Origin: an uncultured Chloroflexia bacterium
GTDB taxonomy: Bacteria > Chloroflexota > Chloroflexia > QHBQ01 > JADMIH01
Assembly (NCBI GenBank): GCA_963797095.1
Contig: CAWCNY010000005.1
Location: 608,001 to 672,000 of the forward strand
DNA: 64,000 nt
Direction of reading: 5' to 3'
The translations under genes were made by a program, and so were the position numbers. Below the pieces are notes generated by a model. The model was not told where the DNA came from. It saw only the letters and a list, made by a program, of their open reading frames with translations, and made no database searches. Positions 1-64,000 of the stretch are shown in pieces (within the stretch, counting starts at the first letter, position 1; the number at the start of each line of letters is the position of its first letter).

Positions 1-9
1 GCATAGGAG

Positions 10-1287
10 GTGGCTACGATGCAAGTGGTTTATGAGAGATGCTGCGGGTTGGACATTCACAAGAGGACAGTAGTGGCTTGTATAATCTTGCCAGGAACGC
101 TGGGACCCACCGGCCAACCCACCGGCCAACCCACCAAGGAAGTCAAGAGCTTTGGCACCATGACCGATGATCTGCTCCACCTGTCCGACTGGCTCCTCTC
201 CCATCGAGTGACCCATGTGGCCATGGAGTTGACAGGGGTCTTTTGGAAACCCATTTACAACCTGTTGGAAGGGCAGTTCGAGCTTTTGTTGGTCAACCCC
301 CAACACATCAAGGCGGTGCCTGGTCGCAAGACTGACGTGCGAGACTGTGAGTGGATTGCCGATCTTTTGCGTCACGGGCTGTTGGCTGGGAGTTTTGTGC
401 CTGACCAGGGACAGCGAGAGCTTCGGGAATTGACGCGCTACCGCACCCAGTTGATAAGGGAGCGTGCTTCTGAGGTCAACCGACTGCAGAAGACGTTGGA
501 GGGGGCCAACATCAAGCTGGCAAGTGTCGCTACTGACATTACGGGAGTATCGGGGCGTCAGATACTGCAAGCTTTGTTGGAGGGGCAGAGCGATGAGCGA
601 GCAATGGCCGAGCTTGCCAGGGGGCGCATGAGGGAGAAGATACCGCAGTTGGAGGCGGCTCTCAAAGGGAGGTTCAGAGCACATCAGCGCTTTATGGTAG
701 CCCAGCAGTTGGCCCACATAGACTTCCTGGACGAGGCCATTGAGAAGGTGAACATAGAGATAGAGGCAAGAATGGCCCCTTTTGGGTGGGCGCTGGACCT
801 GTTGGAGACGATCCGGGGAGTGGGCCAGCGCACGGCTGAGGTGATCATCGCAGAGATAGGGGTTGATATGGAGCGTTTCCCCACCTCCCGCCATTTGGCA
901 TCGTGGGCTGGGATGTGTCCTGGGAACCATGAGAGTGCGGGTAAGCGTAAGAGTGGCAAGACACGTAAAGGCAATGTGTGGTTGCGAACGGCGTTGGTGG
1001 AGGCCGCTCAAGCGGCGGGGCGGTGCAAAGGGAGCAAGGAGAGCTACTTGTCTGCTCAGTATCGGAGGATAGCCCGCAGTGGTGGGTCCAACAAAGCGGC
1101 GGTGGCTGTGGGCCACTCTATTCTGGTAATTGCCTATGAGATGTTGAAGCATCAAACCACCTACAACGATTTAGGTAATGGTTACTTTGATGAGCGAGAC
1201 CGGCAAGCAAAAGAGCGGCGGCTGATACATAGTTTGGAGAAGCTGGGATACAGGGTCTCTCTTGAGCCTCTCCCTTCAGCTGCCTGA
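10..1287 (+). mobile_element. IS110-family transposase (DEDD RuvC-like domain plus Tnp domain)
   Basis: Motifs CGLDIHK, AMELTG, KTDVRDCEWIA, HLASWAGMCPGNHESAGK and KAAVAVGH; RBS GGAGG at 6-10. The left noncoding end lies outside the window. Confidence 0.95.
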
Positions 1288-1303
1288 TCCTGAGTTATTT
1301 TCA

Positions 1304-1340
1304 CAGCAGCAGCAGCAGAGCAGAGCAGAGCAGAGCAGAT
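1304..1340. repeat. (CAG)4(CAGAG)4CAGAT microsatellite at the IS110 right end
   Basis: Read directly; starts 17 nt after the transposase stop. Confidence 0.9.
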
Positions 1341-1541
1341 ACACCAAAAGTATTAGTACCATCGGGCCATCATCCTGGACGAATAGTGTTAGGAGAATCT
1401 AAGCATCGATTTGGGCCATTTGGGTTATTGTGTAGATCAGGCACAGCAGGTAAGATCAGTAAGGCAGCGCGGAATGGTTTACAGCGCGGCCATGAAACCC
1501 ACCCTACGTGTATAGGCCCGAAAATCGAAGGAGCATTTTGG

Positions 1542-2441
1542 ATGAACTTTCTTGCGTCAGGCGTCATACCCTTAGATTCAACTCTCGCGGTCATCGCCAC
1601 ACTGCTGGCAGTGTTCGGCGCGGTTGCTCTTTTGAAGAGCAATACTCGCAACATTTCGCAGCAGAGGCTAGTTCCAGTTCCCTTCGATTTTCCTTTCCCG
1701 ACGGGTACAGTCAGCCAGATATCTCAGGCGAACAACAACCCAGCTTTCGCCCAGCTTTTCGCCAAGCAGGGCAAAAGGGCGCTCGCGGTGCAGCCCACAG
1801 GGTCGGTGATGTCTATGGCAACCACTTTTCCGAGATCGTATGCAGGGCCCGTGGTTGTGCAGGGTAGCAAGTATCTGTGGGAAAGCAGATGGAGCCACCT
1901 TCCAAGTTTCGAGCAGGGGCGTGAAGGTGAGGAGCGCGTGGTGAACAGCCTGGTGAATACGCTCGACAAAGACTGGTATATCTTCCGCAATTTTGTGCTT
2001 CCGACCGAGGACGAGGATATAGATGTTGTGCTTGTCGGTCCAGCAGGTGTATTCGCCATGGAGGTGAAGGCCTGCTCCGGGGAAGTACAGTTCGAGAAGA
2101 GCAGATGTTACGTCAGGACGGCGCATGGTCGCCTGTACAGGCAGAGGCGCGGAACGAACGGACAGGTGAGGCACAGCGCGATCAAGCTCAATGGCTTCTT
2201 GAAGGAGCACGGTATTGATACACAACACTTCGTCAAGCCGATGGTTGTGATGGCTGGTGAGTTGAGCGTAGAGGCGGCCTCGACGCGTGCAGATGTATGC
2301 ACAGTAACAAACCTGCGACCCCGGTTGGGCAAGCTTACATCACGTCCAGCGTTTACACCGGGACAGGTGCGGCGGATAGCGGGCGTATTACAGACCGCCA
2401 CAAAGGAGCAGATGCTCTCAGGGTTGAGCAGAGTACACTAA
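1542..2441 (+). CDS. NERD (nuclease-related domain) protein with N-terminal TM helix
   Basis: QGREGEERV...DIDVVLVGPAGVFAMEVK (PD-(D/E)xK NERD pattern); GAAGGAG RBS favours ATG 1542 over 1386. Confidence 0.8.
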   Translation: MNFLASGVIPLDSTLAVIATLLAVFGAVALLKSNTRNISQQRLVPVPFDFPFPTGTVSQISQANNNPAFAQLFAKQGKRALAVQPTGSVMSMATTFPRSYAGPVVVQGSKYLWESRWSHLPSFEQGREGEERVVNSLVNTLDKDWYIFRNFVLPTEDEDIDVVLVGPAGVFAMEVKACSGEVQFEKSRCYVRTAHGRLYRQRRGTNGQVRHSAIKLNGFLKEHGIDTQHFVKPMVVMAGELSVEAASTRADVCTVTNLRPRLGKLTSRPAFTPGQVRRIAGVLQTATKEQMLSGLSRVH

Positions 2442-2455
2442 ACCCAGCGCCTTGC

Positions 2456-2502
2456 AGGCCGGTCAGGTGTGACCCCGGAGTTGTAGAGTCCACCACCGGC
2501 CT
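2456..2502 (+). terminator. hairpin after the NERD gene, possible terminator
   Basis: AGGCCGGT/ACCGGCCT stem with an inner GGTG..GAC/GTCCACC pairing, followed by CTTT. Confidence 0.45.
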
Positions 2503-2511
2503 CTTTCGCAA

Positions 2512-2559
2512 CAGTACACTGCTAGCAGTATAGCGCATTAGTCTTCTAGATCATTAGGA
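2512..2559. promoter_or_regulatory. 8-bp-phased TA(G) array with palindrome ACTGCTAGCAGT upstream of the glycan operon
   Basis: TA at 2515, 2523, 2531, 2539, 2547 and 2555 (five are TAG); perfect 12-bp palindrome at 2518-2529. Confidence 0.5.
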
Positions 2560-2610
2560 GCACTTCCTAGAGAATAGGAATTTCATAAAACGGCATCGGA
2601 GAAGAAAGCT

Positions 2611-3849
2611 ATGATAGATACCTTCGATAATCTTACAACAGGGCCATTGAGGGCGATACGAGATAGCCTGGCGAATGTAATCACGGGCGGACTCTCGGCG
2701 CATAAAGTGGACCGGCCCACGACTACGATCATAGTACCGGCCTACAACGAGGAAGAAGGTCTGCCACATGTGCTTGGCGACGTCTTGGAGGCAATTGATG
2801 ACACCTACGAGGTGATCGTGGTGGACGATGGATCGAGCGACAACACACGCGGAGCAGCGGGAGAGTTCCCCGTGAGGCTTATCTCGCATGAGGTGAACAA
2901 GGGCAAAGGCGCGGCTATGCAGACGGGTATCCGGCACGCCAGGGGCGAGAAGGTAATCTTCATCGATGCCGATGGCACTTACCCGGCGAGCGCGATCCCG
3001 GAGGTGGCGCGGCAGCTAAGCTATCATGATATGGTGCGATGCGAGCGGCAGGAAGGCCGGGGCAATATCCCTGTGTTGAACCGCCTGGGGAACGAGGCGT
3101 TCGACCGCATTATCAAGAGCATGCATAGAGTTGAAGGCGGGGACGTGCTAAGTGGGTTGTACGGCCTGAAGAAGAGCGTTCTGACGGCAATGCGCCTGGA
3201 CGCAGACGGCTTCGATATCGAGTTGGAGATCATGATCAAGGCTCAGGCGATGAATATCAAGTCATCGAGCGTACCGATCAGCTACAACCCGAGATACGGG
3301 GTGAAGAAGCTCAACCCGGTACGCGACGGCGCGAAGATACTGGCGCGGGTATTTTGCCTGGCAGTCATGTACAACCCGGTTGCGATGTATGTTGTGCCGG
3401 GCATAGTCGTGGCAGGCCTTGCGAGCCTGGGATTGCTCGGGCTAATCGCAGGGCCGATCATCACACCCATAGCCAATTTCAGCACAAACACACTCATTGT
3501 GACGGCGATGGCGTACCTGGTCGGTTTCCAGATGGTGATCTTCGGGTCAGTCGTGAACCTGTACGCCGCTCAGACCGGTATCGGCACCCCCAACCAGCGG
3601 CTGGCGACACTGGTGGCACGCTTCCCTCGGCTGGTAGGTGGAATCGCCGGGTTCGGAATGGCATTGAGCGGACTGGTGTGGAGCCTGTGGCAAGCGCTGG
3701 CTTGGGTGTTCGGCGGGTTCGGTGAGTTCCACAACACCGAAGCTCTGGTCATATCGCTCTCGCTGTTGGTGTGGGGCGTGCAGGTGCTTTCCACAGTGCT
3801 CTTCCTTACGCTGTTCGCCACATCGGCCAGACGGGCGCTGGATAAGTAA
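2611..3849 (+). CDS. GT2 glycosyltransferase, polyprenol-phosphate (DPM synthase-like), with C-terminal TMs
   Basis: IIVPAYNEE, VVDDGSSD, NKGKGAA, FIDADGTY, GFDIELE; hydrophobic C-terminus. Confidence 0.9.
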   Translation: MIDTFDNLTTGPLRAIRDSLANVITGGLSAHKVDRPTTTIIVPAYNEEEGLPHVLGDVLEAIDDTYEVIVVDDGSSDNTRGAAGEFPVRLISHEVNKGKGAAMQTGIRHARGEKVIFIDADGTYPASAIPEVARQLSYHDMVRCERQEGRGNIPVLNRLGNEAFDRIIKSMHRVEGGDVLSGLYGLKKSVLTAMRLDADGFDIELEIMIKAQAMNIKSSSVPISYNPRYGVKKLNPVRDGAKILARVFCLAVMYNPVAMYVVPGIVVAGLASLGLLGLIAGPIITPIANFSTNTLIVTAMAYLVGFQMVIFGSVVNLYAAQTGIGTPNQRLATLVARFPRLVGGIAGFGMALSGLVWSLWQALAWVFGGFGEFHNTEALVISLSLLVWGVQVLSTVLFLTLFATSARRALDK

Positions 3850-3880
3850 GAACAGACTGGCAGATATGAGGAAGTCGAAT

Positions 3881-4879
3881 ATGGACGCTCAGAACATACA
3901 GCTTGATATATCGGTCATCATCTGCGCCTACACAGAGGCGCGATGGGGAGACCTGACGGCAGCGGTCAGGTCGGTACAAACAGGAAGCCGCCAACCCCGC
4001 GAGATCATCGTCGTGATCGATCACAACTCTTCGATGTTCGGGAGGGCACAGGTAGAGATAGCGGGCGTGAAGGTAGCGGAGAACAGGTATACCAAGGGGC
4101 TATCGGGAGCACGCAATACCGGAGTTGAGAAGGCAACTGGAGAAGTAGTGGCATTCCTGGATGATGACGCAATCGCCACGCATCGCTGGCTTGAGCGGAT
4201 AGCGGATGCTTTTAGCCCCGATGTAATGGGCGTGGGCGGCAGCAGCGAGCCGTTGTGGGCCGCAGGCAGGCCCCCATGGTTCCCGGACGAGTTCGATTGG
4301 GTAGTAGGCTGCACGTTCCGAGGGATGCCTGTCGAGCGAAGGACGGTAGGGAAGTTGATCGGCTGCAACATGTCGTTCCGCCGACAGATTCTCAATGTGA
4401 TCGGGGGCTTTCGAAGCGAGATGGGACGAGTGGGACAGCGCCCGCTGGCGGGCGAGGAAACCGAGTTTTGTCACGCAGCCTCCAAGACATGGCCCCAGAT
4501 GAGGCTGGTGTATGAGCCAAAGGCTGCGGTGTTCCACCGAGTGCCGGAGACGAGAGCCAATCTTCGTTATTTCGTGTCTCGCTCATATTGCGAGGGGCTG
4601 TCGAAGGCGCTGATCTCGCGATACGTAGGCGCAAGCGACGCTCTCGCGACAGAGCGCACTTATACTACGCGCACTCTACCCGCAGGATTCATACGCGGCA
4701 TAGGCGCTACCTTCAGCGAGCGATCGATGGCGGGATTGGGCCGCGCGGGGGCAATCGGGATCGGCCTGGGGGTGACGCTAGCTGGATATGTAGTGGGCAG
4801 TGTGTCGGACCGGATGGCAAAGAATGTGCGTGAGCCTCGCGCAACGCTCGGTCTCCCTGAGGGAGAAGGAGCAGCATAA
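3881..4879 (+). CDS. GT2 glycosyltransferase
   Basis: SVIICAY, GLSGARNTG, FLDDDA, GCNMSFRR, GEETEFC; start is 3866 or 3881. Confidence 0.9.
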   Translation: MDAQNIQLDISVIICAYTEARWGDLTAAVRSVQTGSRQPREIIVVIDHNSSMFGRAQVEIAGVKVAENRYTKGLSGARNTGVEKATGEVVAFLDDDAIATHRWLERIADAFSPDVMGVGGSSEPLWAAGRPPWFPDEFDWVVGCTFRGMPVERRTVGKLIGCNMSFRRQILNVIGGFRSEMGRVGQRPLAGEETEFCHAASKTWPQMRLVYEPKAAVFHRVPETRANLRYFVSRSYCEGLSKALISRYVGASDALATERTYTTRTLPAGFIRGIGATFSERSMAGLGRAGAIGIGLGVTLAGYVVGSVSDRMAKNVREPRATLGLPEGEGAA

Positions 4880-6000
4880 TGAAGATCCTGATGGTAACCC
4901 CACACTTCTACCCACACATGGGTGGCATCGAGCGCCACGTGGCTTGCATAGGCGAAAGCCTGATCGCCACGGGTCACAAAGTAACGGTAGCTACAGTAGA
5001 CCACGAAGGCAGACTACCACGTGAAGAAGCCGTCAACGGACTGCGGGTGATCCGCTTCCGCACGGCGGGCAAGGGCGTGTATAACGTTCCACTTTCGATG
5101 CTCGCGTACCTTGCACGCGAGGGGCGCGCCTACGACGCAGTGCATGCATTCAATTATGGTGCGCTCCCTCTCTTCTTCGCAACTATCGCCTGTGGCAAAC
5201 GCTGTGTGGTTACGCCTTGTTACCATCGCAGAGGTCATTCGTCATTCGCCAGCAGGCTTCGTAAAGCGTATGACCCATTCGCGAAGGTGGCGCTAAAGAG
5301 GGCAGGCCGGATCGTGTGCCTCTCAAAGGGGGAAGTGCAGGAGCTTTCGTTCAGCCTCGGCATATCCCAGAAGGGGATGATGATTATACCATCGGGATCG
5401 ACAGTAGCGGCATCGCACACACCGATGACCAGGGTAGCACCAGATGGAGAGCGCGTAATCCTGAGCGTTGGCAGGCTTGAAGAGTACAAGCACATTGAGA
5501 GGGCCATCGAGGCTATGATGCATCTCGGTAACAGGTACATATTGGTGATAGTGGGCGATGGGCCTGATCGCGATAGGCTCACAAAGCTTGCCTTATTGTT
5601 GGGTTTGGGGGACAGGGTGAGGTTCGAGGGTAGGGTAAGCGATTATGAGTTGAAGACGCTGTACAGGCGCGCCAGCGTTGTAGTGACGTTCTCCGACTCG
5701 GAGTCGTTCGGGATAACGGTGCTGGAGGCGCTTCATTACGGGAAGCGCGTAGTCTGCTCGGATATACCTGCATTTCGCGATTTCAGAGAGGAGTTCCCGC
5801 AAGCTGTATCGCTGGCAGGAGCGAGCAAGAGCGCGAAGGGTGTGGCCTGGCTTATGCACCAGGCGGCAGACCGCCCGGCGCTCGCACCGCTAGACCTGAA
5901 TGAGTATAGCTGGCAATCGATCGCCGCCAGACTTGCACAGGTCTACGCCAGTTTGAACCGTTCACGAGCCAGTTACAGGACCAAACCATTGGTGAGTTGA
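4879..6000 (+). CDS. GT4 glycosyltransferase
   Basis: PHMGGIERHV, SVGRLEEYK, ESFGITVLEA (EX7E motif). Confidence 0.92.
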   Translation: MKILMVTPHFYPHMGGIERHVACIGESLIATGHKVTVATVDHEGRLPREEAVNGLRVIRFRTAGKGVYNVPLSMLAYLAREGRAYDAVHAFNYGALPLFFATIACGKRCVVTPCYHRRGHSSFASRLRKAYDPFAKVALKRAGRIVCLSKGEVQELSFSLGISQKGMMIIPSGSTVAASHTPMTRVAPDGERVILSVGRLEEYKHIERAIEAMMHLGNRYILVIVGDGPDRDRLTKLALLLGLGDRVRFEGRVSDYELKTLYRRASVVVTFSDSESFGITVLEALHYGKRVVCSDIPAFRDFREEFPQAVSLAGASKSAKGVAWLMHQAADRPALAPLDLNEYSWQSIAARLAQVYASLNRSRASYRTKPLVS

Positions 6001-6014
6001 GAGGCCACACATCT

Positions 6015-7292
6015 ATGAGAGTTTTGCTTGTATCCGATTTCTACCCACCCCACACCGGAGGCATGGAAGGGCACGTGCGCGCACTGGCGCATGGCCTGCG
6101 CGCGGAGGGCCACGAGGTGATCGTGGCGGCCACCGAACGGGAAGACGGGCTGGATATGCACGAAGGCATCCAGGTGCACAGGCTGAAGGGATTGTACCAA
6201 CGCATGACCTTTGCGTTCGCGGATAGCGATCGAATGTATCCACCACCTGCGATTGACCCTGAGTTGAGCATGAAGTTGCACGCACTGATAGGTAAGGTGA
6301 GGCCCGACGTTATTCACGCGCACGGGTGGGTTGTGTATTCGGCCCTGGCGGCGAATGCGCTACACCAAGTGCCGTTCGTCAATACGATGCACGACTACGG
6401 CCACTTCTGCGTGAAGCGCGACCTGATGCGCGGAGACGGAAGCATATGTGAGACGGGGAGAGGACCGGATTGCATGGCTTGCGCCAGGACCCGATACGGG
6501 AATACAAAGACGCTGCTTACTTTCGCGGCCACCGGGATGGGGCTGCGCCAGTTGTCGGGAGTGGATGCTTTCATCGCGGTGAGTAAGTTTGTGAGCGAGC
6601 AGAGCGCGCCCTATATGCCCGACAGGCCCGTACATATTATCCCCAACTTCATCGATCCGATGGCGCTCGCGAAGTCGCGGGACAGGCAATCGCAGGGGCA
6701 CTTACCCAGGCGGTTCGTGCTCTTTGTGGGAGTGCTTGTGCCATTCAAGGGCGTAGATGACCTGATTGAGGCATTCAAGCTGGCAAGGGAGCGCAATGCT
6801 GAACTGGAGGATGTTGAGCTGATGCTGATGGGGAGGCAACACCCCTCCGCGAGCTATACCAGCGATCCACGGAACAAGATTACGGTGATGCACAACCCAC
6901 CGAGGGGGATGGTGGTGGAGGCGATCTATTCATGCTGGTTTATGGTAGTACCGTCGCGGGGGCATGACGCCTGCCCCACCACGGTGCTCGAAGGTGTGGC
7001 AGCCGGGAAGCAGGTGATCGGCACGAGGGCAGGGGGCATACCTGAGTTGCTGGAGGACATAGAAGGCGCAGTTATTGTGCCGCCCTCGGACCCCGAGGCG
7101 CTGGCAGCCGCAATCGAAGCTGTATGCGCCCGACAAACCACAGGGTACCAGGGTATGCAGGACCTGAATCCGGTACCGCCCGGCTATATGCCACTGCACC
7201 CAGAGCGTGTTATCGCGGAGACGGTCGAGGTTTATGGAGAGGTGGTAGCCCGCCGGAGCAATATCAAACAGGAAAAGAGGAGGGTAAGCTAA
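6015..7292 (+). CDS. GT4 glycosyltransferase with Cys-rich insert
   Basis: YPPHTGGMEGHV, HDYGHFC..C..C..C, KGVDDL, DACPTTVLEG, GGIPE. Confidence 0.9.
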   Translation: MRVLLVSDFYPPHTGGMEGHVRALAHGLRAEGHEVIVAATEREDGLDMHEGIQVHRLKGLYQRMTFAFADSDRMYPPPAIDPELSMKLHALIGKVRPDVIHAHGWVVYSALAANALHQVPFVNTMHDYGHFCVKRDLMRGDGSICETGRGPDCMACARTRYGNTKTLLTFAATGMGLRQLSGVDAFIAVSKFVSEQSAPYMPDRPVHIIPNFIDPMALAKSRDRQSQGHLPRRFVLFVGVLVPFKGVDDLIEAFKLARERNAELEDVELMLMGRQHPSASYTSDPRNKITVMHNPPRGMVVEAIYSCWFMVVPSRGHDACPTTVLEGVAAGKQVIGTRAGGIPELLEDIEGAVIVPPSDPEALAAAIEAVCARQTTGYQGMQDLNPVPPGYMPLHPERVIAETVEVYGEVVARRSNIKQEKRRVS

Positions 7293-7294
7293 CG

Positions 7295-8497
7295 ATGGCA
7301 CTCAATCCTACAGTGGCGCAAGGCGAGGTATTGCTACTGGGGCGGGCCTTGCACGCACCCTGGAACGAAGGCACACGCGTTATTGCGCGCAACCTGGCGG
7401 CAGTCGCCGGGCTGTTGAGGCCGGTACAGGTGATGTCGCTCACGCGTCGCGAGTTCGACAAGGGCAACGAGGATAGATCTGAGATGCCGGTCAGGCATAT
7501 TTATACGGGCGCGAACTACGGGGCGGTCGGTGACTATGCCAACCTGGGGCGAGTGATCGAGCAGACCAGACGGGTATTGAGCACCAACCGCGTAGCCATC
7601 GCCCACCTGATAGGGACGCCGCTGGCACTGGCACCATGGCTGCATTACCGGGGAATCAGGGTAGTCAATCACATCACTTTGTGCGAGCAGGTGTATATGG
7701 GGCACGTCGAGAGGATGCGGGCGCAACTTGGGTGGCAGATATACGACAGGTGGATTGATATGTATGCGGTCAGCTCACCGGCACTCGTGGGACCTGTACT
7801 TTCGCGTGGGATCAATCCCGCGAAAGTGTGCGTTGTGCCAGCGCCGGTGGACACGGGAATATACAGCCCTGACAACCGCGAACAGACGCGGAGATCGCTT
7901 GGCATCGGCATGGAAGACCTGGCTGTGGTGTATGTTGGAACGCTTTCACCAATGCGCTTCCCGGTGGAGACGATACGGAAGGGATTGGAACGTGCCTCGT
8001 GGAGGGCAAGGAGAAAGGTGCGGTTCTTCGCGTTCGCACCCAACGCTACTCACAGCTACAATCGCTCGTGGAGCGAGGAGGTACGCCAGGCGCTGGCTGA
8101 TATACCCGATGTGGAGGTAAACGTTACGCTTGGCGACCTGAGCGACACCGATAAGGCCCGCTGGTTCCGAGCTGCGGACGCGGTGCTTGTGCCTTTTACA
8201 GCACCCGTGGCGATCGAGCCGCCGCTCACCATGCTGGAAGCAATGGCTTCAGGGGCTGTGGTAACTGCCACGCCGTTTGCCAACCGGTCGGAGAGCATTA
8301 CCAGAGGGGTGAACGGTTATATCTATTCGACGGGCGAAGAGCTTGAGGATACGCTGGTGCACGTGCTTCGTCACACCAACAGCGCACATCTGAAAGAGAT
8401 GAAGCGACAGGCTCGCGAGACAATCGTGCGGCAATATGGTTTTGCTACAGTCGCTGCCAGTGTTGCGAATGTTTGGAGCAGGTTGGAGCGCCAATAA
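7295..8497 (+). CDS. GT4-like glycosyltransferase
   Basis: PWNEG, EPPLTMLEAMASG; ATG 7295 follows the upstream stop and a GAGGAGG RBS. Confidence 0.82.
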   Translation: MALNPTVAQGEVLLLGRALHAPWNEGTRVIARNLAAVAGLLRPVQVMSLTRREFDKGNEDRSEMPVRHIYTGANYGAVGDYANLGRVIEQTRRVLSTNRVAIAHLIGTPLALAPWLHYRGIRVVNHITLCEQVYMGHVERMRAQLGWQIYDRWIDMYAVSSPALVGPVLSRGINPAKVCVVPAPVDTGIYSPDNREQTRRSLGIGMEDLAVVYVGTLSPMRFPVETIRKGLERASWRARRKVRFFAFAPNATHSYNRSWSEEVRQALADIPDVEVNVTLGDLSDTDKARWFRAADAVLVPFTAPVAIEPPLTMLEAMASGAVVTATPFANRSESITRGVNGYIYSTGEELEDTLVHVLRHTNSAHLKEMKRQARETIVRQYGFATVAASVANVWSRLERQ

Positions 8498-8498
8498 T

Positions 8499-10286
8499 AT
8501 GGTAAGCATCTCTACGCAGGAGAAGATTGCTAGCCTGGACGCCGGGAAAAGCGCGAGAGAAATATCGTTTGTTTCGACGCGTGCACTGGCTATGGTGCAG
8601 ATGGTGTGCCTGGTGGTGCTGGCCGGGTGCGGCTTTGGCTCGATCCTGGCGCTCCGCGAGGCGGAGTGGCTCTTGCGGCCAGGCGAACTTGACCTTGCGA
8701 GCGCCCTGCCGACACCCTACTGGCTAATGCTGGCAGTCGGAACGTTGGCCGGGATCATCATCCTGTTGAAGTCGGATTCGGACGCGGCACGAACGGCTGC
8801 TGTGGCGGGGATCGCGTTTCTGTTTGGACCTGCTTTCTTGCTCGGTATCTATCCGGGGGTGGCGGGGTGGGATACTTACTTGCATGCCGCTCCAGCGAGC
8901 ACGCTGCTGGCTGGGCAGGGGATCCCGGCTAATAACTATTACGCTGGGCAGTACCCAGGCACCGCAAGTCTGCTGGCGATTGTATCAGGTGCGACTGGGC
9001 TTAGCCCCGTAGAAGGGGGGATACTGGTCACGGCGGGGGCGGGGATAAGTTTGACGCTGCTGTGGATGGGGATTGCCCGCCACTGGCTCGATTCGCGAAC
9101 TTCAGCATGGGCAGCACTGGGGGTGCTGGCGCTCACGCCCGCTATCTTGACCAATGACCATATCTCGCCGTGGAATGTCAGCTATGTGCTGGTGTGGGCG
9201 ATGGTGCTGTTGCTGTTGGTGGGGGTGGAAAGCCCGCGAGCATGGATGCAGGCGAGCGTAGGCGCGCTGCTCCTCGGAGGGGGCACAGTGGTTGTGCACC
9301 CGTTCATGCCGATCGTGGCGACAGTGCTCGCGGGTGGGTGCGCTTTGCTGGCGTGGAGGCGAGGGTCGATCCAGGGCAGCGCAGCGGGCTGGTTCGCGCT
9401 AATGCTAGCGGTGGCGGCAACCGCCTGGACGATATATGTGGCTACGCAGTACTTCGGGACGGGAGTAGCCTTCCTGAAGAATGTGCTGCTGGGAACGCAG
9501 GATGTGGCAGACCAGTGGACAGGGCTTTCGACATATGAAGTGCTCAAGCGCGCTTCGACGCCCGCTTTGAGCATTATCGCGCTGAGATGGGCTGGGTATG
9601 CCGGGGCTGGAGTGCTGGCGCTGACCGGGCTGGTGCTGCGCAGGACGCGACGGGACGTAGGCGGAGTGCTTATGATCGTGGCGGCGAGCGTGGCTTCGCC
9701 TCTTGTAGGTTTCGCGTCGGAAGCCCCGTGGGTGCAGCGCTTTCTATATCTCGCTCCGCCACTGCTGGTGATGGCCGCCGCTATTTCGTTGAAGGGGTGG
9801 GCAGAGCGACTCAATATGGGTAGGCGTGCCGGGCTGGTGGGGGCACTCTTGATGGGCGCGTGGCTGGTGGGGAGCACCCTCGTGTGGCACCCTCCTACGC
9901 TGGTAAATAGCGTACACCCTGAGGAGTCGACCTTTGTGGTGTGGCCACAGGAGACGGCTGCCGCACGGTACGTGGCAAATCTCAATGCGAACGGGCCTGT
10001 GAGCGTAGGCAGTGATTTGCAGACGATGATCATCTACTCTTACTTCAAACCGAATTATTCACCGTTTGATCACGGTATATCGATGGGGTCAAATCTGACG
10101 GAGCAACTGGGACAGAACATGTTTATGTTCGATGGAGAGTATGTTATCAGGTCGGGCAGGCAGGAAATGGTGAGCTATGGGGCTCAGGATATGGACCCCG
10201 GCTTCTGGCAGGGACTCGACCACAACTTGAATAGTTATAGCGAGAGGATTTACGACAACGGGTTTGTGCAGGTTTACAGGCGGTGA
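8499..10286 (+). CDS. polytopic membrane protein (DUF2206-like; candidate GT-C transferase or polymerase)
   Basis: About 13-14 hydrophobic segments; GWDTYLH, YPG, VVHP motifs; C-terminal RIYDNGFVQVY; sits inside the glycan operon. Confidence 0.55.
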   Translation: MVSISTQEKIASLDAGKSAREISFVSTRALAMVQMVCLVVLAGCGFGSILALREAEWLLRPGELDLASALPTPYWLMLAVGTLAGIIILLKSDSDAARTAAVAGIAFLFGPAFLLGIYPGVAGWDTYLHAAPASTLLAGQGIPANNYYAGQYPGTASLLAIVSGATGLSPVEGGILVTAGAGISLTLLWMGIARHWLDSRTSAWAALGVLALTPAILTNDHISPWNVSYVLVWAMVLLLLVGVESPRAWMQASVGALLLGGGTVVVHPFMPIVATVLAGGCALLAWRRGSIQGSAAGWFALMLAVAATAWTIYVATQYFGTGVAFLKNVLLGTQDVADQWTGLSTYEVLKRASTPALSIIALRWAGYAGAGVLALTGLVLRRTRRDVGGVLMIVAASVASPLVGFASEAPWVQRFLYLAPPLLVMAAAISLKGWAERLNMGRRAGLVGALLMGAWLVGSTLVWHPPTLVNSVHPEESTFVVWPQETAAARYVANLNANGPVSVGSDLQTMIIYSYFKPNYSPFDHGISMGSNLTEQLGQNMFMFDGEYVIRSGRQEMVSYGAQDMDPGFWQGLDHNLNSYSERIYDNGFVQVYRR

Positions 10287-10287
10287 T

Positions 10288-11391
10288 ATGAACACAACAA
10301 TGCAAACAAGAGGCATAGCGATTACAGGAGCGAACAGCAAGTATGACCAAGCGCTTACGCACGGGTACTTCGGCAGCGAGGCGACCGGGCTGAGGCCGGA
10401 CAGGATGACGATGGCTCAGGCACTGCAGTTGAAGGCGAACAAGTGGAGCGTGTTGGCCGCAAACGAGGCGGATAGTTATGCGCATCGTGCCGAAAGCGCG
10501 GGCAAGGCCAACAGCGTGGCGGAGTTGATCGGGCAGCAGGGCACGCAGATGAGCGCGTGGGCGGAACTGCTGGCGGACGCGGTGCAGATGTTCGAGTCGG
10601 TAGCTGCGAGTTGGACGCTGATGAAGGCGCTCGCCTCGCCCTTCGCGCTCATGTCAGATATTGACTTCCTGGTGCCGGAGCCTGTGGATATAGCGCGGAT
10701 AACGCTTGAATTGGAGATACGAGGTTTCCGGTTGTACAGATTCCGGTTGCTGGCACACCCACTGAAAGTGATGGCAGTGCCTGATAGACAGGACATCAAA
10801 CAGCCTCCGGCTATAGATATTTACCCGGACGGGATGTGGGTCAGGAAACATGTGATCGACGGCCCCGGAGTGGTGGAACGCAGGAACGCGGATGAGGTAC
10901 GGGGGATCAAGGTATATTCGCCAAGCCCAGCAGACGATCTTTATCTGGTGGCGACGCATGCTTTTTCTCATGGCGCGATTTCGCTCGCCGAATTGGACCA
11001 CGGGACACGATTGGCGGCGGAAGGCGGCAGTTGCTTCGATTGGGACCAGGTGGTTAGGATGGCGGAAGTCTTCGGCTGCCTAAACTCGGTATATGTGTAC
11101 CTGGGGCTGATAGAGAGGATATGCGAGGCGCTTGGACAGGATCGGGTTGTGCCTAAGAGCGTAGTGAAGTCGCTGGCACAGCGGGCGGTGAACAGGCCGA
11201 TAGAGGGTTGGCTGAAGCGGGCGGGCGAGAGTCTTGAGTTTCCACTGCGAGTACCGTTGTGGATCAGCACGGTTCGTTCGGCGCTCTATCATTTGCCGGC
11301 TGTGCTTGGAAAGCTTCGCCCGCGGGAACTGGTGATGGACGCTGCGGTACATGGGTTCGCGGTGGGCACGCACCTTATGAGGAGGGATTAG
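10288..11391 (+). CDS. nucleotidyltransferase family protein (NTP_transf_5-like)
   Basis: MK...MSDIDFLV, AIDIY, PSPADDLYLVATH, DWDQV. Confidence 0.65.
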   Translation: MNTTMQTRGIAITGANSKYDQALTHGYFGSEATGLRPDRMTMAQALQLKANKWSVLAANEADSYAHRAESAGKANSVAELIGQQGTQMSAWAELLADAVQMFESVAASWTLMKALASPFALMSDIDFLVPEPVDIARITLELEIRGFRLYRFRLLAHPLKVMAVPDRQDIKQPPAIDIYPDGMWVRKHVIDGPGVVERRNADEVRGIKVYSPSPADDLYLVATHAFSHGAISLAELDHGTRLAAEGGSCFDWDQVVRMAEVFGCLNSVYVYLGLIERICEALGQDRVVPKSVVKSLAQRAVNRPIEGWLKRAGESLEFPLRVPLWISTVRSALYHLPAVLGKLRPRELVMDAAVHGFAVGTHLMRRD

Positions 11392-11663
11392 TGAACGTCA
11401 AACGCACAATCGTTGACAAATCGCTTGGCGTGTTTGGGATGGCCGGGTGTGCCGGATTGGCGCTGGTGGCAGTTCGGAGTTTGGGCACGAAGAGTGTGGT
11501 TGGCACGGCTGGGGGCGGAATGTCGTTGCTGGCTTCGACCGTGATGTTCTACTTCGGATGGCTGCTATTGCGCTATCCCGCTGAGAGGCTGTCGGCGGCA
11601 AGGGATATAGCACGTGACGCCGAGAAGCAGGGCGGACCACTCACACCTCGTTGGAAAGGTTAG
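11391..11663 (+). CDS. small 2-TM membrane protein (~90 aa)
   Basis: GTG start after GGAGG, coupled to both neighbours; two hydrophobic helices. Confidence 0.6.
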   Translation: MNVKRTIVDKSLGVFGMAGCAGLALVAVRSLGTKSVVGTAGGGMSLLASTVMFYFGWLLLRYPAERLSAARDIARDAEKQGGPLTPRWKG

Positions 11664-12364
11664 ATAGAGAAATGCTTGGCGACCGTCTCATTATGATCTC
11701 CGGTATAGATGGCAGCGGCAAATCGAGCCACCTGTCGTGGATTGCCGCTGCGCTGCGCGCCGATGGACAGCCTTACAGATATGTGCGTATGCGCTGGTCT
11801 GCGTTTACCAGTTATCCCTTGCTGGGGGTTGCCCGAATGATGGGGTACGCACCGCGTGAGTACAACAAACGCTCGCAGAGCGTGGTGATCAAGCATCGCT
11901 ACGATGAGAGTGCGATGATGCACAAGCTGTGGCCGATGCTGTTCGCCTTCGATACTGCCATCAACGCCTCCAAGAAGGTGATACGGCCTTTGGAGCGTGG
12001 CGAGTGGGTGCTGTGCGATAGGTATGTGGTGGATGCAATCGTGGATGTGGCAGCTATGCTCAAGGACGAGAACCTGCTACGCGGCAAGTTCGCAGATAAG
12101 CTACTTTCACTGGTCCCGCAAGGCACGCGCAAGCTGTTTCTGGATACCGACCCTATGGTGGCCTTTGAGCGCAAGCTGGATATACCGGAACCGGAATTTG
12201 TGCTGTATCGCAGGCCGCTGTATGGAAGGCTTTCGGCGCTTACCCAAACTCCTGTGATAGATGGCAACCGATCTTATGAGAAGATACAGGAAGATATAGC
12301 CAGGATAGTGGGTTTTGGGCCGCTCGCCGAGCATAGAGGGGTTATCCCTGAGGGGATAGCATGA
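11651..12364 (+). CDS. thymidylate-kinase-like P-loop kinase
   Basis: SGIDGSGKSS P-loop, LCDRYVVD, FLDTDP..AFERK. Confidence 0.8.
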   Translation: MERLDREMLGDRLIMISGIDGSGKSSHLSWIAAALRADGQPYRYVRMRWSAFTSYPLLGVARMMGYAPREYNKRSQSVVIKHRYDESAMMHKLWPMLFAFDTAINASKKVIRPLERGEWVLCDRYVVDAIVDVAAMLKDENLLRGKFADKLLSLVPQGTRKLFLDTDPMVAFERKLDIPEPEFVLYRRPLYGRLSALTQTPVIDGNRSYEKIQEDIARIVGFGPLAEHRGVIPEGIA

Positions 12365-13734
12365 AGATGGGGTATCGAGTACCGAGTGCCGAGTACCGAG
12401 TGGCGACACCGGTCGGGGGCGCAACACCGAGCGTGCATAGCTCGCTGTGGATGCGGCTGCATTCGCGCGCGCCTCTGCTTGTCAGCAGCGGGACGGCCTT
12501 CCTGGGTACGACATTGACGGGGATACTGGGGTTTGTGTTCTGGGTGATCGCGGCTCGGCTCTATCCGGCATCGAGTGTTGGGCTCGCCAGCGCGGCAATC
12601 TCGGCCATGTTCCTGGTTGGGAACCTGGGAAGGCTGGGGATGGATTACGCCCTGGCGCTCCACCTGCCACAGCAGGGCAATAAGGAGCGGAGGCATACGA
12701 CCGCATTGGTGACGTTGGGCCTGGTGGGCATCGCAAGCGCGGCGTTTGGGCTGCTGTTCATCTTGCAGGGAGCGTTCAGCAGCGAGGTGCGCAACATGCT
12801 GGTCGAAAACGGCTGGCTGGCGGTGGGGTTTGTGCTGGCGTGCGGGGCGTGGGGGCTTGGGCTGGTGCTCGAACAGTTGCTGCTGGTCGGGAGGTATGGG
12901 GGACTGGTGCTGGGGAAGAACGCCGCCTTCTCGGTTGGACGGATCGTGGCTCTGGTGATCCTGCTGCCGCTCGCAGGCGAACGATACGGTATCGTGGCTG
13001 CTACGCTGCTGGGCGTGGGAGCGGGGGTCGCGGTGGTTTGGGCTGCGTTCAGGACCCGTATGGCCTATTCTTTCGGATCGATGCGGGAGAGCGTAGGCGA
13101 GGTGGCAAGGCTAGTTGGAAGCTCAGGCTTCGGGAACTATGTACCTGCGCTGGTGGCAGGACTGCCCGGCTGGCTCCTCCCCGTGACTGTGCTGGACCGA
13201 GCGGATAGCGCCAGCGCCGCCCATTTCTATACAGCATGGATGATAGTGACATTGGTGAACTCGGCACCGGCTGCGCTGGCTTCTGGGATGCTGGCCGAAG
13301 GGTCGCGTGTACGCGAAAGCAGCCGAGCGCTCATATTGAAGGCCTATAAATACGCAGCAGTGGTGATGGTGCCAGCTGTGGCCGTCCTGTTTGTGGCGGC
13401 GGAGCCGATCCTCAGCATATTTGGGAGCGGCTATTCGGAGAGTGGAGCGGAACTGCTACACTGGATGGCGCTCGGCAGCATACCTTACGCGCTGGTGCAG
13501 GTCAACGCAATCAAGCTGCGTTTGGACGGCAAACTCGGCGCACTCGTTGTAGCGGCTGCTCTGCTCAGCAGCATCTGCCTGGGCGGCAGCTATTTCGCGA
13601 TACCGGTATTCGGCCTGGAGTCGGTTGGAATAGCCTGGATGGCAGGCTCGGTATTGGCTGGCATTGTGAGCATTTGGCCTCTCTTGCCTACAATCTTTAC
13701 ACGCGGAGAAAAGACACAATGGCTGCAAGCGTAA
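12361..13734 (+). CDS. Wzx/MOP-type oligosaccharide flippase
   Basis: LGFVFWVIAARLY, about 12 TMs, PILSIFGSGY. Confidence 0.85.
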   Translation: MKMGYRVPSAEYRVATPVGGATPSVHSSLWMRLHSRAPLLVSSGTAFLGTTLTGILGFVFWVIAARLYPASSVGLASAAISAMFLVGNLGRLGMDYALALHLPQQGNKERRHTTALVTLGLVGIASAAFGLLFILQGAFSSEVRNMLVENGWLAVGFVLACGAWGLGLVLEQLLLVGRYGGLVLGKNAAFSVGRIVALVILLPLAGERYGIVAATLLGVGAGVAVVWAAFRTRMAYSFGSMRESVGEVARLVGSSGFGNYVPALVAGLPGWLLPVTVLDRADSASAAHFYTAWMIVTLVNSAPAALASGMLAEGSRVRESSRALILKAYKYAAVVMVPAVAVLFVAAEPILSIFGSGYSESGAELLHWMALGSIPYALVQVNAIKLRLDGKLGALVVAAALLSSICLGGSYFAIPVFGLESVGIAWMAGSVLAGIVSIWPLLPTIFTRGEKTQWLQA

Positions 13735-14495
13735 AGTCTAAATCGAGATTGGCCGGTCGTAGCGACATCTACTTCTGTGCCCTGGGCGGCTTTTCGCTCG
13801 GCCTCTACGCGATACTCACCCATTTTTGGGTGATCGACAGGGGCCCACTGGGTGAAGTGCCCACAGCTATGCTCGGCGCGGGGTTGCTGGTATTTCCAGG
13901 GTATAGCCTATGCCGTGCACTGGGCCTTGACCAGCATGGGACGGCTGTGTTGGGTGGGCTTTCATTCGCGCTGAGTCTGGCATTGCTGGCCGTGGCAGGC
14001 GCGGGCGCGTGGCTCATGGTGCAAGAGCTTGACATTACAGCTATCGAGACAGCGGTGCTGGCTCTCACTATTAGCTTTTGCGCTGTCGCGGCTTTGCGCA
14101 GCACAGAGGTGGATGGTGCCCTGAAGGGCGCGCCTGAGCGATGGACCGCGTTGGGATTGGTGCTTGTTCCGCTCCTCGTTGGGGCGGTGGCATTCAGCCC
14201 CGACCTGCCGGTGACCGCCGCAGCACGGCACACCGAGTTCTATTTGAATACGCATACCACGCCACTTACCGTGGATATCTACAATGCGGAAGGCAGGACT
14301 GTAACTTATACACTGGTAGCAGACGACGGCCACAGGCAGGAGAGCATCGGACCTATTGACCCTGGGGTGGATGGGCGTTGGGAAGGCAAATCACCAATCG
14401 CACCACCCGTGGGAGGCACATTGCACCTGTACCTGTACCGCTATGGAACACACCAACCCTATCGCTTGCTGGTGATAGCGGGCGACAACCCATGA
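13719..14495 (+). CDS. DUF1616-like membrane protein
   Basis: FPGYSL..AL, SFALS, TEFYL, NAEGR..Y, PYRLL; N-terminal TMs plus a beta domain. Confidence 0.65.
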   Translation: MAASVKSKSRLAGRSDIYFCALGGFSLGLYAILTHFWVIDRGPLGEVPTAMLGAGLLVFPGYSLCRALGLDQHGTAVLGGLSFALSLALLAVAGAGAWLMVQELDITAIETAVLALTISFCAVAALRSTEVDGALKGAPERWTALGLVLVPLLVGAVAFSPDLPVTAAARHTEFYLNTHTTPLTVDIYNAEGRTVTYTLVADDGHRQESIGPIDPGVDGRWEGKSPIAPPVGGTLHLYLYRYGTHQPYRLLVIAGDNP

Positions 14496-14532
14496 ATGGG
14501 GGCCTAAAGGGAGGCAACGAGAGGTCACTAAG

Positions 14533-15531
14533 ATGTCTATACTACGCAACAAACCTACACTACCTTATTGGGGCTACTTGCTGGCGGCTACCGCCGGAGA
14601 GGTGGCTGCGGTGTATGTGCCACTGCTTGGGCTGGGTATCTACACGGCGCTCTTGATCGCCATGCTCACGCAAGGTGTGATGTCGCGAGATGATGACAGG
14701 TGCAACCTGGCCCTTGCCCTGGTGCCTGCGCCGTTGATCCGCCTCCTTTCGCTTACTATGCCTCTCCTTGATTTCCCGCGGGTCGCGTGGTACCCAATGG
14801 TGGCGGTTCCGCTGATAGTCGCGGTATGGCTCATAGCGAGACAAGCCGGCTTCAGTCGTGGCGACCTGGGCCTTCGGATCGGTAACCTGCCAGCACAAGT
14901 GTTGGTGGCACTTTTCGGACCGGCTCTTGGAATTATCGAGTTTGTCATCCTGAAACCCGCTCCGCTCACACGCTCGGAGGATATCTATGAGATCGGGTTT
15001 TACAGCCTGGTGCTCCTGATCTTCACCGGGCTGAACGAGGAGTTGATCTTCCGGGGGCTGATGCAGGCTGCCGCCGGGCGGGTGCTGGGCCGCAGCGCAC
15101 TTCTGTTTGTGTCAATCTTGTTCGGGGTGCTGCACATCGGTTATATGTCGGTGCCGGACCTCGTATTTGTGACGGGGGTGGGGCTTGCGTTCGCGTACCT
15201 GGTACGCTGGGGAGGCTCTATCCTGGGCGTCACCCTCGTGCACGGACTTACTAATATTACGCTGTTTATAGTAGCACCCCTTGCCCTGGCTGATATGGGA
15301 TCGGATGCCGCTACCAGCCTCTTTGCGGTAGCAGGAGCCGGGGTGTTGTTCGCGAGCATCGGCACATTTTGGATATATCGTTCGGCGCGCCGAGACAACG
15401 AGGCAGCTGCGCAACAGGAAAAACCCACCTATCTGGAGAAGCCCGGCGACCTACCAATTGCTTATGCAAGGTCGAAGTATGTAACCAAAATACTTACCGA
15501 CACATTGCTGGCTTCGATTGTTCAACAATAA
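14533..15531 (+). CDS. CPBP (CAAX/Abi family) intramembrane metalloprotease
   Basis: EELIFRG, FGVLH and HGLTN motifs. Confidence 0.88.
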   Translation: MSILRNKPTLPYWGYLLAATAGEVAAVYVPLLGLGIYTALLIAMLTQGVMSRDDDRCNLALALVPAPLIRLLSLTMPLLDFPRVAWYPMVAVPLIVAVWLIARQAGFSRGDLGLRIGNLPAQVLVALFGPALGIIEFVILKPAPLTRSEDIYEIGFYSLVLLIFTGLNEELIFRGLMQAAAGRVLGRSALLFVSILFGVLHIGYMSVPDLVFVTGVGLAFAYLVRWGGSILGVTLVHGLTNITLFIVAPLALADMGSDAATSLFAVAGAGVLFASIGTFWIYRSARRDNEAAAQQEKPTYLEKPGDLPIAYARSKYVTKILTDTLLASIVQQ

Positions 15532-15552
15532 CCCTGAGAAGGAGGTGATAAG

Positions 15553-15783
15553 GTGACCACAACAGTTACGACAACTACAGTTACTACCCTGGCGCAGGCC
15601 GCTGCACTGGGCGTGGTGGCGGTGATAATCTTGCTGGCGTTGTTAGCCAACAAGCAATTCATCGCCAACAGCTCGAATGAGCGCCTGCAACGACTGAGCA
15701 AAACGCTTAACGTGGCAATAGTGCCGTTCATGATAGTGTTCGCGGTAATTGCGACCGTCAAGTTTGTTACTGCACTAAGCTAG
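15553..15783 (+). CDS. small 2-TM protein with Thr-rich N-terminus
   Basis: Strong RBS AAGGAGGTGA; MTTTVTTTTVTT followed by two TMs. Confidence 0.8.
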   Translation: MTTTVTTTTVTTLAQAAALGVVAVIILLALLANKQFIANSSNERLQRLSKTLNVAIVPFMIVFAVIATVKFVTALS

Positions 15784-15825
15784 TTATGCATATGGTTCAA
15801 CATAGCCTGTGATCAAAGCGGTCAA

Positions 15826-15973
15826 GACATGCCCTGGCCATGCGAGCGTTTTGGAACGCATGGGAATGTCGCCTGACGGCAGGATAAAATATCGTTTGCA
15901 CCTTGAGTGTGGGGCGGGGAATGCCTCGCCCCGTGCAAACGCCAAACCAGCAGATCACCACAGGGGTGTGGTG
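15826..15973. other. cluster of hairpins including a REP-like palindrome
   Basis: CCATGCG/CGCATGG; CGTTTGCAC/GTGCAAACG enclosing GGGGCGGGG-AATG-CCTCGCCCC; CACCACA/TGTGGTG. Confidence 0.55.
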
Positions 15974-15991
15974 TTTTGCACAGTTGCAATC

Positions 15992-16028
15992 TTGCATCTT
16001 CTGTGTTAGTATTGTACTGTGCTAGCTG
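15992..16028 (+). promoter_or_regulatory. putative promoter TTGCAT-N17-TACTGT overlapped by 8-bp-phased TA sites
   Basis: TA at 16007, 16015 and 16023 (tgtTAgta ttgTActg tgcTAgct). Confidence 0.45.
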
Positions 16029-16106
16029 ATGAGGATGGGCTGGCGGAGACTCAGGCGTATAGCTCAAGCAATCAGGCTCGAGTAGCTCGAAAAGGCGAGC
16101 AAGAAG

Positions 16107-16742
16107 ATGATCTATGATTTTGGTCCGCGCGCTCAGTGGGTCTATACGGTACTACGTGAGCGAATAACAAGCGGGGAGTTTACGCCGGGGATGCGCCTGC
16201 CATCTCATACTGAGTTGGCGGCGGAGTTCGGCGTTGCGCCACTCACTGTGCGACAGGTGCTGTCGCGCCTCGAAGAAGAGGGAATCGTATCGCGCCAACA
16301 AGGGCGCGGTACTTTCGTTCGCGAACAAACCATCCCGGCGGTGCTGATCGCAGAGGACGACCCTGAAATGTCGGCTTTGCTCAGCGCTCACGTCCAGAGG
16401 GCAGGATACAGACCACTCACGGCATCTAACCCGGCGGATGCGATGCAGATACTACAGAACGATCAGAACATCGCACTTATCTTCAGCGACGTGCGAATGC
16501 CTGACCGGGATAGTGGCATCGACTTCATCCGCACGGTACGAAGGCGCTGGTCTCAACTCCCACTGGCCGCTGTAACCGGTTTTCCGGAGGATCTATCGGA
16601 GTTGCATGGCACACCCAAATCACCGGTGCTGATCCTACCTAAGCCTGTGTGGGCGCACCAGATACAGGAAGCCCTACGACTGGCCCTCCGCACAACCTAC
16701 AATAACATGAATTTCGAAAGACCTCACCAGCAGAACCCCTGA
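16107..16742 (+). CDS. GntR-family wHTH fused to a C-terminal receiver (REC) domain
   Basis: LPSHTELAAEFGV..TVRQ..L..EG....QGRGTFV, then AEDD, SDVRMP, VTG and PKP. Confidence 0.9.
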   Translation: MIYDFGPRAQWVYTVLRERITSGEFTPGMRLPSHTELAAEFGVAPLTVRQVLSRLEEEGIVSRQQGRGTFVREQTIPAVLIAEDDPEMSALLSAHVQRAGYRPLTASNPADAMQILQNDQNIALIFSDVRMPDRDSGIDFIRTVRRRWSQLPLAAVTGFPEDLSELHGTPKSPVLILPKPVWAHQIQEALRLALRTTYNNMNFERPHQQNP

Positions 16743-16838
16743 TACGCACACAACACATGCTTGATGAGTAGAAGATAAGCCATCGCGAAGTGTAATGGAA
16801 TAGATCGTGCTAACCCACTCCTTTAGATCGGGTCAGTT

Positions 16839-18983
16839 TTGATGTTGCCATCGTCCAACAATATATATCCAGAATCGAACACCTCCCAATCGATGGATAT
16901 GCTCCAGGCGTTGGTATTGGCGATCATGGATGCGCCCGACCGACGCTCTGCTTTAGGGGGCATAGTCAAGGAGACTTGTGTTCGAGCGGGCTGGGACTAT
17001 GGTGAAGCGTGGGTGGTAGAGGCCGATCAAGAGGGTAATAAAGACCATCTGCGCCTTGCCACAAGCTGGCATACAGGAACGCTTGAGCTCGAGTCGTTTG
17101 CCAGCTATAGCAGGAACCTCACAATCGAGAGTGACGGGCCGCTGGCCGGGCGTGCCTGGGCAACCCACGCGCCGGTGTGGATCAAGTCGCTTAAGGACGA
17201 ACCAAAGTTCCGTCGTGGTGCTCTGGCAAGCCGTGTAGGCCTGGTTGCGGGATTCGCAATGCCGCTCTTCACCGAACAGAGCATGATCACGGTGCTAACT
17301 TTCTTCATGACAGCCAGCGAAGAGAGAGACGAGGAATTCATCAATGCGCTTTCGCAATCGGGTCCGATGCTCGGTGCGTTGATGGAGCGTAAGCCTGATG
17401 GGATGGGGGCAGGCACAGGTCTCACGGGGCCGGAACTGATAGATGAGAATCTCAGGTTGAGCCAGGCGCTGCTGTCGAACTTAGTCAATTCGGCTATGGA
17501 CGCGATCATCTCCATAGACGAATCACAACGCATCACCCTGTTTAATCGGGCAGCCGAACAGATGTTCAGATGCTCGGCGGAAGAGGCAATCGGCCAAAGC
17601 CTCGACCGTTTCATCCCTGCGCGGCTTCAAGAGGCGCACCGTGATCTTGTGGCAGAGTTCGGTGAAACAGAGTCGGTAGCGGGGCTACGTCCGCATAGAC
17701 CTGTTGTGGGGCTGCGGGCCACCGGCGAAGAGTTCCCGCTCGAATCGTCTGTTTCGCACACTACAGTCGGGGGACGGAAAGTGTTCACTGCCATACTGCG
17801 GGACATCACGGAGCGGCAGCGCACCGAGGAGGCAAGAAGGGCACAAGTAGCCGCCGAGCAAGCCAATCAGGCAAAGAGCGAGTTCCTATCGCGCATGAGC
17901 CATGAACTGCGCACACCTCTCAACTCTATTATAGGATTCTCAGATCTGCTCAACATGGAAGGGCTCGCGCCACGCCAGCGCGAGAATGTGGGCTACATTC
18001 GGCAGGCCGGGCAGCATCTCCTCCAGCTTGTCAATGAGGTGCTCGATATCACGAGTATCGAATCGGGCGCGGTCAACTTTTCATTGGAGCCGGTTGAGTT
18101 GAACGATGTGATCAATGAGGCGATTGACCTGGTGCGCCCTCTGGCTGCCACACGGTTTGTGCAGTTCAGACTTGAGCCGATGCAGCCCGATCTCTACGTG
18201 CAAGCTGATCGTCAGCGGCTGAAGCAGATTCTACTCAACCTCCTGTCAAACGCTGTTAAGTATAATGTGGAGAGCGGCCTGGTCACGCTCACGGTGGATG
18301 CAGACGATGATGGTCCAATAGGGGTCAGTGTTTCGGATACGGGCATGGGAATCGACCCTGGGAAGATGAGCAAGCTGTTCATGCCTTTCGAGCGATTGGG
18401 GGCCGAACGGCTCGGCGCGGAAGGCACAGGACTGGGGTTAGCGCTCGTCAAACACCTGGTTGAGGCCATGAACGGCACTATTGGAGTGGAGAGCACGCCC
18501 GGCAAGGGAAGCACCTTTTGGGTTGAGCTGCCGCGCACGCAGGCGCAAGTAATGCCTCTGCGGAAACTTGGTACTGCGCCTATCGACACGTCCAGTCTTC
18601 CTGGTTACACATCGACCATATTGTATGTGGAAGATAATCTGTCGAATATCAGATTGGTAGAGCGTATTCTTGAGCACCGGCAAGGTATCAGGTTGTTGAG
18701 TTCTATGCAAGGGAGGCTTGCGCTCGACATTGCTCGCGATCACAAGCCCGATGTGATTCTGCTTGACCTGCATTTACCCGATATTACGGGCCAGGATGTA
18801 CTGCAAGCTCTCAAGAGCGACGCTACAACACATGACATCCCGGTCGTGATTATAAGCGCCGACGCCACACAGGGCACACTCGAACGCCTTATTGCAGCGG
18901 GAGCGCACAGTTATCTCACAAAACCTCTGGAAGTCAGACGCTTCCTGCGTGTTCTTGACGAGACGCTAACCTCCACGCGATAG
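16839..18983 (+). CDS. hybrid histidine kinase GAF-PAS-HisKA-HATPase-REC
   Basis: SRMSHELRTPLN, NLLSNAVKY, DTGMG, GTGLGL, YVEDN..LDLHLPD..KP. Confidence 0.93.
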   Translation: MMLPSSNNIYPESNTSQSMDMLQALVLAIMDAPDRRSALGGIVKETCVRAGWDYGEAWVVEADQEGNKDHLRLATSWHTGTLELESFASYSRNLTIESDGPLAGRAWATHAPVWIKSLKDEPKFRRGALASRVGLVAGFAMPLFTEQSMITVLTFFMTASEERDEEFINALSQSGPMLGALMERKPDGMGAGTGLTGPELIDENLRLSQALLSNLVNSAMDAIISIDESQRITLFNRAAEQMFRCSAEEAIGQSLDRFIPARLQEAHRDLVAEFGETESVAGLRPHRPVVGLRATGEEFPLESSVSHTTVGGRKVFTAILRDITERQRTEEARRAQVAAEQANQAKSEFLSRMSHELRTPLNSIIGFSDLLNMEGLAPRQRENVGYIRQAGQHLLQLVNEVLDITSIESGAVNFSLEPVELNDVINEAIDLVRPLAATRFVQFRLEPMQPDLYVQADRQRLKQILLNLLSNAVKYNVESGLVTLTVDADDDGPIGVSVSDTGMGIDPGKMSKLFMPFERLGAERLGAEGTGLGLALVKHLVEAMNGTIGVESTPGKGSTFWVELPRTQAQVMPLRKLGTAPIDTSSLPGYTSTILYVEDNLSNIRLVERILEHRQGIRLLSSMQGRLALDIARDHKPDVILLDLHLPDITGQDVLQALKSDATTHDIPVVIISADATQGTLERLIAAGAHSYLTKPLEVRRFLRVLDETLTSTR

Positions 18984-19140
18984 CCATCCGAATCCCAGAA
19001 AAGTAAGGCGAACCTCTAAGCTGGCAGCGAACCGTTAATCAGCATTTCAGATTATGAGACGCTTATAGCTTTACATTTCATTAAGAATTGGGTATGATTA
19101 GGACCGGGTACTATTGAAGGTATCAAGGTGAGCATGTCCA

Positions 19141-21795
19141 ATGCGCAGGTCCTTATCGCTCAACAAGCTGTTACTCATCTTCTCTCTACTTCTTGCATTT
19201 CCCATAGTGGCCGCACTCGCCTACTCTTCCTATGTCGATTGGCAGAATAGTGAGCAAGCAGTTCGCAACGCGAACACGCAGACAGCTAAGATAATCGCCG
19301 CTCAGGTTGACGGGTATATTTCAGATGCGCGCTTCATGTTGGAGCAGATGGCCGCGCGCCCATCAGTACGCAACCTTGACCCTGGTGAGTGCGACCCCGC
19401 GCTGGACGATTTTCTTGCTTTGCATACTCAATTCACCACAGTCTTTACGGTTGGCCCGGATGGGCAACTGGTGTGCTCGACGACGCCGCCTGCAAACCGC
19501 CCAAGCACCGCTTTCGGGGACAGGGCATGGTTTCAGGACCTTGTGGCGAATAACGAGTTCGTAATCAGCGAACCCCAGATCGGGAAACTCAGCGGTAAGT
19601 GGGTGGCGGTACTGGCAGTGCCCGTGCATGGGGCAGATAATCGGACGGCAGGCGTAATAGCTTTCTCATTGGATCTTATCCGCTTCCAGGAGCCTTTCGC
19701 TACGTCTGTGAGCCTGGAGGACACAGTAGTCCGAATCATCAACAACGACGGGACGATTGTTGCATCGAGCGACGCCCCCGAACAATGGGTGGGCAGGAAC
19801 TTCGCGGATAACACCACGGTGCAAAGTGTCCTTTCCAGTTTTTCGGGCCAGGATCAGAGCACCGGACTGGACGGTATCGAGCGACTCCAGTCTTACACAA
19901 CCATAGGGTCGGCAAACTGGCATGTGTGGGTAGGTGAGCCGGTTGAGACGGCATTTGTGGCAGCGCGAGACAACTCCATCCGAAATGGGGTTATCGCCTT
20001 GCTGCTATTGGTGGCGGCGGGGGCTTTCGCATTTATGGCTGGGCAGGGGATCGTTGGGCCCGTAAACAGGCTGGCGCAGGCAGCGCGTGCTGTTGGGCAA
20101 GGCAATCGCGATGTCAGAGCACCGGTGGAAGGCCCGGCGGAGATAGCGGATATGGCCTTGGCGTTCAATGCAATGCTGGCGGCGCGCAACAGGGTTGAGG
20201 AAGACCTGCAGCAGTCTGAAGAGGTATTCAAGAAGGCATTCCAGGCCAGCCCTGAAGCGCTATTGATCAGGCGGCTCAGCGACAATGCTGTGCTTGATGT
20301 GAACCCGGCCTTCGAGGAGGTAACAGGCTTTAGCCGAAAGGAAGTGTACGACGAACCCAACGTCTTCTTCGAATTGCTGGCCGGCCCTGACTACCTGGGT
20401 GTAGTTCCCAATATGCTGGCATCGGGCCAGCCTGTTGTGAACTACGAAGTGCAGTTTCGGCATAAATCGGGTGAGATGCGGGATGCCCTGATCACAGCCG
20501 AGAATGTGGAGATCAGGGGCGAGCGCTGCCTGTTGGTGATAGGGCGCGACATCACGGAAATCCGCCAGGCCGAGCGCGCCCGGTTGGCAGTGGAAGCTGC
20601 CGAGAGCGCCAACAAAGCCAAGAGCGAGTTTCTATCGAGTATGAGCCATGAACTGCGCACTCCGCTCAACGCTGTGCTGGGCTTCACCGAGCTTTTGGAG
20701 ATGGAGAACCCTACGCAAAGGCAGTACGAGAATCTAGAGCATATACGCAATGCGGGGCAGCACCTTCTAAAGCTGGTTAACGAAGTGCTCGATATGGCAC
20801 GTATCGAAGCGCAGCAGATCAACCTCGCTCCCGAACCTGTGCCGGTTAGCGACATTCTCAAGGAATGCGTTGACCTGATCGCCCCAAGCGCCCAAAGAGA
20901 CAACATAGAGATCAGGGTAGCGTCGAACGGGCCAGCGAACGACGGAAGTTGGAATGAAGCGGCAGGCAAAGGTAAGGGCCAATCAGCCGAGCAGTGGGTG
21001 CTCGCCGACAGGCAGAAGTTGCGGCAAACGCTACTCAATCTGCTCTCCAACGCGATCAAGTACAACCACGAAGGAGGCTCGGTAACGGTGGGGTCCTCAC
21101 ACGACGGCAACGGATACATCCGCATCAGTGTAGCGGACACGGGTGAGGGCATATCGCCGGAGCAGATGAAGAGGTTGTTTGTGCCTTTCGAGCGACTTGA
21201 GGCAGGCAGGCGCAACATAGAGGGTACGGGCCTGGGCCTGGCGCTGTCCAAGCTGTTAGTGGAGGCGATGGCAGGACGTATCGGGGTGGAAAGCGAGCAG
21301 GGGAGTGGCTCTACCTTCTGGGTTGAGCTTCCCAGGGTGGTCCTGCGTGCTCATGATCAGGACAGACCGAGGGATGAAATAGAAGGAAGCAGCATGGACG
21401 AGGTAACCCATGAAACTACGACAGGGAATGTGCTCTATATTGAGGACAATCTATCCAACCTCAAGCTCGTGGAGGGGATATTGCGGCACCGGCCGGGGGT
21501 GAAGCTGGCGGCTGCTGTCACAGGGGGTGAGGGGCTGGAAGCGGCCCGGCAAAGCAAGCCTGACGTGATCCTGCTCGATCTCAATTTGCCGGATATGCAT
21601 GGTGAAGAGGTATTCAGGCAGTTGCGGGATGGGGAGACGACAGCGCAGATCCCTGTAGTGATAGTGAGTGCGGATGCCAGCCCTGACCAGATCCGGCACT
21701 TAGAATCGCTTGGCGCTTATTCGTATGTCACTAAGCCCGTGGATATCCATCGCCTGCTTGGACTGATCGATGATTTGTTGGGAAAGCAATCTTAA
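19141..21795 (+). CDS. hybrid histidine kinase TM-dCache-TM-HAMP-PAS-HisKA-HATPase-REC
   Basis: DRAWF..ISEP (Cache), HAMP EIADMALAFNAM, SHELRTPLN, GTGLGL, LDLNLPD. Confidence 0.93.
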   Translation: MRRSLSLNKLLLIFSLLLAFPIVAALAYSSYVDWQNSEQAVRNANTQTAKIIAAQVDGYISDARFMLEQMAARPSVRNLDPGECDPALDDFLALHTQFTTVFTVGPDGQLVCSTTPPANRPSTAFGDRAWFQDLVANNEFVISEPQIGKLSGKWVAVLAVPVHGADNRTAGVIAFSLDLIRFQEPFATSVSLEDTVVRIINNDGTIVASSDAPEQWVGRNFADNTTVQSVLSSFSGQDQSTGLDGIERLQSYTTIGSANWHVWVGEPVETAFVAARDNSIRNGVIALLLLVAAGAFAFMAGQGIVGPVNRLAQAARAVGQGNRDVRAPVEGPAEIADMALAFNAMLAARNRVEEDLQQSEEVFKKAFQASPEALLIRRLSDNAVLDVNPAFEEVTGFSRKEVYDEPNVFFELLAGPDYLGVVPNMLASGQPVVNYEVQFRHKSGEMRDALITAENVEIRGERCLLVIGRDITEIRQAERARLAVEAAESANKAKSEFLSSMSHELRTPLNAVLGFTELLEMENPTQRQYENLEHIRNAGQHLLKLVNEVLDMARIEAQQINLAPEPVPVSDILKECVDLIAPSAQRDNIEIRVASNGPANDGSWNEAAGKGKGQSAEQWVLADRQKLRQTLLNLLSNAIKYNHEGGSVTVGSSHDGNGYIRISVADTGEGISPEQMKRLFVPFERLEAGRRNIEGTGLGLALSKLLVEAMAGRIGVESEQGSGSTFWVELPRVVLRAHDQDRPRDEIEGSSMDEVTHETTTGNVLYIEDNLSNLKLVEGILRHRPGVKLAAAVTGGEGLEAARQSKPDVILLDLNLPDMHGEEVFRQLRDGETTAQIPVVIVSADASPDQIRHLESLGAYSYVTKPVDIHRLLGLIDDLLGKQS

Positions 21796-21938
21796 GTGCC
21801 AGGTTAAGCGTTAATGATCTACACAAAGAGTAAAGCTCAAAACTACACAGGTACCTACTTCCCAGGGTTAGTGCCAAAGGAAACCGCAGATGGGGATGAT
21901 ATGGAAATGGCACCTGGGTGCGAGAGGAGTGATGCGCC

Positions 21939-22988
21939 ATGACAACAGCTACCCTCACGACGACGTGGCCGAATGCGCGTATCCTGGTGGTTGATGACCA
22001 GCCGGTGAACACTCTCCTCCTTGAGAATATCTTGAACAGGTATGGGTTCAGGAATGTGCATTCGATCACGGATGCGCGGGACGTGGTGCCTTTGGTGCGT
22101 GATCTGAAGCCTGACCTGATATTGCTCGATCTGTGGATGCCGTACCTGGATGGGTTTGAGGTGCTGGAGAATCTGAGCGATGTGATCGACGGGAGCGAGT
22201 TCTTGCCTGTGCTGGTGCTGACGGCGGATGTGAACCCGGATAGTAAGAGGCGCGCCCTATCGAGCGGTGCGAAGGACTTTTTGAACAAGCCGTTCGACAG
22301 CCAGGAAGTGATCCTGCGGGTTACGAATTTGCTTGAGACGAGGTGGTTGTATTTGCAGTTGCAGGACCGGAACCGCAATCTGGACGAGCAGGTGCGGAAG
22401 CGCACTTATGAGCTGGAAGCGGCGCAGGTTGAGATGCTGGAGAGGCTGGCGTGGGCGGCTGAGTACCGGGACGACGATACGGGCCGCCATATCCAGCGGG
22501 TGGGGAATAATGCGACGATTGTGGCGGAGGCGCTTGGGCTGGGGGAGCAGTTGACCACGCTTATACAACGGGCTGCGCCTCTGCATGATGTGGGGAAGAT
22601 CGGGGTGCCGGACAGTATTCTTCTTAAGCCGGGCAGGCTGACGGCTGAGGAGTTTGATGTGATCAAGAGGCATACGAATATCGGTGCTCGGATCCTGGCG
22701 GAGGGGCATTCGGCCCTGGTACGGACGGCTGCGAGTATTGCTTTTTCGCACCACGAGCGATGGGACGGGTCGGGGTATCCGGCGCGCGTGACGGCGGAGA
22801 GGATTCCGATTGAGGGGCGTATTGTGGCGGTGGTGGATGCTTTTGATGCTCTTACTCATAAACGTCCTTATAAGGAGCCGTGGCCTATTGAGGATGCCCT
22901 TGCGGAGATACGCAGGAATACGGGGACGCAATTCGATCCTATGATTGCTGAGGCGTTTTTGGATTGTCAGAGGTGTCTTGAGTTGTGA
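21939..22988 (+). CDS. RpfG-type response regulator, REC plus HD-GYP c-di-GMP phosphodiesterase
   Basis: [33 protein letters not shown]. Confidence 0.93.
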
Positions 22989-23040
22989 CGAGTGACGAGT
23001 AGCGAGTAGCGAGTGGCGAGTGGCGAGTGACGAGTGGTGA
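22985..23040. repeat. heptamer tandem repeat (GTRRCGA)x8
   Basis: gtgacga gtgacga gtagcga gtagcga gtggcga gtggcga gtgacga gtggtga. Confidence 0.95.
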
Positions 23041-23153
23041 GGTAGGACTATGTTCTGGGCTTGACGGCACTTTTGGGCCATTGATGATATCGATCCTCGG
23101 CGACTATGATGGTTGTCGGGGATTTCTTTTGGCTTGCGATTTGGAAGGATGGT

Positions 23154-23822
23154 ATGCAGCCACTGAAACAGCAAGCACCGTTTCGACTTGGACACAGGCC
23201 CGCGCTGGATGGGTTGCGCGGGATATTTGTGCTTACAGTGGTGGCTCTGCACGCCGGGATACCGTTCATGCAGGGTGGGGGCCTTGGGGTAGATGGCTTC
23301 TTTGTGCTGTCGGGGTTCTTGATTACCTGTTTGCTTTTGCAGGAATGGCAACGCCACGGGGTGATCAGTCTTAATGGTTTCTACGTAAGACGGGCACTTC
23401 GGCTGCTGCCTGCCTTTTACAGCGTACTGGCCGTGATAGGGATAATCACTATGGTGTGCTTGACGGGAGACCTGGCGGTTGATACACAACGGGGATTGCT
23501 CCTTTCGTTCTTGTATTGCAGCAACTGGTTCACGGTGTTTTTCGGGGAAAATCATGTTGGCCTGGGATTATTACTGCATACATGGTCACTTGGTATTGAG
23601 GAGCAGTTCTACCTGGTGTGGCCGGTGTTGCTGATAGGGTTGCTGAGGCTTCGTCTTCGGGAGATGAGGCTTGTGGCCGTGATTGGGACGCTGGCTGTGG
23701 TTGCGTCATTGCGGCGGGTATGGCTTGTGATGATTGGGACCTCCTTTGCGAGGATGTCGTTTGGGACGGATACGCGAGTGGATGCGTTACTGATTGGGTG
23801 TACATGGGGATTGGATGCGTGA
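23154..23822 (+). pseudogene. acyltransferase_3 (OafA-like), C-terminally truncated
   Basis: LDGLRG, GVDGFFVLSGFLIT, RRALRLLP, HTWSLGIEEQFY, TDTRVDALLIG, then an abrupt end at ~220 aa. Confidence 0.8.
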
Positions 23823-23867
23823 TATGCACTCGCTGATGTGCAGCAGGTAGAGCCTGGCATCTTTCAT
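23787..23867 (-). pseudogene. HEPN/DUF86 toxin N-terminal remnant
   Basis: [19 protein letters not shown] with ATGA overlap on the MNT stop; cut off where it meets the acyltransferase. Confidence 0.7.
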
Positions 23868-24162
23868 AGGGGGATAGCTTCCTGCAATACTCTATCTCGG
23901 ATGTACCAATGCAGGGCTTTCTCGGTGACAACATCAACCTTACACCCTGGAAGGTCCTGGAGGTCGAGGAGGAGGCCACTCAGGTCGAGGAGATTGCGGC
24001 CAGGGTCAAGTTCTACCAGGATATCAACGTCACTTTCGTGGGTGGCGTCGCCCCTGGCAACAGAGCCAAACAGCCGTACATTCGTACATTGCGCGCCCCC
24101 TGTTCGTTGGCGAGGCGCAATATGTCTATCCGTTTGGCTCTGACTTGCTCGGTGATATTCAA
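23864..24162 (-). pseudogene. MNT minimal nucleotidyltransferase antitoxin, frameshifted
   Basis: Removing one copy of the CGTACATT duplication (24075-24090) gives 96 aa: ...[35 protein letters not shown]...[25 protein letters not shown]. Confidence 0.88.
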
Positions 24163-24189
24163 TTGCTCATCCAGATGATATTCGACGAA

Positions 24190-26124
<1,935 letters not shown>

Positions 26125-26159
26125 TTATCCACAATTTGATGCTAATATCGCTATCAGTA

Positions 26160-26188
26160 ATTATACCATATTTTGGGGGGATTTGCAC
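26160..26188 (-). promoter_or_regulatory. gyrB promoter GTGCAA-N17-TATAAT with extended -10 (TGgTATAAT)
   Basis: Reverse complement of 26160-26188. Confidence 0.55.
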
Positions 26189-26279
26189 GTGAATGTAGCA
26201 CGTGCGTTCTGTTGGCGGTGCCTGAGGAAGAGCTTGTAGGGGGTGCTTCTTGGTTGGATGGGCATGGTGGAGGCAAAGA

Positions 26280-26396
26280 CCCCTCACCCCCGACCCTTCT
26301 CCCCGTTCGAACGGGGAGAGGGGAGAGTAAAAAGAGGAAGTAGAGTTGGGGGACACCCCCCAAACCCCCTGTCAGGGGAGTACCCCTGCACCCCTT
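26280..26396. repeat. composite dispersed repeat A+B, copy 1
   Basis: CCCCTCACCCCC..CTCCCC-n-GGGGAGAGGGG followed by GGGGGACACCCCC.AAACCCCCTGTCAGGGGAGTACCCCTGCACCCC. Confidence 0.88.
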
Positions 26397-26472
26397 TTGG
26401 TATGTGGCGGGAATATGATACCTTACCCTGGCAGGGAAGTGCCTCTGCACCCACTCTGTGGGTGGAGATAGT

Positions 26473-26519
26473 AAATCCGCCTTCGGGACGGCCTTGTTGG
26501 GGCCGGGGAAGGCGGATTT
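26473..26519 (-). terminator. inverted repeat after the secreted-protein gene
   Basis: AAATCCGCCTTC/GAAGGCGGATTT, 12-bp stem. Confidence 0.55.
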
Positions 26520-26546
26520 TGTTGGGGCTGGTAGTGGGTCAGGGGT

Positions 26547-27323
26547 TTATTGGATTGTGAAGACTAGCACCTGCTCGAGGCCGGTGGAGAGGCCGTGGGC
26601 TACGAGGGAGTAGGTGCCATTGGGTAGGCCGGTGGTGTCGAGGGTGTAGGAGAAGGCACCGGAGTCGTCGGCGGAGGCCATAGCGTTGAGACCGACGACA
26701 CCGTCTACTGTATCGGAGTTATCCTGTCCGAGGGAGTTACGGGGGACTGTGACGCCTGAGGGGACGTTAACCCAGAAGCTGATCCATTCGTCAGCTTCGT
26801 AGGAAGCGCCTGAGATGGTGATGGGTGTGCCAGCGGGAACGGCGCTGCTGGAAGCAGAGAGCTGAGTGGCCGGACCGTCCATAATTGTGAAGGTGAGCAC
26901 CTGATCTTTACCGCTGGTGAGGCCGTGGGCTACGAGGGAGTAGGTGCCATTGGGTAGGCCGGTGGTGTCGAGGGTGTAGGAGAAGTTGCCATCATCATCG
27001 GCTGTGCCCATATCGTTGAGGCCGATGACGCCGTCCACTATCTCGGTATTGGATTGGCCGAGGGAGTCGGGGGAGATTATAGTGCCTGAGGGCACGTTGA
27101 CCCAGACGCCGACCCACTCATCGGCATCGAAGGAAGAGCCTGAGATGGTGAGAGGGGTGCCAGCGGCAACGGTGGAACCGCTAGCTGATGTTAGCGCTAA
27201 TGGGGAGAGGAGGGAAGCAGTCAGGGTTTGCGCAGAGGCTCTTGTACTGCCGAGGAGGGTGGCAGCGAGGGCCAGAGTGAGACCAGGGGCCGCCATCCAT
27301 TTGAAGTTGATCCTGGTAAACAT
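26547..27323 (-). CDS. secreted protein with two tandem ~110-aa beta-rich (Ig-like) domains
   Basis: Signal peptide ending ASA; duplicated AGTP.TISG...WVNVPSG...FSYTLDTTGLPNGTYSLVAHGL; RBS CAGGAG. Confidence 0.8.
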   Translation of the reverse strand: MFTRINFKWMAAPGLTLALAATLLGSTRASAQTLTASLLSPLALTSASGSTVAAGTPLTISGSSFDADEWVGVWVNVPSGTIISPDSLGQSNTEIVDGVIGLNDMGTADDDGNFSYTLDTTGLPNGTYSLVAHGLTSGKDQVLTFTIMDGPATQLSASSSAVPAGTPITISGASYEADEWISFWVNVPSGVTVPRNSLGQDNSDTVDGVVGLNAMASADDSGAFSYTLDTTGLPNGTYSLVAHGLSTGLEQVLVFTIQ

Positions 27324-27471
27324 TTGTGTCTCCTGAAAGTGAAGGTTGACCATAAGGGTCCAGTCGGGTCGTTTCTTGTGTCAACTCCACTTTAATACGC
27401 GCACATTAATGACGGGCAGGAGAAGAATTAAGAGTTGATGAAAGGTTAGCCACCGCATGGCTTGATGGAGT

Positions 27472-28570
27472 CTACTTGTATGAGATCCTGGGATCAACGA
27501 GAGTGTAGAGGATATCAACAAGCATGTTGGCGAGAGCTACGGCTACGATTAGCATGAGAGTGATGGCGAGAGTGAGAGGAAAGTCGAGGGGGAGGAGGGT
27601 CTGGCCGGGAGGGCAGGCAAACTCTCCTACCAGACTGGTGACGAGACAGCCGCCAAGGGCCTTGTAATAAAGTTGGCCCATGCCGGGATAGCCGAAGACC
27701 GATTCGACCATGATAGCTCCGGAGAGCACGACGGGCATCATGAGGCCAACGGTGGTGATTATGGGGATGAGAGCGTTGCGAAAGATGTGCTTGAGAACGA
27801 CCCGCTGAAGGCTCAGACCCTTGGCCCAGGCGGTGCGTATGTAGTCGTGACCCAGCACTTCAAGCATCGAGAAGCGGAGCTGCCTGGAGAGGAGGGCGAT
27901 CTGGGGTAGGGCAAGAGTAGTGACAGGCAGGATGAGATGGTAGAGACGGTCGAAGACATTATTGACGGAGTCGCTGCTAGTGGAGGCGAGAGCGCCGGGG
28001 AGGTAGGGGAGCCAATCCCAGCCGAAGCAATTCCTGAACTGGTAGGGGAGTATGCCGAAGAGGACAGCGAGTATTAGGCCGAGCATAAACGGAGGGATGG
28101 AGAAGCCGGTAAAGGTAACGAGGGTGAGGATATGGTCAAGCCTGGAACCCTGCTTGATCGCAGCGATTATGCCGATAGGAATGGCGACAAGTACGGCAAG
28201 AACAAGGGCGAACCCGACCATCAGGAGTGAATTGAGCCAACGCGAGCCAATTACATCGTTTATGGGTTGAGATGGGATGAAGCGCGCACCAAGAACGCGT
28301 TCGGTGACGCCAAAATCGCCCGTGAGGATGCCGGAGCCTCGAATGTGGAGAGGGCCGATTGTAAAGTCAACGCCTTTGGGGATATTAGTCTGAACGTTGT
28401 CATCGTCGAAAACGGTGGAGAACATATCGTCGGGGTCGAAGAGCCAGGCGAAAAAGCTGGCGGGCCAGGGTTTGCCGAGACCGTATTGTTGGTTGAGGGC
28501 CTGCTTTTCGACTGGGAAGCTCCTATTGTACATAGCGGCGGGGCTGCCTGGCATCACATATACAAGGAGC
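27472..28570 (-). pseudogene. OppB/DppB peptide ABC permease lacking its normal N-terminus
   Basis: GDFG, LYHLILP, SMLEVLGHDYIRTAWAKGL (EAA loop), VDPRI; the first TM start is replaced by unrelated sequence. Confidence 0.72.
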
Positions 28571-28790
28571 GTGTGATGACTCCGCATGGCGTAAACGCCA
28601 GCAGCTTCTACGGTTTTGCACCGATGCATACTCATCCATATGCCATTAAGGTTGCACTATAGGAGACACCTAAGATGCTTTTACGCTGCACAAGGGTTTC
28701 GTGCAACAACCCGCTAACATCTTGCATTATCAAAGTGCGGACTACTACCCGAAGGCAATAGTGGCGTGTAGCATTGGTTAGCTTCCACGT
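28571..28790 (-). ncRNA. candidate structured RNA or foreign insert replacing the oppC-oppB junction
   Basis: At least six stems with G-U pairs on the minus strand, including a 9-bp stem with a C(UUCG)G loop; about 49% GC and no G/C skew, unlike the flanks. Confidence 0.5.
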
Positions 28791-29657
28791 AATACTGTAG
28801 GAAAGGCTTACCGTAGATGCGAGGAGATTGCCCCAGGAGACCAGGGGCGGGTCGTAGATGCCCTGATTGAAGTAGGCAAGGACGGCTTCCAGGATTATGA
28901 AGTCGCCAACGGCGAAGGTGGCGGCTACCAGGATGGGGGCAATTGTGTTGGGGAGGAGATGGCGGAAGATGACGCGCCGCCTTCGAGCGCCAAGAGCGCG
29001 GGCGGCCTCGATGAAGGGCTGGGTGCGGAGGGAGAGGATGGAGCCGCGTACGAGGCGAGCAAGGCCCATCCAGCCGAAGAGGGTGAAGACGAGGCTGATC
29101 ACGCCAAGGGTCATGTAGACGCTGGTAGAGGGACTTTGCCAGAGGGGCATGAAGACCATGAGCTGGCGCAGGAGACGAAGGGTAAGCAGGAAGAGCGGGA
29201 GGAGTGGAAGGGCGAGCAGGAGATCGGTAAAGCGCATGATGACGGTATCAATCAGGCCTCCGAAGTAGCCTGCGACGCCGTCCACCAGGGAGCCGATGAG
29301 GACCATGAGTAAGGTGGAGGCGAGGGCCACGAAGAGGGAGGTGCGCCCGCCGACGAGGAGGCGTGTCAGGTAGTCGCGACCAAGCCAGTCGGTGCCAAGC
29401 CAGTGGGTGCCGCCTTTGAGAAGGTCGGCTTCTCCGAAGTGAGCATAGCCCTGGACCGGATTCACCTCATCTACTTTGAACGAGGTGAACATGGGGACGA
29501 AAATGCAGGCCAGAGCGAGAAGGGCTAATGCGATAGCACCAGCGAGGGCACTCTTTTGCCTGCGAAAGCGCCGCCAGACAAGCGCAAATTGAGTTTCTGT
29601 ACGTTTTGGTACAGCACTGAGTGTTTGCCCACCAGAGGTTAGGATTGCATCGGCCAT
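28788..29657 (-). pseudogene. OppC/DppC peptide ABC permease lacking its C-terminal TM
   Basis: HWLGTDWLGRD, GGRTSL, FIEAARALGA, HLLPN, SWGNLL; the final TM and D.LRD.LDP tail are absent. Confidence 0.75.
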
Positions 29658-29728
29658 GAGATTGTCCTGATGCTAAATGATAGGCTGTCCAGGATCATAT
29701 CCTTTACTCTGGCCGGATGTTTGAGCTA

Positions 29729-30757
29729 TTACTCTAGTTCTGAGAGGAGTTGATCCTCTTCATCGTAGTTGGGGAGGGGGTATTGGGCAGGGTCGGGTGG
29801 GTTGGCGCGCTCCCAGGCTATTGTGTTTTGGAGGGATTGGGTGGGAGAGGTGGGTTCGATGTAGTTTAGCTCCTGGCGGATGCGGTCGCTGCTTACGGTC
29901 AGGTGCTGGGAGGTGTCGAGGGGGAGGTCGGTGCGGCCTTTGGGGACGAGGACAACACGGCCTTGCCAGCCTGTGATGTCGGCTATGAGGCGAACCCATT
30001 CGGCTTCGGGGTGGGAGGGGGATTCGGCTACGTTGTAGATGCGATTGGAGGCAGGGGGGTTGGTGGCGGCGAGGGTGATGGCCCAGGCTACGTTTTCTAC
30101 GTAGCCGCGTGGAGAGTGCCAGGAGGCGAGGGTTTCGTCGAGGGGGATGGCGGGGCGGGCGTCGTCCATTGGTTTGATGTAGGAGTAGAGGCGGTGCTGG
30201 CTGTCGCCGGGGCCGTAGATCATGGGGAGGCGGAGGACGGTGCCGGGGAGGTTGGAGGGGTCGGAGAGGACGGCTTGCTCCACGAGGATTTTGTCGTAGT
30301 GGTCGAAGGGTTTGCGGGGGTGGTCGTTGGGGAGGGGTGGGTCGGAGCGGTAGGGGTAGAGGCGCTCGCGGAGAGGGGAATCTTCGGTGAGAGGGACGGG
30401 GTCGGGCGGGCCGGGCTCGATCTTGTTGAGGCGGGCGAAGGCGCGGTAGACATCGGCGCTGGAGAGGGCGACGATGCGAGCGGCGTGGCCTTTGAAGGCT
30501 TGCATGGCGGCGTTGGCGTCTTCGGCACCGTTGGCACGCATAAGGATCACTACGTCGGGGTTGAGGGCAGGGAGGTCGGAGGGGATGGTGGTTACGGGGA
30601 ATTTGCCGTGAGGGCTGTGTATGTGGCGGACGGTGGGAGGGAGGTCGGGTTCGTGCTCGCCTGTGTGGAAGACGGTGACGGTGTGGCCGAGGTCAAGAAG
30701 CTGGCGGACTACGAAAGGGCCGAGGAAGCCTGTGCCGCCGATGAGGAGGATATGCAA
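29729..30757 (-). CDS. NAD-dependent epimerase/dehydratase (atypical SDR)
   Basis: GGTGFLG, SSADVY, YDKILVE, LRLPMIYGPGD. Confidence 0.88.
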   Translation of the reverse strand: MHILLIGGTGFLGPFVVRQLLDLGHTVTVFHTGEHEPDLPPTVRHIHSPHGKFPVTTIPSDLPALNPDVVILMRANGAEDANAAMQAFKGHAARIVALSSADVYRAFARLNKIEPGPPDPVPLTEDSPLRERLYPYRSDPPLPNDHPRKPFDHYDKILVEQAVLSDPSNLPGTVLRLPMIYGPGDSQHRLYSYIKPMDDARPAIPLDETLASWHSPRGYVENVAWAITLAATNPPASNRIYNVAESPSHPEAEWVRLIADITGWQGRVVLVPKGRTDLPLDTSQHLTVSSDRIRQELNYIEPTSPTQSLQNTIAWERANPPDPAQYPLPNYDEEDQLLSELE

Positions 30758-30815
30758 CGCCTTGCTCCTTTCTTTATGGGGAGAAGGGATGGGGAGAAGG
30801 GCCCGATGAGACCCC

Positions 30816-31145
30816 TCAGTCTTGTTGTACTACCTGGCGGGAGATCTTGCCTATCGAGCCCCAGTGCTTGGCGTAGTCGGCCCTCAGGCGGGCGGCGGCT
30901 TCGCCGGAGCTGTAGCTCTGATAGTCGGCGAGGGAGGCGAATTCGTAGACGGTGATGTATTGGGCGGGCCAGTCGGCGGGGGTGGTGTCTTCGAGGACGC
31001 GGTATTTCCAGGAGCGGAGAACTTGAGGCTCGGCGGTGACTTCAGCCACATGGACGTTGGTGTGCCATTCGTTCCATTCGTCGAGTTTGTCTTCCGGGAT
31101 CCACGTGCGGACTATGTAGAGCACATGTCCTGTGGAGTTGTCCAT
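30816..31145 (-). CDS. small dimeric alpha/beta barrel protein (DUF4286/EthD-like)
   Basis: EWNEWHTNVHV..YITVYEF; RBS GGGAGG. Confidence 0.6.
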   Translation of the reverse strand: MDNSTGHVLYIVRTWIPEDKLDEWNEWHTNVHVAEVTAEPQVLRSWKYRVLEDTTPADWPAQYITVYEFASLADYQSYSSGEAAARLRADYAKHWGSIGKISRQVVQQD

Positions 31146-31235
31146 GATGTTTGCCTCCCATTGTACTCAGGTTTTATGGACGAAGATATGAAGAAGAAGG
31201 AAGTGCGTGGGCTACTTCAGTGGTATTGTACCTGA

Positions 31236-32624
31236 TCAGTGGGCATCTGCTGCCACCTGCTCCAGTGGTTTGGCGTTGCGGACGTAGCTGTTGATGGTTG
31301 TGGCGAGGCTCAGGACAACGTAGACTGAGCCATAGGCGATGATGGTGCCGGTCGTGCCGAAAACGCCGAGCAGTATGCCGGAGAGGGCGGCACCGATAGG
31401 TTGGAAGCCGTATGCCAGTAGGCGGAAGGTGCTGTTGACACGACCTTGCAGTTTGTCGGGGATGAGGGCAAGGCGGTAGCTGAATTGGACGACGTTGTAG
31501 ATGGGGCCGGTCATCCAGGATAGACCCATGATGATGCCTAGCACCAGGAAGTTGGGAGCGGCAAGGAGCGTAAAGTAGAGGACAACGTTAATCCAGCCGG
31601 TGGTGATAATCACCTGGGCGAAGGAGAAGCGCTTTTGAATCTGGCCGCCTACTACGGCACCGACCACGCCACCGAGAGCGCCAATACTGACGAGGAAACC
31701 GATTTCGGTATCGCTTGCTCCGAGGTCTTTGGCGCGCACTATGAGGATCAGGAAGGTGGCCGCGTTGATGAAGTTGAGGCCGCCGGTGAGGAAGGCCATA
31801 AAGCGGATCAGGGGCTGGTTCCAGAGCCAGGAGAGGCCCTCTCGGATCTCTACGAGAATGTGGCGCTGTTCGGCCGGGCGCTCACCCTGAAACTGAGTTT
31901 TGATGAAGAGGAGAGAGACGACAGAAAAGGCATAGGAAACGGCGTCGAGGATGAAGGGGAAAGCGCGGCTGACGCTCTGGAATAGGAAGGTGCCGATGGG
32001 GGGACCGGCGAGGTTGGCGGCGATGAAGCCACCCTCGTTCTGGGCGGTGGCCTGGGGAAGCTGCTTTTTGGGCACGACGCGGGGGAGGGCTGCTACTTCG
32101 GCTATGTTGAAGAAGACGAAGAAGATGCCCTCGATGAAGGCGTTGATGAGAAGCTGCCAGGGGGTGATCTTGTCGAGGGCAAAGGCGAGGGGGATGCTGG
32201 CGATGTTGAGGGCGCGGAAAGTATCGCAGATGATCATGACGTGCTTGCGGTTCCAGCGGTCGATGAGAGCGCCTACGGGGAGGCTAATGAGGAGGTAGGG
32301 GAGGGAGCCAAGAGCGGCGGCAAAACCGGCCAGGGCGGTATCGCCGGTGGGATTGGAGGCGCTGACGGTGATCGCCAGGATCAGGAGGGGGAAGACAATG
32401 CCCGACATACCGCTGCCTACGGCTGAGATCACCTGACCGCTCCAGAGGAGCATGTAATCGCGGTTGAAGACTAGAGGGCGGAATTTCTCCTGTTGAGGTT
32501 GGGGCTGTTCGGGCCGGGCATTTTCGGGGGCGGCCATCGCGGTATCGACGGAGACCGAGGAATGGATCGCTATGTCTTCTTGAAGCTGCTGCAAGGCAAC
32601 CTGTTCTTGTTCGGTGGTGTCCAT
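31236..32624 (-). CDS. MFS transporter (DHA3/MefA-like)
   Basis: LLWSGQVIS, GALIDRWNRK, IPDKLQGRVNS. Confidence 0.9.
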   Translation of the reverse strand: MDTTEQEQVALQQLQEDIAIHSSVSVDTAMAAPENARPEQPQPQQEKFRPLVFNRDYMLLWSGQVISAVGSGMSGIVFPLLILAITVSASNPTGDTALAGFAAALGSLPYLLISLPVGALIDRWNRKHVMIICDTFRALNIASIPLAFALDKITPWQLLINAFIEGIFFVFFNIAEVAALPRVVPKKQLPQATAQNEGGFIAANLAGPPIGTFLFQSVSRAFPFILDAVSYAFSVVSLLFIKTQFQGERPAEQRHILVEIREGLSWLWNQPLIRFMAFLTGGLNFINAATFLILIVRAKDLGASDTEIGFLVSIGALGGVVGAVVGGQIQKRFSFAQVIITTGWINVVLYFTLLAAPNFLVLGIIMGLSWMTGPIYNVVQFSYRLALIPDKLQGRVNSTFRLLAYGFQPIGAALSGILLGVFGTTGTIIAYGSVYVVLSLATTINSYVRNAKPLEQVAADAH

Positions 32625-32693
32625 GTTGGGTATTTCACTTCCTCTTGTGGTGACCGAGCAGGCTAGGCAAACCACCCGGTAATTTCGACTCAT

Positions 32694-32810
32694 GTGTGCG
32701 CTTTTTGGATTGGTACGCTCCCGAAGTTTGATCCTGGAGAGCGAGATCCTTCGCTTCGCTCAGGATGACAAGGTCATCATGGGTTTGTTTCCTGACACAT
32801 TTTCGTTAGC
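32694..32810. repeat. ~117-bp dispersed repeat C, copy 1
   Basis: Core GAGCGAGATCCTTCGCTTCGCTCAGGATGACA; colinear with 47036-47152. Confidence 0.8.
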
Positions 32811-32842
32811 ACGGTGATCAGGATGAGAGGGGTAAGCCGGGG

Positions 32843-34306
32843 TCATTTTACGGCTTCCTGGGGGAGCGCCTGGGGCATCTGGGCGTCGGCAAGGATCTTT
32901 TCTATGGGTTCGCCACGCTGGATGGCGACTTCGTCAAGGTACTTCTTGTCTTCCACCTTCAGGAGGTACTGGTTGAAAAGCTGGATGGTGGAGAAAAGAA
33001 CTACGATGCCGCCCAGGATGGCGAGGATCAGGCCGGGGTTGAAGGTAGCACCCGCGAGTCCGGCCAGGAGAGTGCCCACGGGAGCGGAGAACTGGGCGAT
33101 GACGCGCCTGACGGAGAAGACACGGCCCTGAAGGGCGCGGGGAACCTGGGTTTGCCAGATGGTCTGGGAGTGGGAGTTCATGACAGGGATGAGAGAGACC
33201 AGGGCAAAGCTCATGGCGGCGGAGAGGAGGATGGACGGGGAGAGGCCATAGACGATCTGGATTATCCCCGCCACGAGGATCGGGATTACGACGCCGTAAA
33301 CGCGCTTGCGCTTGAGGCCACCCCAGGTGCTCATTAGCACGCCACCGACTACGCCGCCGATGCTGCCGAGAGTGGTGATGAGGGCGAGGGCGGTCTCGAA
33401 GGTGAAGCCGAGATGCTGCCAGTCAGAGGCGAGGTTGAATTTAAGGAGGAGGGGGACGAAAAGCTCGACGGGGGCACTGGCGAAGTTGATCACGGTGAAG
33501 GTGGCGAGGAGCCAAAGCAAGGGAGGGCGACGCCTGATGTACATAGCGCCCTCTTTGATGTCGGCCCAGACGCTCTTTCTGATTTTGGTGCCATCCTCGG
33601 CGTGGAGGTCGGTGCGTTTGGGGGAGGGGATGTAGAGGAAGAGGAGGGTGGCAGCCGCGATGAAGAAGGTGACAGCATCGACGCCGATGGCGAGGGCCGC
33701 GCCGTCGGTGAGGGGGGCAAGCCAATCGGCGAAAGCGCCGGGTAGGAGGCCCTGCCGGGCCAGGGAAGGGAGGGCGATGATGCTGGCGGCGATGGCGGGG
33801 GAGAGAATGCCGGAGAGGGACCACATTGTTTGCATCATGCCGTTGGCGCGTGCCAGTTGTTTTTCGGACACTAGCATGGCGTAGGAGGTATCGAAAGCCG
33901 AGTTGTGGAAGACGCTGAAGCCCTGGAAGGCAGCGACCAGAAGGACAAGCATCCAGACATCGAGGACGCCTGTGAGGAGGAGGGTCATGAGAGTGAAGCT
34001 GAGGAGGCCATTGGTGGCGTCCACAAGCATCATGGTACGCTTGCGGTCGTGGCGGTCGGCCCAGGCACCCGCGATGGGGGCGAGGACGAGGGTGACGATG
34101 TAGGTGAGGGAGATGGCGGTGAGCGCGAAGGCTAGCTCAGGCTTCTGGGACTCCAGGGGGTATTTGGTCTGGGTGAGCCAGATAGTGACGGCGAACCAGG
34201 TGAGGGCGCTGCCGAAGACGGAGAGCGATTGGGTGATCCACACAATGAGGAAGGTGCGGAAGCCATTCGCAGGGGGCTGGTATTCTGTTGCGATTGGTGT
34301 GGACAT
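32843..34306 (-). CDS. MFS transporter (MefA-like)
   Basis: WITQSLSVFGS, GAWADRHDRK, WQTQVPRALQGRVFS. Confidence 0.9.
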   Translation of the reverse strand: MSTPIATEYQPPANGFRTFLIVWITQSLSVFGSALTWFAVTIWLTQTKYPLESQKPELAFALTAISLTYIVTLVLAPIAGAWADRHDRKRTMMLVDATNGLLSFTLMTLLLTGVLDVWMLVLLVAAFQGFSVFHNSAFDTSYAMLVSEKQLARANGMMQTMWSLSGILSPAIAASIIALPSLARQGLLPGAFADWLAPLTDGAALAIGVDAVTFFIAAATLLFLYIPSPKRTDLHAEDGTKIRKSVWADIKEGAMYIRRRPPLLWLLATFTVINFASAPVELFVPLLLKFNLASDWQHLGFTFETALALITTLGSIGGVVGGVLMSTWGGLKRKRVYGVVIPILVAGIIQIVYGLSPSILLSAAMSFALVSLIPVMNSHSQTIWQTQVPRALQGRVFSVRRVIAQFSAPVGTLLAGLAGATFNPGLILAILGGIVVLFSTIQLFNQYLLKVEDKKYLDEVAIQRGEPIEKILADAQMPQALPQEAVK

Positions 34307-34401
34307 GCTTTTCCCTGTGAATTAGATAAGTATCTCAGTGGATCTACTTTAGCAAATCGGTGACGGGATCGCCATCGGTCCTCAGGCGTATTTAGCGATG
34401 G

Positions 34402-34445
34402 GGGTGCCGGGTGCCGGGTGCCGGGGAAGCCGACGGCTTCCCCGG
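34402..34445. repeat. (GGGTGCC)x3 fused to palindrome CCGGGGAAGCCG-A-CGGCTTCCCCGG
   Basis: Read directly; between two MFS genes. Confidence 0.8.
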
Positions 34446-34457
34446 AGAAGGTGCGCG

Positions 34458-35723
34458 TCAGGCGGCGGCTACCTCCTTTTCCTCGCGCATCTGGGATAGT
34501 GGCACCTGGCCGGGGTCGCGCAGGAGGCGCAGGGCCAGGAGACCGGAGATTATCACCAGGAGGCACATGGCTGCCATGAGGAAGACCACGTAGAGGTGGC
34601 CGCCGAGCACGGTTGCCAGCACCCGACCAAAGAGGAGGAGGAGCGCCTGGGTGGTGTTGATGGTGCCGAAGACGCGCCCGCGATAGCGATCCTGGGTGAG
34701 GCTCTGGAACATGGTGAGGGCTCCTACATCGAGGCCGACCAGGGGTATGCCGACTAGGACCAACAGAGCCAGGTTAAGGGGAAGGATGGGAATGGAGAAG
34801 ATGAGGAGGTCGACCACGCCAAAGAGGAGCAATCCATAGGAGACAAGCTGCCAGGCCTGGACTTTTTTGGAGACGAGGCCTATAAGGGCACCGCCCAGGA
34901 GTCCGCCGATGGCCTGGGCGGTCATGAGCCAGCCAAGCTCGACGGAACCGCCTTTGAGGGCGTCGGTGACGTAGACGGCGAAGAGGACGGTGATAGCGCC
35001 GTCGGCGAGCCAGACCATGGTGGCCAGGCTGAGGATGGTGGCGAGGGTGCGGTTGCTGCGTATTACTGTGAGGCCCTCCAGCCACTCGCGGATGAGGTTT
35101 CTGTAGTGGAAGGAGGGGGGTGGCTCATCTTCGGGATGCCCGACGCGGGTTATGTTGCGAGGCGCGCTGATCAGGAGAATCAGGCTTGCGCCTATGACGA
35201 AGCTGGCTACATCGAGTACTACGGAGAGGTGGAAGCCGAAGAAGGCGAAGACTACGCCACCAACGGCGGGGCCGATGAGGCGGGCCAGGTTGTTGTTGAG
35301 GGAGTTGAGGGCGTTGGCGGTGACGAGATCGCTTTCGCCTACGAGCTTGGGGAGGAGGGCGCTTTCGGCCGGATTGGAAAGCTGCCTGATTATGTTGGCG
35401 GTGATGGCAACCACATAGATCACCCAAACGTCGGCAGGGGTGTTGAAGAGGAAGAGGAGGGAGTAGACGGGGGCAAGCAGGAGGTTGGTTACTACGAGGA
35501 TCTGCTTGCGGTCCAACCTGTCGACGAAGACGCCGCCGAGGGAGCCGAGGAAGATGCCGGGGAGGGCGGCCACCACGAAGTAGAGGCCCATGGCGGCGAC
35601 GGAGCCTGTGAGGTAGAGGGTGTAGAGGGGGAGGGCTGTGAACATGACCCAGTCGCCCATGAAGGAGATGAGGCCGCCCCACCAGAGGAGGGCAAAGTTG
35701 CGTTGTCTTAGTACTGCGATCAT
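34458..35723 (-). CDS. MFS transporter
   Basis: RNFALLWWGGLIS, GVFVDRLDRK, YRGRVFG; true start MIAVLRQ at 35723. Confidence 0.9.
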   Translation of the reverse strand: MIAVLRQRNFALLWWGGLISFMGDWVMFTALPLYTLYLTGSVAAMGLYFVVAALPGIFLGSLGGVFVDRLDRKQILVVTNLLLAPVYSLLFLFNTPADVWVIYVVAITANIIRQLSNPAESALLPKLVGESDLVTANALNSLNNNLARLIGPAVGGVVFAFFGFHLSVVLDVASFVIGASLILLISAPRNITRVGHPEDEPPPSFHYRNLIREWLEGLTVIRSNRTLATILSLATMVWLADGAITVLFAVYVTDALKGGSVELGWLMTAQAIGGLLGGALIGLVSKKVQAWQLVSYGLLLFGVVDLLIFSIPILPLNLALLVLVGIPLVGLDVGALTMFQSLTQDRYRGRVFGTINTTQALLLLFGRVLATVLGGHLYVVFLMAAMCLLVIISGLLALRLLRDPGQVPLSQMREEKEVAAA

Positions 35724-35783
35724 GGTGTTTCTCCGTGGATGGGGCCGACCCCTCGAATGTTGTTTCACATTGGGTGAGCAAAG

Positions 35784-35990
35784 ACCCCTCACCCCCGGCC
35801 CCTCTCCCCTTGTAGGGGCGAGGGGAGTTAATAATTGGTGAGGAGAGTTGTGGGGACACCCCCCAATCCCCCTGTCAGGGGAGGACCCCTGCACCCCCTT
35901 TCGTTGACGTGTAAAGGAGGGGTTGGGGGCACCCCTAATCTCCTGTCAGGGGACGCCGGGGTCTTTCAGGGTAATACCTCTGCACCCCCT
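35784..35990. repeat. composite dispersed repeat A+B(+B), copy 2
   Basis: Same A hairpin, TTAATAATT spacer and B modules as copy 1. Confidence 0.85.
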
Positions 35991-35993
35991 CGG

Positions 35994-37133
35994 TTAGCGA
36001 CCGAGGCGGGTGATGGCGTCGAGGGCTTCCTGGGCTGACATTTCGCCGCGCTCTACCTTCTGGAAGATCTCTAGCTCGGCTTGCTGGCGAGAGACGTAAC
36101 CTTCGGGCTGGGTGCGGTCGCCGTAGCTTTCGTCTGAGCGGCTGAGGTCGGTGGTGAGGGAACCGGAGGTGCCATCGCCATCGGCCCTAGGCTGCCTGCG
36201 CGGGTTGATGTTGATGTCACCGCTGACGGTTGATACCTGGATGGTGAGGCCGCCGCCGCCGTTGACTTCGAGGGAGGTCTCGCGCCTGCCATTGGCCTGG
36301 TACTTGACCTTGTCGCGGGGGAAGCCGCAGGTTACGGAGCCGCTGACGGTGCGGGTCTCAAGCTTGAAGCCGGCATCGGCAGGGGTGAAGACGGTGAGGT
36401 CGCCACTGACGGTGCGTACCTCGAAGTCCTTTTCAGGGAGCTTGACCATGTCGAGTTGCAGATCGCCGCTGGAGGTGTGCATGCTCAACTCATCGAGTGA
36501 GAGGTCGCGGGTGCGGATGTCGCCGGAGGCGGTGCGCACGCCCATCTTGCCTTCGAGGCCGGCAACGGTTATGTCGCCGCTGGCGCTGCTGACCAGGAGG
36601 TTGCCGCCCACGTTCTTGAGGCCGAGGTCGCCGGAGCTTGTCTGGCAAAGGAGGGTGCCTGTGACACCTTCGATCTTGATATCGCCGCTGCTTGTGCGAA
36701 GGTTGAGGTGGCAATTGTGCGGTACTTTGATGTAGTAGTCGCGGCCACCACGCCAGTTGCCGAGGTTGATATCGACGTGGACGCCAAACCTGCTCATCCT
36801 GCGCATAGTGCGGTCGATGGCGCGCTCGATGTTCTTGCGCTCAAGGCTGGTGGCGGCCTTCGCCAGGTCTACGCCGAGGTCTTTCAGTTCCACGTCGCCG
36901 GGGTCACGGAAGTTGACTACTTTCTGACGGCCGGGGTTGTTCTTGATGGTGACGTTGGACCCTTCCTCGATTACATCGAAGTAACCATCGGGGTCGCTGA
37001 TCGATACTTCGATCTCCTGCTTGTCCCATGCTTCAACGTAAACGTCGCCGGTGGGCTGTTCGAGGTTGACGCGGGGGGTTTCGTCGAATTCCGCTGTGGA
37101 AATCGTCTGTGTGTATCCTTGAGTTTCTGCCAT
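35994..37133 (-). CDS. DUF4097 beta-strand-repeat protein with SHOCT-like tail
   Basis: Repeated TSSGDI/TVSGD; C-terminal VERGEMSAQEA. Confidence 0.85.
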   Translation of the reverse strand: MAETQGYTQTISTAEFDETPRVNLEQPTGDVYVEAWDKQEIEVSISDPDGYFDVIEEGSNVTIKNNPGRQKVVNFRDPGDVELKDLGVDLAKAATSLERKNIERAIDRTMRRMSRFGVHVDINLGNWRGGRDYYIKVPHNCHLNLRTSSGDIKIEGVTGTLLCQTSSGDLGLKNVGGNLLVSSASGDITVAGLEGKMGVRTASGDIRTRDLSLDELSMHTSSGDLQLDMVKLPEKDFEVRTVSGDLTVFTPADAGFKLETRTVSGSVTCGFPRDKVKYQANGRRETSLEVNGGGGLTIQVSTVSGDININPRRQPRADGDGTSGSLTTDLSRSDESYGDRTQPEGYVSRQQAELEIFQKVERGEMSAQEALDAITRLGR

Positions 37134-37207
37134 TTTGTTTGCCTCCTAAAGTGATTTTTGTTAGTCAGGTAGATTGGTAATAGGTCGCGGGCGTGTGTGA
37201 AGCGCCA

Positions 37208-38218
37208 TCAAAATATACGTAGGGAGTATGTTCCTGCCGAGGCAAAGAACCTCTCTACCAGCCAGTTTTTCATAAGGGCAAAATAGCCGGGAGCGAAATC
37301 GAGATCGCTTCTTTCACGACGCTCTGCCCGCTCCTTGCGGCTGCCGGTCTCTGAAGTAAATATGCCGTGATCGGCTTCGGCAAATACTTTGAGGGTAAAA
37401 TCGGGGTTGCCCGCCGCCTGAAGCTCCTGCCTGAAAGCCTCCACACTGTGCAGGGCGGGGACCAGCTGGTCGGTTTCGCCCCAGATGCCGAGGAAGGGGC
37501 AGGTGACCTGGCGGAGCACAGGCCTGGGATCGTAGTCCATGATCTTGAGCATGAATGCAGCACCTTCGGGCGCAAGGTCGGGCAGATAGGGCATCCAGGG
37601 CTGGTCTTTGAGATGCTCGAAGTCGAGGGCCTGCATAATATCGGCGACGGAGAATCCATCGCGCAGCATGTTGAGGCCGGTGGAATAGAAGTGAACGGCG
37701 CGTTCGACATCTTCCTGGGGGAAGCCGTCGGCCCGAAGCTCGTGCTCGGCTCGGAATATCTCTTGATCGGCGGGGCTTATGGCCGGACCTGAGACGGCGA
37801 TTACGAAGGCGATATCGGCTGAGCGTGAGGCGGCGAGGGGTGAGACCCAACCGCCCTGGCTGATGCCCCAGAGGCCGACGGCGTCTTTCTTTATGTCGGA
37901 GCGGCTGCGAAGGTAGTGGACGGCGGCGATAGCTTCGCCGGCGCGGTCGTTGAAGTCCTGGTCGAGCCAATTGCCAGTGGAGTCGCCACAGCCCGGCTTA
38001 TCCCAGGTGAGGGTGGCGAACCCCGCACTTTCAAACATCTCGGCGAGGGCCATGAAGTAGGGGTCGGAGCGGACACCTGTGCCCGACCCCTCTACGATGG
38101 CTACCGCCGGGTGGGATCCCTCGGCATCGGGCAAGCAGATCATGCCTGCCAATTGCGTTTCGCCGTTCTCAAACATCACTTCTTCGGTACGCATTGTAGT
38201 TGTTCTCCTGGGTTCCAT
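37208..38218 (-). CDS. alpha/beta hydrolase (S9/CocE-like)
   Basis: GSG, DKPGCGDSTG, GISQGG nucleophile, D..VP, ADHG. Confidence 0.85.
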   Translation of the reverse strand: MEPRRTTTMRTEEVMFENGETQLAGMICLPDAEGSHPAVAIVEGSGTGVRSDPYFMALAEMFESAGFATLTWDKPGCGDSTGNWLDQDFNDRAGEAIAAVHYLRSRSDIKKDAVGLWGISQGGWVSPLAASRSADIAFVIAVSGPAISPADQEIFRAEHELRADGFPQEDVERAVHFYSTGLNMLRDGFSVADIMQALDFEHLKDQPWMPYLPDLAPEGAAFMLKIMDYDPRPVLRQVTCPFLGIWGETDQLVPALHSVEAFRQELQAAGNPDFTLKVFAEADHGIFTSETGSRKERAERRERSDLDFAPGYFALMKNWLVERFFASAGTYSLRIF

Positions 38219-38291
38219 GTAAGGTGTGATACGTTACTAACTTTGCGGGTTTCAGAGTTGGTGGCTGGTCCGGTTAAGTGGTGGCTTCCAA

Positions 38292-38318
38292 GTAGGGCGA
38301 GGCATGCCTCGCCCCTAC
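38292..38318. repeat. REP-like GTAG palindrome
   Basis: GTAGGGCGAGGCATGCCTCGCCCCTAC; relatives at 15911-15932, 56401-56476 and 61896-61918. Confidence 0.75.
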
Positions 38319-38338
38319 AGGGGCTTTGAAAGGATTAC

Positions 38339-38602
38339 CTAGACCAGAAGGCGCTGGACGCGGTTGATGCCGTACTCTTCCATCCTGTCGGCCAGGCCGC
38401 GGGGAGCGGGAGCGAGGGCGACGTGTGTCGAAGGGCAGGTGTTGTCGTCTTCGACGGTGGGGATGGCGGGAGCGGTTACCAGTTGAACCAGGAGCCATCT
38501 GCGCTTCTTGCCGGTGTTGAAGTGGAATGAGAAGCGCGAGCGGCGTATACCTTTGAGAGCTTCGTTGTTCTGGGCGATGGGGCCAATCAAATTCGTAATC
38601 AT
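38339..38602 (-). CDS. hypothetical 87-aa protein
   Basis: RBS GAGGAG; co-oriented directly after the DUF2089 gene. Confidence 0.6.
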   Translation of the reverse strand: MITNLIGPIAQNNEALKGIRRSRFSFHFNTGKKRRWLLVQLVTAPAIPTVEDDNTCPSTHVALAPAPRGLADRMEEYGINRVQRLLV

Positions 38603-38665
38603 TGTCTTTCTCCTCTTATTTCCTCAGGGGTGCGTTCTGCACGGGTTGTGTGTTGCCTGTGACGG

Positions 38666-39172
38666 TTATCCGTAGATTTTCTTCATTGCCTCTGCGGCGC
38701 TGATCTTGCCGGCAGCCAGGTCATCGAGTATTTTTTGCCTTTGCTCGGCGGACATCCTGGGGGGAGTGGGCGAAGTGGGTGGGATTGCCGGAATGGGCGG
38801 GGCGGGAACTGTGGGTGCGGGCGGAGCCGGCATGCGAGGCATCTGGGGCTTGAGGACCTGGGCCTCATAGTATTCGTACTGATCGACTTCGCTAAGCTCG
38901 GAGTCGTTGACGTCGTATCCCATGGCTTTGACTACTTCGTTGAGGCGAGCGACGACGGTCGGGTACGAGATCTCGAGTTCGTCTTCAACGTCTTTGATCT
39001 TGCCTTTGCATTTCATGAAGACTTCGACGAAGGCGACCTGCTCAGGTGTGAGGGCCTGTAGTCTGCCGAGGCCGAACGCGCCATCGATGCCTGTGCCGCA
39101 AGTGCCGCACTGCAACCGGGTGACTGTAAGGGTGCTGTTGCAGATCGGGCATTTTCCTGGCATTTGATTCAT
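38666..39172 (-). CDS. DUF2089 family Zn-ribbon/HTH regulator with SHOCT-like tail
   Basis: CPIC..CGTC, GKIKDVEDELEISYPTVVARL, ILDDLAAGKISAAEA. Confidence 0.88.
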   Translation of the reverse strand: MNQMPGKCPICNSTLTVTRLQCGTCGTGIDGAFGLGRLQALTPEQVAFVEVFMKCKGKIKDVEDELEISYPTVVARLNEVVKAMGYDVNDSELSEVDQYEYYEAQVLKPQMPRMPAPPAPTVPAPPIPAIPPTSPTPPRMSAEQRQKILDDLAAGKISAAEAMKKIYG

Positions 39173-39233
39173 TTTTCACAACCTCCGCATTCAGATTATC
39201 AATTTTGGTTTCAATATTCTCAACTCTGCGGCC

Positions 39234-39262
39234 ATCATATCACAGGAAATTGAGTTTGTCAA
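39234..39262 (-). promoter_or_regulatory. sigma70-type promoter TTGACA-N17-TATGAT
   Basis: Near-consensus boxes with a 17-nt spacer, inside a TCAA/TTGA-rich AT tract. Confidence 0.75.
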
Positions 39263-39373
39263 GTGGTAAATTGAGAAATTTAAGATGAATGTCAATAATC
39301 TTCATCTATTCTTTGAGTTTGTTCAAGATTGGTTGCTATTCTTACACTTCCTTGACTTTTGGGGTCCGGGGAA

Positions 39374-39487
39374 CCCCTCACGCCAGCCCCTCTCCCCCGG
39401 TGGGGGAGAGGGGGTTAATAATTAGTGAGGGGAGTTGGGAGGACACCCCCAATCCTCCTCTCAGGGGAGTACTCCCTGCACCCCTTT
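39374..39487. repeat. composite dispersed repeat A+B, copy 3
   Basis: CCCCTCTCCCCCGGTGGGGGAGAGGGGG-TTAATAATTAGTGAGG-B module. Confidence 0.85.
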
Positions 39488-39797
39488 GCAGGGGGTTTGG
39501 GTGGTGGAGAGAGTAGAGGGTGGTCTGGTAATTGCTTGGGTGGGGAGGAGAGGAAAGGAGGGGTTTTGTGTGTAAGGTGAGCGCTAGTACTAATTCTATT
39601 GGGAATGAATACTTTTGGGCCGTTGCATTTTATTAGGTTCTGATATAACATATAGACACCGGGGGAGGGCCGGGTGCCACGATGTATCAAGGGCGTGTAT
39701 ATACCTCCGGGAATCCTCGTATTCGCGCTGGTGGGCGCACCGGCAATATAAATGCGACATAAATTAGGAAATCGGATAGAGAAGAGGAACCGCCAAT

Positions 39798-40607
39798 ATG
39801 CCAATTACCAGCACGAGAATGCCGATTATCGGTATCTCTACAATTGATGACCATGACGCGGCAGGGATGCATGCCCCGCGCTTCAGCCTGAACCAGAGTT
39901 ATGTGAAGGCTGTGGAGGCGGCAGGCGGCATACCGATCCTTATTCCTCAGTTGGAAGATGAAGGGGCGTTGCGCCGCATTTACGATATGCTGGACGGTAT
40001 TTTGTTTCCGGGCGGGTTGGATATTCACCCGAAGTTTTACGGGCAGGAGCCGCACCCGGCGCTTGACCCTACGGATATAGGGCTTGATTTTGTGGAGACT
40101 ACGATATTGCCGTGGGCACTGGACGACGACCTGCCTGTGCTGGGGATTTGCCGGGGCGAGCAGGTGATCAATGTGGTGATGGGCGGGACGCTGATCCAGG
40201 ATATTTACAGCCAGTACACGACCACTATTGACCACAGGGAGTCGTTCAAGAGGCGGATCAGGGATTTCCTGGCGCATGATATTGCTATTGACCCGGATTC
40301 GAGGCTGCGGACGCTGGTCGGGGAGGACCGCATATGGGTGAATACGTCGCATCACCAGGCTATTGATAAGGTCGCGCCCGGGTTGAAGGCAACGGCGTGG
40401 TCGCCTGACGGGATTGTGGAGGCGGTGGAAGCGCCTGACCGCCGTTTCTTGCTGGCGGTGCAGTGTCACCCCGAGGAGATGTGGCGCAAGCACCCGTGGG
40501 CGCGCAGGTTATTTAAGACGTTTGTGGACACGGCGTCGGATAGTATGGTTTCGCAGGGGCCGCACAGGTCGGCACTGCATTCTATGCAGGCTTTGCATTC
40601 GGCCTAA
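39798..40607 (+). CDS. gamma-glutamyl-gamma-aminobutyrate hydrolase family (peptidase C26, PuuD-like)
   Basis: PGGLDIHP, LGICRG, VNTSHHQAI, QCHPE. Confidence 0.88.
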   Translation: MPITSTRMPIIGISTIDDHDAAGMHAPRFSLNQSYVKAVEAAGGIPILIPQLEDEGALRRIYDMLDGILFPGGLDIHPKFYGQEPHPALDPTDIGLDFVETTILPWALDDDLPVLGICRGEQVINVVMGGTLIQDIYSQYTTTIDHRESFKRRIRDFLAHDIAIDPDSRLRTLVGEDRIWVNTSHHQAIDKVAPGLKATAWSPDGIVEAVEAPDRRFLLAVQCHPEEMWRKHPWARRLFKTFVDTASDSMVSQGPHRSALHSMQALHSA

Positions 40608-40666
40608 TGGGTTAGGCTCACCTTTTTTTGTTTGGGTATGCCCTAAGTTTGGGGTGCTTGCAAAGA

Positions 40667-40930
40667 GCCCTCACTCCCAGCCCCTCTCCCCTGCTAGGGG
40701 AGAGGGGAGTTAGTAATTAGTGAGGAGAGTTGGGGGACACCCCCGCCGCCCAGAGGGCACCCGCCCGGCAGGCAGTTCCGCCTGCACCCCCTTTAGCAAT
40801 CGCGCCTGAGAGCTGGGATACGCCCAAACCGCTCGGCAGACTTTTCTGCCTGCACCCATGTTGGTGGAGTGTAAAGGAAAGGTTGGGGACATTCCAGAAA
40901 CCCCCTGTCAGGAGGCGAAGTTCCCTGCAT
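40667..40930. repeat. composite dispersed repeat A+B variants, copy 4
   Basis: A hairpin at 40667-40709, TAATTAGTGAGGAGAGT spacer, several CCTGCACCC modules. Confidence 0.8.
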
Positions 40931-41028
40931 CTCTTTTTTGCCAATTGGGACCGCGAGTTGGGGGAAGTGTCCCAGATTCCCTTTCTGACCAGGGTGAAAG
41001 ATGGGGCGGATTGGGGTATATTAGGGGC

Positions 41029-42438
41029 ATGAAAGAGCCTACTGCTAGCCTGATTATTCATTCGGCCTCCGAGCTTGTTACTTGCGCTTTGCCTTCTGCT
41101 AATTTGGAGGAACCTGCGCCTGCTCGTCCGGTGCCGGAGGTTGGGGGCCGGAAGGCGGAGGATGGAGGGCCGAGGCGAGGGTCTGAGCAGGGGGAGGCCG
41201 GGATCATCCATAACGGGGCGGTGGCGATCAGGCAGGGGCATATCCTGGCGGCCGGGGCGACCGAGGCGATTATGCCGAGGTATCGAGGGGAGGATACGCG
41301 CCTGATCGATGCTTCGGGGAAGACAGTGACGCCGGGGCTGGTGGACGCGCACACGCATTTGGTGTGGGCGGGGTGGCGTGACGAAGAGTATGAACTGCGA
41401 TTGAAGGGAGCCACCTACCTTGAGATTATGGAGGCTGGGGGCGGGATCATGTCGACGGTGAGGGCGACGCGGCTGGCGGATGAAGACGAGCTAAAGGAGC
41501 TTGTGCGAGAGCGGCTGATGAGGATGCTCGCGCATGGGACGACTACGGTTGAGATCAAGAGCGGGTATGGGCTGTCGGTTGAGGCAGAGTTGAAATCGCT
41601 GTGGGCTATACGGGACCTGAATATCGAGTTGCAGGAAGCGGGGACGGGACCGCGCATCGCTGCTACATTTTTGGGAGGGCACGCTGTGCCGGAGGAGTAC
41701 GCCGACAGTCCGGATGATTATGTCAACTTGATCGTTGAGAAGATGCTGCCTACTGTGGCACAGGAAGGATTGGCGGAGTGGTGCGATGTGTTCTGCGACG
41801 TAGGGGCGTTCAGCGCGGAGCAGACGCGGCGGATATTGCAGAGGGCCACGGAGTTGGGCTTGGGGGTGCGGCTGCATGCTAACGAGTTCGAGAGGATCGG
41901 GGCGGTGCAGGTGGCGGCGGAGTTCGGGGCGGTGTCGGCTGACCATTTGCTGGTTATGGAGGAGGAGGATATCAAGGCGCTAAGGGACGCGGGAACGGTA
42001 GCGGTGCTGCTGCCGGGCACGCCGCTTGGGTTGGGGTTGAAGAATTATGCCCCGGCAAGGGCGCTCATTGATGCGGGGGTGCCGGTGGCACTGGCAACGG
42101 ATTGCAATCCAGGGACGTGCCCATCGGAGAACCTGGCGCTGATGATCTCGCTGGCTTGCTCGCAGATGAGGATGACGCCCACCGAGGCGACTGTGGCAGC
42201 CACGATCAATAGTGCATATGCGTTGAACAGGGGGCATATTGTGGGGAGCCTCGAGCCGGGGAAGATGGCCGACCTGGTGATCTGGAACGCGCCCAATCAC
42301 CGGCATTTGGCGTATCATTTCGGGGTGAATTTGGCGGAAGCTGTATTTGTGGGTGGGGCGCAGGTCGGGGGTGGTTATTCGGAGACGGAGATCGAGGTCT
42401 ACGTGGAAGAAGAGGCGATAGAGCGATTCTTGTCTTGA
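41029..42438 (+). CDS. hutI: imidazolonepropionase
   Basis: PGLVDAHTHL, YLEI..AGGGI.STV.ATR, EIKSGYGL, DVFCD, ATDCNPG. Confidence 0.93.
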   Translation: MKEPTASLIIHSASELVTCALPSANLEEPAPARPVPEVGGRKAEDGGPRRGSEQGEAGIIHNGAVAIRQGHILAAGATEAIMPRYRGEDTRLIDASGKTVTPGLVDAHTHLVWAGWRDEEYELRLKGATYLEIMEAGGGIMSTVRATRLADEDELKELVRERLMRMLAHGTTTVEIKSGYGLSVEAELKSLWAIRDLNIELQEAGTGPRIAATFLGGHAVPEEYADSPDDYVNLIVEKMLPTVAQEGLAEWCDVFCDVGAFSAEQTRRILQRATELGLGVRLHANEFERIGAVQVAAEFGAVSADHLLVMEEEDIKALRDAGTVAVLLPGTPLGLGLKNYAPARALIDAGVPVALATDCNPGTCPSENLALMISLACSQMRMTPTEATVAATINSAYALNRGHIVGSLEPGKMADLVIWNAPNHRHLAYHFGVNLAEAVFVGGAQVGGGYSETEIEVYVEEEAIERFLS

Positions 42439-42539
42439 TATATGATTGGTCCACGGCACGCTAATTGCAATGTTATGCAATGAAGATTATGCCGATATAT
42501 CCCTGACGGGGCTGATATTTCGGGGCAATGGAGCCTACA

Positions 42540-43079
42540 ATGAGCAAGCGGAAGAAGACAATAGTTGTGGATGGGGCCAATCTCGCTTATGAAGAGATGA
42601 CGCAAGACCGCAAGCCGAAGGTCTCGAACATCAAGGCAGTGATGCAAAAGATCCGGGGGATGGGATTGCGTCCGATTGTGATCGTGGATGCGAGCCTGAT
42701 ACACGATGTTGATAAGCCGGACCAACTGGATGCAATGATCAACTCAGGGCAGATCAAGCAGGTGCCCGCAGGGACGAACGCCGATTACTTTATTCTGAAG
42801 ATCGCCAAAGAGCATAACGCGCAGATCGTGACCAATGACCAGTACAAGGATTTTGCAAAGCAGTTCCCGAAGATCGATGAGCGCAGAGTGCCCGCTATGA
42901 TCGTGGATGGTACGGTGGAGATATATGAGCCTGCGCTGAATGTAGCAGACAACGGCAATGGGCAGAACAACCACGACAGGCATGGCAGGGCGAACGCGCA
43001 CCATAGCAATAAAGATGGTGGTAAGCGTCAAGGTAAAAGACAGGTGAATAAAAAGGAGAGGGCAAAAAGCTCGCCATAG
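42540..43079 (+). CDS. NYN/PIN-like (Zc3h12a-like) ribonuclease with basic tail
   Basis: VVDGANLA, VDAS, ADYFIL, IVTNDQYKD. Confidence 0.8.
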   Translation: MSKRKKTIVVDGANLAYEEMTQDRKPKVSNIKAVMQKIRGMGLRPIVIVDASLIHDVDKPDQLDAMINSGQIKQVPAGTNADYFILKIAKEHNAQIVTNDQYKDFAKQFPKIDERRVPAMIVDGTVEIYEPALNVADNGNGQNNHDRHGRANAHHSNKDGGKRQGKRQVNKKERAKSSP

Positions 43080-43087
43080 GGAACGTA

Positions 43088-44152
43088 TTACGGCGCGCTG
43101 ACGCTGAGGGTAAAGGCGGGGCGAACCACGCCCACCACATCGCCGGGGCGATTGCGAACCTCTTCCAGCCAGTATCGTTCCAGCTTATTCAGGCTGTCTT
43201 CGTCCAGGAAGCCTCCCTGGCGCAATCCTTCTATTATGGCGGGATTGCGCGCGCGCTGGGAGGGGTCGCCATCGAGCAGTTTGAGGGCAAAACCGGCGGC
43301 GGCCTCGACCGGATCGCCCAATTGCGCCACGCAGTAGACGCCCTCGGCCCCGGCTTTGGCTACGATGCCATCGGCGGCACGCATGAGGTCGGTGTCGATG
43401 CGACCCCTGGTGGCGGCCACCATCTCAGGATAGGCGCGCATGGCGGCGGTGATCCTGCGGACGGCGGTACGGCGCGGTTCGGGCCAGTATTCGGGCTGGC
43501 CGAGGCGGGCGAAAGAGGATGCCATGCGATGCACGGAAATGCCGAAGGTGCAGACGCCGCAGCCGTCTACGCCAACGTGAACGTCGTTGGGGTGGAGGCC
43601 AGCGAAATCGGCGACGGTCTGGAGGATGGTTTGTTGAACGGGGTGGCGGGGGGATTCGTAGCCGCCGACGGGCCAGCCGTGGAAGCGGGCCAGGGCGAGC
43701 ATGCCAGCGTGTTTGCCTGAGCAGTTGTTGTGGAGGACGGTGGGGGGCTCGCCGCGCTCTTGCAATTCGCGCGAAGCCTCTTTGTCGAGGGGAAAGTGGA
43801 CGCCACAGGCGAGGGCGTCGGGGGTGAGGCCTATTTTGGAGAGAATTCTGGATACGACTTCGACATGGATGTCTTCGCCGCCATGGGAGCCGCAGATGAT
43901 GGCGATCTCCTGTTCGGTGAGGCCGAAGTGGTCGGCAGCGCCACTTTCGACGAGGGGCACGGCCTGGATGGGCTTGGAGGAGGAGCGGTAGTAGGCAAGG
44001 GTGCCGGGGTTGCCCGCCCAGGCGAGTAGCTCGTTTTCGACGTTACAAATGGCGATGGCTCCAAAGTGGACCGATTCGATCATTGGGCCACGGGTTACTT
44101 CTACGAGGATGGCGGGGCTGCGTTCGGGGTTGTGTTTGGGGTCTGTTGTCAT
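43088..44152 (-). CDS. L-asparaginase II (Rhizobium AnsA type)
   Basis: RSSSKPIQA, SHGGE, NCSGKHAGM, DGCG, KAGAEGV. Confidence 0.9.
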   Translation of the reverse strand: MTTDPKHNPERSPAILVEVTRGPMIESVHFGAIAICNVENELLAWAGNPGTLAYYRSSSKPIQAVPLVESGAADHFGLTEQEIAIICGSHGGEDIHVEVVSRILSKIGLTPDALACGVHFPLDKEASRELQERGEPPTVLHNNCSGKHAGMLALARFHGWPVGGYESPRHPVQQTILQTVADFAGLHPNDVHVGVDGCGVCTFGISVHRMASSFARLGQPEYWPEPRRTAVRRITAAMRAYPEMVAATRGRIDTDLMRAADGIVAKAGAEGVYCVAQLGDPVEAAAGFALKLLDGDPSQRARNPAIIEGLRQGGFLDEDSLNKLERYWLEEVRNRPGDVVGVVRPAFTLSVSAP

Positions 44153-44191
44153 GGGGGTCTCGTGATACGTGATACGTGGGGTCGTTAGTTG

Positions 44192-44926
44192 CTAGTTCCT
44201 GGTTCCTGGTTCCTGGTTGTTGGTAGTCGGAGGTCGGTAGTTGGAGGGATGGGTTGGTTGTTGGGGATTGGGTAGTTTTAGGGTTATTGAGAGGCCGTCG
44301 CGCAGGGGGATTATTGTGGTTGTCAGGCGGGGGTGGTTGGAGACTGCTTTGTTGAAGGCGGCTATGCCCTGGGTGGAGGGGGAGGGGTTCTGGGGGTCCA
44401 GGACGCCGCCTGAGCGGATGGCGTTGTCGGATAGGAGGAGGCCACCAGGGCGGAGACGGCGGAGGCAGCGGTCGAGCATATGGAGGGCGGTGTCGGGTTT
44501 GTCGAACTGGGTGAGGATGTCGAGGAAGATTAGGTCAAAGCTCTCTTCCATGCCGTTCATGAGGACCAGGGCGTCGCCACGGCGGACGGCGCAGGTGCTG
44601 GAGAGATCGGCCTGGCGGAAGTAGGCTTCGGCCCAGGAGGCGCGGGCGTCGTCTTTTTCCAGGGTGACTACGCGGCCTTCGTTTTGGCGGGCGGCGAGGG
44701 CTAACCAGAAGGCGGAATAGCCGATGGCGGTGCCGACATCGAGGATGTCTTTGGCGCGAGTGGAGAGGGCGAGGGTGTAGAGGAAGTGGCCCTCAATAGG
44801 GCCTATGATGGGGACGTTTTCACGCTCGGCGTGGGCTTCCATGTCGGCCAGGACGCCCTGGCGGGCAGGGATCAATGATAGTAGGTATTCTTCTACTCTG
44901 GGGTCTGTTATTCCGAAGTGTTTCAT
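44192..44926 (-). CDS. O-methyltransferase (TrmR/COMT-like); tail encoded by heptamer repeats
   Basis: VPII, DVGTAIGYS, FDLIFLD, LRPGGLLLSDN, RDGL. Confidence 0.88.
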   Translation of the reverse strand: MKHFGITDPRVEEYLLSLIPARQGVLADMEAHAERENVPIIGPIEGHFLYTLALSTRAKDILDVGTAIGYSAFWLALAARQNEGRVVTLEKDDARASWAEAYFRQADLSSTCAVRRGDALVLMNGMEESFDLIFLDILTQFDKPDTALHMLDRCLRRLRPGGLLLSDNAIRSGGVLDPQNPSPSTQGIAAFNKAVSNHPRLTTTIIPLRDGLSITLKLPNPQQPTHPSNYRPPTTNNQEPGTRN

Positions 44927-44970
44927 TTTTTGTGTTCTCTTTTTGTTTCTTACAGGTTGGGGTAGGAGAG

Positions 44971-45307
44971 ACCCCTCACCCCCGGCACCTCTCCCCTATC
45001 AGGGGAGAGGGGAGTTAATAAAGAGAAGAAGTAGAGTTGAGGGGACGCCCCCCAAACCCCCTGTCAGGGGAGTACCCCTGCACCCCCTTCTGCTGTGTGT
45101 TAGGGAAGAGGCGACACCCCCAATCCCCCTGTCAGGGGAGAACCTCTTCGCTCCCACTTTTGCCGGATAAGCGAGGAAAGAATTGGGGGAACACCTCCCG
45201 AACAGCCTGACAGGCTGTTTCGCCTGCACCCCCTTTGTGGTTGGGTGGTAGAGGAAGGGTTGGGGATACCCTAAGCCCCGCAGGCGACTTCATCGCCGCA
45301 CCCCTTT
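44971..45307. repeat. composite dispersed repeat A+B array, copy 5
   Basis: A hairpin followed by up to four B-like modules. Confidence 0.82.
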
Positions 45308-45374
45308 TGTGCCTGGATAGTGTAGGGAGATGAAGGCACGCATAACCCTCGGTAAGCGGTTTCGGTTGCGCTCT

Positions 45375-45839
45375 TTATTCTTCATGCTCGTGGCCGAAGA
45401 CGGCTTTGTAGTCTTGTTGGATTTCCCAGGCTTCGTTGAAGCGGGGTGTGGGTTTGCCTTCTTGTTGGGTCCATTGATGAAGGCAGCGGGTGCACCGGTA
45501 GGTGAAGATGCGGACTGCATGGGTTTCCCTGGAAACGCGATGGGCAGTCCAGGCAGCGATGATCGTCAGGGATAGTATACCAGCCGTGATAAGTATTAAC
45601 CATGTTGAATCTGGACCGAAAAGCCAGGTAACCCCCAGGTAAGACACGAGTACAGATGCGACGAAGATCGTGCCTGTGACCTGTGCATCTAGAGCGCCCA
45701 TCTGACGATAGGTTTTGCCGGTGCGGAGGTCACGCCAAAGCATCCCCACGTAGTTTCCGAATGCGCCGCAATTGGGGCATTGGGTGGGCGATAGCTGGCT
45801 AGGGTGGGCAGAGGCAGGGGGTTGAGGCCAGAGTTTCAT
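45375..45839 (-). CDS. hypothetical 2-TM protein with split CxxC/CxxC motif
   Basis: CPNC..TMs..CTRC; ATGA-coupled to the DUF1786 gene. Confidence 0.6.
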   Translation of the reverse strand: MKLWPQPPASAHPSQLSPTQCPNCGAFGNYVGMLWRDLRTGKTYRQMGALDAQVTGTIFVASVLVSYLGVTWLFGPDSTWLILITAGILSLTIIAAWTAHRVSRETHAVRIFTYRCTRCLHQWTQQEGKPTPRFNEAWEIQQDYKAVFGHEHEE

Positions 45840-47005
45840 TTGGGAGCGTCCAACCGGGATTGGATGTCGGGGGCGTGCTGGGGGAAGTGGACGGCGAAGG
45901 CGCGGAGGAGGCCATAGCAGCCGGAGAGCATCATGTCGCCGTGGGGGACGGCCATGTAGACGGGCCAGGGAGTGGGTATGCCTGAGAGCATGGAGCGGCG
46001 GGGGCCTGTTACCATGCAGAGGGTGGGTTCGGATGTTGGGGCGATGGTGTCATCGTGGGGGAGGGTGAGAGCGCCGTGACCGCTGGTGTCGAAGATTTCG
46101 GCGTTGGTGAGGCTGCCGGCGGCGAGGGAGCGGAGGAAGCTGACCAGGCGAGGGGCGTCGATTTCGCCTGTGTGATGCTCGAAGAGGGCGCGAATGCGGT
46201 TGCCTACTATGTGGAAGGCGAGGACATGGAAGTTGCCTACATTGACGAAGAGGGCGTCGCCCTGCGCGGCTTCGCGGACGATGGGGTCGCCGAGAGCGCC
46301 GAGGAGGGCGGCGGGGCCAGTGTCCATTAGGAGTAGGAGGGGGTGGGCGCGGTCGGATTGGGCGATGGTGGAGGCTACGGCCTGGAGACGGGTGAGGTCG
46401 GGGTGGACTTGAGCGGAGGGGGAGGCGAAGGCGGCGAGAGCCTGGGAGATGGGCTTGTCGCCCCAGGTTTGTAGCTGATGGGATATGTAGTCGAAGCGGA
46501 AACGGCGGTCGCTGTAGCCGGGTGGGGCGTTGCCGTGGTCGAAGACGGCTACGGCGAGGGCATCGTATTGGGTGGGTTCGTGGAAGCCTGATAGGGCAGA
46601 GTGGATGGAGTGGAGGGTTACATCCTCCATTGTTATGAGGGTAGAGCGGCTGGGGCCGAGGTCGTGGTGGAGGGATTGGAGGGCGTCGGGGGGGATTATC
46701 TGGATGCCCATTGCTTCCACGCGGGAGAGGTCGTCGTCGAAGGTGCGGGCGGCGTCGGGGACGGCGTAGACGGGGAGGTTGGCGCGCAGGTGGTCTTCGA
46801 CGGCCCATGCTCCGGGGCCACCGCCCATTGTGACGCCGGTGAGAAGGAGGGTGTGGGATCTGGCGGTGGCTTCGCGGACGCGGCGGGCGACGATCTGGGT
46901 GGGGGAAGGCATGATCATCTGCACGCAGTTTTCGATCTCGGTGGAGGAGTCGAAGAGGAGGATGTCCTGGGTGCCGGTGCCTACGTCAATGGTGAGGATT
47001 CGCAT
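45836..47005 (-). CDS. DUF1786 family protein (actin-like fold)
   Basis: IDVGTGTQDIL, MGGGP, DHG.AP..SDR.FRF, NVGNFH, FEHHT, GDMMLSGC. Confidence 0.82.
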   Translation of the reverse strand: MRILTIDVGTGTQDILLFDSSTEIENCVQMIMPSPTQIVARRVREATARSHTLLLTGVTMGGGPGAWAVEDHLRANLPVYAVPDAARTFDDDLSRVEAMGIQIIPPDALQSLHHDLGPSRSTLITMEDVTLHSIHSALSGFHEPTQYDALAVAVFDHGNAPPGYSDRRFRFDYISHQLQTWGDKPISQALAAFASPSAQVHPDLTRLQAVASTIAQSDRAHPLLLLMDTGPAALLGALGDPIVREAAQGDALFVNVGNFHVLAFHIVGNRIRALFEHHTGEIDAPRLVSFLRSLAAGSLTNAEIFDTSGHGALTLPHDDTIAPTSEPTLCMVTGPRRSMLSGIPTPWPVYMAVPHGDMMLSGCYGLLRAFAVHFPQHAPDIQSRLDAPK

Positions 47006-47035
47006 GGGTAGTGGGTAATAGGATCTTTGTTAAGG

Positions 47036-47190
47036 GTCTGTGCTTTTTGGCGTGGTGTGCTTCCAAAGGGTGATCTTAGCGAGCGAGATCCTTCACTTCG
47101 TTCAGGATGACAACCTCTTTGTTGGTTCGTTTCTTGCCACAATTTCGTTAGCGAAGTACTCAGGAAGACAAGTTCTGAGTCAGGATGACA
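47036..47190. repeat. dispersed repeat C, copy 2, plus an extra TCAGGATGACA end
   Basis: GAGCGAGATCCTTCACTTCGTTCAGGATGACA...TTTCGTTAGC. Confidence 0.8.
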
Positions 47191-47234
47191 GGCCCTGAGG
47201 TGGGATGGTTGTAGATTATTCTTGCCGGATACCG

Positions 47235-48128
47235 TTAGCTGCCGGCGAGGACTTCTACTTGCTCGCCTACCAGACGCCAGACTATGGGGCGCATCTGGTC
47301 GGGGTCGGCGCTGGTGTAGACCGTGAGGGTGCCTTTGCGGTCTTGTGGGTAGAGGAGGCCGCGCGAGGCTAGGACGCGGGCGGTCTGGCGGGAGACGCCT
47401 TCTCCGGAGTCGATGAGGAGGATGGTGTCGCCCACTACTTTGCGAACAAGAGGGGCGAGGAAGGGGTAGTGGGTACAGCCGAAAACGATGGCATCGACGT
47501 TGTGTTCGAGCATGGGGGCTAGGAAGCGGCGAACTGAGGCTTCGGTCTGGGGAGTATCGAGGTCGCCGCGCTCTACGGCCTCTACCCAGCCTTCGGGGGC
47601 TACTTTGATCACCTGGACGCCTGCGGGGTTGGCGAAGCGGTCGATTACGTCGGTGAGGAGGCGGCCACGGATGGCGGCTTTGGTGGCTAGGACGCCTACG
47701 ACGCCTGTGCGGGTTAGCTCGACGGCGGGCTTGACGGCGGGGACGAGGCCCACTATGGGGAGGGGGTAGGTGGCGCGTAGGTGTTCGAGGCCGGCTGCGG
47801 AGGCAGCGTTGCAGGCGACTACAACGGTCTTGGCGGCGCGCTCCATGAGGAAGGCGGTGATCCAGGCGGAACGGTCGCGGAGCCATTCGTCGGGACGACC
47901 GCCGTAGGGGCAGTTGCCGCTGTCGGCATAGTAGACGATGTCTTCGTGGGGGAGGAGCTGGCGCAGCTCATTGATGATGGAGAGGCCGCCCACGCCGGAG
48001 TCGAATGCGGCGAGCGGACAGAGCGCAGCCAGAGAGGCGAATGGGTAGGGGTTATGCTGGGCGGAACCTTCGAGTTCGCCAGGGCCTACGGCGTTTTCGA
48101 TTGAGTTGGGCATGTATGCCACGGCCAT
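47235..48128 (-). CDS. murI: glutamate racemase
   Basis: FDSGVGGLS, PYGGR, VACNAAS, GCTHYP; start 48128 or 48113. Confidence 0.93.
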   Translation of the reverse strand: MAVAYMPNSIENAVGPGELEGSAQHNPYPFASLAALCPLAAFDSGVGGLSIINELRQLLPHEDIVYYADSGNCPYGGRPDEWLRDRSAWITAFLMERAAKTVVVACNAASAAGLEHLRATYPLPIVGLVPAVKPAVELTRTGVVGVLATKAAIRGRLLTDVIDRFANPAGVQVIKVAPEGWVEAVERGDLDTPQTEASVRRFLAPMLEHNVDAIVFGCTHYPFLAPLVRKVVGDTILLIDSGEGVSRQTARVLASRGLLYPQDRKGTLTVYTSADPDQMRPIVWRLVGEQVEVLAGS

Positions 48129-48153
48129 GGGGGATTGTCCTGTGTATGGGGTT

Positions 48154-48182
48154 AGTATCTTATGGTGGGAGGCGCTTGTCAA
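48154..48182 (-). promoter_or_regulatory. murI promoter TTGACA-N17-GATACT
   Basis: Reverse-complement read with a 17-nt spacer. Confidence 0.6.
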
Positions 48183-48393
48183 GCGCGAGGCTGTCTTTGG
48201 GTTGAAGCAAAGATGGCTTCTGATACTTTAGGACTGGTACGCCCACCACGACCCCACCCTAAGTCCCTCCCCAGAGTGGGGAGGGACTTTCAAAATAAAG
48301 CAAAAATCGGTCGATCTTTTCTTTATTATGATCCAGATTGGGGTTCGCCAGGTGTAGGAGCGGAATGCAGGGCATTGCCGACATCCCCAGTGG

Positions 48394-49689
48394 TTAGGGT
48401 AGGAGACGGACACCCTCGAACAGGCGGCTTACGTCGAAGAAGGTGATTATCGCCATGAGTGCCAGGAGGACCACCATGCCTGCGAAGTGGACCATGCCTT
48501 CTTTTTCGGGGGCTATCTTGCGGCCACCTCTTAGAAGCTCGATGATGATGAAGAGGAGGCGGCCACCGTCGAGGGCGGGGAGGGGAAGCAGGTTGATCAT
48601 AAAGAGGGAGATGCCGAGGAGGGCGGTGAGGTTGAGGAGGCCGTTGATGCCTGCTTCCTGGGCTACTTCACCGGTCAATTGGCTGATACCTACTATGGAA
48701 GTAACGCCAGGGCCATCGGACTGGCCTGAGAGGGCCTGGGCTATGCCAGCGGGTATGCTGGCGATGACATCCCAGGTGTTCTGGAGAGCGCGGCCCAGGG
48801 CTTCGCCGGGGCTGTAGTATACGGTGCGGATAGGCTCGTAGGTGCCGAAGTCGTAGCGCCCGCCACTGCTATTCACGGTAATCGTGTGCTGTGCTCCGGC
48901 ACGCTGGATTATGAGTTGGACAGGCCCATCGCTGGAAGTGATCAGATATTGGGCTTTGATGTTGTTGTCCACGGGCTGGCCGTTGACAGACAGGATCTCG
49001 TCACCGTTCTGCAGACCCGCTTCGGCGGCTGCGCTGCCATCGCGCACGCTGTCAACTATGGCGGGGGAATACCAGGCGTAAAGGCCAACACCCAGGTAGG
49101 GGGAGGTGGTGTTGGGGGTAATGGTGAGGTTTACTTCCTGGCCGTCGCGCAGGACAGTGTAGACAGTGGGCTTGCCACCATTCTGGTTGCTGAGAGTGCG
49201 AATATCGTCGTCGGAGGCGACGGGCTGACCGGCGATCTTGATGATTTTGTCGCCTACCTGCATACCGGCAACGCCAGCGGGTGCAGTTTCCGTGACAGAT
49301 ACTATACCTGTCAGGGGGGCAAGGTTGGTGTTTATCTCCTGGGTGCCTGAGATAGCCATGCCCGCGAAGATGACGAGGGCCAGGAGGAGGTTCATGGTGG
49401 AACCTGCTGCAAGCACGATGATGCGCTTCCAGGCGGGGGCCATACCGAACGAGCGGGGATCATCGGAGTCGCCGTTTTCGCCGGTGATCTTGACGAAGCC
49501 GCCGATGGGCAGCAGATTCAGGGAATAGTCAATGCCCTTACGACGGATGGCGAAGATGCGCGGCGGGAAGCCTATGCCGAATTCCTCGACTTTGATGCCG
49601 AGCCATATCGCGGTGAAAAAGTGCCCCATCTCGTGAACTATGATCAATATACCGAGTACAGGGACTACCCATAGCCAACTGAAATCCAT
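48394..49689 (-). CDS. rseP: RIP metalloprotease RseP (M50, two PDZ domains)
   Basis: HEMGH, NLLPIGGFV, NLLPLPALDGG; position after dxr. Confidence 0.92.
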   Translation of the reverse strand: MDFSWLWVVPVLGILIIVHEMGHFFTAIWLGIKVEEFGIGFPPRIFAIRRKGIDYSLNLLPIGGFVKITGENGDSDDPRSFGMAPAWKRIIVLAAGSTMNLLLALVIFAGMAISGTQEINTNLAPLTGIVSVTETAPAGVAGMQVGDKIIKIAGQPVASDDDIRTLSNQNGGKPTVYTVLRDGQEVNLTITPNTTSPYLGVGLYAWYSPAIVDSVRDGSAAAEAGLQNGDEILSVNGQPVDNNIKAQYLITSSDGPVQLIIQRAGAQHTITVNSSGGRYDFGTYEPIRTVYYSPGEALGRALQNTWDVIASIPAGIAQALSGQSDGPGVTSIVGISQLTGEVAQEAGINGLLNLTALLGISLFMINLLPLPALDGGRLLFIIIELLRGGRKIAPEKEGMVHFAGMVVLLALMAIITFFDVSRLFEGVRLLP

Positions 49690-49721
49690 TCTTCTAACTC
49701 CGAGGGTGAGGGAAACGTGAC

Positions 49722-49791
49722 TATTTCGTACTGCCTACTGCCTACTGCGTATTGCTTACTTCGTACTACTTAACTCGTCACCTGTCACGTT
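49722..49791. repeat. degenerate heptamer array (TACTGCC-type), ~10 units
   Basis: tatttcg tactgcc tactgcc tactgcg tattgct tacttcg tactact... Confidence 0.75.
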
Positions 49792-50999
49792 TCATTTATC
49801 ATTTCTTGGGCCTTCTGCCTTGCCCAGTCGTCGGCCCACTTGATGTCTTGTATGTCGGGATGGGGAATGGCGGTTCCAACATGATTTTCGAGCACTTTCT
49901 CTATTATACCAGGAATTTGCCCGAAGCGGATTTCTTCGCGTAGGAAGGAGGCGACGGCTATTTCGTCGGCGGCAGCCATTACGGTGGGGTAGGTGCCACC
50001 TTTGCGCCCGGCCTCGAAGGCGAGGTCGAGGCAAGGGAAGCGGGGGCGGTCGACCGCTTCGAAGTGGAGCGCGCCGAGCGCGGGCCAATCGGCGCGGGGG
50101 TGGGCGGGATTGGGGTAGCGCTGGGGGTGGGTGAGGGCATACTGGATGGGGACGCGCATATCAGGGATGCCTAGCTGGGCTTTGGCTGAGCCGTCTACGA
50201 AGCGCACCATCGAGTGGATAATGCTTTCGGGGTGGACTATCACCTCTATGTCGTCGAAGGGGACGCCGAAGAGCCAGTGGGCTTCGATCACTTCCAGGCC
50301 CTTGTTCATGAGGGTGGCGGAGTCGATGGTGACTTTAGCGCCCATGTTCCAGGTGGGGTGATTGAGGGCCTGGCGGGGTGTGGCGTTGTAGGTGCTCTGG
50401 AGATCCCACTTGCGGAAGGGGCCGCCCGATGCGGTGAGGACGACTTTCTCGATGCAGTCCCAGGCACCGGAGACGCCACGAGTGTCTTCGCGGCGGGGGG
50501 CTTCGGGCTCGCCAACGAGGCACTGCCAGATGGCGCTGTGCTCGCTGTCGATCGGGCGGATGCGGATGCCTTTCTCGCGGGCGAGGGAGGTGACGATGGT
50601 GCCAGCCATCACGAGGGCTTCTTTGTTGGCGAGGGCGATCTGCTTGCCAGCGCCGAGGGCGGCGAGAGTGGGGGCGAAGCCCGCGTGGCCGGTGGTGGCG
50701 ACCACCACCATGTCTACTTCGGGGTGGGTAGCGAGTTCGACCATGCCGGATTCGCCTGAGAGGATGCGAGAGTCGTTGCGGGCGGCTTGTTCTTCGGCGA
50801 GGGCGAGGAGGAGGGGAGGTTGTGGGAGGGAGGCGGCTTGCTTCAGGAGGGCGCCGCGGTCGCGGCCCGCGCCGAGGGCGACCACCTGGAAATGGTCCGG
50901 GAGGCGGCTGACTACGTCGAGGGTCTGGGTGCCGATGGAGCCGGTTGAGCCGAGGATGGCAATACGGATTTTGGATTTTGGATTTTGGATTTTGGACAT
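49785..50999 (-). CDS. dxr: 1-deoxy-D-xylulose-5-phosphate reductoisomerase
   Basis: LGSTGSIGTQTL, ALANKE, PIDSEHSA, TASGGPF, HPTWNMG.K.TIDSATLMNKGLE. Confidence 0.97.
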   Translation of the reverse strand: MSKIQNPKSKIRIAILGSTGSIGTQTLDVVSRLPDHFQVVALGAGRDRGALLKQAASLPQPPLLLALAEEQAARNDSRILSGESGMVELATHPEVDMVVVATTGHAGFAPTLAALGAGKQIALANKEALVMAGTIVTSLAREKGIRIRPIDSEHSAIWQCLVGEPEAPRREDTRGVSGAWDCIEKVVLTASGGPFRKWDLQSTYNATPRQALNHPTWNMGAKVTIDSATLMNKGLEVIEAHWLFGVPFDDIEVIVHPESIIHSMVRFVDGSAKAQLGIPDMRVPIQYALTHPQRYPNPAHPRADWPALGALHFEAVDRPRFPCLDLAFEAGRKGGTYPTVMAAADEIAVASFLREEIRFGQIPGIIEKVLENHVGTAIPHPDIQDIKWADDWARQKAQEMINET

Positions 51000-51056
51000 T
51001 CGAAGTGTAATTCAGGGAACCACAGAGGCACTGAGGCACTGAGGTTCTTTTGGGTT

Positions 51057-51947
51057 TTAGAGGTTGGGTAGGAGTTTGAGGGGGATGTAGAGGGCTAAGG
51101 CGATGAGGATGGGGTCGTGGCTTAGTTCTACGAGGGTGCGGGCCAGGTTTAGGCCGGGGGCGGTGGAGGCGCGGGAACCTGAGGCGGCAGAGACTAGAGG
51201 GCGGGTGAGGAGGCCGATCAGGAGGGCTGTGCCTATCAGAAGGGCGACCAGGAGGCCGAAGATTACGCGCCACAAAGGTTCGGTGTCGGCGTTGAACATG
51301 GTGAAGGAGAAGAGCACCACGGCTAGGGCTGTTGCGAGGATGAGAGCGATCAGATTGGCGGCGGTGATGTTGGTGCGGCGGCCCAATCGCCTGGTGGCGA
51401 GGGAGAGGGCTTCGAAGACGAGGGGCGGGAGGAGGACCAGGAGGATGAGGGGAGCGAGCCTGTTGGCGAAACTGTTGGCTACGAGCCACATGGCCTGCAC
51501 ACCAACGGAGGAGTAGAGGGCCACGCCCATGACGAGCGCCCAGTCGCGGAGGGCGCGGGGAAGGTCGTGGCGGGGGAGTTGGGCGGCGAGGGTGAGGGCG
51601 GTGACAGGGCCGAGGGCTTCGACGGTGCGTTCAGGACCGATCAGGAGGCCGGGGAGGGTGAGCGCTCCATAGGTGGCGACGGTGAGAAGGGACCAGACCA
51701 GGCGATTACGCCGGGAGCCTTCGAAGAGGTTGTGGGAGGCGAACCCGGAGAGGAGGAAGCCCCAAAGAAGAAGGGTGGCGGGGACGGGGTTGAGGAAACC
51801 CCAGGCTACAAACCAGGAAAGAGGGTTGCCAACGGACATGAGGAGCACGATGGCAACCACAAGGAGGATTTTCCAGGTGAGGGTGATCCAGGTTGCGCGG
51901 GGCGCGGGCGCGCCGCCCATTCTGGCTCTACCGGCGGAGGCATCCAT
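51057..51947 (-). CDS. polytopic membrane protein in the cdsA position, lacking CTP-transferase motifs
   Basis: Between uppS and dxr; 296 aa with ~8 TMs; no SPxKTxEG and no KR..KD..PGHGG.LDR.D. Confidence 0.7.
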   Translation of the reverse strand: MDASAGRARMGGAPAPRATWITLTWKILLVVAIVLLMSVGNPLSWFVAWGFLNPVPATLLLWGFLLSGFASHNLFEGSRRNRLVWSLLTVATYGALTLPGLLIGPERTVEALGPVTALTLAAQLPRHDLPRALRDWALVMGVALYSSVGVQAMWLVANSFANRLAPLILLVLLPPLVFEALSLATRRLGRRTNITAANLIALILATALAVVLFSFTMFNADTEPLWRVIFGLLVALLIGTALLIGLLTRPLVSAASGSRASTAPGLNLARTLVELSHDPILIALALYIPLKLLPNL

Positions 51948-51956
51948 TCGGGACGC

Positions 51957-52784
51957 CTACTTCACGGTAGCGGGATCGAAGGAGACAGAGGCGGCCTGGG
52001 CAGAGATGGCGTCGTTCCCGTTGTACTCATGTATCTCTTCGGGAAGGATGCCGCCAAACTTGCGGTTGCGCCTGCCGTACTCGGCTATGGCCTCTCGGAA
52101 GGAGTCTTTGTCGAAATCGGGCCAGCAGGTGGGGGTTGAGTAGAACTCGGAATAGGAGGCCTGCCAGACGAGGAAATTGCTGAGACGCATCTCGCCGGCT
52201 GTGCGGATGATGAGGTCGGGGTCGGGGATCTCGCGGGTGTAGAGGTGGCTGGAAATGGCCTCTTCGGTGATGTCTTCAGGCTTGACGCCCTCGGCCACGA
52301 GATCGCGGACGGCGCGCACGATGTCATCGCGACCGCCATAGTTGAAGCAGACGCTGAGGATCAGGCGGTTGTTGTGCCTGGTGGTTTCGAGCGCGTAGGC
52401 TATGGCCTTCTGCAAGGAGGGGGGCACGTTTTCCATGTGGCCCAGGTGGCGGATCTGGACGCCCTCGCGGGACAATTCGGGAGTCTCTTTGTGGATCACC
52501 TCGGCCAGGATGCGCATGAGGCCCTGCACCTCACCGCTCGGCCTGTTCCAGTTTTCGGTGGAGAAGGCGTAGACGGTCAGGTATTTGACATCGTTCTCGA
52601 CGCAGGCATGGACTATGCGGCGAATGTTCTCGGTGCCTGCGCGGTGCCCGGCCAGGCGTGGGAGACCGCGCCTGCGCGCCCATCTGCCGTTGCCGTCCAT
52701 AATGATGGCGACGTGCTGCGGCCGAGGATCCAGATGATTTTGGATTTTGGATTTTGGATTTTGGATTTTGGAGATATCGGACAT
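51957..52784 (-). CDS. uppS: undecaprenyl diphosphate synthase
   Basis: HVAIIMDGNGRWA, AFSTENWNRP, NYGGR, IRTAGEMRLSNF. Confidence 0.97.
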   Translation of the reverse strand: MSDISKIQNPKSKIQNHLDPRPQHVAIIMDGNGRWARRRGLPRLAGHRAGTENIRRIVHACVENDVKYLTVYAFSTENWNRPSGEVQGLMRILAEVIHKETPELSREGVQIRHLGHMENVPPSLQKAIAYALETTRHNNRLILSVCFNYGGRDDIVRAVRDLVAEGVKPEDITEEAISSHLYTREIPDPDLIIRTAGEMRLSNFLVWQASYSEFYSTPTCWPDFDKDSFREAIAEYGRRNRKFGGILPEEIHEYNGNDAISAQAASVSFDPATVK

Positions 52785-52949
52785 GGGTCGTTCTACTTTT
52801 GCTCCAAGTTTAGCCTGCCAGAGGATTATATGCGCGTGTCTCTACTGAGATCAACGACTTGAGTGCTTAAAGATTACTCTCTCTACAATTTACGCGGGAG
52901 TTGCCAAAATGGGCGCGTCCGGGAAGACCCAAACCGAAATCCGAAATCG

Positions 52950-53507
52950 CTAGACTTCCATTACCTCGTCTTCTTTGGTCTGACCGACCACCTCGGCTTC
53001 GCGGGTGTAGGTATGCACGAGGGTTTCGAGGCGGTCGTTGGCGCGCTTGTGCTCGTCCTCGGAGATCATCTTTTCGTTCTCCATCTCCTTAAGGTCCTGC
53101 ATGACATCGCGCCTGATGTTGCGGATGGAGACGCGGCCTTCCTCGACCTTGTGCCGGACGGATTTGACCATATCGCGCCTGCGCTCTTCGGTGAGGGCGG
53201 GGATGGGGATGCGGATCAGCCTGCCGTCGTTGGCCGGGTTGAAGCCCTGCTCGGACTTCTGGAGGGCCTTTTCGATTGCGGCCATTGAGCTTTTGTCGTA
53301 TGGCTGCACGACGAGAAGGCGAGGCTCAGGCGCGTTGATCTGGGCTAGCTGGTTTAGGGGAGTGGGAGTGCCGTAGTACTCGACCATGAGACGCTCAACG
53401 AGAGCGGGGGTGGCGCGCCCTGTGCGCACCGATTGCATATCGCGCTTGAGGGCCTCGATGGCCTTTTTCATACGGTCTTCAGCGTCTTTCAATAAGTCAT
53501 CAATCAT
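52950..53507 (-). CDS. frr: ribosome recycling factor
   Basis: RTGRA, YYGTPTPLNQLA, PALTEERR, IRNIRRD. Confidence 0.98.
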   Translation of the reverse strand: MIDDLLKDAEDRMKKAIEALKRDMQSVRTGRATPALVERLMVEYYGTPTPLNQLAQINAPEPRLLVVQPYDKSSMAAIEKALQKSEQGFNPANDGRLIRIPIPALTEERRRDMVKSVRHKVEEGRVSIRNIRRDVMQDLKEMENEKMISEDEHKRANDRLETLVHTYTREAEVVGQTKEDEVMEV

Positions 53508-53534
53508 TCTTTACCCCGTTGTAATTCTAATTGC

Positions 53535-55048
<1,514 letters not shown>

Positions 55049-55090
55049 GTTTGTTGTTCCTCCTGGGATAATAAAATGCCGGTAGTCAAG

Positions 55091-55147
55091 TGTCGGTAGT
55101 CAGTTGCGGAAGATCCGCTACCGACTACTGGCAACTGACTACCGACA
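55091..55147 (-). terminator. 17-bp perfect inverted repeat between rpsB and tsf
   Basis: TGTCGGTAGTCAGTTGC / GCAACTGACTACCGACA. Confidence 0.6.
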
Positions 55148-55159
55148 ACTTGTGTTTTT

Positions 55160-56161
55160 CTATGCTTCTTCGTCGTCGGGCGAGAAGCTGTACTCACCCG
55201 GCTCGACTGTGTAATCGAAATCTTGCTCGGCGCGCATGGTCTCGCGGCGCTGTTGGCCTTCGATGGCGGCGTCCGCAATCTTGGCGGTGATTACACGGAC
55301 GGCCCTGATGGCGTCGTCGTTGGAGGGGATCACATAATCCACCTCGTCGGGATCGCAGTTGGTGTCGACCATAGCGACGACTATTATGCCAAGCTTGATG
55401 GCCTCTGTGATGGCAATGCGCTCGCGATGAGGGTCGACTATGAAGACGGCGCTCGGCAGGTCGCGCATGTTTTTGATGCCGCCCAGCAGGTTGTTGAGGC
55501 GCACGATCTGCTCTTCGAGCTTGCTGGCCTCGGCCTTCGGTAGGTCGTTGAACTCGCCACGCTCGCGGCGGAACTCGAGGTCCTGTAGGTAGCGAAGGCG
55601 CTCGCGGATGGTGCGGAAGTTGGTGAGCATACCGCCCATCCAGCGTTTGTTGACAAAGAGTTGCCCTGCGCGCTCGGATTCTTCCTGGATGGCTTCCTGG
55701 GCCTGCTTCTTGGTGCCGATGAAGAGAATTCTGTCGCCGCGCGCCACAAGGTCGCTCACGAAGTTCATGGCTGCCTGCAAGCCGGTGACGGTCTGCTGTA
55801 GGTCGATGATGTGGATGCCGTTGCGCTCGGTGAAGATGTAGGGCTTCATCTTGGGGTTCCAGCGCTTGGTCTGGTGCCCGAAGTGTACGCCCGCTTCGAG
55901 GAGGGCCTTCATGCTGATGCCGGTGGAAGCTGAGCCGGCGCTCACGTTGCCGTCGGCTGAGCCGTTCGCCGAGCGCTGTGGCCTGGCGGGTGCTTCGACC
56001 GGTGCTGTTTCGACCGGTGCTGTTTCGACCGGTGCTGTTTCGACCGGTGCTGTTTCGACCGGTGCGGCTTCCGCCACTGGAGCCTGGGCGACAGGAGCCT
56101 CGACGGCGGTGGGCTGTTCTGTATCTACCTGCTGTTCGATGTCACTATCCATAGTTACCAA
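55160..56161 (-). CDS. rpsB: 30S ribosomal protein S2 with ~80-aa N-terminal extension
   Basis: [36 protein letters not shown]; CGGAGG RBS 5 nt before TTG 56161. Confidence 0.96.
55994..56065. repeat. 15-bp tandem repeat x4.8 in rpsB (encodes APVET)
   Basis: TTCGACCGGTGCTGT units. Confidence 0.95.
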
Positions 56162-56164
56162 AGT

Positions 56165-56255
56165 TTCCTCCGTTTGTTATGCGTCCGCTGCTTTCATCCC
56201 TCAGGCCACGTACCACGGTGGTACGCACAGGCCATCAAGTCCGGCAGCGTGCTTG
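56165..56255 (-). ncRNA. rpsB leader (S2 autoregulatory, t44-like)
   Basis: GCTGC..GCAGC and GGCC..GTACCA/TGGTAC..GGCC stems, then GCATAAC..CGGAGG directly before rpsB. Confidence 0.55.
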
Positions 56256-56320
56256 ATTTGGATTTGCAGCGCTCTCTAAGTAGCTTCATAAAAGTGGCTT
56301 CGTAGAGAATGCCAACAGCC

Positions 56321-56350
56321 ATTATACCACAGGTGGGCGTTGGTCGGCAA
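56321..56350 (-). promoter_or_regulatory. rpsB promoter TTGCCG-N18-TATAAT with extended -10
   Basis: Reverse complement reads TGTGGTATAAT. Confidence 0.65.
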
Positions 56351-56400
56351 ATTCGGTGGGGCGCGCAACAGTTCAGAGTTAGAGTAGAGAAGATACCGGA

Positions 56401-56476
56401 GTAGGGCACCCCTTGTGAGTGCCTGTTTGCGTGCCTAGATCGCTCCCCACTAGGGCATCCATAAAGGGTGCCCCTA
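56401..56476. repeat. paired REP-like palindromes
   Basis: GTAGGGCACCCCTTGTGAGTGCC ... TAGGGCATCCATAAAGGGTGCCCCTAC. Confidence 0.7.
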
Positions 56477-56645
56477 CTCTTCTTACCCCAAATCTGAACG
56501 CTTACTGGGGCGTGTTATATTATGGGAGTTCTGCCAGCGTTAGCCTTTGTGACGAGTGGACGGGGGATGAGGTAGAGAATAGATACGGACTGTGGTTATT
56601 CGGTGGTTAGTTTGAAGTGGAAGTTAAAGAACAGAGGAGTTGAAG

Positions 56646-57224
56646 GTGAAGAGTGTCAATCCGATTGTCATTGTGGAGTATCGACCGGAATGGGGGGAGG
56701 AGTTCGCGAGGATAGACGCACCTGTGCGGGAGGCGCTTGGGGAGATGGGGCTGAGGGTGGACCACATAGGCTCGACGGCGGTGCCGGGCCTGGCGGCCAA
56801 GGATATTATTGATGTGCAGGTGACAGTGGGTGATTTCACGCCTGAAATGGATGAGGCCTTTCAGCGTGCGGGCTATGGTCGCCTGGAGTATACACAGGAC
56901 CACCGGCCACCCAATGCGACGGGATCGAACCGCGATTGGGAGAAGCGGATGTACCGGCCTACCGGCGCCGGGAGACCGATCAATTTGCACGTGCGCCGAG
57001 CGGGGAGCGCGAATGGGCGCTACGCCCTGCTGTTTCGCGATTATTTGCGGGCGCACCCTATGGCGGCAGCGGCTTACGGACAGGTAAAGATGGCGCTGGC
57101 AGAGCACGGGCCTACCGATTGGGACCTCTATTACGATGTAAAGGACCCGGTGTGCGACATTATTATGGCGGGGGCGGAAGACTGGGCGGCGGCGACACTG
57201 TGGGGTATCGAGTATTACTCTTGA
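56646..57224 (+). CDS. GrpB/UPF0157 nucleotidyltransferase-fold protein
   Basis: DHIGSTAVPGLAAKDIIDVQ, NLHVR, LLFRDYLRAHP. Confidence 0.88.
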   Translation: MKSVNPIVIVEYRPEWGEEFARIDAPVREALGEMGLRVDHIGSTAVPGLAAKDIIDVQVTVGDFTPEMDEAFQRAGYGRLEYTQDHRPPNATGSNRDWEKRMYRPTGAGRPINLHVRRAGSANGRYALLFRDYLRAHPMAAAAYGQVKMALAEHGPTDWDLYYDVKDPVCDIIMAGAEDWAAATLWGIEYYS

Positions 57225-58468
57225 AAGGCGGGCCGCCAGGCTTCCGGTATTGTTTCTCCGTAGTCTATTTCTATTGCGCCGAGGAAGGTGGCTAGGTCTT
57301 GGATAGCGTTAGCGATGGCTTTGCCCGTGGGGAGGTCTAGTGGTGCGTTCGGCTCGGCGTAGATGTTGTTGATGTTGAGGCGTTTGGTTTTGCGGTCCAT
57401 TAAAGGGTCGATGCGACCTATGAGGCGGTCGTTGTGGAGGATGGGAAGGACATAATAGCCGTATTTGCGCTTGTCTTTGGGGACATAGATCTCGATACGG
57501 TACTCGAAGTTCCAGAGTAGCTCGGTGCGGGCGCGGTCGCAAATGAGGTTGTCGAAGGGGGAGAGGAGGGTGGTGCGGCCCTCCCATTCGCCGCGCTTGA
57601 TTTGTTCGAGGAGGGGGAGGTCTTCGCTGTGGACGTACCAGGGGCCTGCCCACTTCTTGCCTTGCGCGCCCTCTCCGGTGATGTCAACCCGGTGAATGAG
57701 GCCATCTTTCTCCAATTCGGTAAGGACATGGGGGAGGTCCCAGTAGCGGTTGCGGGTGAAGTGCTGGAGGATATCGCGTTTGCGGGCGACTCCGAGGGCG
57801 CGGATGGCACGCTGAGCGGAGCGGGATACCGCTTCGTGGCGGGATAGCTCTTCGCGGGGGGTCCAGTCGGGGAGGACACGCTCGGTGAGGTCCCAGTAGC
57901 GAAGCTGGCTGCGGCGCTCGGCTACCATGATGATGCCCTGCACCCAGAGGAAATCGAGCATACGGTTGATGTTGCGGTCGTTGGTCCAACCACTGGACCA
58001 CCAACTGACGGTGGCTTTTTCCTCGAAGTCTTTGGAGGAGAGGGGACCACGCTCTTGAAGGGAAGACATGACGGCATCGAGAAGGGGCTGGTTGTCTTTC
58101 ATCCATTTACGGATGGAGACGGACCATCCCTGTTCGGCGGTTTGGTGATGGCGCATCTGGAAGCTATGAATGGGGTAGTCTTCGGTGGTGACGATGGCGG
58201 CGGCGTGGGCGAAGTATTCGAAGGTGGAGCGGTCTTGCCAGAGGAGTTGGTCCCAGATGGCGGGGTCGTAGGTGCCGAGTTGGCTCCAGGGCACCAGGAG
58301 GTTGGTGCGGGCTACAGCACTGATGGGATCTAGCTGGACGCATCCGAGGTCGCGGACGAGGTCGAGGAGACCTTCGGCGGTGGGTGCAGGGCGGGAACCT
58401 GCGAGGCGCTGGCGGGTGACGGCGAGGCGGCGAGCGGTGGTGGGGGTGATGGGAAGGGGCTTGTTCAT
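57215..58468 (-). CDS. YcaQ/AlkZ-family (HTH_42) crosslink-repair DNA glycosylase
   Basis: VQLDPISAVAR (QxD), FEYFAH, LLSPFDNLI, YRIEIYVP..KRKYGYYVLP. Confidence 0.9.
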   Translation of the reverse strand: MNKPLPITPTTARRLAVTRQRLAGSRPAPTAEGLLDLVRDLGCVQLDPISAVARTNLLVPWSQLGTYDPAIWDQLLWQDRSTFEYFAHAAAIVTTEDYPIHSFQMRHHQTAEQGWSVSIRKWMKDNQPLLDAVMSSLQERGPLSSKDFEEKATVSWWSSGWTNDRNINRMLDFLWVQGIIMVAERRSQLRYWDLTERVLPDWTPREELSRHEAVSRSAQRAIRALGVARKRDILQHFTRNRYWDLPHVLTELEKDGLIHRVDITGEGAQGKKWAGPWYVHSEDLPLLEQIKRGEWEGRTTLLSPFDNLICDRARTELLWNFEYRIEIYVPKDKRKYGYYVLPILHNDRLIGRIDPLMDRKTKRLNINNIYAEPNAPLDLPTGKAIANAIQDLATFLGAIEIDYGETIPEAWRPAFQE

Positions 58469-58556
58469 GGGGAGATTATAGCATGTATGTTCTATCTTTT
58501 CTACGGCCAAATGGGCGTTGGTTCCAAAGTAAGCTGATCTAGCGGGGTAGGGTGGC

Positions 58557-60738
58557 TTAGCGGGCGCTTTGGCCTGAGGTGGTGCCTCTGTAGATTGTGT
58601 AGCGGGGTTGTTGTTCGGCTATTTTGTAGAGGGATTGGAGGGTTTGGGTGGTGGCGGGGGAGAGGCGGGCGAAGCCACGCTCGTGGACTACTATGAGGGA
58701 GACAAGGGTGGAGCGTTCGAGGAAGTCGGCCTGGGGGATGGGGCTTCGCATTACGGCATAGGGGTCGTCGCCGTGGTCGCCGCGCAGAGAGGAGTCGATG
58801 AGGTCGCCCCAATCGCGGGTGTCGAGGCTGAGGCCGAGGTAGATCATGTGGCCGTAGCTGTCGATCAGGTAGCCGGTGGAGGGGGAATAGCTGGGTGGAC
58901 GGGCTGAGAGTATGTTGAACTGCTCGTCGGAGGAGAGGACGGACGAGCCGGGAGGGACGGCGTCGTTGACGTAGCGGGCAACAATCTCGAAGATGTGGTC
59001 TTCGCAGTGGGGGCAGTCGCGGGTGGTCATGCCGGTCCATTGGAGAACGATGAGGGGTGAACCTACCAGGAGGAGAACCACGAGAGGGGTGAAGGTTGTT
59101 AGTAGGGAGGTGCGTCGGGCAGAAGCGGGAGGCCGAGGGTGAGCAGAGGTGCGGGACGTGAGGCGGCGGAGGAGTCCGGGGGTGAGGCTCAGGCCGGCAG
59201 CGAGGATGCAGAAGGGGGCGGCTAGCTGGATGTAGTAGTGCTGGTAGAAGGAGCGGCTGTAGGTGAAGAGGATGAGGCTGAAGAAGGCCCAGAAGATGGC
59301 GACGCGCCAGGGGCCGAGGGAGCCGCGCAGGTTGGCCCACACCCAACAAGAGAGGACTATGAAGCCGAGAGCGGCCAGGAGCGGGGTGAGGGCGTTGGCG
59401 AGGCTGGAGGTTAGGTCGCCTATGCGGGCGGGGGTATCGACCTCGCCGTCGCTGGGGCGGAGCATCTGGAAGAAGAAGACCATGCGGATGAACTGGGAGG
59501 GGGCGATGATGAGGAAGGGGCCGACGACGACCAGGAAGGAGGCTAGAGCGCCAAGGATGAGGGAGATGAACGAATTCTGGATTTTGGATTCTGGATCTTG
59601 GATCTTGGATTTGTTGGTGCCGAGTTCTGAGTTTGAAGTGGGGAGTGGGGGATCTGGGTCGTCTTGGGTAGGGGTTAGGGTGGAGGGTTGGATGGGGGTG
59701 GTGCGGCGGGTTTCTAGCCAGAGCCAGATCATGTCGGCTAGGATGGCGAGGAGGCAGGCCAGGCCAGCTATTTTGGTGAGGGCACTCAGGGCGGCCAGGA
59801 CGCCGACGAGGAAGAATCCGAGGCGCGGGGTGCGGAGTTTGGAGTGCGGAGTGCGGAGTGCGGAGTGCGGAGTGTTTATTCTGTTGTTTGTTAGGGTGGG
59901 GCGGACCAAGATGTAGAGGAGAACGGCGGCGCATGATAAGAGGACCAGGGGGCCTTCCAGCATTATCTTGCGGTTGATCTCTACTACTCTGCCGTCGATG
60001 GCCCAGAGGCCGCCTGCCAAGGCGCCGCCCCAGAGGCCTGCAAGGAGATAGCCTATGCCGAATAGTAGGGCCAGGGTTATCAGGCTGTAGGCGACGGAGA
60101 GGTAGCGCGCGATCATGAAGGAGGTGGGACTTCCCCATTCGGTGAAGTGGTAGGCCATGGCGGGAGCGTAGGCAATGGCGGCGATGGGAGGGTGGGCGAA
60201 GAAGTAGTCGCGATAGGGGAGGATGCCTTGCAGGAAAAGCTGGGAAGTGCCTGCATAGACGCCTTCATCGTCGTAGGGATAGCGGCTGATGCCGTAGTTC
60301 TGGGGCCATAGCTCGACCATGCGGCCAATGCCACCAATGAGGATCAGCACCAGGAGCAGGGCAAGCGGAATCCAGCGTGATAGGCGTGGGCGTGTGGCTG
60401 GTTGGAGTGGGTGTGGAGGTTGGTCGTCAGGGGTGGGGAGTTTGTTGGAGATGAAGCGGGTCGAGAGGAGGGCAGCGCCGAGGAGCCATGCGGCCCAGGC
60501 CAGCCAGGGGCGGGCGTCGTAGTGAGCTTCGAGGGGGGAGAGGATGCCGAGTTGGAGGGGGGCGTCCCAGGCGACGCTGCCACCGAGCCAGCCGGAGATG
60601 CCTTCAATAAGGAGGGACAGGAGGCGCAAGTTGATGGCGACGCCTAGAGCGCCATAGGCAATCAGGATCGCTGAGATGTAGGGGACGAAGCGGGCAAAGT
60701 AGCCTGTTAGGGGCAGGCTGTACTTCTGCGATTGCATG
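58557..60738 (-). CDS. ArnT/PMT-like GT-C glycosyltransferase
   Basis: YDDEGVY, PYRDYFFAHPP, ALTK, YQHYY; many TMs; two loops encoded by heptamer repeats. Confidence 0.78.
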
Positions 60739-60744
60739 GAGGGA

Positions 60745-60773
60745 TTGTCGCAGAAGCACAGCAAGCTGTCAAA
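60745..60773 (-). promoter_or_regulatory. leaderless promoter TTGACA-N17-GACAAT-N6-ATG
   Basis: Reverse-complement read; no SD before ATG 60738. Confidence 0.6.
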
Positions 60774-60778
60774 TGCGG

Positions 60779-61870
60779 TTATTTGGAGATGGTTACGCTG
60801 CCTAAGCCTGCGTGAACTGTGAGATCGAGTTTGTCAGTGGCATCGGAGTAGCCTCTTGTCACCCACTCGCCGTCACCCTGTTTGATGAAGCGATCATCTA
60901 CGGAGGAGTTGCCTATGCCGGTATTGAGGGAGAGGTGGGCTTGCACGCCATCGGGGATGTGAATTTCCAGATTGCCTATGCCGCCGTCAATAGTTGCAGA
61001 GAGGTTGCCTTGTGGGTGAGGAAATGTGACCGAGGTGTTGCCCGTACCGCTTTGGATAGCGAGATCGGTGAGGTTGAGATTGCCGAGATCGAGGGTGCCG
61101 TTGCCAACGCCAAGATCTGCGTGGAGGGAGGTCGGGAGGTCTGGGCTGAGGTGGATGTTCCAGTGAGGAGACTGGGCAGGGCGGAACCAGCCGAAATTGA
61201 ACCCGTGCTGGTCAAACTCGCTGAGCATAAGTGCAATCTGGTCGCCTTTTGTGTTGACATCGGCCTGAGGGGCATCGCTGTTGGCATAGTAATCGAGGGA
61301 ACCGGAAGCGAGGCTTTCATTGTTGGCGGAGCCATCAACGTTTAGGTCACCAAGACCGAAGTCGATCTCGACGCTGGCCGAGCGGGCGCTGTTGAGGGGG
61401 ATATTCAAATTGTAGGCTGTCAGGTCGCCACGAGTGGCGAAGCCTGCGTAGAGGATGATCGCGCCGCCCACGCCTAGCACGAGCAAGATGAGAAGGAGAG
61501 AGAGGAGGGGCCTGCGCCTGCCGATGATCAGGTCGAGGCCAACGGCGATGAGCGCGAGGGGCCACAAGCGCCAGAGGTCGGCCCAGATGCCCCAGGGAAG
61601 GATGTCGAGATTGTTGAGGAGCAAGACGACGCCCGCAGCGATCAGGATTACGGGTCCGGCCATTGGGGTGCCCATATGGCGTCGCGGAGGCACGGGCTGC
61701 ACATAAGAGGGTTGGGGCGGTGGCAGGGGTTGCGCTCCCTGCGGTTGGTAGGGAGGGATGGGAGGTGGATAATTACCTGTAGGCTGGGTCGGTGCGCCCG
61801 TGGGGTTGTAATCGTTTCGGCGGGCGGACTCCGGCGCGTCGGAAGGTTGGTTTGATGGGGCCTCGTTCAT
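60779..61870 (-). CDS. LiaF/LiaI-like (DUF5668) membrane protein with beta-repeat domain
   Basis: LLLNNL..WRLWPLALIAVGLDL; repeated GxG beta strands. Confidence 0.75.
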   Translation of the reverse strand: MNEAPSNQPSDAPESARRNDYNPTGAPTQPTGNYPPPIPPYQPQGAQPLPPPQPSYVQPVPPRRHMGTPMAGPVILIAAGVVLLLNNLDILPWGIWADLWRLWPLALIAVGLDLIIGRRRPLLSLLLILLVLGVGGAIILYAGFATRGDLTAYNLNIPLNSARSASVEIDFGLGDLNVDGSANNESLASGSLDYYANSDAPQADVNTKGDQIALMLSEFDQHGFNFGWFRPAQSPHWNIHLSPDLPTSLHADLGVGNGTLDLGNLNLTDLAIQSGTGNTSVTFPHPQGNLSATIDGGIGNLEIHIPDGVQAHLSLNTGIGNSSVDDRFIKQGDGEWVTRGYSDATDKLDLTVHAGLGSVTISK

Positions 61871-61933
61871 AGGTTTGCCTCTACCTAATGAATAAGGGCG
61901 AGACACGCTCGCCCCTACCACTACAATATCATA

Positions 61934-62491
61934 TTACGCTCTGCGGCGGGTGAGCAAGAGCACGCCCAGGCCGATCAAGAGGAGAGGCCACCAGGCCCAG
62001 ACGAGCCAATGGAATACGCCGATCTTCGATAGCAAGAAGAAGCCGCCAACACAGATCAAGATGAGGGGAAGTATCCCGTACCTGGCACTGGACCCTGAGT
62101 AGGGATGTGCGCTGGGGCCACCGTTGGTGACAGGTCCACCGTTAGGGCCACCGTTGGGAGCGCCGTTCGTGGTGGGAGTGGGATTGCCGTTGGTGGGGGT
62201 CGCTCCACCGTTGCCGCCGTAGCCGCCGAAAGTGCCGCGCACTCGCGCACCCATATCATCGAGGTTCTCGCGGACTACATCGCCGGCGCTGGAAGCCGTG
62301 CTGCCGGCGGTGGGGATCAAGAGCCACATGGCGAGATAGGCAAGAATGAAGCCGCCACCTGTGAAGAGGGTCAGGAGCACGAATACGATCCTGATGATGG
62401 TGGGGTCGATCTTGAAATAGTTGCCAAGCCCGGAAGCCACTCCGCCAAATATGGCCTCACTGGTGCTTCGATAGAGCTTATTGCCGTTCAT
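61934..62491 (-). CDS. PspC-domain protein with DUF5668-like C-terminus
   Basis: KLYRS...GGVASGLGNYFKIDPTIIR; WWPLLLIGLG. Confidence 0.88.
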   Translation of the reverse strand: MNGNKLYRSTSEAIFGGVASGLGNYFKIDPTIIRIVFVLLTLFTGGGFILAYLAMWLLIPTAGSTASSAGDVVRENLDDMGARVRGTFGGYGGNGGATPTNGNPTPTTNGAPNGGPNGGPVTNGGPSAHPYSGSSARYGILPLILICVGGFFLLSKIGVFHWLVWAWWPLLLIGLGVLLLTRRRA

Positions 62492-62607
62492 CTAATAACT
62501 CCTCCTGAATGTCGCTCACGTGATACGTGATTTCTTGTTGCCCTGGTAAGCGGGAGCCAGGTCTTGTGTTTCGTTCCTCAGTCCTCAAGCCTCAAATGCC
62601 TGTTGGT

Positions 62608-62808
62608 TTATACGGTAGGGTTGCGAGGTATTACTACGCTTAGGATGATGTAGATTATGAATACCGGGAACAGGCCGGTCACAAACGCCAGCAAGATGGT
62701 GATCAGGCGCACGATGGTGGGATCGAGGTTGAAGTACTCGCCCAGACCACCACACACGCCGGAGATCATAGCGTCCCGGTTGCTGCGGTAGAGCCGCTTG
62801 TAGTCCAT
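62608..62808 (-). CDS. pspC: PspC domain protein
   Basis: RLYRSNRDAMISGVCGGLGEYFNLDPTIVR. Confidence 0.9.
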   Translation of the reverse strand: MDYKRLYRSNRDAMISGVCGGLGEYFNLDPTIVRLITILLAFVTGLFPVFIIYIILSVVIPRNPTV

Positions 62809-62865
62809 ATCTCATGCCCTCCTTTCGAACGATGTTTGCCATTCTGTCTGGTCTTCATTGTTAGT

Positions 62866-62892
62866 TACGTGGCGGGGTGGGGGAAGGTTTCA
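62866..62892 (-). promoter_or_regulatory. ECF (SigW-like) promoter TGAAAC-N17-CGTA
   Basis: Directly upstream of the pspC operon. Confidence 0.65.
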
Positions 62893-62898
62893 GGGTGT

Positions 62899-62968
62899 TG
62901 GTAGTTGGGTATAGTTCCTGGTTCCTGGTTCCTGGTTCTGACTACCGGCTACCGGCTACCGGCTACCT
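62899..62968. repeat. heptamer arrays (GGTTCCT)n and (GCTACCG)n
   Basis: Read directly. Confidence 0.88.
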
Positions 62969-63071
62969 GCTTCTACTCCTGTAGTTTGAGATCCACTGAT
63001 CATTCGCGCAAATGAGAGAGGAAATTCGAAGAGGCTGATGGCAATGATGGCAATGTGGTAGCATCCAATCT

Positions 63072-64000
63072 ATGCTACCAGATAGTAACTCTACCACCCT
63101 GACCAATGAACAGGTCAACAGCGTCCCCTTCTTGCTTGGGTTGATCGAGGACCTGGGCATTGGCTCTCTGATTGACGCCCATGTGCGTCCTCACGGCCAT
63201 TGGCAAGGGGCCAGCGTGGGCACGCTCGTCACTATCTGGCTGGCCCACATCCTCAGCGAACGCTCCCATCGTCTCGTTGCCGTTCGTGACTGGGCTGCTG
63301 CCCGTGCCCATACCATCGAAACCTTGCTGGGCATAGAATTGCGCCCTACTGATTGCACCGACGACCGCCTGGCCAATGTCCTCTCCATGCTTGGCTCTCC
63401 CTCCACCCAATCTATCCTTGATTCTGCCCTCACCCATCGCTGGATACATGGATCCGCCTCTACCGCTTGCCCTCTGACACCATCCGCCTGGACAGCACCT
63501 CGGTCTCCGTCTACCACGACTTTGACCCCGCTGAACAGGGTATCTTGCTGCAACGAGGCCACGGCAAAGCCACGGCAAAGCCAAAGCAAGGATAATCGCC
63601 CCGACCTCGCTCAGTTCAGAGTGATGCTTGCCTCGCCGCCTCCCTCGACCCGCTTGGGCTGCCCCTGTGCTGCCAGACAGTGAGTGGCAACCGCGCCGAT
63701 GACCCCTTGTACATTCCCGCCTAGGAAGCGGCAGTTGGGGCTGTAGGCACTCGCGATGTGCTGGTGGTAGGTGATTGTAAGATGGCTGCACTCGAAACGC
63801 GAGGATACATGGCCGCGCACAACAGCCGTTACTTGTGTAGGCTCTACGCTCCATGGGCTGCCCGTGAAATTGCAGGGTGGGTGGAGAGCGCCCTCGAACC
63901 TGAGCGTCGAGCCAATTGGGAGTGGGAGTGGGAGTGGGAATCGCTGGAAGTGGTAGATACGCGCACCGGGGAAATCCGTCTGGTGAGCGAGGTAGATACC
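63072..64000 (+). pseudogene. IS1634-like (DUF4277) transposase, multiply frameshifted, runs off the window
   Basis: PHGHWQG, TDDRLA, DSTSVSVY, SKDNRPDL.Q, SGNRADDPLY and GDCKMAALETR spread over different frames; an internal stop. Confidence 0.82.

Follow-up and report, generated by a model that had tools for sequence, protein, structure and literature searches.

A probable left-truncated copy of a gene-less IS200/IS605-family element with an omega-RNA-like module between incomplete oppC and oppB genes of a Chloroflexia bacterium

Introduction

The DNA analysed here, a 64,000-nt stretch from the genome of an uncultured Chloroflexia bacterium (hereafter the window), contains on its minus strand two neighbouring permease genes, oppC-like and oppB-like, and at the place where the first should give way to the second it carries a little over 200 nt that resemble neither. 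A sequence-only reading of the window had proposed that these bases are foreign to the operon, that they fold as RNA when read on the minus strand, and that they represent an unrecognised non-coding RNA or mobile RNA element that had taken the place of the gene junction. This raises the question of what the segment is and how it came to lie between the two genes. To address it, we compared the operon with those of relatives, searched for further copies of the segment in the source genome and across the class, and evaluated its proposed fold by covariation. We conclude that the segment is probably a dead, left-truncated copy of a 313-nt non-autonomous element of the IS200/IS605 family (PATE-type), which carries an omega-RNA-like scaffold and has recently multiplied in this genome.

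Results

An insert of 218 nt separates two incomplete permease genes

The segment extends from 28573 to 28790 on the minus strand (218 nt), within two bases of the limits originally proposed for it (28571-28790), and its composition does depart from that of its surroundings: in 200-nt windows, the GC content of the segment is 0.46-0.505 and its GC skew -0.10 to -0.01, compared with 0.535-0.66 and +0.15 to +0.37 in the flanks. On one side of it, an oppC-like ORF (28632..29657, minus strand) matches OppC_N and BPD_transp_1 over profile positions 8-132 of 184 only, while on the other an oppB-like ORF (27472..28635, minus strand) has a full BPD_transp_1 match. Nine loci were compared with this operon, and three of them come from same-genus relatives that hold both genes in the same order (C then B). 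In these three, OppC continues for ~43 further residues (NLNPF...DPHEV*) beyond the equivalent of ...SYSIT, the spacer between oppC and oppB measures 37-100 nt, and ~24 OppB residues precede ...VLVY(L/I)MP. The comparison with the relatives upholds the earlier statement that the 3' end of OppC and the 5' end of OppB are missing: what remains is an OppC-like permease gene without its last ~43 codons (28791..29657, minus strand) and an OppB-like permease gene without its first ~24 codons, i.e., without the first membrane helix (27472..28572, minus strand). Outside the insert, both permease genes align to the relatives without breaks.

The two reading frames do not recover on crossing the insert. 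The OppC open frame enters it and acquires 52-53 junk codons before a stop at 28632, and the apparent OppB ATG at 28635 lies inside it, such that a start there would miss the first membrane helix. Judged by these frames, the effect of the insert is the inactivation of both permease genes. The host DNA between the two points at which homology stops amounts to about 245, 269 and 320 nt in the relatives, which means that the correspondence in length first suggested between the insert and the lost coding sequence is only a rough one (218 nt vs. about 245-320 nt). As a separate observation, the oppC-oppB spacer of one relative (G012, L059:about 1940-2035) is occupied by inverted arrays of a 7-base repeat of the type TTTTAGA.

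The insert belongs to a multi-copy family in the source genome

We searched the genome from which the window derives (6.02 Mb in 8 contigs; a metagenome-type assembly of 93% completeness) for further copies and found the segment to match the final 218 nt of a 313-nt master repeat letter for letter (100% identity). Eight full copies of this repeat are present (311-313 nt, 99.4-100% identity), along with one copy at 86% identity, one of 266 nt, the 218-nt copy of the window and a number of shorter or more diverged relatives. With positions 1-313 counted along the top strand of the element, which is the minus strand of the window, the segment at 28573..28790 corresponds to positions 96-313 (RNA part and right end; 100% identity over 218 nt to the eight full copies) and is a copy whose left end has been truncated. 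In the other copies similarity continues for 95 bases beyond the window segment on one side only; the sequences flanking the different copies are mutually unrelated, and every copy ends at the same right-end base. Taken together with the intact operons of the relatives, these copies bear out the suggestion that the segment is foreign to the operon and stands in place of the oppC/oppB junction. The eight copies at 99.4-100% identity are also what would be expected if the 313-nt element had multiplied, and been active, recently.

The element appears to bring no protein gene of its own. All three top-strand frames are closed by stops, and the sole ORF, located on the opposite strand, comprises 21 codons. 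A blastx search of the element against the TnpB proteins encoded in this genome returned no significant match (best E 2.5), and a search for tnpB beside the diverged own-genome copies found none; the tail of frame 2 of the element (...TVEAAGV...) bears a loose likeness to the C-terminal tails of the resident TnpBs. Across the empty sites of nine copies, reconstructed in silico, open frames of 109-301 aa were obtained.

Several further observations concern this family. On the strand opposite the RNA, full copies carry a strong ribosome-binding-like site (AAGGAGAG) followed by the 21-codon ORF (MSNLLSAEPQPINGHGFQGFL), the stop codon of which is a TAA formed together with the TTAC target; the length and C-terminus of this ORF are roughly kept in an 83% copy from a relative. 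Since it overlaps the left-end hairpin, its conservation may reflect DNA structure alone. Element top-strand positions 1-66, read in the opposite direction, correspond to L005:1748-1813 (+), a region missing in the window copy. At G000:C6:415029-415123 (L073) we found a mini-version of ~95 nt, apparently made up of a left-end piece (model positions 6-34, a weak match with E 0.35) joined to the terminal 65-69 nt of the right end. Finally, in the same-genus genome G001, seven contigs (C598, C677, C769, C882, C484, C715 and C497) start or stop inside the element, and so many short contigs breaking there suggest that it is probably present in high copy number in G001 and fragments that assembly.

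The ends of the element are those of the IS200/IS605 family

We compared the flanks of 10 copies and found neither terminal inverted repeats nor a target-site duplication; the two ends of the element (GTGATGAC... and ...TTCTGTAA, plus strand) are not complementary. A classical MITE was considered as an identity for the element and rejected, given that MITEs of classical DDE transposons, which are likewise short, multi-copy, non-coding and gene-disrupting, have terminal inverted repeats and target-site duplications, whereas the 313-nt element has neither. Instead, the tetranucleotide TTAC, which is the target of IS608, lies immediately 5' of the element in 7 of 10 full copies (GTAC, CAAC and CTAC take its place in the remaining three), and TCAC closes the right end of all copies (terminus ...GAGTCATCAC, also given as ...GAGUCAUCAC), with a motif ...GAGU.GUCAC kept at the right end class-wide. 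Subterminal hairpins are found on one and the same strand, the left one (GCCCAUUUAUGGGC) at element positions 24-37 and the right one at 282-304 (helix P9 below), and both of them covary.

The left end also ties the element to resident elements of the same genome, which holds eight TnpB-type and four Y1-TnpA-type loci. Specifically, element positions 1-78 share 84.6% identity with the left end (C3:1054376-1054453) of a 1.67-kb tnpA-tnpB element at C3:1052789-1054457, itself also preceded by TTAC, and a second group of resident elements has the same left hairpin (96% over 28 nt). In the 1.67-kb element we additionally noted that the TnpB frame (L012/L019) ends (...MVILA*) just 5' of an in-frame continuation, GLSCMGIQSLEAT, which resembles the C-terminal tails of other resident TnpBs, and that this TnpB stop falls within the match to the RNA model described below.

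Nine helices covary across diverged copies

To evaluate the claim that the minus strand folds, we compared its folding energy with that of shuffled sequences. Read on the minus strand, 28571-28790 reaches -73.5 kcal/mol, an energy equalled by 3 of 200 shuffles (z = -2.22), while the plus strand is indistinguishable from its shuffles (z = -0.13; 81 of 200 as good). The full 313-nt element gives z = -3.07 on the RNA strand, where 0 of 100 shuffles fold as well, and z = 0.02 on the opposite one. A search of Rfam at permissive E-values with the segment and one full copy gave no relevant family match: the best hits (E 1.4 and 3.3) were to unrelated short models, far below gathering scores.

We then aligned the RNA part of 13 diverged copies, drawn from four genomes of the genus and including no unpublished genome, and scored nine helices with a total of 56 pairs. 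Pairing was found in 89.6% of the cells of this alignment, compared with 73.4 +/- 1.0 after shuffling (0/500 as high), and 39 of the 56 pairs had changed on both sides, compared with 24.9 +/- 2.5 (again 0/500 as high); in slid controls, in which the partners were moved by 1-3 columns, pairing fell to 25-46%. In line with this, RNAalifold applied to ten copies of the whole element (a set which includes the unpublished genome G016) returned 64 pairs, 29 of them with compensatory changes. Near-identical copies in the genome and nine helices backed by covariation are thus the outcome of the homology check that had been proposed for the segment.

All nine helices fall within the 218 nt of the window copy (all coordinates that follow are on the minus strand). 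The first of them, P1 (CGUGGAAGC / GCUACACG; 28765..28789), starts one base inside the truncation point, and 6 of its 7 pairs have changed on both sides among the 13 copies. It is followed by P2 (ACUAUUGCC-UUCG-GGUAGUAGU; 28741..28762), with 5 of 9 pairs changed on both sides, and by a central domain (28654..28738) in which P3/4 (GCAC/GUGC) closes P5 (28668-28727; 6 of 9 pairs changed on both sides) and P6 (28684-28708; 7 of 8), and which holds the conserved motifs GGGUUG and GUAAAA. Beyond the central domain lie P7 (GCAUAU/GUAUGC; 28626..28643), all 6 pairs of which have changed on both sides, and P8 (CGGU/ACCG; 28611..28623), a helix of 4 pairs with 90% of cells paired and one pair changed on both sides that is also present in tnpB-linked matches. 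The last helix, P9 (CUGCUGGCG-UUUA-CGCCAUGCGG; 28582..28604; 7 of 9 pairs changed on both sides), is the subterminal right-end hairpin, ~9 nt from the end, and by its position would be the hairpin that a Y1 TnpA binds, by analogy with what PMC3201880 describes. The module closes with a 3' tail, AGUCAUCAC (28573..28581), that ends in the conserved cleavage motif TCAC; this is the natural right end, at which all own-genome copies stop.

The local stems of the original fold are all recovered in this set, since those drawn at 28741-62, at 28672-79/28716-23 together with the stem enclosed by it, and at 28626-43, 28611-23 and 28587-600 are P2, P5, P6, P7, P8 and P9, respectively, and the count of seven G-U pairs is the same in the master copy. 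Two larger features of that fold find no support in covariation. The long-range CCGCA/UGCGG helix, said to close a multibranch loop, is paired in 81.5% of cells, compared with 80.4% after shuffling (261/500 shuffles as high), and the 3' GCGG covaries with GCUGC of the right-end hairpin rather than in a long-range helix. Similarly, the proposed switch between GGGUU and AACCC is paired in 78.4% of cells vs. 78.3% in shuffles (331/500 as high). The direction first read from the G-U pairs has a counterpart in the alignment, with 70 G-U vs. 30 A-C cells and two G-U pairs kept in 12 of 13 copies; as single-stranded DNA might also use G-T wobble, this strand signal alone is no proof of a role as RNA.

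A structured segment on the sense strand of an operon could in principle be an independent regulatory RNA that arose between the two genes, such as a riboswitch or attenuator. Such an RNA would not be expected to recur as identical copies in at least 9 unrelated contexts, nor to leave both neighbouring genes truncated instead of regulated, and neither an Rfam match nor covariation of the proposed switch speaks for it. We give this explanation almost no credence.

The module is related to the 3' ends of tnpB genes

A covariance model of the RNA part, R1, was built from the same 13 copies (thus again with no unpublished genome) and found to match the 3' ends of four of the eight resident tnpB loci, with E-values from 5e-13 to 5.5e-12. 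At these loci of the genome itself, the R1 matches reach back into the tnpB frame by at least 67 nt and stop at the IS boundary. With an nhmmer profile made from ten diverged copies, one of which is from the unpublished genome G016, the final ~73 positions fall immediately after the zinc-ribbon region in four tnpB genes. These profile matches make the module a homologue of the tnpB 3' end and right end, the part of such elements that encodes omega RNAs. The likeness is uneven along the module: in the four resident tnpB-linked matches, P1 and P2 are weakly shared, P7-P9 are well shared and the 85-nt central domain is absent. Given that P3-P6 are absent from these four and from the three distant tnpB-linked matches with alignments at hand, no cognate TnpB with this exact scaffold was identified.

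Upstream of the module, a TATAAT-like hexamer occupies element positions 83-88 in 13 of 13 copies and is preceded by TGn in 11 of them; the version of this TGnTATAAT-like box in the master copy is CGCATAAT. A sigma-70 scan did not call the box as a promoter, as it has no good -35. Were it to function as one, it would start an RNA at about element position 95-97, that is, just before P1. Among distant tnpB-less matches, a TGnTACAAT box was found directly upstream in only 2 of 11. At the other end, the host sequence that abuts the right end on its 3' side (ACGCUCCUUGUAUAUGUGAU; 28553..28572, minus strand; oppB codons T-L-L-V-Y-V-M) occurs nowhere else in the genome at lengths of 12, 16 or 20 nt, and would be the guide of a read-through omega RNA if TnpB biology as set out in PMC10055086 applied here.

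It is conceivable that the nine-helix fold acts at the DNA level only, as single-stranded DNA during transposition, and that no guide RNA is made. The TnpA of this family does act on folded single-stranded ends (PMC3201880, PMC5027513), and the scan for sigma-70 promoters called none. On the other hand, TnpA needs just the subterminal hairpins, yet covariation extends to nine helices across 218 nt; the homology of the module is with the tnpB 3' end/right end, given in PMC10055086 as the site of the omega RNA; and a TATAAT-like box is conserved just upstream. We consider a purely DNA-level role unlikely and favour an omega-RNA-like scaffold.

Gene-less matches are found across the class

Across the class, R1 found matches in 30 of the 151 genomes, spread over 13 of the 52 genera, with the unpublished G016 counted in. 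When the best locus was taken from each of 25 more distant genomes, a TnpB homologue was present in 14, and in 10 of these 14 the R1 match lies on the strand of the TnpB alignment and overlaps its final 74-173 nt; the other 11 loci are surrounded by frames of housekeeping type, with no TnpB found within 1.5 kb. The central domain is replaced by other sequence in the three distant tnpB-linked matches whose alignments were viewed, and it is kept, with GGGUUG...GUAAAA, in tnpB-less relatives from other families (L082, L085 and L095; G042, G148 and G046). The fact that gene-less matches in other families keep the central domain makes them look like an old, separately evolving lineage and not like a product of local decay. 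The whole-element alignment and fold, the nhmmer matches and the genome tallies rest partly on the unpublished G016, and the main conclusions were reproduced without it.

The two junctions and the origin of the truncation

The two edges of the insert are of different kinds. The right junction is the natural end of the element, which abuts ACG CTC CTT... of oppB. At the corresponding position the relatives read TAC ACx (2 of 3) or TAT ACC (1 of 3), i.e., a conserved Tyr codon, and because the natural right end directly follows the position of that codon, the element would have entered oppB at a TAC-type site (TAC|ACG), right after the Tyr codon. The left junction, on the oppC side, lies within the element and carries TTAC (28789..28792, minus strand), the target motif that precedes the full copies of the family. 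It reads CAGTATTAC|GTGG, and in the intact element the retained part is preceded by TAAC (positions 94-97); as the last two bases, AC, are common to TTAC and to element positions 96-97, the left breakpoint can be placed only to within 2 nt. Just one further copy is left-truncated, that at C3:348102-348367 (L075), which starts from position 48/49 and again has TTAC at the joint (CCACTTAC|TGAT).

The presence of TTAC at both truncated joints hints that a transposase, not random deletion, made them, though two of two is a small sample. These joints suggest that the transposase may have joined TTAC-like sites, as opposed to a random deletion with 1-2 nt of microhomology. An insertion coupled with an adjacent deletion, or an aberrant transposase event, is simpler than the view that the segment replaced the junction and was not simply inserted. 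The unbroken alignment of both genes to the relatives and the 100% identity between this copy and the master mark the event as recent.

A more radical origin for the left breakpoint is that a break in oppCB was patched from RNA, i.e., with a reverse-transcribed or RNA-templated copy of an omega-RNA transcript. The kept part of the element begins at position 96-98, with P1 at 97 and the -10-like hexamer at 83-88, which places the breakpoint within ~2 nt of the predicted transcription start and keeps the whole scaffold, and the right junction is what a transcript reading out of an element in oppB would carry. However, this is a single post-hoc coincidence involving a start site that is predicted, not mapped; the TAM-like TAAC at 94-97, together with the TTAC on the oppC side, accounts for the breakpoint as well, and the second truncated copy begins at 48-49, away from the predicted start. 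We judge an RNA-derived patch to be very unlikely; if it were true, a guide-RNA module could spread or persist without its DNA left end. The joints hint at a less radical variant, in which TnpA joined two TTAC-like sites, one in the host and one internal to the element, and thereby made a replacement deletion.

We also weighed an assembly artefact, in which a fragment of the repeat was misplaced between two pieces of a contig. The repeat is multi-copy, the assembly is of metagenome type (8 contigs, 93% completeness), and three public soil-metagenome runs, examined as contigs, yielded only the repeat at low depth plus one 151-nt piece of oppC, with no contig bridging either 28573 or 28790. Against this, the insert is flanked by two neighbouring genes of a single operon, arranged and oriented as in the relatives; one junction is the exact natural end of the element and the other lies mid-element, which is unusual for repeat-induced misjoins; and the 8 other full copies were cleanly resolved with unique flanks. 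For these reasons we regard an artefact as very unlikely.

Discussion

The preferred reading, a truncated IS200/IS605-family element, can be set out as a sequence of events. A full copy would consist of a left end with its subterminal hairpin 3' of a TTAC-like target, the TGnTATAAT-like box, and the RNA module of ~218 nt and nine helices that ends at the right end. Such copies would transpose in single-stranded form by 'peel and paste', with a Y1 TnpA encoded elsewhere in the genome as the enzyme. The internal box may drive an omega-RNA-like transcript out of the right end, picking up the flanking bases as its guide, with which a TnpB encoded elsewhere would cut the emptied TTAC site, so that recombination restores the element. 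In the window, a copy that had entered oppB would then have lost its first 95-97 nt along with about 245-320 nt of upstream host DNA (the oppC tail, the spacer and the oppB head), either through an end-joining deletion or through aberrant TnpA strand transfer between TTAC-like sites. Having lost its left end and promoter box, the window copy is expected to be immobile, and, lying in sense, would be transcribable only within the oppCB message.

With respect to the initial proposal of an unrecognised non-coding RNA or mobile RNA, the first half of the idea holds in that a structured, RNA-like module within a mobile element is present; its kind, on the other hand, is a known one, namely part of an IS200/IS605 DNA transposon. 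According to Meers et al. 2023 (PMC10055086), PATE elements 'often encode omega RNAs', which have to be used in trans by the TnpB of another element. With PATEs that encode omega RNAs already in print, the segment is no new class of RNA. The closest comparison is with the PATE-like elements of Geobacillus stearothermophilus (ISGst families) described in that article, which likewise have no protein gene, are multi-copy and have ends in common with resident tnpA/tnpB elements. The family described here differs from them in its Chloroflexota host, in its own conserved TGnTATAAT-like box and in its extra central domain of ~85 nt, which is not seen in the seven tnpB-linked relatives with alignments at hand, although closer parallels may exist in print.

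In layout, the module also resembles the omega RNA (reRNA) of ISDra2 (PMC8612924, PMC10097598), which is likewise a long, structured RNA specified by the 3' end of tnpB together with the right end; it terminates at the transposon boundary and takes the flank as guide. In ISDra2 and its relatives, the target-adjacent motif is the target motif of the transposon. The difference is that the module here stands without tnpB. IS608 of Helicobacter pylori (PMC3201880, PMC5934647) is similar in having subterminal hairpins, no inverted repeats and insertion at a specific tetranucleotide; it is, however, autonomous (tnpA and tnpB), and the right-end motif here is TCAC. As for the truncation, we found no description of left-end truncations or adjacent deletions made by TnpA in the literature, including the available text of PMC5027513, which is no proof that they are absent from print.

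These results reduce an odd structured insert in oppCB to the commonplace remains of a transposon, and show both permease genes of the operon to be recently dead. For the TnpB field, they offer a well-resolved, gene-less family of omega-RNA-like elements from Chloroflexota-type genomes, with what appears to be its own promoter box and an extra central RNA domain. The two left-truncated copies with TTAC at their joints are a small lead on whether Y1 transposase or repair makes solo guide-RNA modules along with adjacent deletions.
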